Positions 1-64,000 of a stretch of DNA of 64,000 nt are shown here, one piece after another. Both the position numbers and the translations under genes were made by a program. This stretch comes from Carcharhinus amblyrhynchos. Taxonomy: Eukaryota. Numbering within the stretch: the stretch's first letter is position 1; the number at the start of each line of letters is the position of its first letter. The notes under the pieces were generated by a model. That model saw nothing but the letters and a program-made list of their open reading frames with translations, was not told the origin of the DNA and ran no database searches. The stretch is from NCBI GenBank assembly GCA_965287045.1, contig OZ336872.1, forward strand, positions 41,168,001 to 41,232,000. Direction: 5' to 3'.

Positions 1-239
1 AGCAAAACAGAAAAAAAAACTGAACTGCTGCAGAAAAGAAAACCACACAGTAGCTGCGTTGTTGAATCTCCCCACAGAGTTGATAAGCTGTGAACCCCCT
101 GCACATCGACAGCAGCATCGTATACGGCAGAAAGCATCAGGAAGGTGACCATCAAATTCCCCAGCATAAATTGGAAGGATGTCCAAATTCAGGCCTTTTA
201 AAGAAAAGACAGATATATTTTTAGATTTATCTGAAATGG

Positions 240-3200
240 GATGGATAAACAAATCTTGAAAATCAAGATACTACTGAAAGTGAGAGATGCGCAAAGTAAA
301 CACTTTGGGCCTATCTGACAAGGATCAGAAGGATCCTGCCAAGCTGTGGAACATTCTGGAGGATCAGCTTGGTGTAAAGACTAAATTTTAAATGCATTAT
401 TTGGAGCTGATGGCTTACAGAAAACATCTCCAAGAAGCAATTGATCAATTCATCATCAGATACTTTAAGGGTAAGTGGTGTGATTTCTTGAAAGCCAAGC
501 TATCTGAATGAATCGTGGAGCAGGTTATAGCTTGAACACCAATTGAAGCTTTCCAAAAAGATCTTTTGCAGTGAAAGAAAGCTCATGATAGTGACATAAA
601 AGATGGCAAAACATTGTAGCTGGATAATAATATCTGGAAGCATTAGGTGCAACTGTCAGTATCAATGTGATGGCAAGGATGCAGAAAGCTTGCAAGTCAT
701 ATGGGAAATGCAGTTCGCTGCACCCACTGTGAAGCTGCCCTGCATTCCAAGATCTTTAAGTTAAGTGGCGTAAAAGGACATAGGGCTCATCTATTGCTGG
801 AAATTATATTCCAGAAGTAAGATGCAACCAAACAAAAAGTGCATACAGCCTGCTTGTCACAACAATGGAGAGATCCACTTAAGCCCTAGCACATACGCAA
901 GATTAGTGGCAAGTCGGAGCAGGGTGAAGAAGTAGATCAGAAATATCAACTGGAAAATGAACAGGCTTTTACACATTGATTTTGTTCACAAGTTGTGAAC
1001 GTTCATAAACAGTTGAAACCTTTGCTACTATCAACATCATATGCCCAATAGCATCAAACGGTTCATAAACAGAATTGACACAGGTGCAAATGCAAATATC
1101 TTACCAGTTGGAATCATGAAGAATATGTATATGGATCATTGGAACCTATGATTTACAAACTAATTGCATGCAATGAGTTACTCATTCACTGCATTGGTAC
1201 ACTAACACTGAAATGCAGCTATGGCAAGTCTGCATGGAAACCACTAGTATTCTATCCAGTGGACATGAGCGGACCAGCTGTAGCTAGGTTATCAACATGT
1301 TTAGAATTCAACATTATGACCATGCGTAAGATTGCCAAGTTACCAATCACAGCAGAAGACGCTGAGAAGAATCTCATTGAATCAATCCATGACCTACAGC
1401 AGATGTACCCAGACACATTCAATGCCATAGGGAACTTCAGAGGTGTGATTATGTTACACCTCAGAAGTGCAGTCCATAAGTCAACCCTTCTCGAAAGTAT
1501 AGTTTGCAGGTACAGAAAGAACTAAAGAGTGAACTGAATGACATGGCGCATTTGGCATTATATTTTGTGTGCACCAACACACCGACTGATGCAGTTACAG
1601 ATGTGTGCACTGAGAAAAGATGGCACAGTGTGGGCGTGACACAAAATGCCAAAATCTCTCTCCAAGAAGATGCCCACATAAGATTCTAGCATTGGAAGGA
1701 TTGAATTCCAAAGTCACAAGAGCAAAGTTTTTGATATGTCAGTTCATTTGGCAGAGTCATCTTAAGAAATCCTTAGTTCCAGGGCACCATTTCGAAAATA
1801 CTGCTTCCCAGAGATTACCTGTTAGTTGATCCATCAGTCAGGATCTGTTCCAGCAGCATATAGGCAGAATTACAGAAAACGTTATTCAATGGTATTATGT
1901 TGATGGGCAAAACCAAAGAAGAGTATGTTGGTAAGCCAGCTACAGCTGGTCTGCTCATGACCATTGGATAGAATACTTGTGGTTTCCATGCAGACTTGCC
2001 ATAGCTGCATTTCAGTGCTAATATACCAATGTGGTGAATGAGTATCTCATTGTATGCAATTAGTTTGTTAGTCATAGATTCCAGTGATCCAAAGTCTGCA
2101 CTCACTGGCAGCAGCTTGTCATGAAGGAGTTGTCTTCAGCAGCAAGAAATGCCAGGTGAATGTGGGTCAGAATGACTTTTTTTTAAATCTGTTCAAGCTC
2201 CAGGAATTGTCCTAAGCCAGGCATTTATGAAAATGTACAAAATGTACCTATTCCCCAGGTCAAAGAGGACTTCTTCACACCTATTACATCAATAAGGATT
2301 CTCCATATATATGACAGAAGGACCATCAACATATGTTCAAGTCACTTAAACTGGCATTGCCTGGTGCTACATGTTTTCTACAGTATTATGAGCCAAGCAA
2401 AAAGATTGTATTGGAGGCCATCACATCTCAAGAAGAGTTAGGAGTGTGAACAGTACAAGGTGGCAAAAGATTATCACAAGCATAATCCAATTATTTGAAA
2501 ATAGGAGTGTGAGATGCTCTGGTATTCGGTATTAAAATATTCCATATATACCTATTTGGTGAACGATTCAGTGTGGAAACAAAACCACAAACCATTAGAA
2601 AAGATTTGGGGCAAACCATTAACAATTGTACCACCCAAACTACAATGATCCCTGACTAAAAATACAGGACTATGATTTCAAAGTCCTGTACAAACTTGTT
2701 TAACATAATGGTTACTTAAGACACACTGAGCAGATTACCCAATTTGAAAAAAAACTGCAGACATCTCACTAAAACAGAAAATGTTGGATACGTTCATTAG
2801 ATCTGGCAACATCTGTGAAGAGAGAAACATAGTTAGCATTTTGAGTTCATTGACTCTTTTACAGAATAGTCTTACTGAGTGAATGATTTGCATAGTTAAG
2901 TCTTTAACGATGAAATGCAGGGGAACAAAACAAAATCTCTGTATTGCCATGTTACATTTAGACATCATCAGCAGAAATTGTGTTTGGAAAGTAAGCAGGG
3001 ACAATCTTTCCTAGTCATTACCTGTCCAATTTCTCAGAAGGACTGGAGAAACTTCTTGAGAAGCAAGGGAGAATGAAGACAGTGAATGACTGACTTGCAG
3101 TTGGAGAACTGCCTAGTCTGTATGTAGGACGAAAGGTTCAAGCCATACGTCCTACCCAGGAAACTTGGATATTGGCAGAAGTATCTAAAGCCCAGATCCA

Positions 3201-3300
3201 ATGAAGTCAAAACATTGGATGAAGTGACATTAATATGGAACAGAAGTCAGCTAAGAGAATTATAAAACTGGATGAAGCCTTGCAGTCCAACTATGTCTAA
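240..3300 (+). mobile_element. Degenerate Ty3/Gypsy LTR retrotransposon internal region (gag-pol remnants)
   Basis: Aspartic protease motif IDTGANANILP from 1074; RT-like 'PF.KYCF.RLP' and 'SQDLFQQ' at ~1785-1860; RNase H-like 'VFGIKIFHIYLFGERFSVET.HKPL' at ~2520-2600 and 'DTLSRLP' at ~2720-2740; many stops and frameshifts. Confidence 0.85.
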
Positions 3301-3319
3301 AACACTTCCAAAGATGGAC

Positions 3320-3497
3320 TCAGAGTGGAATTGTGTAGTGGAGGTGGATAAGTATTTTAAAGATCACGGAAGAGAGGGCTATCGGGAAATGGCACAAAAA
3401 AGGAGTTGGGCCTGTCACAGATCAGCCATGATTATATTGAATGGTGGGCCAGGCTTGAAGGGCCTAGTAGCATATTCTCATTTCTATTTCTTGTGTT
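3320..3497 (+). mobile_element. CR1 LINE 3' end fragment inserted in the Gypsy element
   Basis: CR1 3' UTR motif 'agatcagccatgat...attgaatggtgggccaggcttgaagggcc...ctatttcttgtgtt', shared with other CR1 ends in the window (27664 region, 35860). Confidence 0.8.
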
Positions 3498-4137
3498 TAC
3501 ACCTGCCCTGCCATTGTAACTTGTTTAGTTAATTTAGTTTATTTGCTTTCTTAATTAGAATAATTTCTATGAATGCTACAATTTGCTTAGTTTATTAAGT
3601 GTTAGTACAATGGATAACTAAACATTATGTTTCTTAACGACAAAGATATGTGTTTTAATTGTTTATTTTTATTTCAGTTTAAGTTTCAGTACGTTTTAAT
3701 TTGTAGATCTACCTGGAGTCCTTTTATCCTAAGTTGACTACACACTGCCCTTTAATACTAAGCACTAACCGACCATCAACTTGCTAGTTTCCTGTGAGTC
3801 ACAGGTTTTTTTTACTGCCAGCTCACTAGCTGAAATGATGTATTCCTCAGCTCCCGACCGTCTCTTGTAGATCTGCTCAGACTCCTAGGAAGACCACCGT
3901 GAAAACAATCAGTATCCTGACAATATACCTACAAATCAAGAACATTCATGTGAAAGGCCAAATCTCAGGAAGTTCATGCTATTGTGAGATCTGGGTAGAT
4001 TATTAAATCACCTTTACATTAGGGGGGTTCTATAATTAATTTCTATTCAAGAGTTTAACAGTTTAGTTTTTTTCGAACTGTCTTTATGTATTTTCACTCT
4101 TAATGTATTTGTAATGTTATCTTGGAAGAAAAATGGA

Positions 4138-4420
4138 TGTTGTAATATATATTAATTGTGTATATACTAATGAGTCTGTAGCCAGGATGTAAACTGTGTG
4201 ACTGGCAGACATTGTTTAGAAAGGTTTCAATTTAGGTTGCAGCATCCTTTGTGAAGGAATTGCAGTTATACTTCACTGTTAATAACAGTTGTTGAACCTT
4301 TATAGTTAATCAGTTTGCTGAATATCCCTGTACTGTATCTTTAAATAAACTGAACATACGTTTTGTTGCCAGTCCTTTGGTAAGTTTGTATTCAGCCCAC
4401 ATAGAAATTAATCAAGGACA
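4138..4420 (+). mobile_element. Probable 3' LTR of the Gypsy element
   Basis: Purine tract 'ggaagaaaaatgga' immediately before TGTTGT at 4138; internal AATAAA; plausible ...GGACA end at 4420. Confidence 0.55.
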
Positions 4421-6254
4421 ATAAATAATAAAAATGACTGATGGATGTTAGTAGTGAAATTGGTCGATGACAGCAGTGTAATGGACTCATAATGACTTAT
4501 CATTCCCAATCTTCTTTCCACTGAAGTCCGTAGAGCAATAGTTCAAACTCTTTGGTGACTTGCTTCCTAATCTCACTTGTCATTTTTACTCGGTTTGGAA
4601 TTAAAAATCGTAACAATATTTTCCAAGTCAGTGGTGGATAAAAATTGCCACACTGAAATATTGTTTCCTGATTTGCTTCAACCTTATTTTGCACAACTGG
4701 CTTTGACCAATCTCACTCTCTTTGTTTTGAGTTTTAGCAGTGTTACAATTGTTAAATATAGCCAATAATTTTTGACATTTGTTGGTCAGGCTTTTCACTT
4801 TACTGCACAGGCACAATTGCTGGATCCCTGCCTCAACTCTTCTAATGTGGCAGTCAGTGATCTCTTCCCTAAATCTGAAATACCTGTCACTGTCCTCTTG
4901 CAAAGAGATTGCTGCTGATACCATGACCAATTCGTTGCCTGTTGCTCCCAAATCTGGACGATATCAACCACATTTCCCAATCGCTGTACACAGGTGGATC
5001 AATTCTACAAATGTATGCAATCATTTGGAAGCACACACGCTATGGGTACACATATGACTAAATAATTATATCATGTTCATAAAATTATTTCTAGCTGGCG
5101 TCTTTTATGAATCAGGCAAATCCCACGTCTACACCACTTTTCCCAGGAGCTATCATGAGAGATTTATAAAGATAAAGCCTTGACAGTTGAAGGCATCCTG
5201 ACAAGATTCTTCTCACACAAATGGGGAGAGGACTGAGGAGGAACGGATATAAGAAACAGAGCAAAAGATGTTTTGTTTAAACTATCATTCTACCTGGAGC
5301 TATGAATCTAACACCATTGTCCACTGTTGTGCTTGAAACTAATTTACATTTACTTCCCTAATCCATCAGCATTGAACTTCAGATTGAATAAAAGGAAGAA
5401 AGTTGGTCTAAAGGAAGCCCACCAATGTAATTAATAGTATCCCAGGGTATTGCTCAGAAATAAAATATGCACATTCTTTTACATCTTTTGTAGTTTTTAT
5501 TTTCCATTTGATTGCCTTTTGTCCGATTATTTTTGCATCTTTATTTTGCTTGAGTTTTGTGCAAAAAAGCATTATTTTGAGCTAGATAATAAGATATTCC
5601 TTAGCAAATAATAATTCCGTAGTCTGTAGGAGTCATTGATTCCAAGTACAACAATCACCACAAAAATTAGAGTATTTAATGTAATGCACTAAAAACTTCA
5701 ATTTACCCTCCTTTTTTATTCTTTTAAATGTAGACGTCTGTTCTTTTACAGAAAGCAGACAAATATTAATGTCAGAATTTCTAAACCCTATTGTTAAAAC
5801 ATATTCAGGCTGCAGAATGTATTTTGTCAAAAACAATATCGCTTGGCTCTCCCAAAAATGGTGACTACATCACTTGCTGTTAGGAATTTACCATTTAATG
5901 CGCAACATCTCGATATATCATGGCATGATCTGAGGATTGTAACATGATCCCTTATTATGTGCATGCTATAATCTTGCATGTAATTCTCTTATCCTATAGG
6001 AAGCAACATGTACAAGATAAACACCCTAGACCGATATGATCATTTGTAAACTGGTAAATTCTACACACAAGACTGAAAAGATTAGTGTTTTCAGTGAAAT
6101 TTAGTCCATTTCATATTTCCCTTGCAACCTGGAAAAATAGCAGGTTATGCCATTTGGACTTAATTCAATTTCTATTCAGTTCTCTAGTCATCTCTACGTA
6201 TGACCAATTAAAACTTCAAACACTTCTTCTTTCTTTCTAACTTTTTCCCAATTT

Positions 6255-6370
6255 TCTTTCTTTCTTTCATGGAATGTGGGCATCACTGGCTAGGCCAGTA
6301 TTTGTCATCCATTTCCAATTGCCCTTCAAACCATTGCAGAGGATAGTTAAGAATCAGCCACATTGCTGTG
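6255..6370 (-). mobile_element. SINE/LINE 3' tail fragment
   Basis: 'ggaatgtgggcatcactggctaggccagtatttgtcatccatttccaattgcccttc' is the reverse complement of the LINE 3' end at ~13140-13240; the same motif occurs at 8030 and 23410. Confidence 0.65.
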
Positions 6371-6374
6371 CAGA

Positions 6375-8745
6375 AAGAACAATTTGGCCATGCAGCCAGA
6401 ATTGAAAGAGCTAGGTAAGAAATTATCAAGCGAGACTTAAACAGTAGTTATCTCCAAATTACTCTCAGTACAGTGCGCTGGTGAGTATAGAAATAGAAGG
6501 ATTAACAGGTGAATTTGTAGCTGGAAAGATGGTACAAGAGGGAGGACTTTAGATTCTTGGGACATGGGAGTGGCTCACAAGGTGATAAGACCTGTACGGG
6601 CTCGATTGGTTATACTTAAGTAGAGCTGGTACATTTTGCTTGTGCAATTAGGGAGGCTTTACGTTAACTTGGCAGGGATGCAGGAACCAAGAGCAAAGAT
6701 CAAAGAGGAATACCAATGTGAAAAAACTGGAAGAGATAGCTAGCACAAGAATAAGGAACAGTTAATTAATAGGTGGGGTAAAAGTAAGAAAGCAAATGTA
6801 AATCAGTGTTATTGTACATGTATTTAAATGCACAGAGTGTGGTAAACATTGGTGAGTTACAGGCACATGTGGAAATATAATGTTGTGGCTATAAGAGACA
6901 TAGCTGATGAGGGCAGAACTGGGTATTAAATATTCTTGGATGCAAGATGTTCAGGAAAGACAGGAAATGAGAAGTGGGATGGCTTGTGGTATTGATCAAG
7001 AAGAGCATTGCAGTGCAGAGGAGTTGAGGACAGAATCCATTTGGCTAGAGGTAAGGAATAAAAAAATGTAATTACATTACTTGGCATTGTCTCCAGGCCA
7101 TCAACTAGGGGGAAGGGTGTAGAATAACAAATTTGCTAGGAACTAGAGAAGTGCAAAAATTATAGGGTAGCTATAAACAGGGTTTCGAATTATACAAATA
7201 TATAATAGTATGTAGTGTGGAAAAGAGTGAGGGGCAAGAAGTTCCTAACGTGTTCAGGAAAATTTTCTACAACAGTATGTTTTCAGTCCAATGATAAAGG
7301 GGGCACTGTTAGCCCTTGTTCATGGGAATGAGGTGGGCCAAGTGGATCAAGTATCAATGGGAATACGTTCAAGGAACAGTGATCATTGCTTCATAAAGTT
7401 TAGGCTAACTTTGGAAAAGGACAAAGAGCAACCCAAAAAATAATTAACTGGGGGGAAGCTAACTTCAATGGGATAAAAATGACTCTGGGATGGATAAATT
7501 GGACCCAAAGGTCGATAGGAAAAATGGTTCCTAAACAATTTTCAAAGAAGTGTATTTCAAGATATATTTCCTCAAAGTAGAACGCTAGGATAAACAAAGC
7601 CAGAACACCCTGGATGCCAAAAGCAATAGAAATTGAGATAACTAAGGAAGTGCTTATGACATATGTCAGCCAGAAAATACAGTTGAAAATCAGGTACAAA
7701 AGTAAGCCCAGTAATCAGGGGCCAGTCAATTTAGATTAGGCGGTGGCAAAACTTCTGGAAACAATAATTCAGGACAAATGCAGGTTAACCAATGAAAGTT
7801 AACATGGATTTCCTAACTTGCTGGATTTCCTTAGAGGTAACAGGCTAGATGAGGGAAATGGGGTTGATGTGGTAAACGAAAGACATTTGATAAAGTGGCA
7901 TGCAACAGTTTTTGTGAGCCAAGGAATAAAAGGGACAGTGGCAAAATTGATACAAAATTGGCTGAGCGACATGGAGGATGGTTTGCAGTGGGGTTCCCAG
8001 GAATAGGACCCTTGTTTTTCCTGATTCCATTATTTCATGGGATATGGACCAGCATTTATTGCCCATCCCTAATTGCCCTTGAACTTAAGCTAGACCATTT
8101 CAGAGGGCTTTTCTTTTTTAAAAGAGTCAACTTCATTGGAGTCACACTTAGGCCAAACCATGTAAGAATGGCAGATTCCTTTTCCTAAAGGACATGGTTA
8201 TCATTAGACTTTTAATTCCAGATTTTTATTGAATTCAATTTCACCATACTCCATGGATCCCCAGAGTATGACCTGGGTTTCCGGAGTCCTGATCTATTGA
8301 CAATACCGCCATGCCACTGCCTTCCCAATGACCTTGACCTTGGTGAACAGGGCACAAATTCAAGATTTGCAGATTGTATGAAACTTGGAAGCATTGTGAA
8401 CTGTGAGGAAGATAATAAAACTTCAAAAGGATATTGACAGGTTGATGGAATTAGTGGACAGATGGTGAATAATGTACAGATTTGCAGTATTTGATAAAAG
8501 ATGTAAAAACAATTTGAGGAAAAGCTTTTTCATGCAGTGAGTGGTTAAGTTCTGGAATGCACTGCCTGAGAGTAGGGGGGCACAGGCTCAATTGAAGCAT
8601 CAAAGGGGAATTGGTCTGTTACCTGAAGAGGACAAATACAGGGTTATAGGGAAAAGGCAGGGGAATGGCATTAATTGAAATGCTCATTCTGAGAGACAGT
8701 GCAGACATGATGGGCTGAATGGCTTCTTTTTGTGCATAACAGGTC
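6375..8745 (+). mobile_element. Degenerate near-full-length CR1 LINE (ORF1 esterase, APE endonuclease, RT, 3' UTR) with internal deletions
   Basis: SGNH-esterase-like remnants (VVIS..., EYRNRRI, FRFLGH, DLY...L) at ~6440-6630; endonuclease start 'MYLNAQSVVN' at ~6818; RT remnants (HGF, QWGSQ/GP) at 7800-8020; 3' end 'FFMQ.VV..WNALP' and CR1 UTR at 8520-8745. Confidence 0.85.
8030..8326 (-). mobile_element. tRNA-derived SINE inserted in the CR1
   Basis: On the minus strand it starts with a tRNA-like head 'gggaaggcagtggcatggcggtattgtca' and ends in the LINE-derived tail 'aagggcaattagggatgggcaataaatgctgg'; it interrupts the CR1 RT. Confidence 0.7.
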
Positions 8746-10289
8746 TGTGCTGCTTTGAGGAAAGAATTGAAAGGGAGGATATGATTTGTTTCTTGTATTC
8801 ACATAATTTTAAAAATTGGCGGGGGGGGGTGGGGAGCAGGTGGGGAAAAGTCACTTGATGACTTTTCCTACCTCTGTAAACCATTACTTAAGAGAGGCAA
8901 TATGCCGCAAATAAAACATGTTATGGTGGAGTGTTGTTTCTGTTTGAGAGTTAGATATATTTGTGAGAAGCTGATGAATGGAACTCCACTTCTCGGACTG
9001 CATGTCAGTAGAAGTATGGAACAGTTACTGTTTTGTTCCAATTCCATTTGATCAGCATTCAGTGAAGCAACTGTTTAATTTACAGCTCTGATAAAGGGCC
9101 ACAGACCAAAAATATTAACCCTCCCTTCCTTTCTCAGCACACATTTTTGTTTGTATTACATGTTTACTTTGACACACAAATTTTAAAAGACTTAATAATT
9201 TTTGATAAAGATCAATAAAATGTATGTATGGTTTACACCATGTAGGGTAGAATTCTTAAAATGACAAAGTTAGTGATGACAGATCATGGAAATTCTTGTC
9301 ATTCACTCTCGGATTTGGGAATTCTTGATTGAATTTTCTTACTGGCCATAAAAGAGAAACAACTGATCACAATTGTTCTAGATGGCATGGTGTGTCTGCG
9401 ATTAGATTAGCAGATGGTTAGCAGCGTTATAAAAGAATCAAAATTAGATTAAGGTACTAGGCTGAGCTTTTAAACCCTAAAAGTGAAAACATTTATCTTG
9501 GGTGATTCTGTTTTTACTGTGATTGGTGCTTTAATTAGCTAAATGACCTCTAACCTCTCAGGAATAAGTACAGGATAATTTTAGGGATCAAGACAAAGCC
9601 TCCCAGAGATTTAGTGCACAACACACACTAATACATGAAGGAATGCTGATAATTAGCTTTGCTCCTTTCATTCTTTTGGCTTTTTTTTAAACTGGTTGCT
9701 TTGAAATAATACCTACAGGTTCATTATCCACAGGTTTAAAGCTGAAACGTGGCTGTTAAACAAAAGCATACTGTGTAATGAAAAGTAGTTTCCATGTACT
9801 GTACATAATGTGCAGACATGGACAAAAGTAGTTGTGCACTTCCTTTGTTTATTGAGGTACTGTATGATGTTTTTCACTATGAATCATTTGTAATTGATCA
9901 GTAATGCAAGACATTAATGTAAATTTGAAGACCATAGCTACTCTGTTAAATCTGAGCTCTACAAAGTAAAAGTAGCTACGTTTTGTTGAAGTGGGGTATA
10001 AAATCTTATAAAACAGGAACCAAATTGTTTTGTAATTTTTAATAAATGTGTTCTATTTATGGTGTGAGCATTTTATAGTAAGGCTTAAAAGGTTTCACAA
10101 CGAAGTTGCTTCTTAGTAGTTAATCTATGGGCATGTATATATTTAGTACAGTGCTAACTAAATTTTAAAAAGTTTGTTTCTTTAATCCCAGTGAAGGTAA
10201 AGGAAAACAAGTCTTTTCATTTTAATAATCTTAGTTGCTTTTAATGCATATAGTGTTTAAAATAAAAACCAAGTACAGGCTGTCTAGTA

Positions 10290-10670
10290 ACTCATAGTGC
10301 GAATTAGTATAATGCATATACTAGGGAAGATCTAGGTTTAGCCTGTGGGCTCGGTTAACTTAGTTGACCTCCGTCAAGGCAATAAAACAATGCTGTAATT
10401 GAACTTGAGTGTCTCTGGAGTAGATCAGAAAATTTGAGCAGAATTCCTTTTCCTGTTTGCTAATCACTAAGCCTTACTGGAAAATGTGCATGTGAGGGCT
10501 TCAGATGAGGATAATATCAAGTTCAGTTACAATACCCCTGCAGTCAAGTAGTCTGCTAATGCTCAAAGTTCAGGTTCATGCATGAAAACTGGAAGCTTGG
10601 ACAAGGTGCTGCACGACCGTTTGTACCAAAACATGAGTGACTGGTTTCAGAAGAGGATAAGGAAAAAGTT
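10290..10670 (+). mobile_element. Old, diverged SINE-like repeat
   Basis: Resembles (from recall) a common chondrichthyan SINE body: 'ctggaaaatgtgcatgtg...tgaggata...gtcaagtagtctgc...catgaaaactgg...cttggacaaggt'. Confidence 0.45.
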
Positions 10671-12699
10671 TTAAGTCTAGGTTAAATAGCAGTATATTGG
10701 CAGAGTGAGCAGAACCACACAATGTGTTGTCGCAATGAGAAAGATACATTTATGTGTGTTTAAATTGGTATATCTGGGTTTGGGAGGACCACGACAACAG
10801 GACAAAAAGAATTTGTAAATTTAAGTTGTTTCTGTAAGAAAGTGAAAATTTGTGGGGGGATTCATTGACAAGTTTCAGATGTTGCCTTTGTTTATGGGTC
10901 AACTTTCTTTCTAATTAAGTTCATTTGATCACATTTTTATGCTTTTACATTTTTTTTGTTGAGAGAGAATGTGTTTGTTGAAAAATGAAGTTGCAGTTAA
11001 TATCAATCAAGTCACTGTCGTCTGTTATTCCCCATGTTACACTGAATGCAATCTCACAGCTTATTTTGCCTGCTGACTATTATTTCCGAACTCCCCCTCA
11101 TATTTGGTGTGTTATTTATATGCAATCAGAACATTTACAGAACGGTGCAGTCCGCAACAACAATCCAGCTAAATCCAGGAGTTAGACTACTAGTGAAAAA
11201 TATTAAATCCTACATTTCAGTGAAATAAAGTGAAAGACAGATCAATTATCTCCATTGTCAATATTGGGTGAAATGTAAGGTACTCAAATATAATTATTAT
11301 AAGAAGTGATTGCAATTCAGTACGGTCCTTGACTTCTCCACTGCTGATGAAGATTGAAACCATTCTTCAGCACTGCAATCACACATTTTATGATGGTAAG
11401 AAAAATGTTTTGAAAATGGTATGAAGTACACAACCTATGTTTTACATCAATGAGGGAAATTTGGGTCAGTATTTGAAGACATCCACTACTGGTTAGATCT
11501 GCACCTGTAAACAGTTCATATATTCATCCCCATCAGGGAATTAACTAAAAGCTCTTAGGAATGTAATTAAGTATATAAGTCGACTTGGCATTTGCATTTC
11601 ACTACACTGGAGAAGGTTTGTGCTTGTTGATCATAACATACTGAAATAGTTTCTACTGCACAGCAGCACCCCCCAACTCCACCTCACCTCCCCCTCCCCC
11701 CTGGCCCTCCCCCAAATCCTTGGTCTCTCCTCCCTGGCTCACATTTCTCTCTGATTCAGTTTTGATGCACTGCTAGGAGAGCGCACTGAACAGCAGCTGG
11801 TCACTGCTGACTCAATGAGGATTGCAATGATAAAAGTGAAGTTGTTTATCAGGTTATCTCAGTTGTAAGCACTATTATTCCTTAAAATTCTGATCCAGTC
11901 CAGCATACCTGCAGTCCTTGAATTCATGAGTTTGCATTGATTCATTCCTTATGCTGAGAGGTAATGACATTATTCCGCAGTAAGTTCAAATTTTTGAAAT
12001 AAGATACAGTATAGCACCACGCAGCCTGAACTGCATTGACAATTGGTTTTATTTCACTGAACTTTGCCAGGGGGTAGCAGATCAGCAAAGTCAACTGAAT
12101 TCTGAAAACCTTTTTTTCAGAATTAAGACTAGTTCAGCATTTTCAAGATTTTTTGGGGTATGGAGCATAATTGTGATATCTTTGCAGAAATGATGATTTC
12201 AGCAGGCACTAATTTAATATTTTTCAAATCACCTATTTTTGAGAAAACATCACAGAATGTGGGCTGCATTATGCTAGCTAATTATTTTAGTGATCACATA
12301 GTTAAGTGTCTGGAGGATGATGGCTTTCTGTAAATAATTGAAATCAATTTACGCAAGCTGGGACTGCATGTTGAACACTGTCCAAAATTGAAAAGAAATT
12401 ATATGTTTTTATCCAGTTGAAATCTTGTTTGAGATTCTCACTTGATGTTAAGAAATTAGTGTTACAAGTTGGATCATGTTGAACCTGTAAATCTCAGGTT
12501 TCATTTACCATAACTGGGGCTTTGAAAATCGTGGCCAAAGAATAGGAGGTGCTAGGAATGGATTAATTGCATTTGTAAATTTGTAATTTGCATGATTTGC
12601 TAAAATTAAGCTTTTGGATGCTACTGACCAGAAACTTAACAGAATCAGCCATGTAAATGCTTTGGCTATAAAAGTAGGTCAGAAGATGGGGGTGAATAA

Positions 12700-13240
12700 C
12701 TCACCCTCTGAATTCCCAAAGCTTGCCCACCATTTGTAAGGCACAAGTCATCTGGCATACTCTCCACTTGCCTGGATGAGTGGAGGGCATCCAGGCAATA
12801 CTCAAGAACCTCAACAACATCAAGAAAAAAAGCAGCCTGCATGATTAATACCACATTCACTCCCTCTATCACTCACTGGTATAAAGCGGCAGCATTGTGT
12901 ACCATCTACAAGACAAACTGTAGCAACCCACTAAGGCTCCTTTGCTAGAACCTTCCAAAATTATGGCCGCTACCACCTTGAAGGACAAGAGCAGCAGATG
13001 AATAGGAGCACCATCACCTGCAAGTTCCCTTCCAAGTCACACACCATCTGACTTGGAAATATATTGCCATTTCTTCACTGTCACTAGGTTAAAATCCTGG
13101 AACTCCCTTTAGATGTACCTGCAGCACATGGGCAGCAATGGTTCAAGAAGGCAGCTGATCACCACCTTCTCCAGAGCAACTGGGGTTGGGCAACAAATGC
13201 TGCCTTAGCAAGGATGTTCATAGAACATGGGCAAATAAAA
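12700..13240 (+). mobile_element. CR1-superfamily (Zenon/Crack-like) LINE 3' part
   Basis: C-terminal ORF2 motifs 'KAQV....YSPLAW', 'IKKKAA', 'WNSL', 'FKKAA', then a 3' tail; the same family occurs at 30120-31400. Confidence 0.75.
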
Positions 13241-14977
13241 ACAAAGGACAATGGCAGCTGTCAGTTTGTGCTGGTTACTCAGAAGTCAATATTACAGCAA
13301 CAAATTTGATATGTTACTGTGTTTGTTTTGCCTTTTAACACTGTTACTTTTGTTGAACATAAACTGGATGTTGCTCAGCAGCCTCCTTTCATTTTCGGAG
13401 ATGGTCTTTTGGTTGTTGAGTCATTGCACTTCATTAGCTGGTAGACTCTGATGGCATGTCATTCAATTCACTGTGTTTGGCACATTTAGCCCTATTTAGT
13501 TCTTCTGCTTTGATATGTTTGACTTTTTTCAGATGTGTTCACAATGTGAGTGGTGATGGAAGTGTAAGTATCATGTACAAAAGAAAATATTTTTTAAAGC
13601 TTAAGAAAAATGGCAGAAGTCAGAGACAGTGACTGCATACATGTCCCTAAATGCGCAGAGGAGGGAATAGTAAAATGCTTTGAACTGTTTAAATGTGGGA
13701 GAATGCAAAGTAACAATGTAAAGAATCAGAATGATTCCTTGTAGTGTATTTAATACATTGTCAACGTTTTTTTTAACCATACTGTAAACAATGTCAATAT
13801 TTGGTGTGAAAATGGTTTCAGTTTGCGGATGTTTCATTGGTGACAGAAAAAGGCTGTTTGATTCATTCTGACAGAAAATTGAATGTTTCTAAAAGCTGGT
13901 TGGATCCCTTTAGGAAATACTAAATGAAAGGTAGGTGTGCATTGAGGAGAATTTTTTATTCAGAATTAGTGATTATAATTCACAGCATGGCCTAGATTTC
14001 TGACATAACATTCGATGGGAACAGACTTCCACGACAACTTGCCCAATCGCTGCACCAGTGACCTAGATGGAGCCTTTTTGGGAAGAAAGAAATTAAAGTT
14101 GAAGCTTGAGAGAGGTACAAAATGGGCAATAGAGGATTGGCTGTCGGTTATATACTACTGGAGTCAATAGAAAGGAGAGTCATGTATGGTTTACAATGAG
14201 CTGAACCAATACGCTGTTACTTGTTTTGAGCTCTGCTGAAATTATATTTCACCTCCAAAACTTCAAAGACTTTGCTGTTCCCCATAATCTTTTCTGTTTT
14301 ATCTGATGTCTAAGCTCTCTCACTTTGCAAGTCTCCTAATTTTGAGTAATTGGGATACTAAGCTTTTATTCATTGACCTTTCCCAGCTTGGCAGGAAGTT
14401 TGCTGCCTGAAGTGCCTTTCTCAGGATCTGTAAACTTGAAGTGAAACCATCTAGTGTTTCAGCTACCGTCGAATTTTTTTGCCGAGACTATAACTTTATT
14501 GAATCATGTTGAACCATTCAAAATGCAATTCAAATGTTGTTAGGTTTTAGATTTGATTTTTGCAGCCCCATTACGGGAACATTATAACTATAGTCTTTAG
14601 CTGATTAGTTCTCTGCACTTGACCTAATGATCTTGCTGAGCTTCCAATAGATTTTTTACTTCAGTTGATGCTTGAAGAATTGTGCTTTCCAATTCTGCTG
14701 TTTTTTTTATGAAAAAGCAAAACAGTCTCTCACTTTGGTCAGAAGTATGCCTTCCACAGGTTTCACTTCTGCTTAATAAAGCAAACAAAAGTGACATTTT
14801 TAGATAAGCTGTTCCCACACTCATAACCTTCATTTGAAATTTGTTAACCTTGAAGTTTCTCTTAAATTGCTGATTCATTCTGGATTTAGTTCTCCATCTG
14901 TGATGGATGCCCAAGAATCTGTCCTTGGGCATCCATCACACTGCCTACTATTTCTTATCTACAAGGTAGCCTCGGGG

Positions 14978-15305
14978 GACATAGGAAATAGGAGGAGGCT
15001 ATTCAGCATGTGAAGCCTACACCACCATTTAATACAATCATGGCAGATTGGGCACTTCAATACCTTTTGCACCCCATCCCATAATCCTTTATGTCACTGT
15101 TGATCAGAAATCCATCAATCTCTGCTTTAAACTTACACAATGACACAGCCCTCTGAAGTAGAGAATTGCAAAGATTCACAACGCTCGTTTCTCTTCATCT
15201 CGGTCGTAAGTGGCATCTCCCTTATTTTGCAATTATGTTCCCTGGTTCTAGTCCCAGGGTTTTCCCGACCAAGGGAAACATCATACCTACATCTACCCTT
15301 GCATG
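14978..15305 (-). mobile_element. CR1 LINE 3' end
   Basis: Reverse CR1 UTR 'gacataggaaataggaggaggctattcagc...caccatttaatacaatcatggc' and 'agagaattgcaaagattcac', matching the young copy at 27664. Confidence 0.8.
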
Positions 15306-15417
15306 TCACCAAAAAACACGGTAGATACCAAATGTGTACATATATGCTGCACCCAGTTGCATCTCAGCACTACCTTGCTTGATTCGTTGAGTGGATTTCT
15401 CCCATTCTAGGACTAAG

Positions 15418-16117
15418 TCTGGTAGGAATTTCCTTCCACAGAGGCGGTTGGGAAAACACATCAAACTTTCCAGCTCTGATCTCATTGATAATGCAACTGG
15501 GTGTTTTGCACCATATTCCATGGCGGGGCAGGGCAGCTGGCACATTGTCCACGATTTTATCTGGGCACCCAACACACTATTGAAGAAAGAAAGTTGTTCT
15601 CTTGAAAATTGAGGCTGGTAGCTGAGCCTGTCCAGGACACCAAATCTGGAAGCTCTGCCTTTAGGTGCCTCGCTGAACCACTGCTGTGGTGTTCCAGGAC
15701 TCAGGGTTGCAGCCTGCCTTCCATCCCGAGGCAGCCCCAAGTATTGTTCAGGTGGGTCCTGACATCTGCATGCAACATTGTTCCAAATATGTTTGGTGTT
15801 TGTGTGATTTCCCACTGATGTTGCAGAGAAATGGGATTGATGGAAGATTCTGGTTGGCCTCCAGTGGATTTTTGGAACTCCCACTGGTATGAATTTCACA
15901 CTAGCTCTGATGTGAAATTCATGCTGGTATGGAACAGATTTCTGGACCTCCAACCATATTCCCCCCCATCCCGTCCCCCGTCCTGTCCCGTCTCGCTGTT
16001 GCCAGCTGGATTTCCCATTGACTGCATCCGATGCTGCCACGAAACATATAGTGGGGGGTGTGCCATGTGCTGGACTGGATGACCCTGCTGGCATGAATGG
16101 CCTGAAAGTTCTGTCAG
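15418..16117. mobile_element. Non-autonomous DNA element (Harbinger-like MITE family)
   Basis: Ends resemble the GGNNGAATTTTCC...GGAAAATTCNGCC termini seen at 21605, 24478, 35346, 41746 and 50607; internal perfect 12-bp inverted repeat 15889-15900/15911-15922; GC-elevated. Confidence 0.5.
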
Positions 16118-16347
16118 GCTTTTTGTCTGACATTCAGCATTGGGTGAGCAGAAATTTCCTCCAGTTCAGTACTGGGGAGTCGAAAGCCACAAACTCCATT
16201 TTCCAGCCACTAATGCTATCCCCTCCCTGACCAATGTCTGAGGCAGAACAAGACATTTTGCCACCTTGGTGTCCTCTGTGACCCTGAGCTGAGCTTAAGT
16301 TCTGATATCCTTTCCACTCAAAGATTTCCTACCTCCACATCCGTAGT

Positions 16348-16640
16348 TTATTTGTTAGGCACAAGTAGGCTTACATTAACACTGCAATAAAGTTACTGTG
16401 AAAATCCCCAAGCCGCTACATTCCAGCACCTGTTCGGGTACACAGGGAGAGAATTTACCATGGCCAATGCATCTAACCAGCACATCTTTTGGACTGTGGG
16501 AAGAAGTTAGAGCACTCGGAGGTTACCCGTGCAGACATGAGGAGCATGTGCAGACTCTGCACAGACAGTGACCCAAGCTGGGAATCGAACCTGGACCCCT
16601 GGCATTGTGCGCCAGCAGTGCTTGCCATTGTGCCGTCCAT
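16348..16640 (-). mobile_element. HE1/V-SINE-type tRNA-derived SINE
   Basis: Minus-strand tRNA-like head with A/B boxes ('ggcacaatggc...ccaggggtccaggttcgattcccagcttgggtcac') and V-domain-like 'gcacatgctcctcatgtctgc'; near-identical layout at 62900-63190. Confidence 0.85.
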
Positions 16641-16699
16641 CACCCATTTCAACACCTGCCTCATTCCATTCACTGCTGAAACCTTCTCCATGTCTTTGT

Positions 16700-17235
16700 C
16701 ACCTCCAGGTTCAGTTATTCCATACCCTTGCTGTAGCATCCGTAAAGCTCAGGTCTTCAGAAAATTCTGCTGTTGCATCCTAATTCACATCAGTCTTGTT
16801 GACCCATCATCTCTGCACTCATTGACCTATATTGGTTCCTGATAGAGCAACACCTCAAATTTGCATACTAAAGTTAAAATTTTACCAAGGCTTCATGCTC
16901 TCTCTCTCCCTGTCTTTAACTTCATCCAACCCTACACCCCTTCTAAGATTCCTGTACTCCTCCAATTCTGGTCTATTATGCATTCCTGACTTTTTGGCCT
17001 TGACGATGGTGCTTCCAGCTGCCTACACCTTAATGCTTTGGAGTTCCCTCTCTAAACCTCTCTGCATCTCTACCTGTCTGTCCACCTTGAAGATACGCCT
17101 TAAAAGCTACTCCTTTAACCAAGCTTTTTGTTACTTGTCCTTACATTACCTTGTGTGTGTTTATGTCAATTTTTTGTCTGCTAGTGCTCCAAAAAAGTTC
17201 CTTAGGAGCTATAAAAATACATGTTATTGTTGTTT
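16700..17235 (+). mobile_element. L2-type LINE 3' part
   Basis: ORF2 C-terminal remnants (NSA...IL, PII..L.DL.W, WSSL.K.L, LKSY.F.QAF) and an L2-like 3' end 'ctataaaaatacatgttattgttgtt'. Confidence 0.7.
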
Positions 17236-18042
17236 TTGTGTGAACATAGGCATTTGATTGTGGCATATCACCTTTCCTACCAGATTAAAGGTCTGATCTA
17301 GGATCTTCTTATTGTGACTTAGTTCCATTAGGAAATACACTTGCCAGATAGATTTGTTTCTTTTTTCATGTCTGTACTTTTACTCTTTGTACCTAATTTA
17401 AATTCCTAACAGAAAAAAAATCCCAAAATGTTTGTTCTCCATTAACATACAGACGTCTTTGTAAACATCTGTACAATTCTTTGCAATTTTAGATTGGGAA
17501 TATGCTGCCACTTTTTCATCAATGTAAAGAGACAAATTTGCTCGAGATATAGAAACATTTCTTGCAGATAATTTTGTATTGGTTGTAACCAAGTTAACCT
17601 ACCCTTTTTAAAACAAAAGTGCCTTGACAAACCAAATCTGTGAGCTTTCTAAAACCTAGTACGGAATGTTTGTAAGCCAAAAGAAGATCAACATGACAGG
17701 TGCATACCTGTTCACATGGAAACACATGCATAGAGCATGGTCCTGACTGGGAGAGCCTGCATGGAAACTAACCAAAATCAGGTGTGCTAGAGGAATACTG
17801 TGGTTAAACTGTCATCAAACTGAAGTTAATCCTAATTCAAACTTTTTTGCCCATTTGGAATGTCATTGCGGGTACACCACTCCCATGTCATAATAGTTCT
17901 GTGCTTTTGGGTACTAAAACCTAACATTTAATTTGAAAAATGTATTATTCATCAGTCTTGATGAAATTGATCATAATCTCGCAGAAAGTCAATATTCTCA
18001 ATGGCTCGGGTGCTTCTCATTTCTCTGGGAAATTGCTTTCCT

Positions 18043-18390
18043 TTACCTCAGTTGCTGGGGTGTGACAGTACTCTGATAAACTGAAGCTTTGGGCAGATCC
18101 AGGCTGATGGTGCAACACAGCGCTGAGTACAACCTCTCTTTTAGCTTGAGCTCAATCCCAGCTTGGGCCCCCTGCTCCTCAGCAGCGGCCACCAAACCAG
18201 AGCCTGCTGCCAACTCAACCTCCAGCTCGGCCCTTCTTTCAGTTGCAGGTGGTTCAGCTCCTGGGCTGCCACTGTCTTACACTCGCCACTCGCTCATGGA
18301 TAAGCACTGAATCTGGCAGGTAGAAACCCAAACACCAGCAACACCATGACTGGAGGCAGAAGGGAAGCTGCCCAATCCAAATGGATCCAT
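18043..18390 (-). pseudogene. CYHR1: Antisense pseudogene fragment of CYHR1/ZFTRAF1 (N-terminal part)
   Basis: Manual minus-strand translation of 18147-18073 gives [25 protein letters not shown] versus recalled vertebrate CYHR1/ZFTRAF1 [25 protein letters not shown] (21/25). It is preceded by an Ala/Glu/Gly-rich stretch; in-frame TAA at 18279-18277 and 18045-18043; local GC-rich island. Confidence 0.8.
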
Positions 18391-18507
18391 GTAATAAGTT
18401 AAAATACTTATTACATTTCTTCAAATTATCCTCATAATTGGTTTACCTGGTAATCTGCGTTGAATTGTGTGGTTTATAAAACTATCTTGCAATGACGTCT
18501 TTAAATT

Positions 18508-18826
18508 TAGAATCATAGAATCCTACAGTACAGAAGGAGACCATTTGGCCCGTCGACTGTACCAACAACATTCCCACCCTACCCCTGTAACCTCACATAT
18601 TTACCCTGCTAATCTCCCTAAAACTAGGGTCAATTTAGTGTGACCAGTCAACCTAGCCCACACATCTTTGGACTTTTGGAGGAAACTGGAGCATCCAGAG
18701 GGAACCCATGCAGACACAGGGATAATGTGCAAACTCCACATGGACAGTGACCAAAGCCAGGAATTGAACCTGGATCCCTGGCACTGAGAGGCAGCAGTGC
18801 TAGCCACTGTGCCACCATGCCACCCC
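18508..18826 (-). mobile_element. HE1-type SINE with CR1-derived tail
   Basis: Minus-strand head 'ggtggcatggtggcacagtggctagcactgctgcctctcagtgccagggatccaggttcaattcc' and tail 'catagaatcctacagtacagaagg'. Confidence 0.88.
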
Positions 18827-21604
18827 ATGGTCATGTGATTTGCTCTGAAGCCTGTCTGGGTAGTTTGATTGTTAGAGATTACAGGAAGCCTTGGATTGTT
18901 TTACTGGGAAAGAAGATGCAAAGCTTTTTGAGCTTGGAGACAATAGCAGCAATCTTTGAGTTCACAATGGATAGACTGTGCATCTTCCAAAGTCCATAAA
19001 ACTGGTGTTGGTGTTTGTAAACAATTGTTTAAACAATCCATTTACTTTCCAGATGAAAGAGAGTTGAGGACAAGAGTAGTTCAGTGGAATTTTTACCTGA
19101 AAGCAAGGTTAATGTATTTCCCACGTATACCATGGGGAAGAGGGCAGTGAAAGCTATTTTTAAGATCAGGTTACAGGCTTCTCTACAAATCTGTGAATAT
19201 CACAGACTGGCAACTATTCTGTGTTGTCAACATAGAGAAGAAACTATTTAAGCTTTGCGAGCTAGCAGAGCCAGCTGCAGTCTCTAGTCCAGGAGACTTA
19301 TCCTGCAGCCTTTTAAGGATCCAGACAAATCTTCTGGAGTAGCCTGAGGAAGGAAAATCTTTGGAATAGACTTTATTGCTGGTTCTAAGAAACACTCTCT
19401 GGAAACTGAGGGAAGTGTCTGCAGTTGGTCACTTGAAGCTACTACTTGGCAAAATGGGAATGTGGCAACCCCGAGGATGCTGGGAGAAACTTCCATGGTA
19501 AATGCAATGTGTTAATTATAAAAGGGGAATGTTCCTTGCTGTAGTTCAAAGAATTAATTGCCCACAAAAAGAAAATAGTATTTAGCCAATAGTATTTGTT
19601 TGATTCATTTGTTAGAATAAAAATTTTAAAATTTGAATTCCTGTTATTCTTGCAGCTAGTAACCAGATGTTCACATCTCTTTCTAAAAGTTATCAGTCTG
19701 TAAGGAGATTGTAACAGCAATAACATGAAGATATGCATTTAAAAGGAAGCATTTAAAAAGATAAGGCCTTCAAAAGTGAACCAGAAACCGTATCGGTTCC
19801 AATCAATTGTCAACTCATACTTTAAGGTGGAGGAAATTTGCACTGTTTTGAGAACTTTTCAGAGTATTAGGATGTATTCATGAGACTAGTTCAAGTGAAG
19901 AAGTTACAAAGGGCTAGTTTAGCTTTGAAGTTTCATTTGGATTAATGGGCTATGCCCTGGGAAAAAATTCTTGTGCAAATCAAGGAACGTGTATATAATT
20001 CCTAAATGGAAAACAAATTATCAAAACCAATTGGTTTTTTTGGTCTCTAATCCAAAAGCAATTTTCTCAGTTGAATTGATTTGCCAAGTTTGCCTATACT
20101 TTGCAGAGACTTTTTTGACTCTTGAGTTTCCTACATTTGTTAAATAATTCTTTTGCTTGTTACCCCATAACTCTTTTTTGTTAGTAGCACTTGGTGTGGA
20201 AATGTCCTTGACATTTTCGCTCTAGAAATGTGGGGTTGACAATTTTTTTAAGTTTTTGAGTAATGACCTTGCCTCTTAAAGAACGCTGAACTAATGCAGG
20301 TATTCCCATGTAAGAGTATTTGTTTAGCAAGTTTTTAAAAACAAATGTTCTTGTAATGTGTTTGACAAATATCCCTGTTGACTCGTGGGAGACCTTGTCT
20401 TGGATCAAAATGGAGAAGGTTCAATTGGGAATTCTCTGATTGTATTGAGAGATTTTATTGGAAATGTGCAGAGGCAAAGTTGAGGAGTGGGAGGAAGTGC
20501 AGAAACCTTTGAACAACTTATCTGCCCAACCATTCCAGCGACACCTACCCGACATGTGGCAAAGTACTTTCCCAGTGTTACAGATAGAGAGAGAATATTA
20601 TTCTTAACTTGTCAGCTGTTATGCTGTGATTGCTGTGGCACATACCCTAGTTGTGTTTGATTTCAAATCTATTAAACTTAAACATATTGAAGGAAACCTA
20701 AATCCGGATTTTGAACAAAGACATTTGTTAAAATTTCTTCATTTTGGTATCTATTCCTTCATCACCTTTCTGCATTAAAGCTTCGACCTTTGAGCATCTG
20801 AAGATCAACAATCTTAACAGCCTCACCACGGCATGCAACATGTCCAAATATGAATAAATTAAACTTCAGATAATCCAAACAGACATTAATTTGTCATGGG
20901 TTTTGATAAAAATTGAGGCTTTAAGAGGTCAGAGCTCCCTGAGGCAATGAATAGTTTATGAACTCTGAATTAGATAACCTGCATAATTCTTACTTTACTC
21001 TTCATGCTGGTTTTGGCAAATTACAGTAAACTGTTAATGTAACCAATTTGCCAGTCAATTGATACTGTATTTGGCTAACTTAAAATGAAGTGAGAAAACT
21101 AATCTTATTGAAATGAATCAAACAGGGAAGTAAAATCAAGTGGAAAAGTGCAATAGAAATGTGATGATTTGAGAAGGTATTTCATTCATAGAATTATTGG
21201 CAAGAGGGTTCACACACAAGTTAGAAAATGAAAAATCCTGGCATGTTTTGATAAAATTATGGTTAAGGCAAATGAGTCACGATAAAATACACATACTTGT
21301 ATAGATCCTTATCAGAAAAAAATTGGTATATTGAAATAATACAACAATTTTGCAGGTTTTAACCTTATCCACACAGAGAAAATTGATGAATGGACATTTG
21401 AGTGTCATCCCTTTTACACAGTGGGAACCATTCAACAGGATCCACCATCTCTTCCTGCAGGGCCTAATGGACTTGTAATCAATAGTGTTTGTTGAATGAA
21501 TTTCTCTATGAGGCAGAGGTGGCATGCCACAATACAACTGAACGGAGCATTCTGTGACCATGTGATCAAATCCATCCTTCACAGCGAAGAATCTCAGCAA
21601 ACTT

Positions 21605-21795
21605 AGCAGTGGGATTTTCCGCATGGCCTTGTGGTTTTTGTTTTAGTGAGGCGGCCCACCATTAGCAAGCAGCGGGAGCTGTCAACAAGGTTTCCTGTCC
21701 TATCTACTCTTGCCGCCAGGAAACCTGTGGTGGGGGTCCACATTTGGTGGGACCAGAAGATCCTACCGGTGACTACAGCTGGAAAATTCTGGCCA
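21605..21795. mobile_element. Harbinger-like MITE
   Basis: Begins 'gtgggattttcc' and ends 'ggaaaattctggcc'; GC-elevated 190-bp island. Confidence 0.55.
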
Positions 21796-22799
21796 AGGTG
21801 TTTGCGTTTACATACAGCTTGCTGCACCTAGTTCAAAGGTGGCCATCAGGATGAGGGCAGTGGTGGGTACACATTTCCTCTCATTTGCCAAGAGATTTGT
21901 GTTGCGTCCAACGAGAAAGAGAGTTACTTAATCATTTGGCGGTTACCCCAGTTCCCATTACTTGCCTACAAAACCGTGTCGGTTAGAATGGCACCTGATT
22001 CTATGTGATTAGCATAAGCAGAATCCATCTCAGTAGCATCTTGATTGTATTTTAGTGTAAGCCTGGATAGGGAAGCTGCTGTGGCTGTCAATTGAAATCA
22101 TGTTGAAAGTTGCCAGGATGGAAGAGGCCAAAATGATAACAGTTGCTTTGCACTTTATTCTTCTCATCTAAGTGAGAACTGGTGGTTAAATTGCTGCTGT
22201 CTTGCTATATTGCTTTTATGACATTTTAACCACTCTCCTGGATTTCCAAAACCTCCACATTGAAGGCATTTCTTGATGTTGGAGTTAAACAGTAGGTGAT
22301 TTTATTGAGACCTATCAAAAGCAATCTGTATCAGAATAAATTATAAAGTTTACGTTTGATTGTTGTTGATATTGCCACAACCCTAAGTCACACCAGTAAA
22401 CTAGCTTATGTTATGGGAATGGGGCAGAGTACGCCTTTTTTTTGTGTAAAGCTTGCCAAGTTCAATAATCAATGTGCACTCAGTCTCATTAATTAGAACC
22501 AAGCCATATTGTACTATATTGCCTTATATGATTCATTTGTTTGCCAATTCTATTTTGCCGTTGACTTAATTTGCACCGCTGTTTAACCTATTAGGGAGTT
22601 ATCACTGTTGGGTAAATATATTGTTCTTTCTAGAATTCTCTGGAGAGTTATCCGAAATGAAAAATAATTGTTTGCCAACTGTAATATTGCCAATGTCCAC
22701 TGTCCCAGGTAGTGAGCTTAGACAAGAGATTGATGAGCTACATGTGAATGAGTCCCAGCTTTGAACCTTTCAGCATGTTTGGATCCATTGTCTTCCTCA

Positions 22800-23940
22800 A
22801 GCTCAATCTGGCCATTGTGCACCACTCCCTTTTAAATTAATTACAATACGTTGCCCCCATACAAACAGCGAGCTTCTCTGATTGCAATTTTTGCAAAAGA
22901 TTAAAAAGATTTTCGCTGTCCTTTGCGTGATGAAGCTTTTTTTTGACATCACCCCTGAACAGCCTAACTCTAATTTAAGGTAAGATCTCCTTGTTTGTGA
23001 TTCCCTCGCCAGAGAAAATAAACCCTTGTTCATTTGGAACACCTCAATTAGATCTTTTATATTGAAAGTAATACAAGCCTGGTCATACAACCTGCACTTA
23101 ACAATGTAATCCCTTTAGTCCCAGTACCATCTGGGTAAATCTGTGCTCTACCCTGCCCAAGGCCAAAATCTGCTTCCTGAGTTTCAGTGCACGGAACTGA
23201 AGACAGTGCTATAAATCGAGTCTTGCCTGAACTCTCTTACTGTTGTAACATGACTTCTGTCACTTTGTATTTCAGCCTCCATGAGATGAGGCAAACATTT
23301 CTTCCGCCTTTTCAATATGTTTCGTATTTGCCCATCTGTCCAGTAACTTTTAGGGATTTTTGGATTTAGACCCATAAATTGCCCTTTCTCTCTACAGATC
23401 TTTGCTTTTTTATTCATTCTTGGTATGTGGACATTGCTGGCTAGGCCAGCATGTATCGCCCATCCCTACTTGCCCTCAAGAAAATGGTGGTGAGCTGCCT
23501 TCTTGTACTGCTGCAGTCCATCATGGAAATGTTCAGATCTATCTTACTTGAGTCCAAAGTGGATGAGCTCACATCTCCACATTAAACTCTGCCAACCACA
23601 ATTTTCCTAACTCTCTTAATCTGTCAATGTATTTTTTATAATTTTATGCTCCTTTCTAAAAAAAACTATGTGCCATCTCACTTAATGCAATCAGCAGACT
23701 TGGATTATATGGTTCCCCAGTCTTTTATCTTAGCCATTGATACAGATAGTGAAAAGTTGGGGAGACAGTCCAGATCCCTGTCAGACACCACAAGTCACAA
23801 CTTGTCATTGCATTATATACTCATCATTCCTAATCTGTCTCCTACCTCCTAACTCCTCTATTTAATAGATTACCTCCAAAGCCATATGGTTTTATTAGCA
23901 ATCATTTGTGTGGAGTTATAATCTGTGTAGAGACCAATAA
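22800..23940 (-). mobile_element. Degenerate CR1 LINE (RT C-terminal and 3' part), with a second LINE tail inserted at ~23405-23525
   Basis: ORF 22803..23090- has 'DLIEVF....GLFSLARESQTR...LKL...FITQR'; further reverse CR1 RT remnants extend to ~23900. Confidence 0.75.
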
Positions 23941-24477
23941 CTGTTTAAGAGATTTGAATTTCCAGTGATCGACCCAAGGAATCCAAGGATAAAATTTCGC
24001 ATTTTAAGACTTTTACTATCAACAAACAAACTGAAATCAGCATTAATTAACCATTACTTAGTAGGAAACTAATGCACGATATAATACAGGAAAGCTATTC
24101 TCTTCCTGACATGACTGAAAAACTCACACCATGTTTATACATTATCCAACACTCTCTGCTGAATTGTAATCTTCAGGGGAACCAGTTCAAAGTTACTCCC
24201 AGCTTCCAGTAGGTTCACCTATTTCCCCCTTTCACTGAATTGTAACATTTTGTGTCAGTCCAAAGTCTTTACTTGGATCTTCTGAGAATCCTCAGACCAA
24301 CTTCCTGCAGCAAGGCTCACGCCGGCGAGCCTCCAGCTATGCTGAGGTTGTACTTGAATCTTCCAGTTTCATTAAATTTCCAAAAATCCTATATCTTCGA
24401 GAGAATGAACTTCCAGCAGCCGATCATTTCCTCTGCAATTTGCAGAAGCTTCTGTTTTTAATTTCTCCGTGTGGGAT

Positions 24478-24598
24478 TTTTACAGCCTAGCTCATCCCAA
24501 AATCGTAAAATCCTGCCCGAGTTCAATGGACCTTCCCATTGTCCACCCCTCGCTCACTCCATTTCCTGTGTTGGGTGGGGCATTAAAATTCTGGCCCG
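24478..24598. mobile_element. Short MITE of the same family, embedded in an LTR-like sequence (~23950-24850)
   Basis: 'gtgggattttacagcc...gggcattaaaattctggccc' termini. Confidence 0.5.
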
Positions 24599-26289
24599 TC
24601 TCCCTTTTTCTGTCTCTTTCCAGGATCTCTGAGTCAGTAAATGTGAAAGTATGTAAATTTACGCACAGAAATGCCAAGTGTTCCTTTCTTTATGTCCAGG
24701 TATGAAAACTGACAGGTTTTAATAGGACTTGTCCTGGGCCCCTGATCCCATGGCAACCAGGTCACACAGGCTCATTGCCAGGCAGAAGTAGTGGGAAGTC
24801 ACATGTTCCTCTCTGCTACTCCATTTTACCTTGATTAAAAATTACAGTTCAAAGCACACTCATAACAGTGGGCAAAAGGTTTCTTGCAAATGGGAATTGA
24901 AAAAGCAAATATCTAAGTATGTTTGTGTCAGAGTTTTCCTACTCCCCCACCCCAGTATTTCAATATCACATGTTTAGAATTTCAACCTCGTAACGTAAAG
25001 ATTGGCAATCCTCGCTTATGTTGGAAATAAAATATACTGGTGTGCTCAGTCCTTCCTATTCAAGAACAGCTGCTTTTATTTAGCTCTGAACTTTCTCAAA
25101 CCTGAAGTGATAGTTGATTTGGAACTTCCGTGACAAAAATTAAATGAGCACTTGATGTAAGGAAGTTGTTTTATTAAGATCACTAGCATGAAGCTCAAGA
25201 TGTGGTAGAACACTGTCACCAATGAGGAGGAGGAATGTATGATCTTTGTTGTTCACTTGCACTATCAGATCACAGTTTGACGTGAGTGCCTCCAGCTTCA
25301 TGCTAGCACTCACTGGACTAGGAGTTTCTGATGCACAAGAAATGAAAGCTCCTTTGAAAGATCTCAAGCGTTTCTGGTGCTTAGCATTTTTGTGACGTTA
25401 AGTGTCGAGACTGCTCTAAGATGGTGTTCAGTGGTACCAAACTGAAAAGATAAGCTTCGCTGCTGAATGAAAGATCTTTTGTCTAGCATTTTCTCACAGC
25501 CTCTTTGTGCACCATTGGATAATATTTAGAAAATAATTTGCACTATTTTATTGGGCACGTGATTTAATTGAAAACATTTTTTGAAGTTGAAATGTGTCCT
25601 AGTCAAAGAACGTCTCTTCCCCATTTTTTATTAATTTTTCCTTGGTGAATGAGTGTTTCGCTTATCAAGAAAAAAACATTCCACATAAAATCACAGTTGT
25701 TTTAACCAAATATTATATTTTCCAATGGATATTGGATACAAAAAGTATCTTGTAAATTACCATACCAACCGTGCTATTTGACATGCAGTCAACATAGTAA
25801 TTAGTGAATCAACTAGGAAACTACAAGATATGTACCAAACTTAAATCCTGATTTGGGAGATTGGATATATCTGTAGGAGCCTGAATGTGCAACCTGGAAA
25901 TAATTCTAGAACACAGAAGCTATTGGTCTGACACTAACACTTCAAAAAGCTGTCAAGTTAGCCTCTGGAAGTATTGTATCTTGGTGCATCCTAAATAATA
26001 TAATTAGTCAGAAAACATTGCGATACCCTGAAACTTAAATGGATAATGATGCAGAACATGGGAATATTCCATCTATCCTGTAAAAGGAGGATGCAAAGGA
26101 AAAAGAGGAGGAACAGAAACAGACATTGAACTGCACCCTTTCAAAGGAATTTTATTGATTTTTTTTTTTCAGTCAAATTTGCCCTGAATAAGCAGTGAGG
26201 AGAAAGCAGTGCATACTACCTTAGTGCAGACTGACAGGTAGAAGTTCATCCCCACTCCTAATACACCAATTAAGAGGAAAATCCAATCT

Positions 26290-26490
26290 ATTCTGCATCT
26301 TCTGGGTGCTCTAGTTTCTTCCCACAGTCCAAAGAAGTGATCCAAAGAGGTGGATTAGCTGTGGTAAATGTGCGGAGGTATGGGGGTAGGATGGAGGGGA
26401 GAGCCAGGGTGGGATGCTCTTTCAGAGAGTTGGTGCAGACTCAGTGGGCCGGATGGCTTCTTTCTGCACTGTAGGGATTCTATGTTTCTA
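26290..26490 (+). mobile_element. HE1-type SINE 3' portion
   Basis: 'gggtgctctagtttcttcccacagtccaaag...gactcagtgggccggatggcttctttctgcactgtagggattctatg'. Confidence 0.8.
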
Positions 26491-26574
26491 AGCTGAAACA
26501 GCTTGCAGTTTGATGACTGAGCTTAACACTGAAGCATTCATTGGCCAACTCGCACCCCATTCAAATCTAGCTTA

Positions 26575-26697
26575 TCAACCTGTAGGAAAGCCACACACAC
26601 ACAGGGAGAACATGTAAACTCCACACAGTGACCTAAGGCTGGAATCGAACCTCGGTTCCTGGCACTGTGAGGCAGCAATGCCAGCTCCTGTTCCACT
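26575..26697 (-). mobile_element. HE1-type SINE 5' fragment
   Basis: 'gggagaacatgtaaactccacacagtgacctaaggctggaatcgaacctcggttcctggcactgtgaggcagc'. Confidence 0.75.
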
Positions 26698-27155
26698 CAT
26701 GTTTGGAGCATGGAATCACTGAAATTATCCTGTAATATGGAGGACCACCTTGTTCATTAACCTTACAAGAAATCGCCTCAAAAACAGAAATTCTTTGTCT
26801 CATCCACAATTTCTATGCTTCAGTTCGCTATTTCTAATGCAGATCACATATACCATGTACATTGGTCACATCTGCAAAGTAAAACTCAAGCCGTTAGCAC
26901 CATGCAAGTTCATGTACATTAGGATGGTGAAGAGTATTTACACATTATTAAAAGGGTCAATCTACGTAAAATACTTCAGAATGGAAGACAAATAGTGTAG
27001 CTTATCACATTGTTCGGACATTGACCTTTCATTTGGAAGATATGCAAGAGCTTACCTCTAACCTAGACTACTAGGATGAAAGGTTTCCCTTTCTGGTTGC
27101 TGCAACGGTCCAAACTAAAAAAGGTTTGGCCGGAATCATAACCCAGTTCCTGTGA

Positions 27156-27237
27156 TAATGAATTTACAACATAATTGCTTAAAAATCTGCATTAAAAGTT
27201 TGGAAAGCTAAATTCACTTCCCAACATTTGAAACAAT
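27156..27237 (+). repeat. ~80-bp direct repeat, copy 1 (copy 2 at 28798-28873)
   Basis: 'taatgaatttacaacataattgcttaaaaatctgcattaa...cacttcccaacatttgaaacaat' recurs with about 40 identical initial bases and small indels. Confidence 0.9.
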
Positions 27238-27663
27238 AGGTAACTATCACAGACTGTGGAGTCTGGATTGAGGATGCATGATGTAGCACATTAGATTTTT
27301 TTTGTATCTGATTGTGATATTATATACCTGCAAATTCATTATGCTAGCATTTGCATCCAGAATGTTGAAAAGTTTTCCACTGCAAGGGTTTCAAGTTTCA
27401 CTGCATCAACTGAATCCATCTCTCACACACTTGCGGTGATATTTGCGCTGGCTTCCTTCACATCTTGCCCAATCATAGACCACTCGCACTTAAATTTTGT
27501 CCTTAGCTCCACCTTTCCACATTAATGGGCTGTGTAACAACCATTTTACTTTTAACGTTGGACACTATCCTTTAAAGCTACATTGTACGAGTATGCATAG
27601 ATGTCTCTTCCAGCTGCTGGATACAATTCGTAAGTGAAATAGAGAAAATAATAATCCTAATAT

Positions 27664-28572
27664 GAACATAAGAACATAAGAAATAGGAGCAGGAGTAGGC
27701 CATCTAGCCCTTCGAGCCTGCCCCGCCATTCAATAAGATCATGGCTGATCTGTCGTGGCTCAGTTCCACATTCCCGCCGTCTCCCCATAACCCTTAATCC
27801 CCTCGCTTATCAAAAACCCATCAACCCGCGTCTTAAAAATATTTAGCGAGGCAGCCTCCACCACTTCAACGGGCAGAGAATTCCAGAGATTCACCACCCT
27901 TTGAGTGAAGAAGTTCCTCCTCAACTCCGTTCTAAACCGCCTCCCCTTTATCTTGAGGCTGTGCCCCCTAGTCCTACTGTCCTTTCTGAGCGGGAAGAGT
28001 CTCTCCACCTCTATCCTATCCATCCCATTCATCATCTTATATGTCTCAATGAGATCTCCCCTCATTCTTCTAAACTCTAACGAGTACAAGCCTAGTTTAT
28101 TCAGCCTCTCCTCATAGCTCAATCCCCTCAACTCCGGCATCAGCCTAGTAAACCTCCTCTGCACTCCCTCCAAGGCCAAAATATCCTTGTGTAAGTGCGG
28201 CGACCAAAACTGCACACAGTACTCCAGCTGCAGCCTCACCAATGCCCTATACAGCCGCAGCAAGACCTCCCTACTTATATATTCAATCCGTCTCGCTATG
28301 AAGGCCAGCATCCCATTAGCCTTCCTGACCACCTGCTGCACCTGCAGGCTGGGTTTTTGCGGCTCATGCACAAGGACCCCAAGGTCCCTCTGCACCGTCG
28401 CCTGCTGCAGATTTTCGCCACGTAAGTAATAGTCCTTCCTACCATTATTCCTACCAAAGTGGACCACCTCGCACTTGCCAACATTAAATTCCATTTGCCA
28501 GTTCCTGGCCCATTCGCCCAGCCTATCTAGATCCTTCTGCAGACTCTCCACGCCCTCCGCGCAATTTGCCGT
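27664..28572 (-). mobile_element. Young 5'-truncated CR1 LINE with intact ORF2 C-terminus
   Basis: Uninterrupted 263-aa ORF 27760..28551- (LQKDLDRLGEWARNWQMEFNVGKC, RDLGV, LEYCVQFWSP, RRMRGDLIETYK, TRGHSLK, FFTQRVVNLWNSLP); CpG-rich; (ttcttatg)n-type tail. Confidence 0.95.
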
Positions 28573-28797
28573 TAGAAATTATCATTTCTGTTTCTGTATG
28601 ACTGATATCAGAAGAGATCACTCCTTTGTGTGTCAATCATTCCCAAAAGCATGGATAACCAAACAAGTCAGCTCCAACTTTACTACAGCAATCTCTTCTT
28701 ACCTTAACAGCATTATTAGGCACCAACACAGATGTGAAGAGTTATGACTTGTTTATGACTCACTAAGGACCTTACTTCCCTTGATTTCAGCCAAGGC

Positions 28798-28873
28798 TAA
28801 TGAATTTACAACATAATTGCTTAAAAATCTGCATTAAGAGTTTTGGAAAGCACTTCCCAACATTTGAAACAAT
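28798..28873 (+). repeat. ~80-bp direct repeat, copy 2
   Basis: Matches 27156-27237. Confidence 0.9.
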
Positions 28874-30119
28874 GGATGAACTCCATAATAGATGGGCATC
28901 CTTGTGAGGGTGGGGAGGGGAAGGAGTAGGAGGAGGTCTTTTAGGTCTGGGCATCCTTGCAGGGCATTTAGCATATGAATCTCAAAGATACTTTATGGAG
29001 CCCTCTTCCTTTGACAGTATATCTTGTCCTGTTGGAGAGTGAGTACTAGATGAAGTCAGCAATGTTTCATTAATAAGTGATTAAGTAGCATATTCATATG
29101 CTTGCTGTTTGCACATCCTTAATTTGTAATTTTACCCTATATCTGTTGATGTTTAATTGGTGCAGCATTGTAATTTGCAGCGGTGTAGTTGACTTTGGTT
29201 GTATCTTTACATATATTGATATTGGAACTGTGAGGTGTTTGATGCATGAAACTAACCACTAGAAATTTGCTAAGAGTTTTAAAGAGTAAATGCATTTTTA
29301 AGAGAGAAATGCACCTGCTCCTGATATACAAAATGATGTTTTAAAAAATAGTGTCAGAGGTGTGAAAGCAATCTCAGAATAGTGCAGAAGCTGTGGTGCA
29401 TTTAGAAGGCTGTGACACAAAAAAGGTTGAAATGTCATTGTGAATTGTGAAATAGGAGCTTAAGTAGCCTTGCAACAGGACATCCTATTCTGTATAGTAT
29501 ATGGAAAATTTAAAAAATATATTTTTGGTTTTCCACTTCCACTTTTAGCTTTGTTATTTAGGATGACCTAATGGATTGATCATAGTGGCGAGTCAAGTGA
29601 TCTTTTCCAGAACTTTGCACAAGTGCTCTCTGTGCCTCCGCATGGTAAGAAGTCTCATAAGAATTTGTCGTGTTTAATCTGTGATGGGATTTGACTGTGG
29701 AATGGAGAGGGAGCTCGGTTAACACCAAGTTTCCAGTGTATTATGTACCCTTTATTGTAATACCAACATTCGCAGAAGTATTAGCAGTTTGTAACATCAT
29801 TGCTGCAGAAGTATTGAGCATAATCTTCAGGGAGCATTAGGAAATTCTGTGTCCAGTATATATTATAGATAGGACCTCTTTCACCCAAAGTTGCGGAGAT
29901 CTCCTATTGTGAGGAGTAAATCTCCATGAGAATGGTGCAAGTACTAGAGAGACTCAAGGTTGGGTGAATCCTCCATGAAGCTGGAGAATTACAACAAATG
30001 CTGAGTGGGCCCCCTTTTTGCAGCGACTGATTTGGCTGAGATTTACTATGAGTATTGACAAATATTAAAGACCTAAATTTTAAAACAAAATTACCATATA
30101 TTTTTGGGCTGATAAGTAG

Positions 30120-31400
30120 CATTTGTGCCATACAAAGTGCCAACAAAGACCATCTCCAACAAGAGACAATCTAACCATCTCTGCTAGACATTCAATGGCA
30201 TTACTGTTACTGAAACCCCCCAGGGGGTTACCGTTGATCAGAACCTGAACTGGACTAGCTGTATAAGTACTATGGCGACAAGATCGGGTTGAAGACTGGG
30301 AATTCTGTAGTGACTAACTCACCTCCTGACTCGGTAAAGATTGTCCACCCTAAGTCAGGAGTATAATGAAATATTTTCCATTTGCTTGGATGAGTGAAGC
30401 TCCAACAATGCTGGAGAAACTTAAAAGCATCCAGAACAAAGCAGCCCATTTGATTTACACCCGTTCCATCACCTTCAACATTCACTCTCTCTATCACCTA
30501 TGCACAATGGTAGCAGCGCATACTAATTACTAGATGCATTTCAACAACTCACAAACCCTCTTTGAATGAAGTGTGCAGGAAGGCATGCCAGGAACTGACC
30601 AGGAATAGCTAAAAATGAGGAATCAACCTGGCGAAGCCACAATACAGGACTACTTGCTTGACAAACAAACTATATCTTGACAAATAGATAGTGATTTTTG
30701 ATCACTATCTATCAAAAGTGATAGAAAAGCTAAGCTATCCCACAATCAATGCATCAGCAAGTTTAAGCTCTGCCATCGTGAATGGTGGTGAACAATTAAA
30801 CAGCTAACTGGAGGAGAAGGCTGGACAAATTTCCCATCCTCAAATGAAAGGAGCGCATCAGTGCAAAAGGCAATTCTGAAACATTTGCAACGATCATAAG
30901 CCGGGAGTGCTGAGTGGATGATCCACCTCGGCCTCTTCTGGGTGTCTCCAACGTTATGGATGCCTGTCTTCAGCCAATTCCATCCATACCATGCGAAATC
31001 AGGAAATGACAGAAGGCACTGAATACTGCAAAGTCTATGGGTGCTGACGGTACTCCAGTAATAGTACAGAAGCCTTGTGCTCCAGAACTTGCCACGCTCT
31101 TAGCCAAGCTGTTTCAGTGTAGCTACAACACTGCCATCACTCAAACAATGTGAACAATCACCCAGATATGTCCTATACAAAAAAAGCAGGAAAAATCCAA
31201 CCCAATCAATTAACACCCCATCAGTTATCTATGATTATTAGAAAAAGGATGAAAAGGGTCATCAACAGTGCTATCAAGTGGCATTAACTCAGCAATAATC
31301 TGTTCACTGACGTTCTCTTTCACTTCCGTCAAACCCACTCAGCCCATGACCTCATTGCAGCCTAACCAGCGATGCTCTCATCCTGTGAAAGAATGAATAA
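30120..31400 (+). mobile_element. CR1-superfamily (Zenon/Crack-like) LINE pieces in permuted order
   Basis: 30120-30560 matches the ORF2 C-terminus (as at 12700-12960). 30570-31365 carries the more N-terminal RT-start motifs (K.MG.DG.P, CAPELA.LLAKLFQ, P.QKK..KSNP.N..PIS). The 3' tail is at 31365-31400. Confidence 0.75.
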
Positions 31401-34149
31401 AGGTCAATCGAAATAAAGAAGGAGCTGCAAAGAAATGGAAGAAAATATTGAATTAAGAGAGAAAAAAGAAACTGAAAGGAAAAGTACAAATAACATTTTA
31501 AATTTCATATTTTTTACTTCTGTAACAACATGCAGGAATGAGATTGAGCACTTTAAATTGGTCTTATTCTTGACACTAACATGATATTGTGCCACAATCA
31601 TTCTAAAACAAAGCATCATGTGACTTAATTTGCGCAACACTTTGTTGGATCTGTCTGTATGTTTAAATTTACTAAAATACTGCACGTGGAACTAAATTTT
31701 CCAGTATTACAATTCCTTTTCATGCCTGTGCTAGTTTACTGAATGCCAGTTCCTGACATTCACATGTTTGTGCATTCTGCTGCTTCTGCCATGCTAATTT
31801 ATTCAAGTTACTTTAACATACCTCCATTCTAGACTCAATTTAGTAGGATAGACAGAATTACCATGTGGCCTGGGACTGACTGGCTTGAAAGCATTTAAAT
31901 TGGTTACTAGGTAATAAATGATGTTGGTTGTTTCATAGCCATGCAATTATAATTCACCATTAAACAATAGATTCAGGAAACAGGTCAGGACAGTTCAGGA
32001 TATAAATTCCAGCGTTTGTGCTTTGACTTGCGGAGGTGCACATGAATACAGCAAATTAATAGGCCTGAGCCATGGTACACATTTGTTCCTGTATTTTTAG
32101 TTATGTCCTGTTTTTGACAATACATTGAAGGAATACTAAGCAGGATATCATAATTAGTGCTTGCACAATGTAAAATATAAGATTATGTTTCTTCCACAAA
32201 CAAAGCACAATTTAGAAGACTTATATTGCAGTTTCATTTTCAGTGTGAATTATGATAGCTTGATTGCATTTGCCCACATCTTTTGCACAATACGTTTCTC
32301 AGAGCAATGTTTCTTCCGTTTCTAGTTCTACTATAATGATCCAAAATATTATTACCATGTCTAAAAGGCCACCAATGGTTGAACTGGTGTTCCAAGATAA
32401 TCATGGGTGCACAGCAAATGTGACTTTTCTATTTATTAAAATGAATTTAGAGAAAATAACCAGCCATGCTTCCATGTAAGTATTGCTCACTGCCAAGGTC
32501 TGGGAATTGGCCCTAATATGTTTATATGCTACTCAAATGTTCCATTTCCACAAAACTGGATTATGTTTAGTGAATTCTTCTTGCTGGCTACCTTAGTCTT
32601 TCTGTAATGTCCACGCAATGTAAAGTTCACTTGTTTTAGATTTGGAAAACTTAATTGTCATAATAATGAGTAGGGAATGAAGATGTGCCACAATTTATTC
32701 AGTGAGAAGACTCTTGAAATGTATTTTGCATTCGAAAAACAGTCATCATGTCTTAAGAAACTGGGAGCATGATCAGAGATTTTGCTTGCAGGATTCAAGT
32801 GATTGTATATTGTTGCAATTTCACTTTCATGGTTTATGACCCTGGGCTCTGTTGCATGTGACACATATCCAGTCATCATTTTGTGGGAAAAGGAGGGGAT
32901 CACCTTCTAGTTAACACAGCCCATCTGTTACATTTATAAATGCTTTCTTTAAGTTTCCCACATGTAAGAGATAGCTCGCACAGTAAAATACTTAATCTGT
33001 GATTAAAACTCTTAAGTGTTCTTTTAAAAATAGCTAGAATTTGAACTACCCAGACTTTTGGGTTTTTAAAATGGGAGTAAGATAGAATATGATATTTTTC
33101 CCCCTCTTTTTCATGTGAAAGATTTCCGCTTTTTTGTACCTGTATCTGAATCACTTTGCAGGTTATCATGATCATGTTTGATAGAAAGTAAAGCTCTCTT
33201 GCCTATTATTTGCCATAGCTTTAATCTCTGAAAAGTATCCCCACAGCCATCATTCTGTGGTCTTCCTAAACTAAGGTTTTCAAATTAATGCCAATTAGAG
33301 ATGGATGAAGGCAGATTTGCCTCTCGTGTCTTTACTCAATATAAACTAGCAAGGACTGCACATGTTCACTTTATATAAATACTTCTATTATTTAATAGAA
33401 GTTGATTTTAATTCCATGAATTATTTTTGAAGGAATGTTCTCACTTATTTCTCAAGATCGGCACAAAAATGGAGCATTTTCCAGATTTTGAAATTAAAGA
33501 TCTGACCTCAGAAAGTTGCTTTCTCAAATTTTCAAGGATCACAAATACAAACTAATTAAAATATCAAATATATTATGTTAATTACAGAGGTTGTTCCTCA
33601 CTTAAAGCCACTGGTTCATGCCAAGTAATATTCTAATGCAGAATCAATGTTGTAAATGATTAATAATATACCATTTTACTATATAGTAAGTTAAATTAAC
33701 AAAACATTAATTTTTGCCTGTTAGGGTCAAAAGAAGTACAGCAATTAATATTTGTGCATCAATAGCCCATTATACTCAGCATTTAAAATGCTATATTGTA
33801 TGTACTGTTAACAAAGATGTGTTACACCATTGCATGGACAAAGCTATCTTGTTGCATGTATCTATAGCCATACTCAAGCTGAACAGCTTAAATAGCTAAA
33901 CCTTGAAGCAGAAGATCATTGCCAGTGATGATGACCTCTAATCCAATACCTCTGAACTTTCTGCTTCAAGTTGCACTATGATCATGTTGCAATCTTAAAT
34001 ATTGTTTTCTCTAAATGCATGCTAAACTGAGAAATCGAGATGTATTATCATCCAGAAATTCTAAATGTTATGCAATTAATGTCTCCCAAGCAAAAGAATG
34101 GCTTGATTTGTCAAGAAAATCCCAGTCCATTGCTGTTATACTCTTTAAG

Positions 34150-34600
34150 AATACAAAAAATAGGAGCAAGAGTTGGCCATTCAGCCCATTGAACCCGCTC
34201 CATCATTCAGTGAGATCATGGCTGATCTACTTTCAACACTGTTTTCCTGCACAATCCCCTTATCCTTCATTTTTAATATGTAGAAACCCAGTGATCTTAG
34301 TCTTGAACTCAATGACTAAACCTTCACAGACCTCTGGAGCAGAGAGTTGCAAAGATGAATCATCTCAATGATGAAATTCCTTCTCATTCCAGTCCTCAGT
34401 GCTCTGCTGTTTATTCTCACTTGCATCCCAAGTTTCTAAACCTTCCGGCCAGAGGAAAAGTCCTTTCTGTATCTACTCTGTTGATCTCTGTAAAAATTTT
34501 GTATCTTTGAATGAGATCACTTCTCATTCTTCAGGCCCAGTCTATTTAATCTTTCCTCATAGGACAATCCCTCTATCCCAGGAGTTATTTGGTGAACCTT
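34150..34600 (-). mobile_element. CR1 LINE 3' part
   Basis: 'aaataggagcaagagttggccattcagccc...gagatcatggctgatct' and 'aatgagatcacttctcattctt'. Confidence 0.8.
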
Positions 34601-35345
34601 CAGAAGATGAATCAGCATGGTCAGAGGAGACATACCTCTGCAGTTTCGATCTCTCTCTGTCTTTCATTTCCATTTGTATTTTCCTTCCTCTCCTAAGAAT
34701 GGTATAAGCAGTTTTTTATTGTTCTATTTATTCACAAAGCAGGAAAATTTCATTGACCTTTGGTTTGAAAAAAAATCTCCGTTTTCAACAGACACCATTA
34801 ACAATCGCCTAGAAATTCTGTTGGGTGTAAATTCAGCATATGATTGGGGCAAATAACATTTTGGCAACAAATTGTGGCAGAAACCATTGATTTTGATTTT
34901 TCTTCCTTGTTATCAGTCTCCCCATTTCTCTTTGAGTGAGCAAATTTATCAGTATTATAAGGACCAGTGGTACTGCAGCTCCCAAGTTCCCTGCTTCCAT
35001 GCTTCTGGGGCATTTGGGGTAATTTAGATGTAGAGTGGTGAGACGTAAGCTGAAATATTCACAATTGGAACACACAATTCTGGATAGAGAATTCACAAGG
35101 GGCAAAATCACAATCAACCACAGGCATGGAAGAACCATTTAAGATTAGGTGGAGGAAGAGAGAGCTGTGTTGAGTGATCTTCAGGCAAAACTATTGGTAT
35201 CTCAATCTGACAGCAGAGCACTTCACTGAAGAGGCTGTAATAAGCTCTGCTGTTTGCTGCAGCATCATCTGCAGCCCCATTCCAGAATGTAGTCAACCCC
35301 ATCTGCAGTTCATTTTCTGGAATGAGTGGGATGTCTTGGTCAAGC

Positions 35346-35530
35346 TGGGAGGGATTTTCTGACCCTTCCCACCAGCAGGATCTTCTAGTCGTACTGAAGG
35401 TGATCTCTGGTGATGGGGTGGGTGAACCATGAGAAATGCCATAGTTTTAGCGGGACCAGACACCGCTGCAGCCCAATGGAAAGTAACCTCTACCGCCAGA
35501 AACACACAACAAAGGAGCCAGAAAATGCTG
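35346..35530. mobile_element. Harbinger-like MITE
   Basis: 'gggattttctgacc...gccagaaaatgctg' termini; internal similarity to 21605-21795. Confidence 0.5.
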
Positions 35531-35534
35531 TTAA

Positions 35535-35935
35535 CTGTCCACTGGGTTTATAGAAAAACAAAGGGTGAATTGATTGAAGGACGTAAGATCCTGAATGGTA
35601 TTGACAAGGTGGATATGGAAAGAATTTTCCTTCTTGTGCTTTAGTCCAGAACTAGGGGACACTGTTCCAAAATTAGAGGTCACCCTTTTAGGACAGAGAT
35701 GAGTAGAATTTTTTTCTGAAGGTTGCGTGACTTTGGACCTCTCTGCCCCAAAAGACAATGGAAGCAGGGTCATTGGATATTTTTAAGCCAAGATAGATTC
35801 TTGTTAGACAATGGAATCAAAGATCAGATGGGGAATGTGGAATTCCAAACACAAATAGATCAGCCATGATCTTATTGAATGCCAAAGCAGGCTGGAGGGA
35901 CCAAATGGCTCACTGCTGCTCTTATATAGTATTTT
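35535..35935 (+). mobile_element. CR1 LINE 3' part
   Basis: 'GELIE..KILNGIDKVDMERIF', 'RTRGH' and the CR1 UTR 'agatcagccatgatcttattgaatg'. Confidence 0.85.
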
Positions 35936-36311
35936 CATATGCAAGGAAATCATTGCCGTAAATTTCTATGTCAGAGGCTCACTCCAGGTTGCAACAAGTG
36001 ACATCAGCAACAAAGGTAAATGAGATGCTCTCCCCAGATAAAGATGGAAAAGATTTATTCATGGAGAACAATTGTATCATCTTGATGAACTAAGCAAAGT
36101 GAGACAAGTGAGGAAAGACTTTGTATACATTGCAAAGACTGAAAGCGGCAATTGACCATCCTTTCCACTGATCTACATGCTTCCCATTAGCAGCCTTACA
36201 TACCAGTGCCTCAAATGTAATTTGTTTACACCCACAGGCAATGAACTTTGTAGGTATGTTCACTGGTCTCCTGTCAGTCTCTATAATAGTTGTGATATGG
36301 AGAACTCCCAT

Positions 36312-36403
36312 CCACCTGACGAGGGAACAGCCATTTCCAAAAGCTAGTGGTGTTTGCTACAAATAAACCTGTTGGACTTTAACCTGGTGTCGTGAGACTT
36401 CTT
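36312..36403 (+). mobile_element. Penelope-derived terminal repeat containing a minimal hammerhead ribozyme motif (core G mutated)
   Basis: CCAC-CTGACGA-GGGAA..TTTCC-AAA-AGCT-A-GTGG followed by 'aaataaacctgttggactttaacctggtgt'; sister copy at 43518. Confidence 0.65.
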
Positions 36404-37838
36404 GCAGCCTCTGTGATGACAAGAGATATTCCCAGCAGATGCATTTTACGATTCCTGTCAGACATTTAAGCATAAATGCAGAGCTGACTTACAATGAAAC
36501 CCAGAAATCTTATATTGGGCCATTGGTTTGCTCAACCAACAGTATACTGAATAAAAATAAATCTAGATTTGGTATTCGTTGCTAATATTTTTAGTAAGTA
36601 ACATGAAGGCAACATTTGTGAGGTTCTATTGTGTTTGGATTTTCTGATTGCAGTAGAGAGGACTATAGAGATATATTTGATTGGGGAGGGGAGATTGGAT
36701 CAGGGGAAGCATTCTTTTACACAGTTCTTTTCTTCCTCCTATATTTTCATTACTATGGCTATGACATCCCTTCCAACTCCCTTGCCAGCTCTGCTCCTCT
36801 GATGGCAACAGGATGTGAAGACAACCTTGTCCTCCTCCAGTTGGTGCTTAGTCTGTCATGATATGTGTACTACTATTTCACAAGGAAGAGTGATAGACTT
36901 GGTACAATGATGTGGATGTTGTAAGGCATAGAAAGTGTGACTAGGAGATGCCAAATGTATGAATTGCAGCAATAAAGGTGCAATAAAGTGTGATTAAATG
37001 ATTATAGGAAGTGGAGGTGAGAGGGGAGGATTGTTGGTGGAGCCTAATTGAGCTGAGAACTTGCCAATTGTAAGTTTGTTGATCTTGTTTCAGCTTTGCA
37101 GCTGAGCGAAACATCTGATATTGACTGTCTAAGCCATCCCTTTGCACTGTGAATGCATTTGTTGCCTGGAGGGCTTTCTCTTTCTCTCTGTCTCAAGGGA
37201 GCAGGTCTTCCTGATCCTGCCGGCTTCCTGATGGTGCTCCGTTCAAGAATTGGATGGCTGGAGGTAGACATTCTCTGCAACTGCTCCAGCCAGGTCACTA
37301 AGGTTCAAACATTTCTTCCTGCAGTGATAGTGCACCACCCCTGCAAGAAGTATTGACTGCCACAAGTAGCTTTTGTGTCACCCCATTAACCTCCATCACA
37401 CCCTCTGCCAAGACATGTATAACAGCACAATGTTGGCTGCACTAAGACTGTGTCAGTATAATGGATTCTAGTATGATGAATTCTACAAAAGATTCTCTCA
37501 GCATGTTTTCACTCCTAAAATCAGAATAATGTCCCACAGACATGCACATTGAATATCCTTATATTCTGAATATTTTATGAGAGGATTGTCATCATGTGGT
37601 ATTTGAAACCCGGCTGATCAGAAATATGTCTGAAAAGGTTTATTGAAGTAATCTTCTAACACATTGATATCACATGCTTAAATCTTTATGACCTTTAGCA
37701 TTAAACTTTATATAAAGATAGTAAAAGGCAGCTATTTATGCTGCCTTCTAAAATTGATCTGAATATCAACTGAAACAGTTAAACTTTTCTTTTGTGGCGA
37801 CATTTTGTTTTGTTGTTTGAATTTGGGTGTTACAATAG

Positions 37839-38956
37839 TGTTAGGGATTAGATCAAAAACTCCAAGGCATATTACAAAGTTAGCCTTGACCTAGCTTTTA
37901 CTTTTGATTTTGGCATTAGGGAGAGCATAAGGTGTTTTGCTCCAAGTATGATTCAATTCATAGAACAGAACTGTTGAATCCCTACAGTGCAAAAGGAGGC
38001 TATTTGGCCTATCAAGTCTGCATTAACAACAATCCCACCCAGGCCCTATCCCCATAACACCAAGCATTTACCCTGCTAGTTCCCCTGATACTAACGGGCA
38101 ATTTAGCATGCTCAATCAACCTGTGGGAGGAAACCAGAGGAAACCCCCGCAGACATGGGGAGAATATACAAACTCCACAGTCGCCAAAGGCTGGAATTGA
38201 ACCTGGGTCCCTGTTGCTGTGTGGCAGTAGTGCTAACCACTGTGCTGTCATACTGCCATTTACCCATTCAGCAGCTTTTATCAAAACAAACTTTATTTAA
38301 GAACACAGTTAGAATATAATAAAAATAATTAGCATAATTTTACCAATTAGCATACAAAGTATGGCTTTTAATAGTTATCTATCTCTATTCTTCCAATTTC
38401 GTATCCTCCATTGATGTAAACCCTTACTTCAGAACCAATTTAAGACCAAAAGCATTTCTGCTTACGTGGAGGTTCGATTTCCAGGCTTTGAAACCTCTGG
38501 ACGGAGATCCAGACAGACACCTCGTACAGCAGACTCTCAGAGAAAGATATATCCTCAAGCTACAGAACTTCAGAAAAACAAATCTAGTCTCTGACAGATT
38601 TCAGATTTCAGACTTCAGAGATCAAGAGGTTTTTTTTCTACAGCTCCCCAAAATGCAACTAAGCTTGAGTTCTCTGCATAGGCCTAGCTCCACCCAGTCA
38701 CCTGACATTACTTTCAATGAACCCAATCAAGTACAACTCCAGAAAACCGCAGGGGAATTCACTAAAATCAGCATGCCAGCATTAGTTCAGATTAAAACAA
38801 ATACTCTAGCAAGTAGGAGCAATTATGCTGCTGCAGTAACAATAGAGGGTCCCGTTTATAGACCCAGTGGCACCGGTTAGAACAGACAGTTGAAGAAACA
38901 ATCCTGCACAAGGTACATCACTCAAATACATTGCGTAAAGGCACATTACCATCACA
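37839..38956. mobile_element. Probable solo LTR interrupted by a SINE
   Basis: TG...CA bounded ~1.1-kb block with reverse poly(A) signal 'tttatt' and a layout similar to 57656-58685; no clear TSD. Confidence 0.4.
37958..38258 (-). mobile_element. HE1-type SINE
   Basis: 'gaatccctacagtgcaaaaggaggc...ggaattgaacctgggtccctgttgctgtgtggcagtagtgctaaccactgtgc'. Confidence 0.85.
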
Positions 38957-39299
38957 GTTAGAAAGTTGGAATTTGGGAAGCTTGCCAGATTGTTGTATAC
39001 AGGAAAATGTTGGGTTGAACGTTCTGAGGAAGGGCAGTCACCTGTCAGTTTGCTGCTCCAGTCCTATTTTAATACTATGTTGGAGCTTCGCAGTTCTAGG
39101 ACAAAGTGGGCCACTTCAGAAATGCCTCTTCCAGAATCTGTTCTGGGATTCCTTCCTCATAGGAAAGGATGTTGGAGGAAACCAAGCCATGCACCCTTTT
39201 GAACACACTAGCGGTGGTATTTTGGTTCGTCTTCATTCAATTGGCAATGAGAAACCTTGAGGTTTCAATTTAAATAGCTTTTCATTGTGTTAGTGGATG

Positions 39300-39765
39300 A
39301 GCGAAGTGGGTAGAGTGGACATGATGATTAGATGGCAGGTGACTAAAGTGTCAGCAGGGGAGGATGGTGAGATGGTAGAATGGGAAGGCTGACAGTGGGG
39401 AGAGTGGTAGGGCGGGGATGATGGTGAGATTGGGTTGAGGGTGGGGGGGGGAAGAGAGTCAGAGGGATGGGAGTAGAGTGGTAGGACTAGGGGTTTGGGC
39501 GATAGGTGTGGGTGTAAGGGAGAGGGGCCAGTGGAGAAGTCAGAGAGGTTGGGCCAGAATGGAGCTGGAGGTTGAAGGGAGGCAGTGGGCTGAAAGAGAT
39601 AGGGAGTAGGGGGTTTGGGAAGTTGGAGGGTAGAGGAGGGAAGTCAGCTGGTCAGAGTGTTGGGGTTCAGAGGGTGATTAGGCGGCACTGGAGGGTCAGT
39701 GTATTGGGGAAATCAAGGGGGAGTTGGTGGGTTGGGAGGGTAGGGGGAATGGATCAGAGCATTGA
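39300..39765 (+). repeat. G/A-rich low-complexity tract
   Basis: Strong purine and G skew with many GGG runs over ~460 bp. Confidence 0.8.
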
Positions 39766-39769
39766 GAAG

Positions 39770-40155
39770 GGGAGCCCCATCCATCAGGCAAATCAGCCTC
39801 CCATCCATTGACTCTATCGACACTTCCTGCTGCCTCGGCAAAGGAATAATTAAGGATCCCATGCATCCCTGACATTCTCTCTTCCGCTTTCTTCCATCGG
39901 GAAAAAGATACAAAAATCTGAGGTGATATACCAACCAACTCAAGAACAGCTTCTTCCCTGCTGCCATCAGACTTAAGAATGGACCTACTTTGCATTAAGT
40001 GGATTTTTCTATACACCCGAGATATGACAGTAATACTACATTCTACACTGTCTCGTTTTCTTCTCTATGAATGATATGCTTTGCCTGTATAGCATGCAAG
40101 AAACAATACTTTTCACTGATGTTAATACATGTGACAATAAATCAAATCAAATCAA
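39770..40155 (+). mobile_element. Rex1/Babar-type LINE 3' end
   Basis: 'IIKDPMHP.HSLF..LPSGKRYK', 'TNQLKNSFFPAAIRL' and a tail 'aataaatcaaatcaaatc'. Confidence 0.8.
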
Positions 40156-41745
40156 GCATGCAAGCTCTAGACTGATGGTTGTCCGCCGTCTTATTTCATG
40201 TGAAATTTTATGGTAAATGTTTTGAAGTTATAATAAGTGAAGTTCATTCTCAGATCTGTCACTACTTGACAAATATGTTTAAAGGAAAAAAATCCTCATA
40301 GTTTGGCAACTGCTGGTGATTACCAAGGCTAGTAGTTTTTTGAAGTCAAATCTGGGAATAGCTAGCTCAGACTCATTAGTAGAAGGAATAAATCTTTTTA
40401 GTTCTCATGTTTAAATGATGGGACCGTTAGGAAAATATGGCAGCGAATATACTGCTCTGCATGATGACTGACCTCTAAAGATTGGAGACGTTACGGGTTA
40501 AACTGATTCTCTGGGTGAAGTAATGAAGCTCTATAAAAATGACAAAACTGAAAACATTCTGAACATGAAGCTGGGGCCAAAGCCATTTGCGACAGAACGA
40601 AATGTTGAACAAGAGGTGAAGCAGAAAGAAGATATTATTGCAGAAACTGAAATTTAGGAGAATGAAATCCAGCAATTTCAAGATTGTTGACTAATGAGTC
40701 ATTCGTTCAGAAGTACTGATTAATTGTGGAAGGGGGCGGTCTCAAAACTGAGAAGGAGGGAGACATGAAAGATGTCAAACTGGTCTTGAAATTGCAGGAC
40801 CTGGACCAGCAGTTGTAATGATTTAGCAACTGAGAAATTTAATTTTGATCAGTGTCATCTTCCTTACTCTCAAAGTGTAAGTGGCAAGAAATTGTGCAGA
40901 GATCCAGTATTTCAAAATACTAAATGGCTGAAAACTGTAATGCAAAAATTCCTTTGTTAGATTAAGAAATTCCTTTGCTACATTAGATGAGTAAGAAAAG
41001 ATAAGGAAGAAAAATGAATCAGAAGTCTACAGCAAACAGCAGAGATGAAAGTTGTTGCGAGAAAAATATAGAAGCAAAAGGCTATGACTTAATTTTGTTT
41101 TTTTTTATGTTCTGTCTCTTTAAACATGTGCCCTTTGTGCTATTTCATGTCACAGCTGTTCACATACCTAGAAGCAATTTAACTCCCTGCAGTTCCTAGC
41201 ATTGATCTTGCAACCAATGTAAGCATTGTAACCATTGTCTTTTTCATGGATATAATTGGTTGTTTCTTCTGTATCGTCAAACAAATTTTATTTTTATTTT
41301 TATGATGATGAGTCGTTCTATTTTTGCATCTAAAATCTGAGCTTCAGACTGATTTTCCGGCAAAATTATCAACACTGCTTTTCTATAGGTGGCTATTTTT
41401 GCAAACTATCCATGTAAATTATTTGAACAATTTATTGTTCACATCTTGGATTGTAACACACAATGTAGCACATTTAAGTCAACCAAAATATCACAAGGAA
41501 TTCAATATTTTCAGGTTGATTCAAGAAATAAGATTTGTACGCTTAAGATACCTGGAGCTGTCATGAAAATGTATATGTAGTTAAAAGCATGTTCATTTTA
41601 ATCAAAGATTATGCTCCAGAGAGTTTTCAGTAAAACTTCTGCACTTTCATATAAATGCTTGGTTTTACAAATATTAAATTAAAAATTTGCTTGGATTTAC
41701 TTTGAAATTAAAATTCCTATTTCAGGATCGATGATGAGGGACATG

Positions 41746-41873
41746 GGGTGGAGTTCTCTGGCTGCGCTGGTCTAAAAGCTGGAAATTCCCACCCGACCGT
41801 CAATGGTGTTTCATATTCTCTGCAAAATGCCTGCTAAAATTCCAGTGGCGGGAGGGATGGGAGAATTCTGGCC
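41746..41873. mobile_element. Harbinger-like MITE
   Basis: 'ggggtggagttctctgg...gggagaattctggcc' inverted termini. Confidence 0.55.
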
Positions 41874-41914
41874 ATGATATCAAGACACTTTGAACATAGA
41901 ACTATGAAAAGAAG

Positions 41915-42805
41915 AGTTTTTTGAGGATGTAACTGGTAGGCTAGATATGGGAAAACCAGCAGATGTAGAGTATTTGGATTTTCAAAGAACATTCAATCAG
42001 GTGTCACACAAGAGATTGTTACAAAAAACTTAAGAGCTCACGGATTCAGAATAAAATATTGTAATAACTCCAGAGGCGAAGGACCCGTCACTGTAAGTTC
42101 CTTTATTACAATACAAGCTATGCAACAGAGCACTCTCTGTGGCTTCCTGCTTTAGCAGGCAGAGAGACTGACATACCTGCTTTCAATAGGGAACATGAGG
42201 CTTCCTGATTTGACCATCAATTAATACTCTAGCAGGCCAACCTCATTCGCCTGACTGAAGTCATCTTAAATATTTAATGGTTACTGTGTAAAAAAAAGCT
42301 TAGATACAATTGGGTCAAGAACCCTAGTTGGCAGGCAACAACTCATGGGTTAATGCAAGCATCAGTGCTTGGAGCCCAGTTACTCATAATCTACGTCAAT
42401 GATTTGGATGAGGTGATCGAGTATAATATATCCAAGTCTGCCACAAAGCTAGGTGGGAAAATGAGCAGTGAGGAGGATGCAAAGAGGCTACAACATGATA
42501 TAAATGTGTTAAGTGAGTGGGCAAGATCAAGACAGATAGAGTATAATGTGGAGAAATGAAAAGTTATCCAACTCTCCGCGTTAATGGGGAAAAATTGAAA
42601 TTCAATTTTTTTTTTAAAAGATGTGAAATGTTGAACTTAGATGGTCCTAAATCAGAAAAAAGTTAAGATACAGTTAAAGCAAGCAATTTGGAAAGCAAAT
42701 TGTACATTAGCCTTTATTACAAAGGGATTGGAGTATAAAAGTGAAGTCTTATATACAGCGTTCGTGAAACCACAACTGGTGTAATGTGTGCAGATTTGGT
42801 CTCAT
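41915..42805 (+). mobile_element. Degenerate CR1 RT fragment, interrupted at ~42060-42270 by an LTR-like piece
   Basis: 'DVEYLDFQRTF.QVSHKRLL', 'QASVLGAQL..IYVNDLDE', 'LSEWAR..QIEYNVEK'. Confidence 0.8.
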
Positions 42806-43517
42806 TGCAGTATTTTGATGAGCGCATCAGCTTTGTTATACTACAAAAAAGATAATTTCAATGCAGTATTTAGTTTAAATGTTGTTACACTAATATAAAA
42901 CTAAATATACAAAGTGTATACTCCTGCCTTGGCACTTTACTAAGTGGAAGTTCTCACTGGAAAATCGAAGGCATGCTCTCCACAACTAAAATGGACTATC
43001 CTGGCATCTTATCCAAACAACATTCCTTTTCACATAAATTCTTGACAAAGATTTGAGACAAATTCAGAATCTTCAATGGACTTGGAGATCTGATCCACAT
43101 AGCAACTTCAAAGAAAAATCATTAAAATATTTCTAATCAAACACTTAAACCACTGGAACTACCAAGCAAAGACTGAGAACTTCGGTTGGGAAGCATCTTT
43201 TTTTCACGAAACGTTCATTAAGCCTCCAGTGCCAGCAGTGTGCCATCTGCCATACTGATGTGGACCAAACACTTGGCATGTTGTCCAGGAATAGACTCAA
43301 AATTCTAAGCTGAATGTCCATTATAAAGTATTCTTAAGGACATGGAAGGGCTGACAGAGAGATCTTGACCATTGCCCAGTGTGTGAATGATGCAGTGCAG
43401 ATAGTCAATGTGTGAGTGGCAGCATGATAACAACTGGATAATTTACTCACTGCTGTAAGGAAAGTACTGGGCAGACCACCACCCTGCTCTTCTCCAAAAT
43501 AGATGATGTGGATCCCT

Positions 43518-43600
43518 CACCTGATGAAGGGGCAATGCTCTGAAAGCTCGAGCTACCAAATAAACCTGTTGGACTTTAACCTGGTGTTGCGAAACTACTT
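43518..43600 (+). ncRNA. Minimal type I hammerhead ribozyme motif in a Penelope-derived repeat
   Basis: CAC-CTGATGA(43521-27)-A-GGGGC/AAT/GCTCT-GAAA(43542-45)-GCT-C; catalytic boxes intact; followed by the same downstream repeat as 36312. Confidence 0.6.
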
Positions 43601-43749
43601 AATGTGCCAAAATAGGTGGGGAGATGGGGTTTTGTCGATTGATCCTCATAGCCATTGCATTGTTGAAGTTGGGAAGATTTATACTAGTTACCTGTCTTGT
43701 GAAGTGCTGAAGAATGAAAGGAAAATAATTGCAGATCTATCCTAATGGT

Positions 43750-44330
43750 TCCACCATTCAATGAGATCATGGCTGCTTTTTATAACTTAACTCCATAACT
43801 TATTTTTGTCTCATATCCCTTGGTCTTCAGTTAGCAAACATCTATCAATCTCAGATTCCAAATGAATACTTGATCAAGCACTAATGCCGTTTGTGAAGAG
43901 TTCCAAACTTCTAATACATTTGTGTGAAGTATTTCCTCATTTCTATCATGAAGGGAGTCGTTCCAATATTTCCCCAGTCAGTAGATTCAACTCCATCTGT
44001 TCCCCTTAAAATCCTGAAAACTTCAATCAAACCATCTGTAACCTTATGACTTCCATATAGTCTCTTCTCATAATCTAACCTTGGAGACAAGCTATCATTC
44101 TGGTAAACCTTAATTTCAACTCAACACGTGGCTGGTATTTCCTTCTTAGAATGTGGTGTTCAGAACTGCTCACAATACTTCAAGGTGGTCTGATCAAAGC
44201 TTTGTGGAGGTAGAGCACTGGTTCCACCCTGGTGCAATCTAATCCTTTAGATATCAAGACCTGCATTCCATCAGACGGTTTCATTATTTTTTTGAACCTG
44301 TTCAGGACATTTTAATGATCTATTTAGATC
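43750..44330 (-). mobile_element. Degenerate CR1 LINE 3' part
   Basis: 'ccaccattcaatgagatcatggctg', 'gagttccaaacttc', 'cagaactgctcacaatacttc'. Confidence 0.75.
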
Positions 44331-44364
44331 GTGTAGATCTAAGAGTCAGAATGTAGATCGTGAT

Positions 44365-44560
44365 CTACATTCACGACCTTTTGTAGTTTCTTGTGGTCTT
44401 GGGCAGAGCAGGAGCCATACCAAACTGTGGTACAGCCAGAAAGAATGCTTTCTATGATGTATCTGTAAAATTGCTGAGAGTTATAGCTGACATGCCCAAT
44501 TTTCTTAGCCTTCTGAAAAAATGAAGGTGTTGTGGGCTTTCTTAATGATAGAGTAGCTAG
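44365..44560 (-). mobile_element. Rex1/Babar-type LINE fragment
   Basis: ORF 44339..44605- contains 'FYRYIIESILSGCTTVWYGSCSAQDHKKLQKVVN'. Confidence 0.85.
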
Positions 44561-47234
44561 TGGGAATCTTGAACATGGCTTATAAGCCTGTTCACGCTGC
44601 TGCAACTTGAAGACAGTCTGTAAAACTTTGTATTTTTCTTTATTTTCCTTATGGCTTAACTCTTACTAGATTCCACTTTACTGGGTATTTTATGATCATT
44701 AAATCTTTGAATAGATTTCTGAATAAGGGTGAGGATTTTATGTCCTGTTGCATTGAACCTTTTTCTCCTTGTCTCAGTTCTTCTCAAATAATAGGCTTTG
44801 TTGCAGAAGCCTTTGACATCTCATCCCTTGCAATTTTGCCAGTATTCCTGTATTTATACTGCAATCATTTCTTTCTTTTGGGTTAGCCTGCTTTGTGGTA
44901 AGGTGATTGTTTTAAAAGCCTCTGTTCTAACCGGAGAATCCCTTTAGCCCAATCTTGCATCATTAATGCACACTGATTTATTTAATAATCTATTCTGGTC
45001 ATGGAAATTCCTATTTCTATATTGTCAGCATTATTATGATCAAAGGGTTAGGACTTGTAAGTGCAGAGTTTAAACCAATTCTGTGTATGTTATCTGTTCT
45101 GTCTTTTGTTCTGTATTGGAAAATGTATACTATATCTGTTTACGTATTTACATTTGTGTATTTGGATGGTGTCACTGAGAAAGAGCATACAATTGAGGAA
45201 TTAAAGAAGTCCAAGGATAGATTAAATCTTGTTTGATTTACGCCACTTAGTAGTTTAGTCAATTATATTATTTTCTTTCTTCTGATTCTCCTCCAGTCAG
45301 TTGGTCCTGACTTTACTTTTGAGAACTGCTAGAATGATATCAATGAGGTGATTTGAACTGTTTATATTTTGATTACTACGATGGGCAGGCTTTGCATTCT
45401 GAGCTGGATCATATGTGCGTCTTGAGCTCTGTGCCATGATCCCCTGATTATTTTTATTCAATTTAAAATCAAAGAAAGTGAAGAGAATAATTTAATAAAA
45501 ACATCTTTTATTTTCATTTTAATGGAATTTTTCCATTCGCATGGCATCCTCTTCTCCGCCATGATCCTCTAGTTCTATCCATCAAATTTGTCTCCAAGCA
45601 GGCAATACAGAACAATACACAACCTCTCAAAGATAGTTGTCTTGCATTAATGAATAAGGAGCCTCTGCCACCTCCCTCTTCCAACATCAGATAGATATGG
45701 GTGTTGACCTGGTAAAACTTAAGTCGTGTTCTCTCACTAAATTATCTCTCCAACCAATAAAATGGGAGCTTGGAGAGTCTCTCCACCCCAATTGAGTCAT
45801 GGAATAGCACCCGACATAGTTCAACAACTCTCATCCCCCCCACCTCACACAGCAGCATAATGACACTTAGTGTAGCAGTCTCCTACACATAGCAATGGAA
45901 TGCCATTCCACTAAGCAGCTAAGTAGGATTTCTACATCTTCCCTCCATGCCCCCTTCTTCTTCCTCCTCACTCTTCCCTCCCATCTTCTTCCTGCTTCCT
46001 CTCCATTACTCATCCATCTGAGTTAAATTGTCCTCCAACCTCAAAGCCCTCAGCACATAATGACTCATGGCAACATGTTGTCATCGTCTTGTGCAATGAT
46101 TTGTGGGATCATTAGAACTTTTAACACATGCAAAGCACCAACAACAAGCTATATGTAAGTTTATATGTACATTATTCACAGTGATTGACTAATACTAAAA
46201 GCTTCCTCTAATAAATAGCAATAGTGACTACAACATTTGTGACACAGCTTCCTGCCCACCAAGAATAATTCTTGTAATTGAAGCTTCCTGTCCTCCGCAT
46301 GATATTACAACTTAAAAATAGCACAAGTGGCCTAGCTATCAAACATCTGAAGAGCTTTGTTTATTTTAAGCAATATCATATTTTCCAATTAATGTTAACT
46401 TAGAATGGTGAGAAAGCTTTCAGTTTATCTATAACTATGCTTTCTACTTGAAAAATCAGTGATTGGCATTCTAAACTTGAGTATTTCTGAAGCGTATGGA
46501 AACAAAGATAATGACAAGGCGTTACTTTGTCAAGTCACCACCTGAATTGAATTGTCTGACGCAAATACAGCACTGTGCAGAGATACATGCTTTTTAAAGT
46601 AAGTTAAATTCAGATGATTCTATCCTGGTAAATTTTAGAATAGATTTTTTCTCTACTCATAGGACAGCTGTCTCAAAGAGAAGAAATGTCAAACTTATAT
46701 TTTGGATAGCTTAAACAAATTGTTTCTCTCAAACGTTTATTGACCAAAGTACTTTTGTGGCTGCACCTAACTAAACAGGGTTGATATATAATTAGGAGTT
46801 CTAAAATTCACAGTCCCTTAAACATGCACTCCCTGCAGTATGGGAGTTTGTGGAACTGCCTGTTGGGATTGAGCGTCTGCCTGCTCTGAACAAGGCCATA
46901 AAAACAGGAGATGGTGGAGACTCCCAGTGTTGTCTGCTGCCACGTCTTCAACCTGTACTTGATTTAATTGATGAGCTAATGTACAGAATTGGGTCCTACC
47001 AGGAGCGCCAGGAGCATGATTTTTGTCTAGACCCTTGCAGATGAGGTTATTTCATTCTTACAGATAAGTTAAATGTGTGCTTCTTATTATGTGGGCTGTT
47101 GTGGACAATCCAGATTCCCTCCAGTGACACCATGAACCACTTCCCTCACAAGTTGGTACCTACAAGATACAACGTGCTGACTGCTTAGCTGATAGGCACT
47201 TCAGTAGCTTGAAAGCTGCCAGTGGGATGTCTGA

Positions 47235-49385
47235 TTCCGGGACTGTCACTGACCTCATTCATCTCCTCTGGAAATCTTCCCTTCACATCCTCCAACCTCA
47301 TAGTCTCCTAACCCCAGACACATATTCCTACCTCCCCCACAAAATCCACAAACAGGACTTACCCAGTTGGCCAATTGTGTCAGCTTGTTCCTGCCTCACT
47401 GAACTAATTTCTTCCTATCTTGACTCTATCCTCTCTCCTTTTGTTCAGTCCCTTCCCACCTATATGCAGAATTTCTCTGATGCCTTATGTCATTTCAACA
47501 ACTTACAGTTCCCTGGCCCAAACTGCTGCCTCTTTGCCATAAATGTCCAATCTCTTTATACTTCTATTCCCCACCAGGATGGCTGAGAGTGCTCTGCTTC
47601 TTCCTCGAAGAGGCCTGAACAATCCTCGTCCACCACAACTCTCCTCTGTCTGGCTGAACTTGTTCTCTCACTCAACAATTTCTCTTTTAACTTGTCTCAC
47701 TTCCTCCAAATAAAAGATGTGGCTATGGGTACCAGTATGGGTCCTGATTATGCTTGTCTCTTGATGTGAACATTCCTTGTTCCAGTTCTATTCAGGTCAC
47801 CTCCCACAACTCTTATCGGTATATTGACAACTGTTTCGGCGCTGCTTCATTCTCTCCAATTTTCACTCCTCTATTACCTTCACATGGTCCATCTCTGACA
47901 CTTCCCTTCCCTTTCTTGATGTCTGTGTCTCCATTTCTGATGATAGACTGTCCACTGGTGTACATTACAAGCCCACTGACTCCCACCGCTACCTTGACCA
48001 CAGCTCTTCACAGCCCATTATCCTGTAAGGACGCCGTTCCATTCTCAGTTCCTTCGCCTACATCTCATCTGTTTTAGTGGTGCCACTTTCCAAAATGGCA
48101 CTGCTGATATGACTTCCTTCTTCCTTAATCACAGTTTCCCACCCACTGTGGTTGACAGGTTGCTGTGCCACTACTCTCGCCCCTTTCCGTCCCTCCCAAA
48201 CCAGGATAGGGCCCCTCTTATCCACGCTTTTCACCCCACCAGACTCTGAATTCAAAGGAACATCCTCCACCATTTCCACCAACTCAGCATGATGCCACCA
48301 CCAAACCCATCTTCCCCTCAGTCCCTGCATACCGCAGGGACTGTTCTTTCCAGGAAACCATGGTCCACCCCTCTATCACAGCCAACACCTCACTCCCTTC
48401 CCACAGTACCTTCCCATGCAATCACAGAAGCTGCAACACCTGTCCCTTTACCTCCTCCCTGCTCATCATCCAAGGGCCCAAACATTCTTCAGGTGAAGCA
48501 GTACTGCATATGCACCTCCTTTAATCTGCTGTATTGCATTTGCTGCTCCCAATACAGTCTACATTGGAGAGACCAAATGCATGGGTAAACACTTTGCAGA
48601 ATATCTTCTGTCCATCTGCAAGCAGGACCCAGATCTTCCTGCCACTTGCTATTTCAACACACCATCCAACTCTCATGTCCACATGTCTATCCTTAGTCTG
48701 TTGCAATGTCCCAGTGAAGCCCAATACAAATCGGAGGACAGTACCTGATGGTCCGAATATGCACTTTACACCTTCCGGACTTAACATTGAGTTCAATAGC
48801 TTCAAACTGTGAACTATCTCCTTCACCTTCATTCCATTTCCATCAATTTGTTTACTTATTTAATATTTTAAATCATTTTATTTATCTTTAAGTTTATTTT
48901 CATTTCTTCCATCATTTTTCTACCCACTTATTTTTTTCCCACTTTCCATCTTTTTTCACTTTTATCACTGTCTTTCCACCCCTCAACTCATGAGGGACAT
49001 GTCTCAAGTTGTCTTTTAGCACACTATTTAACTTTGGTTCTGCCATTTAACATTCTGATCTCTTAATGTGCCACCATCAGCACCCATCTTAGTCATGATC
49101 ACCACCATTTACATTCGCTTTGTCTTTTTGCCTATGACATGTTTGTCAACTTCCCCCTTGTCTCCACTTATCGTGCGCCCTATATCCAGCCCCTAGACCA
49201 CCTACCTCCCCATCAGAATAGTATAAAATTCACTCTATCTTCTATTCTTTTCCACTTTGACGAAGTGTTGTCCAGTCTCGAAATGCTATGCTCTCTCTGC
49301 ACAGATGCTGTCAGACCTGCTTAGATTTCCTAGAATTTTCAGTTTTGATTTCAGATTCCAGTATCAATGGTAATTTGCTGTTATC
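47235..49385 (+). mobile_element. Degenerate Penelope-like element (RT, GIY-YIG endonuclease, terminal repeat)
   Basis: 'KIHKQDLPSWPIVSACSCLTELISSYLDSIL', 'VAMGTSMGPDYA', 'YRYIDNC'; GIY-YIG 'NLLYCICC...YIGET' at ~48520-48575; degenerate hammerhead at ~49257-49285. Confidence 0.9.
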
Positions 49386-50606
49386 ATTATGATTGGAAGG
49401 GTTAGAAATAGAAGATCTGGTGTTCAAGCCAGGATGTCCCTGTTCCACCCATACAAATGTTTGATCTAGATACTCGCTGGAGCATCAGCATTGATCAAAC
49501 AATTGGTGATGCACAAACCCCTTGTCAATTATTCACCCAATTCACATTGAGTGCCATTCAGAAACCACCTCTTCACTGCAAAGTACTCATGCACTGTTGA
49601 TTTAGTGTAACCAGTAAAGCCTCAGATAAATGCCATCTGATGTTATTCTGTAGTGCTGTTCACCAAGGATGCACTGAAGTCATTGAATAGTTGTTTAATA
49701 AAAACATATCCATACTTTAGGTATTTCCATTTAAGTTTGGAATTTATTATTAGCAATGCAATTTCCTTTGCAATGGCATTTGTTGACTGAGTATGTATTT
49801 TCATATGACATTTGCTGCTGGTTTTGCTGTGCTATTATTTTTGAGTCTTTGGTATTAATTGCCACTCCCTATTTTGTATCTGTGAATTGTTACCAGCTAC
49901 AGATGAATTTGCCACAGGTACATTTCTGAGGATTGGCATCCTTCTGGAATTTCCTCTCTTTATAGTTACAAAGAAGAAAATTTTAATAAAATCATAAATA
50001 AAATGATTTAAAATATCAAGACACTGTAGAATGATTACAGAAAGGCAGGTTTTTAACTCGGATGGTCTTTTGACACCTGGTTTTTGCAACCACCCACGTC
50101 GTGTGTACAGCTTAATGAAATCCAACCTAAACATATCTGAGAAGACCTGTCGTGTACCATCTGCAATTCTCAAGGGGACAGTCACAGGCTTAGACTGTTT
50201 CCTTGCAATAAATCTTTAAATACATTTCAAGACAAGGATATCTTTCTTGCTGGCTGTCAAGATCACAAATATCTTGAAGTTCTTTACAACTGACTTCTTT
50301 CAGAAAATGCAGAAAATACATAAAGCTTCACTAGCAGTGCACCATTGCATAAAGTAGATAACAGATACCTTTTTGCCAGACCTAATGTCTTTTTCCTATT
50401 GTCAGTTGAGCGGACCCAACGGTATTAGATACTTAGATGCACTTTTCCCCTATTTGGAAGGAAACGTATGCTTGTGGCTATTTGAAAATGTTCTATTTGT
50501 TAATATTGCCATTTCTGCTTCCATTTGACCTTCATGATGACACAGTTATCCTCTTGGAATTTTTCATATTTGGTGTTAAATTGCACACTGTCTTAGCTCT
50601 GTTATT

Positions 50607-52911
50607 GGGCAAAATTCTCCCATGTCCCCACCAGTGGGATCACTGGGGGAGGGGGGAGTGGGAGGGATTCAGTGGGAGGTCCAAAAATTGGTTTCATGCT
50701 GGCATAAAATGACAGCAGCATTTTCTGATGTTGCCCCGCAATATGCCAGAGGCAGGCATTAAAATGATTTGCATCCCACTGTTGGGATGCAGTTGAAGGC
50801 CTGACTGGAATTCTCTAACACCAGCCAGAAATCACGTCAGTTAGAACATGTCTGGACCAACATGGTGTGCAGAAGTTGGCATTTACCTAACAGCCCAGCT
50901 CAGATCGTGATGTTGGAGGCTGACAGTTATTGGACCCTGGAGCAACACGTGGTAGGTGGGGTCTCATCCACATGGCTCCTTCCCAAAGCAAATTTTGGAA
51001 GGTGGGAGTTCTCCATGCAGCAGCTTTGACTTTGCTGAGGTTTTGGACCACTTTCCAGGGACTTTGCCATTGGGGATGAAATCCTCAAGCTGCAGGGAGG
51101 AACTGATGGGAGGCGAAGGATCGGGGAGGAATGACCAGTTCAGAAGCGGGAGGGTGAATGTGTACAAAGGGAGGGGTCAACGGAATCAATACTTGATGCC
51201 TGGGGATTGGACTCAGGAATGAAATGAGGGTATCAGCAATGAGGCAGAGGGAGCTGGGATGGTTCAGGGCACTCACAAAGCCTTTAGAAGGATGCCACAA
51301 AATAAATAGTTGACAATTTGTGACAACTATTTGGTCACCTGTGCAACCAGTTGTGATCATTTTTTTAACATTTTTCTTGGCTTACCATTTCTTCTAGATG
51401 CTGCCCTGACACCTGCAGCAGAGGTGGAAGCAGTCTGCTGAGACATATGCCCTGTCGCTTTTGATGACTTTGGCAGTCATTCTTGGGCTTCCTTTGGCTG
51501 TCCTCCTACGGACTAGTTGCATCCTCTGTAATAACAGGTTGAAGGGATGATAGACAAAGTGGGTTGGGATGGTGCAGACAATCTCTGGGAGCCCTGAATA
51601 GCTGATCCAGAGGTGTCCAGCTACTGTTCCCCCACCCCTTTGGTGTCCAAGGGCTCCAACCTGACTCTGAGGAAAAGGAGCACCTGATAGGAGATTGTGC
51701 CTCTCCATGACCTTCTTGTGCAGTCACTGCAAGACCTCACCCATGGCTGCTGTAATGGAGTGCAGGTCTGTGCACATCTCCAGCAGAAACTGGATGTTCT
51801 GCTAGACCAAGTACACCATGGCATCCTCCCCATGGTAACCTCAATGCACACACATGTGGGCAACTCTTCATCAAAAGAAAGCAGATGGACCCGTCACACT
51901 CACATGTCACTATTTTGCAGACTTCCATCACCTCTGCCTGATGTTGCTAAGAATCTTGTTGACTCTTCACCATGAGTTAGAAGGCTGATTACAGAGGTTT
52001 TCCACCAGACTCTGGCCTCTCAGCAGCTGTTGCATGTGTGGGTGGGGGGGTGGTGGTGGTCAGCTAAAACTGCCTCCTCCTGCTGTGTCCGTGCTGTGAC
52101 CTCCAGATAATGTGAGATCCTCCCTAACTTACCACCAACACCCATCAAGGTGTATGTTCCTGAGCTGGTGGAGGGTGTAGATGTTTGCTGTGATGCCTCT
52201 ACAGTTGTGCAGCTTTTTTCTCATTCTCTCTGCTAGTTCCTCTCTCAGCTGGAGAGGTGCAGATGCCTGAGAAGGAGTCCCTTGTTCAGTGCTTGGTCTC
52301 TTCCTGAAAGCGTCTGTCAGTGAGATAAGAAAGTGCAAGTGACAGCAACAGTTGCCTCCAATGTGGGGACATATTTGACCCTCACTTCCATTTGGTGGAA
52401 GGATCCTTACTAGGTTGGTCCCCGACTCTGAGCTCCCTACTGCCAATGGCACAGTCCTGCTCCACTCCTGCAAGCTCAGGTGCCTCTTAAATTTGGTGAG
52501 AGGTTTCAGATGTGCACCACCACCACCACCCCCCTCCACCGCCAACCCATCTCGATCTTCTGTCATTCTCTGCGGATGCAGTTGATGTTACCCTGCTCAA
52601 AGACAACAAAACATGGACTTGCGAGGAACTGCATTTGAACATTGCAGTTTGACTCATTTCTCATCTAAATTGCAATTTAGCTGACTTTTGTCAGGCAGAG
52701 CATCACTGGTGTTAATTGTGCAGCAGAGTTGTAGATCAGCTCACCACTGCCACCGCCGCCACATTGCTGAGCCCATCCAAATGCAAGGTGGCAGCTCAGA
52801 CAGGCATCTGATGAGTGGAAGTGTACTGCATAATTAATGAGGCTGGGGATGGAAGATACCGAGGGCTTTCCCAAGCCATGGGGCTTGGTCCTTGATAGGA
52901 GAATTCTGCCT
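50607..52911 (-). mobile_element. Internally deleted PIF/Harbinger-like DNA transposon with Myb/SANT-like gene remnant
   Basis: Terminal inverted repeats GGGCAAAATTCTCC (50607) and GGAGAATTCTGCCT (to 52911), 12/14 complementary; minus-strand remnant 'GGGGGAHLKPLTKF' resembles the post-Myb 'TGGG...LT..EE' motif of Harbinger accessory proteins. Confidence 0.6.
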
Positions 52912-54234
52912 GTTATCTCTGGTGATATGGATCATCAAAACTTAGAGTTTATAAATGGCTAAAATTTGAATTTGGATCTCTGCAATATGAAATTCAGTAA
53001 GACTGTACTCGTGGAATGGAACCAAAATAGACAGCAACATGAATCACTGCTTTATAACACTGATTATTGGACAGCACCATTGTGTTAATCTGAATTGCCT
53101 CGTATAGTATCCCTCAGCCAGATAGTCACCTGTTTCAGTTCATATTGCAGACGATACATTGGGCATTCTTGTCGAAGGTTTGAGCAAAGGATTATTTGAT
53201 GTACTAATTCACGAATAAGTAGCCTTTTTTCATCTACTCAACTCATTAACAGTATTGTGAAGGGGGCATCTATGCGCACACAAAGCCAGAGGAAGAATAG
53301 AATAAATAAGCTCTTTAAGAGTGGAATTGAACTGTGAATGAACTGATGTTATCAATCTTTTCTTTATTTGTCAGTAGTTAACCTTTTGTTCTTTTAGTAC
53401 AGTTTGTGTTCTTTATATTTCTGTGGTTCTTCTATGGTTTCGTTTCTATGTGAAACTGTTCACTGTCCATTAGTGGAGGTACGTAGGGCATCATGTTCAG
53501 TCTGGTGTGGAGTTCTGAGGAATGATCAACATCTGTAAAGTGAACTTCTCTATTCTGTTGACATATACTGCCTACCCTATTGTGTCCAGAATTTTCTGTT
53601 CAGCCTAGATTTTCAACATTTGCATTTTTTTTCCCCCATGTAGAATAATTATTCTTTAAAGCTTAGATTTTCAATTTTAGATCCACAAACCCTTAAGGAT
53701 CTACACGAGGATCTGAGGAAGTCAACCAGGTAATTGGTAAAACAAATTGTGCATAGCAAGCATAGATTCTTGAGAATTTTGTTTTCTATGCCTTTTGACT
53801 TTCCAGCTTATTATTTCTGTTGTTATGTAGTTAAGAAATAAACAAATACTGCAACAACAGTTATTTTTCCTTGGATTGCTGGCACAAAGTCTCACCACTC
53901 AGGGTGAGGAATCTCACATACAGAAAGCTCCTGAGAATGGCCAAGCAGTATGACATCTACATCAAGGACTGTTAACTTGACTTTAAGTTGGAATATTATT
54001 CTGTATATACTTTAATAATTAACATGTACGGTAGATAACTATATGAAAATTGATCAGGATCCAAGACATAAAGTGTTGATAAGTATGGCACATTTAAATC
54101 ATGAGAGAAATGGAAAGCAGTGAAGGTGAATGGGGATGGGGGAGACATGCGGAAAACCTGTTGGAGAGAAGAGCAGTACTTCTTCAGGGTGGGCATTCCT
54201 GGAAGAGAAGTGGCAATGAGTTAAACACTGGATG

Positions 54235-54367
54235 AAGGCAAATTACTGCAGATGCTGGAATCTGAAGACAAAAGAGAAAATGTTGGGAAATCTCAGCAGG
54301 TCTGGCAGCATTTGTAAGGAGAGAAAAGAGCTGACATTTTGAGTCCAGATGACTCTTTGTCAAAACT
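54235..54367 (-). mobile_element. Penelope-derived short repeat
   Basis: Reverse complement of the Penelope terminus at 49255-49385 ('cagatgctgccagacctgctgagatttccca...cagattccagcatctgcagtaatttg'). Confidence 0.8.
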
Positions 54368-54458
54368 GCATATAAAATTATGTTTGGAAACCTTCAAAGT
54401 CAACAGCCACATTATTGACTCCATCATATCTCATTCAACTGAAGTACCCCCTTATTAA

Positions 54459-54690
54459 GTTGCTTCTCGGCCTTTTGGTTAAGATCCTGCATCGGTCAGA
54501 TCAAGCTCAAGAAGTGAAGCAATGCCTTATCTTGTCGGTGTGAATCTTGTTTGTCTCTCCTGTGGGGACCATGAATAGGATTAAATTAAAATTTGAATTT
54601 GGGGCAGGTAAAGAATTGATTCTGATCTGCCCATTCCACTCTGAACATTGCCTTTGAAACTTTAAGAATGAAGTAAAAATTATTTTAAAA
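54459..54690 (+). pseudogene. Divergent U2 snRNA-derived retroposed element
   Basis: 5' 'gttgcttctcggccttttggttaagatc' versus U2 'atcgcttctcggccttttggctaagatc'; collinear U2-like blocks downstream; A-rich tail; flanking repeats ccccttattaagt (54448-54460) and ctcctcattaagt (54693-54705). Confidence 0.75.
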
Positions 54691-55029
54691 ATCTCCTCAT
54701 TAAGTCACTGATATTTTACAATAACAAAGTCAACAGCCAAAGGTAATGTTGGAGGGTGGAGACTATTGTGTTTGGAGAATTTATAGGCCACCAGCATTCA
54801 ACCCAGCAACCTGTTCTCATCTTGGCAGATGTACTAAAATGTTAAATTCTGATCTCTTTGACAGTGAATTACCTATAATGACAAAGGCTATCTCACCTAA
54901 TTTTTTAAAATAATATGGGCAGACTTTACCAGAATCTTATAGTTCCACGTATCTAGTTGGATTGAGATGCATTAGCATTGCACTGATACCGAAACTTTCC
55001 AGCAACCTTTTAAATATGAGAGGCAATAA

Positions 55030-55250
55030 AACATAGAATCCCTACAGTGCAGAAGGAGGCCATTGGCCCTTTGAGTCTACACCAACTCTCTGAAAGAGTA
55101 TCTTACCGAGGCCCACCCCTCCACCCTATCCCTGTAACCCTGCACATTTAGCATGGCTAATCCATCTAACCTACATATCTTTGAACACTAAAAGGCAATT
55201 TAGCATGGCTAATCCACCTCACTTGTGCATCTCCTGAAACCGGAGCAGCC
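55030..55250 (-). mobile_element. HE1-type SINE 3' portion
   Basis: 'catagaatccctacagtgcagaaggaggccatt...ggcaatttagcatggctaatccacct'. Confidence 0.85.
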
Positions 55251-55519
55251 AATGGAAATAGCCATACAACAAATTAAATTAGTTTCCTATGGCAAATGAG
55301 AAGATATCCGTATTGCTACAAGAAGTATTCCATTTGCAGACTTAAATCTCTGTAGATCTACTGAATGAGGCAAATTAAGCCAGCTGTTTTCTCTGGTTTA
55401 AGTGTGTATTTCAGTAGGATTGACCCTATCATTCTGATCAAACATCAATTTGTTTCAAACATCTGCTTTTAAACCTGAGTGTCAAAAACAGCCCACCTCT
55501 ATGTAGTTATCCTCAATTA

Positions 55520-55802
55520 TAAACAATAGTAACTTTCATGACCTCAGGACACCCCAAAGTGACAAATGAAGTACTTTCGAAATGTACTTACTATTGTGAT
55601 GTGGCAGACCTGGTATTTAATTTGCACATAGGACATTCCCACAGCAGCAATAACTAGGTAGTCTGTTATAGTGGTGTTGATTAAGGGATAAATATTGAAC
55701 AGCACACCAGGGAAAACCACCCACAGATCTTCTTCTAAATAGTGCCATGGGTTTTACTTCTATCTCTGAGGAGCCTCGATTTAACATCACATCTGAAAGA
55801 CT
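55520..55802 (-). mobile_element. DeuSINE (SacSINE1/AmnSINE1-related) fragment
   Basis: Reverse strand reads 'gtctttcagatgtgatgttaaatcgagg...cccatggcactatttagaagaaga...ccctggtgtgctgttcaatatttatccctt', the recalled Deu-domain pattern. Confidence 0.7.
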
Positions 55803-56504
55803 CAAAAACACCTTGCAGAATTAACAATAGAAAACAGATGCTTGCCTTAATTAATCACCAAAATCCCCACAATTTAATTAAATAACACTTTTCACTTCAG
55901 AGGGACAATAATGCTAATTAAGTGAAGGAAATCAGATTTATCTTTTGATCAAAGACACAACTTGATCTTTATGTAAACAATACATGCAATTAAAATCTAA
56001 TTTTTATTTAAATGTTGTGATATAATAACAGTTATTCAGCCTTGATATAGTTGAAGAGTTTTGATTATGGACCAAGCAGTTTCAGCAACCCTGTCATGGG
56101 GATAATATAAGGGACCTCAGTGAGAACTTAATTCAGGAATATATTTATATATTCTACTTAATTTGAGGACTGAAAGTGTCCTGAATTGCAAGGGAAGGAC
56201 ACCAACACAGTCAAATGTCAAATGAAGATATTTGTAAACGAAAAGTTAAATGGAATATGCGCTCCATGGAAATGTGCTGGAGGTATCAAACTACTACAGC
56301 AAATCGAGGTAATTAGCACCATCAGCAGAGCCTTTCCAAGAGGTAAAGAAAGCAAATAAGGTGTGGCATTGCATAGCAAAGGATAAAAGTTACAAACTGA
56401 AAGTGTAAGTTTTTGTGATTCACATTGACAGTCATTACTTTTGGAAAGCTGAAATGTGGGTTAATATTTGTTGATTAAGCAATGGCTAAATTGGGCTTTT
56501 CTGG

Positions 56505-56645
56505 GCTCTGGAGAAATGTCAATGGACTTGAAGCATTAACTCTGTTTCTACAAGTCCATAGATGCAGCCGGACCTGCTGAGTTTCTCCAGCATTTTCTGT
56601 CTTCATTATTAGATTTCCAGTATCTTCCAGTGTTTTGCTTTGATT
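56505..56645 (+). mobile_element. Penelope-derived short repeat
   Basis: 'agatgcagccggacctgctgagtttctccagcattttctgt...agatttccagtatc', as at 49300-49385. Confidence 0.75.
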
Positions 56646-57655
56646 CTGTAACTGAGCTGCTCTTCCTCCAGTACCAGTTTTGCCTGTAATGGAAAAGGTT
56701 TCAGCCTCTTCACAGTGCATCTGGAAAATCTTACAAGGATAGGAATTCCAAATGAAAGATAGAGCAGACAGAGTCAGTTTGAATTGCAGCAGCGCTCGGA
56801 AGCAACATCAAGGAGAGGAGGAAAGGGAAGAAGTCAGTCACGGTGTTGGAGAATTGGGAGAAGAGTCCTTGCATCAGCAGAAGAGTGGCAAGGTCCTGGC
56901 ATTACGTTGTGGGAATTTTAACTAGGTGGAGAGGTAAAAGGCAGGGGCAGAGTAAAATATTAACTGAGAGGCAGAGGCTGAGAGTCGGGGAAAGAACCCA
57001 CTAACCCATTAACTGGTAGTGTAATCCAACTGAATACAGACAGGGAAGGTTTAGTCAAATTAAACTGAGGGCTATGATCTTGAACTACAATACAGGTGAT
57101 CAAATGTTAGGTTGAATTGAGTACAGAATGGGTGAAGGATGTCAGAATGAACTGGATGGAGTTTGGAAGAGTAGAGAATGTTTGAACGGGTTCGTTATTA
57201 GCAGGGGTTCAGTCCCTCTGGAGACGGGATTAAACTGGAAAGATTAACCAACTAGTTAGATCTCGTATCCCAATTCTCTCAGCCTGAATCCCATTTCATT
57301 ACAAGTTCAGATGGGCGTGCTTGAGTATATCATAAGCTTTAAAATTGTGCATAAAAGTAAGTTAGCTGTTAGTACTGCAGACCGGAACAATTTTTGATTT
57401 GTGACGTAACAACTGTTAGGAGTGAATTCTTTTGTTTAAATGCAGAAAATACCATTTTCACAATTAGCAGTTATTGTTGATAGAACCATTACAATATCAC
57501 TCAAACCTAAATTTAGGAGAAATGATAGATCATATGTAATTAGAATCTCATCAATGTTTATTTCTAAGAATTACAACTGCAATAAAGGTAGAATCTTTTA
57601 AGTAGTTATTAATTTGAGAAGGTTTTCAATTGATTTTTCTTTATCTTTATTATCC

Positions 57656-58685
57656 TGTTATGATCCCAGCTGATGTTACCATTGGAAAAGTTAGAATGGA
57701 ACCTGTCTTGATATCTTTTAGATATGCGAATGAACAGTCACAGGACTACCAATAAACTAGTAACAAAATAACAAACATGTATTAAGGAAGAAAAGATTAA
57801 CTATAATACACTACTCCTTCATCTCAGCTAAACCTTTACAGACTTGTAAGGATAACACAAGTTACAAAATCTATCTTGTATTCTAACATTCCCAGTAAGC
57901 ACGTAGTTCATGTAAACCAATAGGCAACCTGTGGTCAGACACCTCCACACTTTGAAACCAAGTGTAAATGCCACTCAAACAACCTTTATGGGTTTCCCAT
58001 TAATTCTCAACAAGGATCCACCTCCATGGTTCAGCTTCCCTTTCGGTGTTCATGTGCATTCAAGCTTCCCCTTCCATAGATTCACTCGGTTATCCAGTCA
58101 TGCCAACAGAACACTACTGCTTTACAGGCCAGTAATAAGGAGAAAAAAAACCTTCTGATGACTTCAGATGTCTGGCTTCTCACAAGTTGATTTTAAAGTC
58201 TGCTTCTTGCAGCTGTCTTTACTTCAGAACCCTTTGTTTCTTGCTTTAACTTCACTGAACAGGACTTTGCTCAGATTCCTGTCTTTGACTTCACAGTCTT
58301 CCTGGAACTCTTTTTTTGTCCCATTCCCTGGTTTCCAAAGAACTTCCTGTTCTTTAGCTTGGAACTTGCCCTCTGCAGTCTCTTCCCTGCTCAGCTGCTT
58401 TCTTCTTGGTTATCTGGTTTCATCTGCCTCAGGTTCTCTTGCTGTTTTAGTGTGGCTCCTGGTTGCTAAGCAACAAGATGGTTTTCCTTTGAACCCTATT
58501 TGCTTTAATGTCCCAACAGCCTCATTACTATGTGAGCAACCGAGCCAAACTGAAGTTATTAACCCTTTCAGAACACACAAATTCAGAAACCCCAAATCAA
58601 GCTTATTTAAAGCCGAACCTTATTTCAATTAGTGCACAGAAACAAATATAAACTACTTAAAACTGCTCCTATTTCCTAACCAACA
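57656..58685. mobile_element. Probable solo LTR (~1 kb)
   Basis: Starts TGTTA, ends near ...AACA; pyrimidine-rich repetitive core; no coding motif; no clear TSD. Confidence 0.45.
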
Positions 58686-59064
58686 GTGCCATCTTACAGA
58701 TTGTATATGAGCTTATTGAAATGGACACTGACAGACATGTGGAATCTTTATCCTACAGAGGGTGTTAGCTTTGAGGACACAATTTCTAAATTAATTATAA
58801 AGCACAGTTTTCAGTAAAATAGCTTGAGTGTTTTTTTTTCTCCTCCCCTTATCTGTGTAATGTTCTTGAATGAGATTAAATAGAATTTAGTTTATTGTGC
58901 AAGAGAAAATTTATTTCAGGTATTTTCTTCTCATTGCTAAATAATACTTGCACAATATTGCAAATTATCAAGTCAGAAAGTTGTAATGCCCTGATAATGG
59001 AGGAGGAAAATCTCTTCATATCTATCTAATGTCCTGCATATAGATAGGAAAATGATGCCCGTTA

Positions 59065-60120
59065 CAATAACATGCATTTATATAATGCCTTTAATGTAAT
59101 AAAAGTGTGATTACAATGATAGCGGCTCAAGAGGCCAGAGTTAGATCAGCATATTATAGATCAAGAGGAAAATATAGGGATTGGGAGAGGCCATGATACA
59201 GATTTGAAAACAAGGATGAAAACTTCAACAGGGCACAGTTGTAGGTGAGTGAACACAAGGGTGAGGGGGCAGTGGGATTTGGTGCGAGTTAGGACATGGG
59301 CAGCAGAGTTTCGGCTCAAGTTTAAGAAGGGTAGAATGTGGGGAACCAGCCAGGAGTGCATTAGAATGGTTGTTTCTGGAGGTAGAAAAGCAATGGTACG
59401 GATGTTTCAGCAGTAGAAGGGCTGAAACAGGCAATATTAAGAGGACAGACATTGGCCTGTTAGTGACAGTGTGGCTCCATGTCAGGTATATCACTGAGCT
59501 TGTGAATATTTGCTTCAGTCTTTGATTTTGCCAGGGAGAGGGAGGGGATTGCTAGTGAGGGAGAAAAGCTTATTCCCTGAAGGTAATGACTTTGGTCTTT
59601 GCAGTATTTAATACTGTTGAATAAGCAGTCTGATAGCATCAGTGGAGGAGTGGTAAGATGTGGTGGTGAGGTAAAGCTGGATTTTGTCAAATATGGGAAT
59701 AATGTGTTTCTGCACAATGTTGCCAAGGGGAGGCACGCAGATGAGAAATGGGACGGGACCTTGGGGTCACCAGAGGTAACTGCGGAAGTAGTAAGAGAAA
59801 CCATTGATGGTGGTTCTCTGGTATGGTTCGATCATTAAAAGTGGAATATGGAGAGTGCCATCCCACTTGGTTGAATAACACTGGAGATGCATTGGAGAAT
59901 AGTGTGATCAGCTGTGTCAAAGGATGGTTGAGGAGGGATTGTTTGCTTTTGCCACAGTTACTGGATGTTATTTGTGACTTTGATAGGAGCTGCTTCAGCC
60001 CTGTGGCAAGACTAAACCTGGTTGGGGAGATTCACATATGGAATTCTAGGAAAGACGGGAGAGAATTTGGGAGGCAACAACATGTTTAAGATGTTGGAGA
60101 GAAAAGGGAGGATAGAGATG
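59065..60120 (-). mobile_element. Degenerate L2 LINE (RT and C-terminus)
   Basis: Minus-strand 'NSAAHVLTRTK', 'SNALLAG', 'KTEA', and the 'VTSG.P.' (GVPQG-like) region; L2 3' end 'aaggcattatataaatgcatgttattgt'. Confidence 0.75.
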
Positions 60121-61036
60121 AAAAACAAGGTATGTACCAAATTAATAACTTGTTACTGTGTTTGGGGCTGATGGATGAGGTTGTCCATGTCATATAATGG
60201 TTTACTTTTCATGGTTACTGCTATTTATCCTGCACTGAAGTTTCAAGTGCAATTTCCTGCTATAAACATCAGTTTTTTTTTCATTGGAGACGTGTTAAGA
60301 GCTGTCTATGTGTTTAATGAGGGTGAAAAAAAGACTTGTATCAGCAAAGTAGCACTTGTTCTTAACTCACTGGCCAAACCACATTAGTCTTAATTTTTTT
60401 CTATTTTCCAGCTATGATACAAACCTTTCACATAAAGGCAAAGGAGAATCACTTTTTTGTACTTTTATGAAAATGATGAATCTTGTTGCTTCATAATCAG
60501 ATGATCAGTGCTTCAAACCACAGAAGCGCCTATTAGATTATTGTTGCTCTTCTGTCTTAGCTGGTTACTTCTCCTTTTTCCAGTTCAGGATGGATGATTA
60601 GATGAGTTGATAGAAGCAAGGTTTTTTTTAAAGACACAAAGTAAAATTGATGTTGTCAAGCTCGCTATTATTAAGCCACGGCAATAAGTTCTAGCAAAAT
60701 TCACACCTCGGACTATACTGTTCGCCCACCAACAGAGAACTTGTCATGGAAGATAAACAAGGTAAATTGGGCTTAACAGAGTAAAAGAGATATAAATGAC
60801 TTAACAAAGATATTTGCATATCTATTTGTACATTTCCCATAACGTTTAGATCTTGACACAATGTACTCCATGACAGCACTTTCTCTCTCTGAAAAGGCTT
60901 CATTGTGAACTCTGTTCACTTTTCTACTTATAATGTTGGGACTGGAACGAAAAAAATGAATTAGCCTTGGAGCAATTATCAGTCAAAAAAATCATGGTCT
61001 TCCCATGAAAGAACCTATTTTATGCATAAAAAATAG

Positions 61037-61044
61037 TGACGTCA
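61037..61044 (+). promoter_or_regulatory. cAMP response element (TGACGTCA)
   Basis: Perfect palindromic CRE after an A-run, ~130 bp upstream of TATA, the arrangement known from the mammalian MITF-M promoter. Confidence 0.85.
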
Positions 61045-61172
61045 AAGCTTTGTAGAAACAGCTAATGGCAAATAATTTTTAATTTATGTGGCTAACTACC
61101 ATAGCATCTTGAAAGCTTCTTCTGTATGCTGTTGATATCTTTATATGCATAACTAATTAAGGGAACTTGTTT

Positions 61173-61179
61173 TATAAAA
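61173..61179 (+). promoter_or_regulatory. TATA box of the M promoter
   Basis: TATAAAA between the CRE and exon 1M coding start. Confidence 0.6.
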
Positions 61180-61340
61180 CCGAAGGTTTTGATGCCACTT
61201 TATTTAGGCCACTGGTAAACCATACTTGAATCATAGTCGATAGCTACCAATTTCCTTGTGCGGAGTAATCAGAGGTGCACTCCTGACACTTATTGGTTAA
61301 TTTACTTTAAAATACTAGTAAATGTTTTATCATACTTGAG

Positions 61341-61364
61341 ATGTTGGAGCTTAATCATTATAAG
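61341..61364 (+). CDS. MITF: MITF exon 1M coding part (MLELNHYK)
   Basis: 61332-61364 translates ILEMLELNHYK versus human MITF-M MLEMLEYNHYQ; perfect donor AAG|GTAAGT at 61364/61365; phase 0, compatible with exon 2. Confidence 0.88.
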
Positions 61365-62100
61365 GTAAGTTTTACTGTAACGTACTGTGATTGGTCAGTA
61401 TTTGAGTCTTTTTTTGGTTGTTTGTTAAAGCAAGACTTCATTTTCTTTAGTTGCAAAAACAAATTTGATGTTCTTGACGTGATTATCTTCTGAATATATT
61501 TACTGGGTGGCACCCGTTGCAGTCTTCACCATTTCCGAAATCACGGTTAAGACTTCCAAAAGTTATAAATAGTCTGCAAAAATCTGGAAGAACTGCTTAT
61601 CAATGCTAAACAGCTGCTGGCAAGTGAATTATCAGAAAATATGCTTTTGATTGAATTATAGTGTAAATTAATTTTATAACTTAATATGTGGAAATTGGCT
61701 TCACGCTTGTGAAAATTGTATGCCGTTGTAGTTTAAAGGCTGTTTGTTATGCTAGCGAGAGAAAGATTAGGAAAATCATAGATCTACAACACAGATTTGA
61801 AGTCTTACTTATAGCTCAACTTCACTAAGCTCAAGTGTGATGTGCTCTTCAAGCCCTGCGTAAAAGAGAACGCTTTGTAGCTTCTCCTTTTAATATTTTT
61901 CTAAGGGAAATGATCTTGTATTTCTGTTGTTTTGTGAATGTGTTCAATTATTTTACTTGTTCACAAGAGTGCTTTGCCAGGAACAACTTCTCAATGATAC
62001 TCAGGCTTTCGTTAAATTGTGCATTATGTAATGCTTTAATTATAGCAATGAATAAAAATCATAAGATTGACGCTGTTTTTAAATTCTGTTCTACATGTAG

Positions 62101-62328
62101 GTGCAAACCCACCTTGAAAATCCAACCAAATACCACATTCAGCAAGCCCAAAGGCAGCAGGTAAAGCAGTATCTGTCAACCACCTTGGGCAACAAGTTGA
62201 CAAACCAAGCCTTAAGCATGCCCTGTCCTAACCAACCAAGTGATCATGCCATGCCTCCAGGAACTGGAAGCAGTGCACCTAACAGCCCAATGGCCATGCT
62301 AAACATCAGCTCAAACTGTGAAAAAGAG
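62101..62328 (+). CDS. MITF: MITF (microphthalmia-associated transcription factor) coding exon 2
   Basis: [76 protein letters not shown]; acceptor TAG|GTG, donor GAG|GTAATC; 228 nt, phase 0/0; includes the SAPNSP phospho-motif (human S69/S73). Confidence 0.97.
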
Positions 62329-62899
62329 GTAATCGTAAAATTATTTTGTATGGATAATATTGGGTTAGAAGTTTAAAAAGTAAATAATTTCACCAAGTAT
62401 GATCAACTTAAACATGGAGCTCAGTTGTTTCTTTTCAATTCAGGTTTTAAAATCTTCATGCATTTTGTGCCTTTTTTGCAGTTTGATAAAATGGTTGTGA
62501 CTTTTATGTTAATTAATTGTATTTTGTCTCTTTGAACTACAAAGATGTGAAATTTGTGAAAGGTTAAAATCAAATGTGTGCACTTGTGGAGACACAAAGG
62601 TGAAAATGTCTGTTATGGCACAACATACCTCAATATATTTCAGAGAAAATAGCGTAGTAAGTGCCACCAAATAGATCAGTCAACATACAGAAAAGGAACA
62701 GCATTTCTCTTTTATTTTAACTATCAAAAAATAATGATTGAAGCTGTCTCAGGATTTTAGGCATCAATAAACATTGTGTTCCTTATGACTGTGTTATCCG
62801 CGTTGCAAATCTCAGTGTTACATATGATATATCTATTAATATACCAGGACTGGTACAGTTGGCTGTCTGAAGGTGTTGCCTTATATTTTATTTATTTCA

Positions 62900-63190
62900 T
62901 TTGTTTATTAATGGTACAGGTAAGCTTACATTAACACTGCAATGAAGTTACTGTGAAAATCCCCTTGTCACCACACTTTGGCACCTGCTCGGGTACATTG
63001 AGAGAGAACTTAGCATGGCCAATGCCTCTAACCAGTACGCCTTTTAGACAGTGGGAGGAAACAGAGGACCTGGAGGAAACCCACGTAGGCATGGAGAGAA
63101 CGTGCAGACTCTGTATAGTGACCTAAGCTGGGTATCGAACCCGTATCCCTGGCACTGTAAGACAGCAGTGCTAACCGCTGTGCACAGCGT
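62900..63190 (-). mobile_element. HE1/V-SINE-type SINE
   Basis: Collinear with 16348-16640 ('gcttacattaacactgcaatgaagttactgtgaaaatcccc...gacctaagctgggtatcgaacc'). Confidence 0.85.
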
Positions 63191-63334
63191 AATAATTTAC
63201 ACTGTTAAAAAATCTACTGTCAAGAAGTGTAAAAGTATGATGTAATTACTCTTTGCATTCTACTGTATGATCAACAGTTACCTGACCAAACCATTCCAAG
63301 CAGTTTGACATAAGAAGTGAGGAAGTATTGGGGG

Positions 63335-64000
63335 TTTTGATGGGTTTAAAAATGACTAACCCCAGGCCTGGATGACTTGCATCCCAGGCTGCTGTGGGAG
63401 GCAACACAGAGAATTACAGAGTTTGGATGCAAATTTTCAATTCCTGTCTAGCCACACGGTAAGTATCAAAGTACTAGAGGACAGCTAATGTAGTTCCACT
63501 TTTCAAGGAGGGTAGTAGAGATGAACAAGGGAAATACAGACTGGTGACTGTCTTGGCAGTGCTCGGGAAACTATTGGAGAAAATTCTGAAGGAGAAAATT
63601 AATCTGTACTTGGAAAGGCATTGGTTAAGTAGGGATAGTCAGCGTGGTTTTGTCAGAGGCAGGTCTTGCCTGTCAAATTTGATGGAATGTTTTGAAAAAG
63701 TGATGAAGTGTGTGGATGAGCAAAGTGCAGTTGTGGTTTATGTGGATTTTGGCAAGGTCCCAAATGAAAGACTGATTGAGGAGGTTGAAGCACATGGAAT
63801 TCAAGGTAACTTGATGAGAGGGACCTGAAACTGCTTTAGTAATGGACACAAAGCATGATGGTATAAAGGTGTTTGAGTGACTGAAGGCCAGTATTCATTG
63901 GCATACCACAAGATTCACTGCTAGGTCCCTTATTGTTTGGTACATACGTACATGATATAAATGATGATGTTGGGGGAATGTTGGTGGTAAATAGTGAAGA
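63335..64000 (+). mobile_element. Degenerate CR1 RT fragment (runs off the window)
   Basis: 'PGLDDLHPRLLWE', 'ANVVPLFKEG', 'SQRGFVRGRSCLSNL', 'VYVDFGK', 'GIPQDSLLGPLLF'. Confidence 0.88.

Follow-up and report, generated by a model that had tools for sequence, protein, structure and literature searches.

A probable U2 snRNA-derived SINE lineage in a shark genome, with a stem loop predicted to be locked and a likely tie to a Keno-like Tx1 LINE

The window, a 64,000-nt stretch of the Carcharhinus amblyrhynchos genome, contains a MITF coding exon at 62101-62331 on the plus strand. The best matches to this exon are 97% to three carpet-shark proteins, 96% to basking shark and 90% to chimaera. A U2-like element (Table) is found on the same strand 7.4 kb upstream of the exon, probably within a long 5' intron of MITF. 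It is flanked by two repeats that are highly abundant in sharks as judged by depth, one at 54205-54368 and the other, which we take to resemble an HE1-type SINE, at 55025-55250. A reverse-transcriptase fragment is found at 63478-63825 (+). An exact 15-nt direct repeat (54395-54409 and 54725-54739) encloses the element, its target-site duplication (TSD) and about 70 nt of flank. A larger mobile unit bounded by this repeat was rejected because the 5' flank is single copy, and the repeat is perhaps an older small insertion or duplication.

Table. Parts of the U2-derived element and positions in the window
Feature	Position	Strand	Remarks
Whole family-A element	54459..54692	+	about 234-235 nt, non-coding; ~85% to consensus
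TSD, 5' copy	54448..54460	+	11/13 vs 54693-54705; final 2 nt shared with element start
TSD, 3' copy	54693..54705	+	
U2 head, U2 1-28 including stem I	54459..54486	+	25/28 vs the genome's own U2
Three 12-nt tandem units from U2 22-33	54480-91, 54496-507, 54508-19	+	
4-nt insertion within the tandem-unit region (54480..54519)	54492-95	+	present in window copy
Family hairpin module	54499..54548	+	from module alignment; outer helix (unit 2 + remodelled stem IIa region) and inner stem; decayed in window copy
U2 23-47 equivalent (branchpoint-interacting stem loop, BSL)	54509..54533	+	
GUAGUA position	54519-54524	+	reads GCAATG
Stem IIb remnant	54553..54569	+	collinear with U2 67-84
AT-rich region with 18-nt family insertion	54572..54600	+	U-run of the U2 Sm site deleted in window copy
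Stem III remnant and stem IV 5' side	54601..54655	+	U2 similarity stops near U2 160-169
Non-U2 3' end with A/T tail	54656..54692	+	common to all copies

The element was aligned with the genome's own U2 (L031). A first-pass annotation had recognized a U2-like 5' end of 28 nt followed by about 40 nt of unrelated sequence replacing the GUAGUA region. The 5' end was confirmed, and U2 similarity was found to continue past base 28, as none of 1000 shuffles reached the score of 54487-54682 against U2 29-end. The supposedly unrelated sequence consists of U2 22-33 repeated twice more in tandem (12 nt each), together with a 4-nt insertion. GUAGUA was mutated rather than replaced and is still in register within a gap-free U2 23-47. 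Farther downstream, stems IIb and III are kept as described and stem IIa is not. The sequence read as an Sm site is not that of U2, whose U-run falls in a 7-nt gap relative to the family consensus. Rfam U2 matches 54459-54681 with 35.1 bits (E 7.6e-5), below the gathering cut-off of 46 bits. Other Rfam matches near the element are at chance level, and none within the 64-kb window reaches the gathering score.

The flanking duplication was upheld, and the tail described as A-rich is present but A/T-rich. The TSD of the window copy scores 7.5, while 1.1% of 189 flank swaps reach 7. A contig from organism F spans 54547-55020 with 19 differences to the window, so the insertion at 54459 is older than that split. 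Three of these differences, one inferred from the total, lie in 136 nt of element and 16 in 338 nt of flank, which is not a significant difference (p 0.30). The window copy is 85.5% identical to the consensus of the family to which it belongs, here called family A. It is a dead, old and decayed copy, ordinary in itself, and the window holds no further copy of family A or of its sister family B.

To estimate the size of family A, the genome was searched with the window copy and with the copy nearest the consensus. The former gave 1,952 candidates, and all 40 scored matches cover most of the element at 75-80% identity. The latter gave 4,798 candidates, with best non-self matches of 85-89%. A 23-mer from the tail occurs exactly 238 times compared with 0 for a control. 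Since 10/53 similarity-picked copies contain this 23-mer, family A has at least about 1,300 copies, and per-base identities of 0.86-0.90 give 2,700-7,600. Of 89 loci examined 7 were duplicates, and 72 of the remaining 82 are near full length, with a mean identity to the consensus of 90.4% (range 84.9-95.2%). Among tail-picked copies 22/29 begin at base 1-17 and 7/29 are truncated at the 5' end. TSDs with a score of at least 8 were found in 7/63 copies compared with 1.1% of 189 swapped flanks; 54/63 copies have no TSD at score 7. The flanks are mostly unrelated to one another. Subfamilies were sought and rejected, as the variable columns are not linked.

The consensus is collinear with U2 from base 1 to about 165 apart from two insertions. 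The first, of 24 nt, is two additional copies of U2 22-33, and the third 12-nt unit leads gap-free into U2 23-47. The Sm site lacks its A, and a 35-nt end with an A/T tail stands in place of the 3' arm of stem IV. Runs of T4 and T5 occur inside the element, and the A and B boxes at tRNA spacing that together with freedom from internal T runs mark canonical pol III SINEs were not found, spacing being judged by eye against consensus motifs. A functional U2 gene would have GUAGUA, stem IIa, an Sm site, a complete stem IV and the U2 3' end, and these are not kept; the flanks of the 72 copies match neither U2 promoter region. Family A is not an snRNA gene: a U2 promoter and the U2 3' end are missing, and no Sm site is in place.

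Both insertions, the substitutions and the non-U2 3' end are common to all 72 near-full copies. The same kind of argument was made for SINEU-3 by Kojima, as set out in part of that paper (PMC4494074), and it makes a collection of independently formed U2 processed pseudogenes or of template-switch chimeras, with no master, extremely unlikely, even though a LINE in this genome does acquire extra partial U2 heads (L241, L246, L252). To judge from the alignments, family A is almost certainly a dispersed family of retroposed U2-derived copies. With its U2-derived 5' part, short length (<500 bp), lack of coding capacity, many copies, A tail and TSDs, it classifies as a SINEU-type element. The element is neither single copy nor U2-like over 28 nt alone, and the first-pass proposal of an independent shark U2-derived SINE family with a distinct source RNA is supported by many dispersed full-length copies with the same rearrangements.

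Family B is a younger sister family. It is about 316 nt long and consists of U2 1-40, a 70-nt piece, a second U2 head and two hairpin modules, followed by a IIb remnant and a tail with AATAAA. The hairpin module is shared with family A and is duplicated in B. The best 30 copies have a mean identity to the consensus of 97.8%, or 98.7% with a younger query, and reach 99%. A family-B 24-mer occurs 362 times compared with 0 for the control, and family-B words are present in sequence runs of six organisms with shares of 0.23-0.57. TSDs of 9-21 bp (score at least 8) were found in 14/30 copies compared with 2.2% of swapped flanks. Of the 30 young copies 28 begin at U2 1-5 with no common promoter upstream. 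One B copy (L155 1497-1668) passes the Rfam U2 gathering score with 50.1 bits. Young B copies will therefore be annotated as U2 genes and inflate U2 counts in shark annotations.

GUAGUA is intact in B, and the 70-nt piece is predicted to mask it by base pairing. In an old form of B (L016) the piece is U4-derived, as 0/2000 shuffles reach the likeness; in three later forms the likeness is not significant (379-858 of 2000 shuffles). A fold-back copy of U2 11-39 was considered as the origin of this masking arm, with 7/11 differences keeping pairing (p 0.02-0.24), and was rejected in favor of the U4 origin.

The pairing of the BSL was compared between U2 and family A. The consensus forms 11/11 pairs, U2 9/11 and the window copy 7/11, and the predicted energy is -10.0 kcal/mol for the consensus and -0.8 kcal/mol for U2. 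Seven stem changes separate the two. A30G and U43A close both mismatches, C28G/G42U is a double change, and A29G, A38G and U39C keep or strengthen pairs. GUAGUA became GCAAUG in the loop of this perfected stem. Random placement of seven changes yields 11/11 pairs in 296-949 of 400,000 simulations. In the predicted fold of consensus positions 28-92 (-28.0 kcal/mol) the remodelled stem IIa region is the partner of the second 12-nt unit; z is -4.5, against -1.0 for the window copy. One BSL pair is broken by an A in 21/72 copies.

Across the families 143 modules were found, and 16 of three types (A, B1 and B2) were picked by hand for covariation. The inner stems differ by double changes at 6/11 pairs, and the outer helix is fixed. 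Cell-level measures beat 500/500 shuffles. Pair-level measures were reached in 94 and 183 of 500 shuffles and are not significant, suggesting that covariation events are few.

Two of the seven BSL stem changes have been made in human U2. According to the portion of Stevers (2026; PMC13019295) that was consulted, BSL mutants M1 and M2 are A30G and U43A, respectively. M2 and the double mutant M1/2 spliced the reporter little or not at all and had low RNA levels, while M1 alone had little effect. Both substitutions are in the family-A consensus, which adds five further stem changes and a new loop, and family A is a retroposon rather than an engineered snRNA. The part of the source RNA that reads introns is mutated and, by folding, predicted to be locked in a hairpin.

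The first-pass annotation had also offered a variant U2, altered in its specificity for the branch point, as the source of a retrocopy. Retrocopies of such a functional gene would account for the kept U2 5' end, stems IIb and III, for the clustering of 5' ends at U2 +1, and for the smaller share of differences in the element than in the flank of the organism F ortholog, though this last contrast falls short of significance as noted above. We consider this origin very unlikely. The closest of the 72 copies is only 95.2% identical to the consensus and the best non-self match is 85-89%. Upstream flanks match neither type of U2 promoter, and no source locus with a promoter was found. The copies have lost stem IIa, the A of the Sm site and the 3' arm of stem IV together with the U2 3' end. 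The hairpin that contains the changed bases is, by prediction, so stable that it would not open, and the same stabilization stops splicing by human U2 in the mutants described in that portion of PMC13019295.

It is unlikely, but less so, that the SINE is as described with a neutral hairpin, made by tandem duplication and inverted-repeat correction, and with a promoter in the flank or an internal pol III promoter instead of that of a U2 gene. The GAUC motif of U2 is self-complementary, so duplications fold by themselves, and independent covariation events are few. Conversely, the new pairs are often G-U (three in the BSL), which DNA template switching would not make, and the module duplicated in B kept its shape with changed inner stems. 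We regard retention of the family-A hairpin by selection at the RNA level as fairly likely. As to the promoter, no family-A master was found behind a U2 promoter, and flank promoters have been proposed for SINEU by Kojima in the part of PMC4494074 used here. The T4 and T5 runs argue against pol III transcription, and the copies have no common 5' extension. Transcription of family A from a borrowed U2 promoter is the option we favor by a modest margin.

The U2 arrays were surveyed. An intact 5.4-kb LINE lies inside a U2 gene (L045 784-6178) with U2 38-57 duplicated. Its ORF1 is ZCCHC3-like with a zinc knuckle, ORF2 encodes an endonuclease and a reverse transcriptase, and its relatives are annotated as Tx1. 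The insertion point is U2 base 38, fixed in U2 genes, and dozens of inserts occur in U2 arrays. The LINE is Keno-like by the definition given in the section of PMC4640811 that we used (AP endonuclease, reverse transcriptase and a fixed U2 site). Poly(A) joined to U2 38-53 occurs 67 times. The 58 such junctions in examined arrays all follow LINE tails, and among 13 other loci 11 follow the LINE, one is bare poly(A) and one is family B (L315).

Thirty matches to the LINE 5' end were classified. Seven lack the 5' end, 8 are in arrays and 15 are dispersed. Among the dispersed matches with complete 5' ends 9/15 carry a U2 head in unrelated flanks, and the head carried out of the arrays is U2 1-57. 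These heads indicate that the LINE was copied from RNA starting at U2 +1. The other 6/15 (L253, L256, L260, L261, L263 and L264) share a non-U2 upstream sequence and form a related family with another head.

Several further features of the arrays were observed. The canonical U2 gene lies in 10.5-kb units on C45. A second array (C98, C334 and C734; L042-L045) is built of 407-bp units with a variant U2 that is 88% identical to the canonical one, and 80 of the U2 heads read G at base 38. At L132 a LINE copy ends directly before what resembles the start of histone H4. B copies in tandem or directly behind LINE tails were seen at L117, L134, L123, L158, L227, L228 and L234, as if one cut site had been reused by both.

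A B copy was found at the U2 site itself. The order at L310 is LINE, U2 38-end, spacer, U2 1-37, full B, tail, U2 38-45 and LINE. The spacer is 83% identical to the C98 array spacer, and the B copy is 93% identical to the B consensus. This arrangement places a SINE in the Keno site, with a U2 promoter region ahead of it. Its 93% identity and single locus indicate that it is not today's master. At L315 the order is B, tail and U2 38-112. At L215 a TSD encloses U2 18-37 and B, which would be the product expected of an L310-like locus, the alternative being a template jump. Going by these junctions, B shares the LINE's target.

No family-A copy was found at the U2 site or behind a U2 promoter, and U2 38 follows 0/52 A tails. 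None of 612 exact U2 heads (357 + 255) in about 800 kb of arrays leads into an A or B body. These arrays comprise about 410 kb and 388 kb on C98, C334, C734, C45, C1098 and C1246; for the 410-kb portion, the BLAST survey covered 80 of 360 matches and the classification of heads is complete. By eye the A tail seemed to derive from the LINE 3' end, but this was rejected, as 604/5000 shuffles reached the likeness; for the B tail 159/5000 did. The LINE is young, with copies at 98-99%, and A copies are about 90% identical to their consensus, suggesting that an older relative drove family A. No such relative was found. Family A was probably driven by Tx1, and homology with B and the sizes of its TSDs point indirectly to a link with the Keno site.

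These results suggest that family A is a SINEU-type shark family with a locked-BSL source RNA, for which transcription from a U2 promoter and copying by a Keno-like Tx1 LINE are likely. We give this reading a probability of about 0.8. Its steps may be outlined as follows. The shared structure of the copies shows that a near-complete U2 (1 to ~165) acquired a new 3' end, an AT-rich insertion and two 12-nt tandem duplications; the whole was then dispersed as one unit, with TSDs and with truncation at the 5' end. The source RNA perfected its BSL, and the duplicated units came to pair with the old stem IIa region; these changes are seen in the sequence, and functionally the locked BSL would block action as U2 in splicing and may be a stable handle. 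Because the LINE cuts U2 genes at base 38, elements that land there would end up behind an external snRNA promoter. Their transcription would start at U2 +1 and supply a U2 head, and they would be carried to random sites. The LINE and B display this step, and family A would have followed it. The window copy is dead sequence, likely in a MITF intron.

A broader reading is put forward tentatively, at a little under even odds. Sharks may harbor an independent, recently active snRNA-derived retroposon lineage that parasitizes the U2 gene and lands at the Keno site for its external pol II promoter, and selection may repeatedly switch off its splicing-active 5' end. The perfected BSL with a changed loop in A and the U4-derived masking arm in B would be two such switches, with the same mutations in A as inactivate human U2. 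If true, snRNA-derived SINEs would have arisen a second time, far from crocodilians, and the branchpoint stem loop of U2 would have undergone a natural experiment. What makes the case worthwhile is the perfected BSL, together with those loci at which the Keno site links the elements to the U2 promoter.

The shark lineage of U2-derived SINEs is real and probably undescribed. No shark snRNA-derived SINE was found in the literature searched, a search outside which lie Repbase, Dfam and most subscription papers, and there SINEU is in print only for crocodilians. Nor does one appear in the passages of PMC5381603, PMC4758252, PMC5499810 and PMC10620051 that were consulted. In the sections of Kojima (2015; PMC4494074) on which this comparison rests, no SINEU is reported outside crocodilians, and how promoterless SINEU are transcribed is left open. 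The LINE that carries U2 1-57 and the SINE copies at the same base are pieces of a testable answer in this genome.

The Keno and Utopia elements described in parts of PMC4640811 resemble the shark LINE in its single fixed 3' junction, and its 20-bp duplication is as in reptile Utopia. It differs in also having many dispersed copies off target, at 98-99% identity. Serial snRNA heads are found in SINEU-1 and SINEU-2 and in U-headed Tx1-Mar (PMC4494074, in part), as they are in B with its U2 head, U4-derived piece and second U2 head, and Tx1-Mar is, like the shark LINE, a Tx1 LINE with U2 heads. In the shark, however, the origin of the LINE head can be followed to the insertion target in the U2 arrays, where a SINE copy also lies behind a spacer, and B has a U4 piece and twin hairpins.

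The closest known kind for family A is the crocodilian SINEU, nearest SINEU-3, as far as the portions of PMC4494074 consulted describe it. Both derive from U2 alone, with about 32 nt of the 5' end and a middle part of U2, and both have a non-U2 3' end of about 40 nt, an A tail and internal T runs. Both are about 89-90% identical to their consensus, with 1,600 copies of SINEU-3 and a few thousand of family A, and a Keno-related Tx1 is the likely driver of each. Crocodilian SINEU prefer Mariner-N4 as a target; in family A, whose flanks are mostly unrelated to each other, no preference for Mariner was seen. Apart from its shark host, family A is set apart by structure, since SINEU-3 deletes about 50 nt after base 32, while family A duplicates this region and remodels it into a long hairpin.
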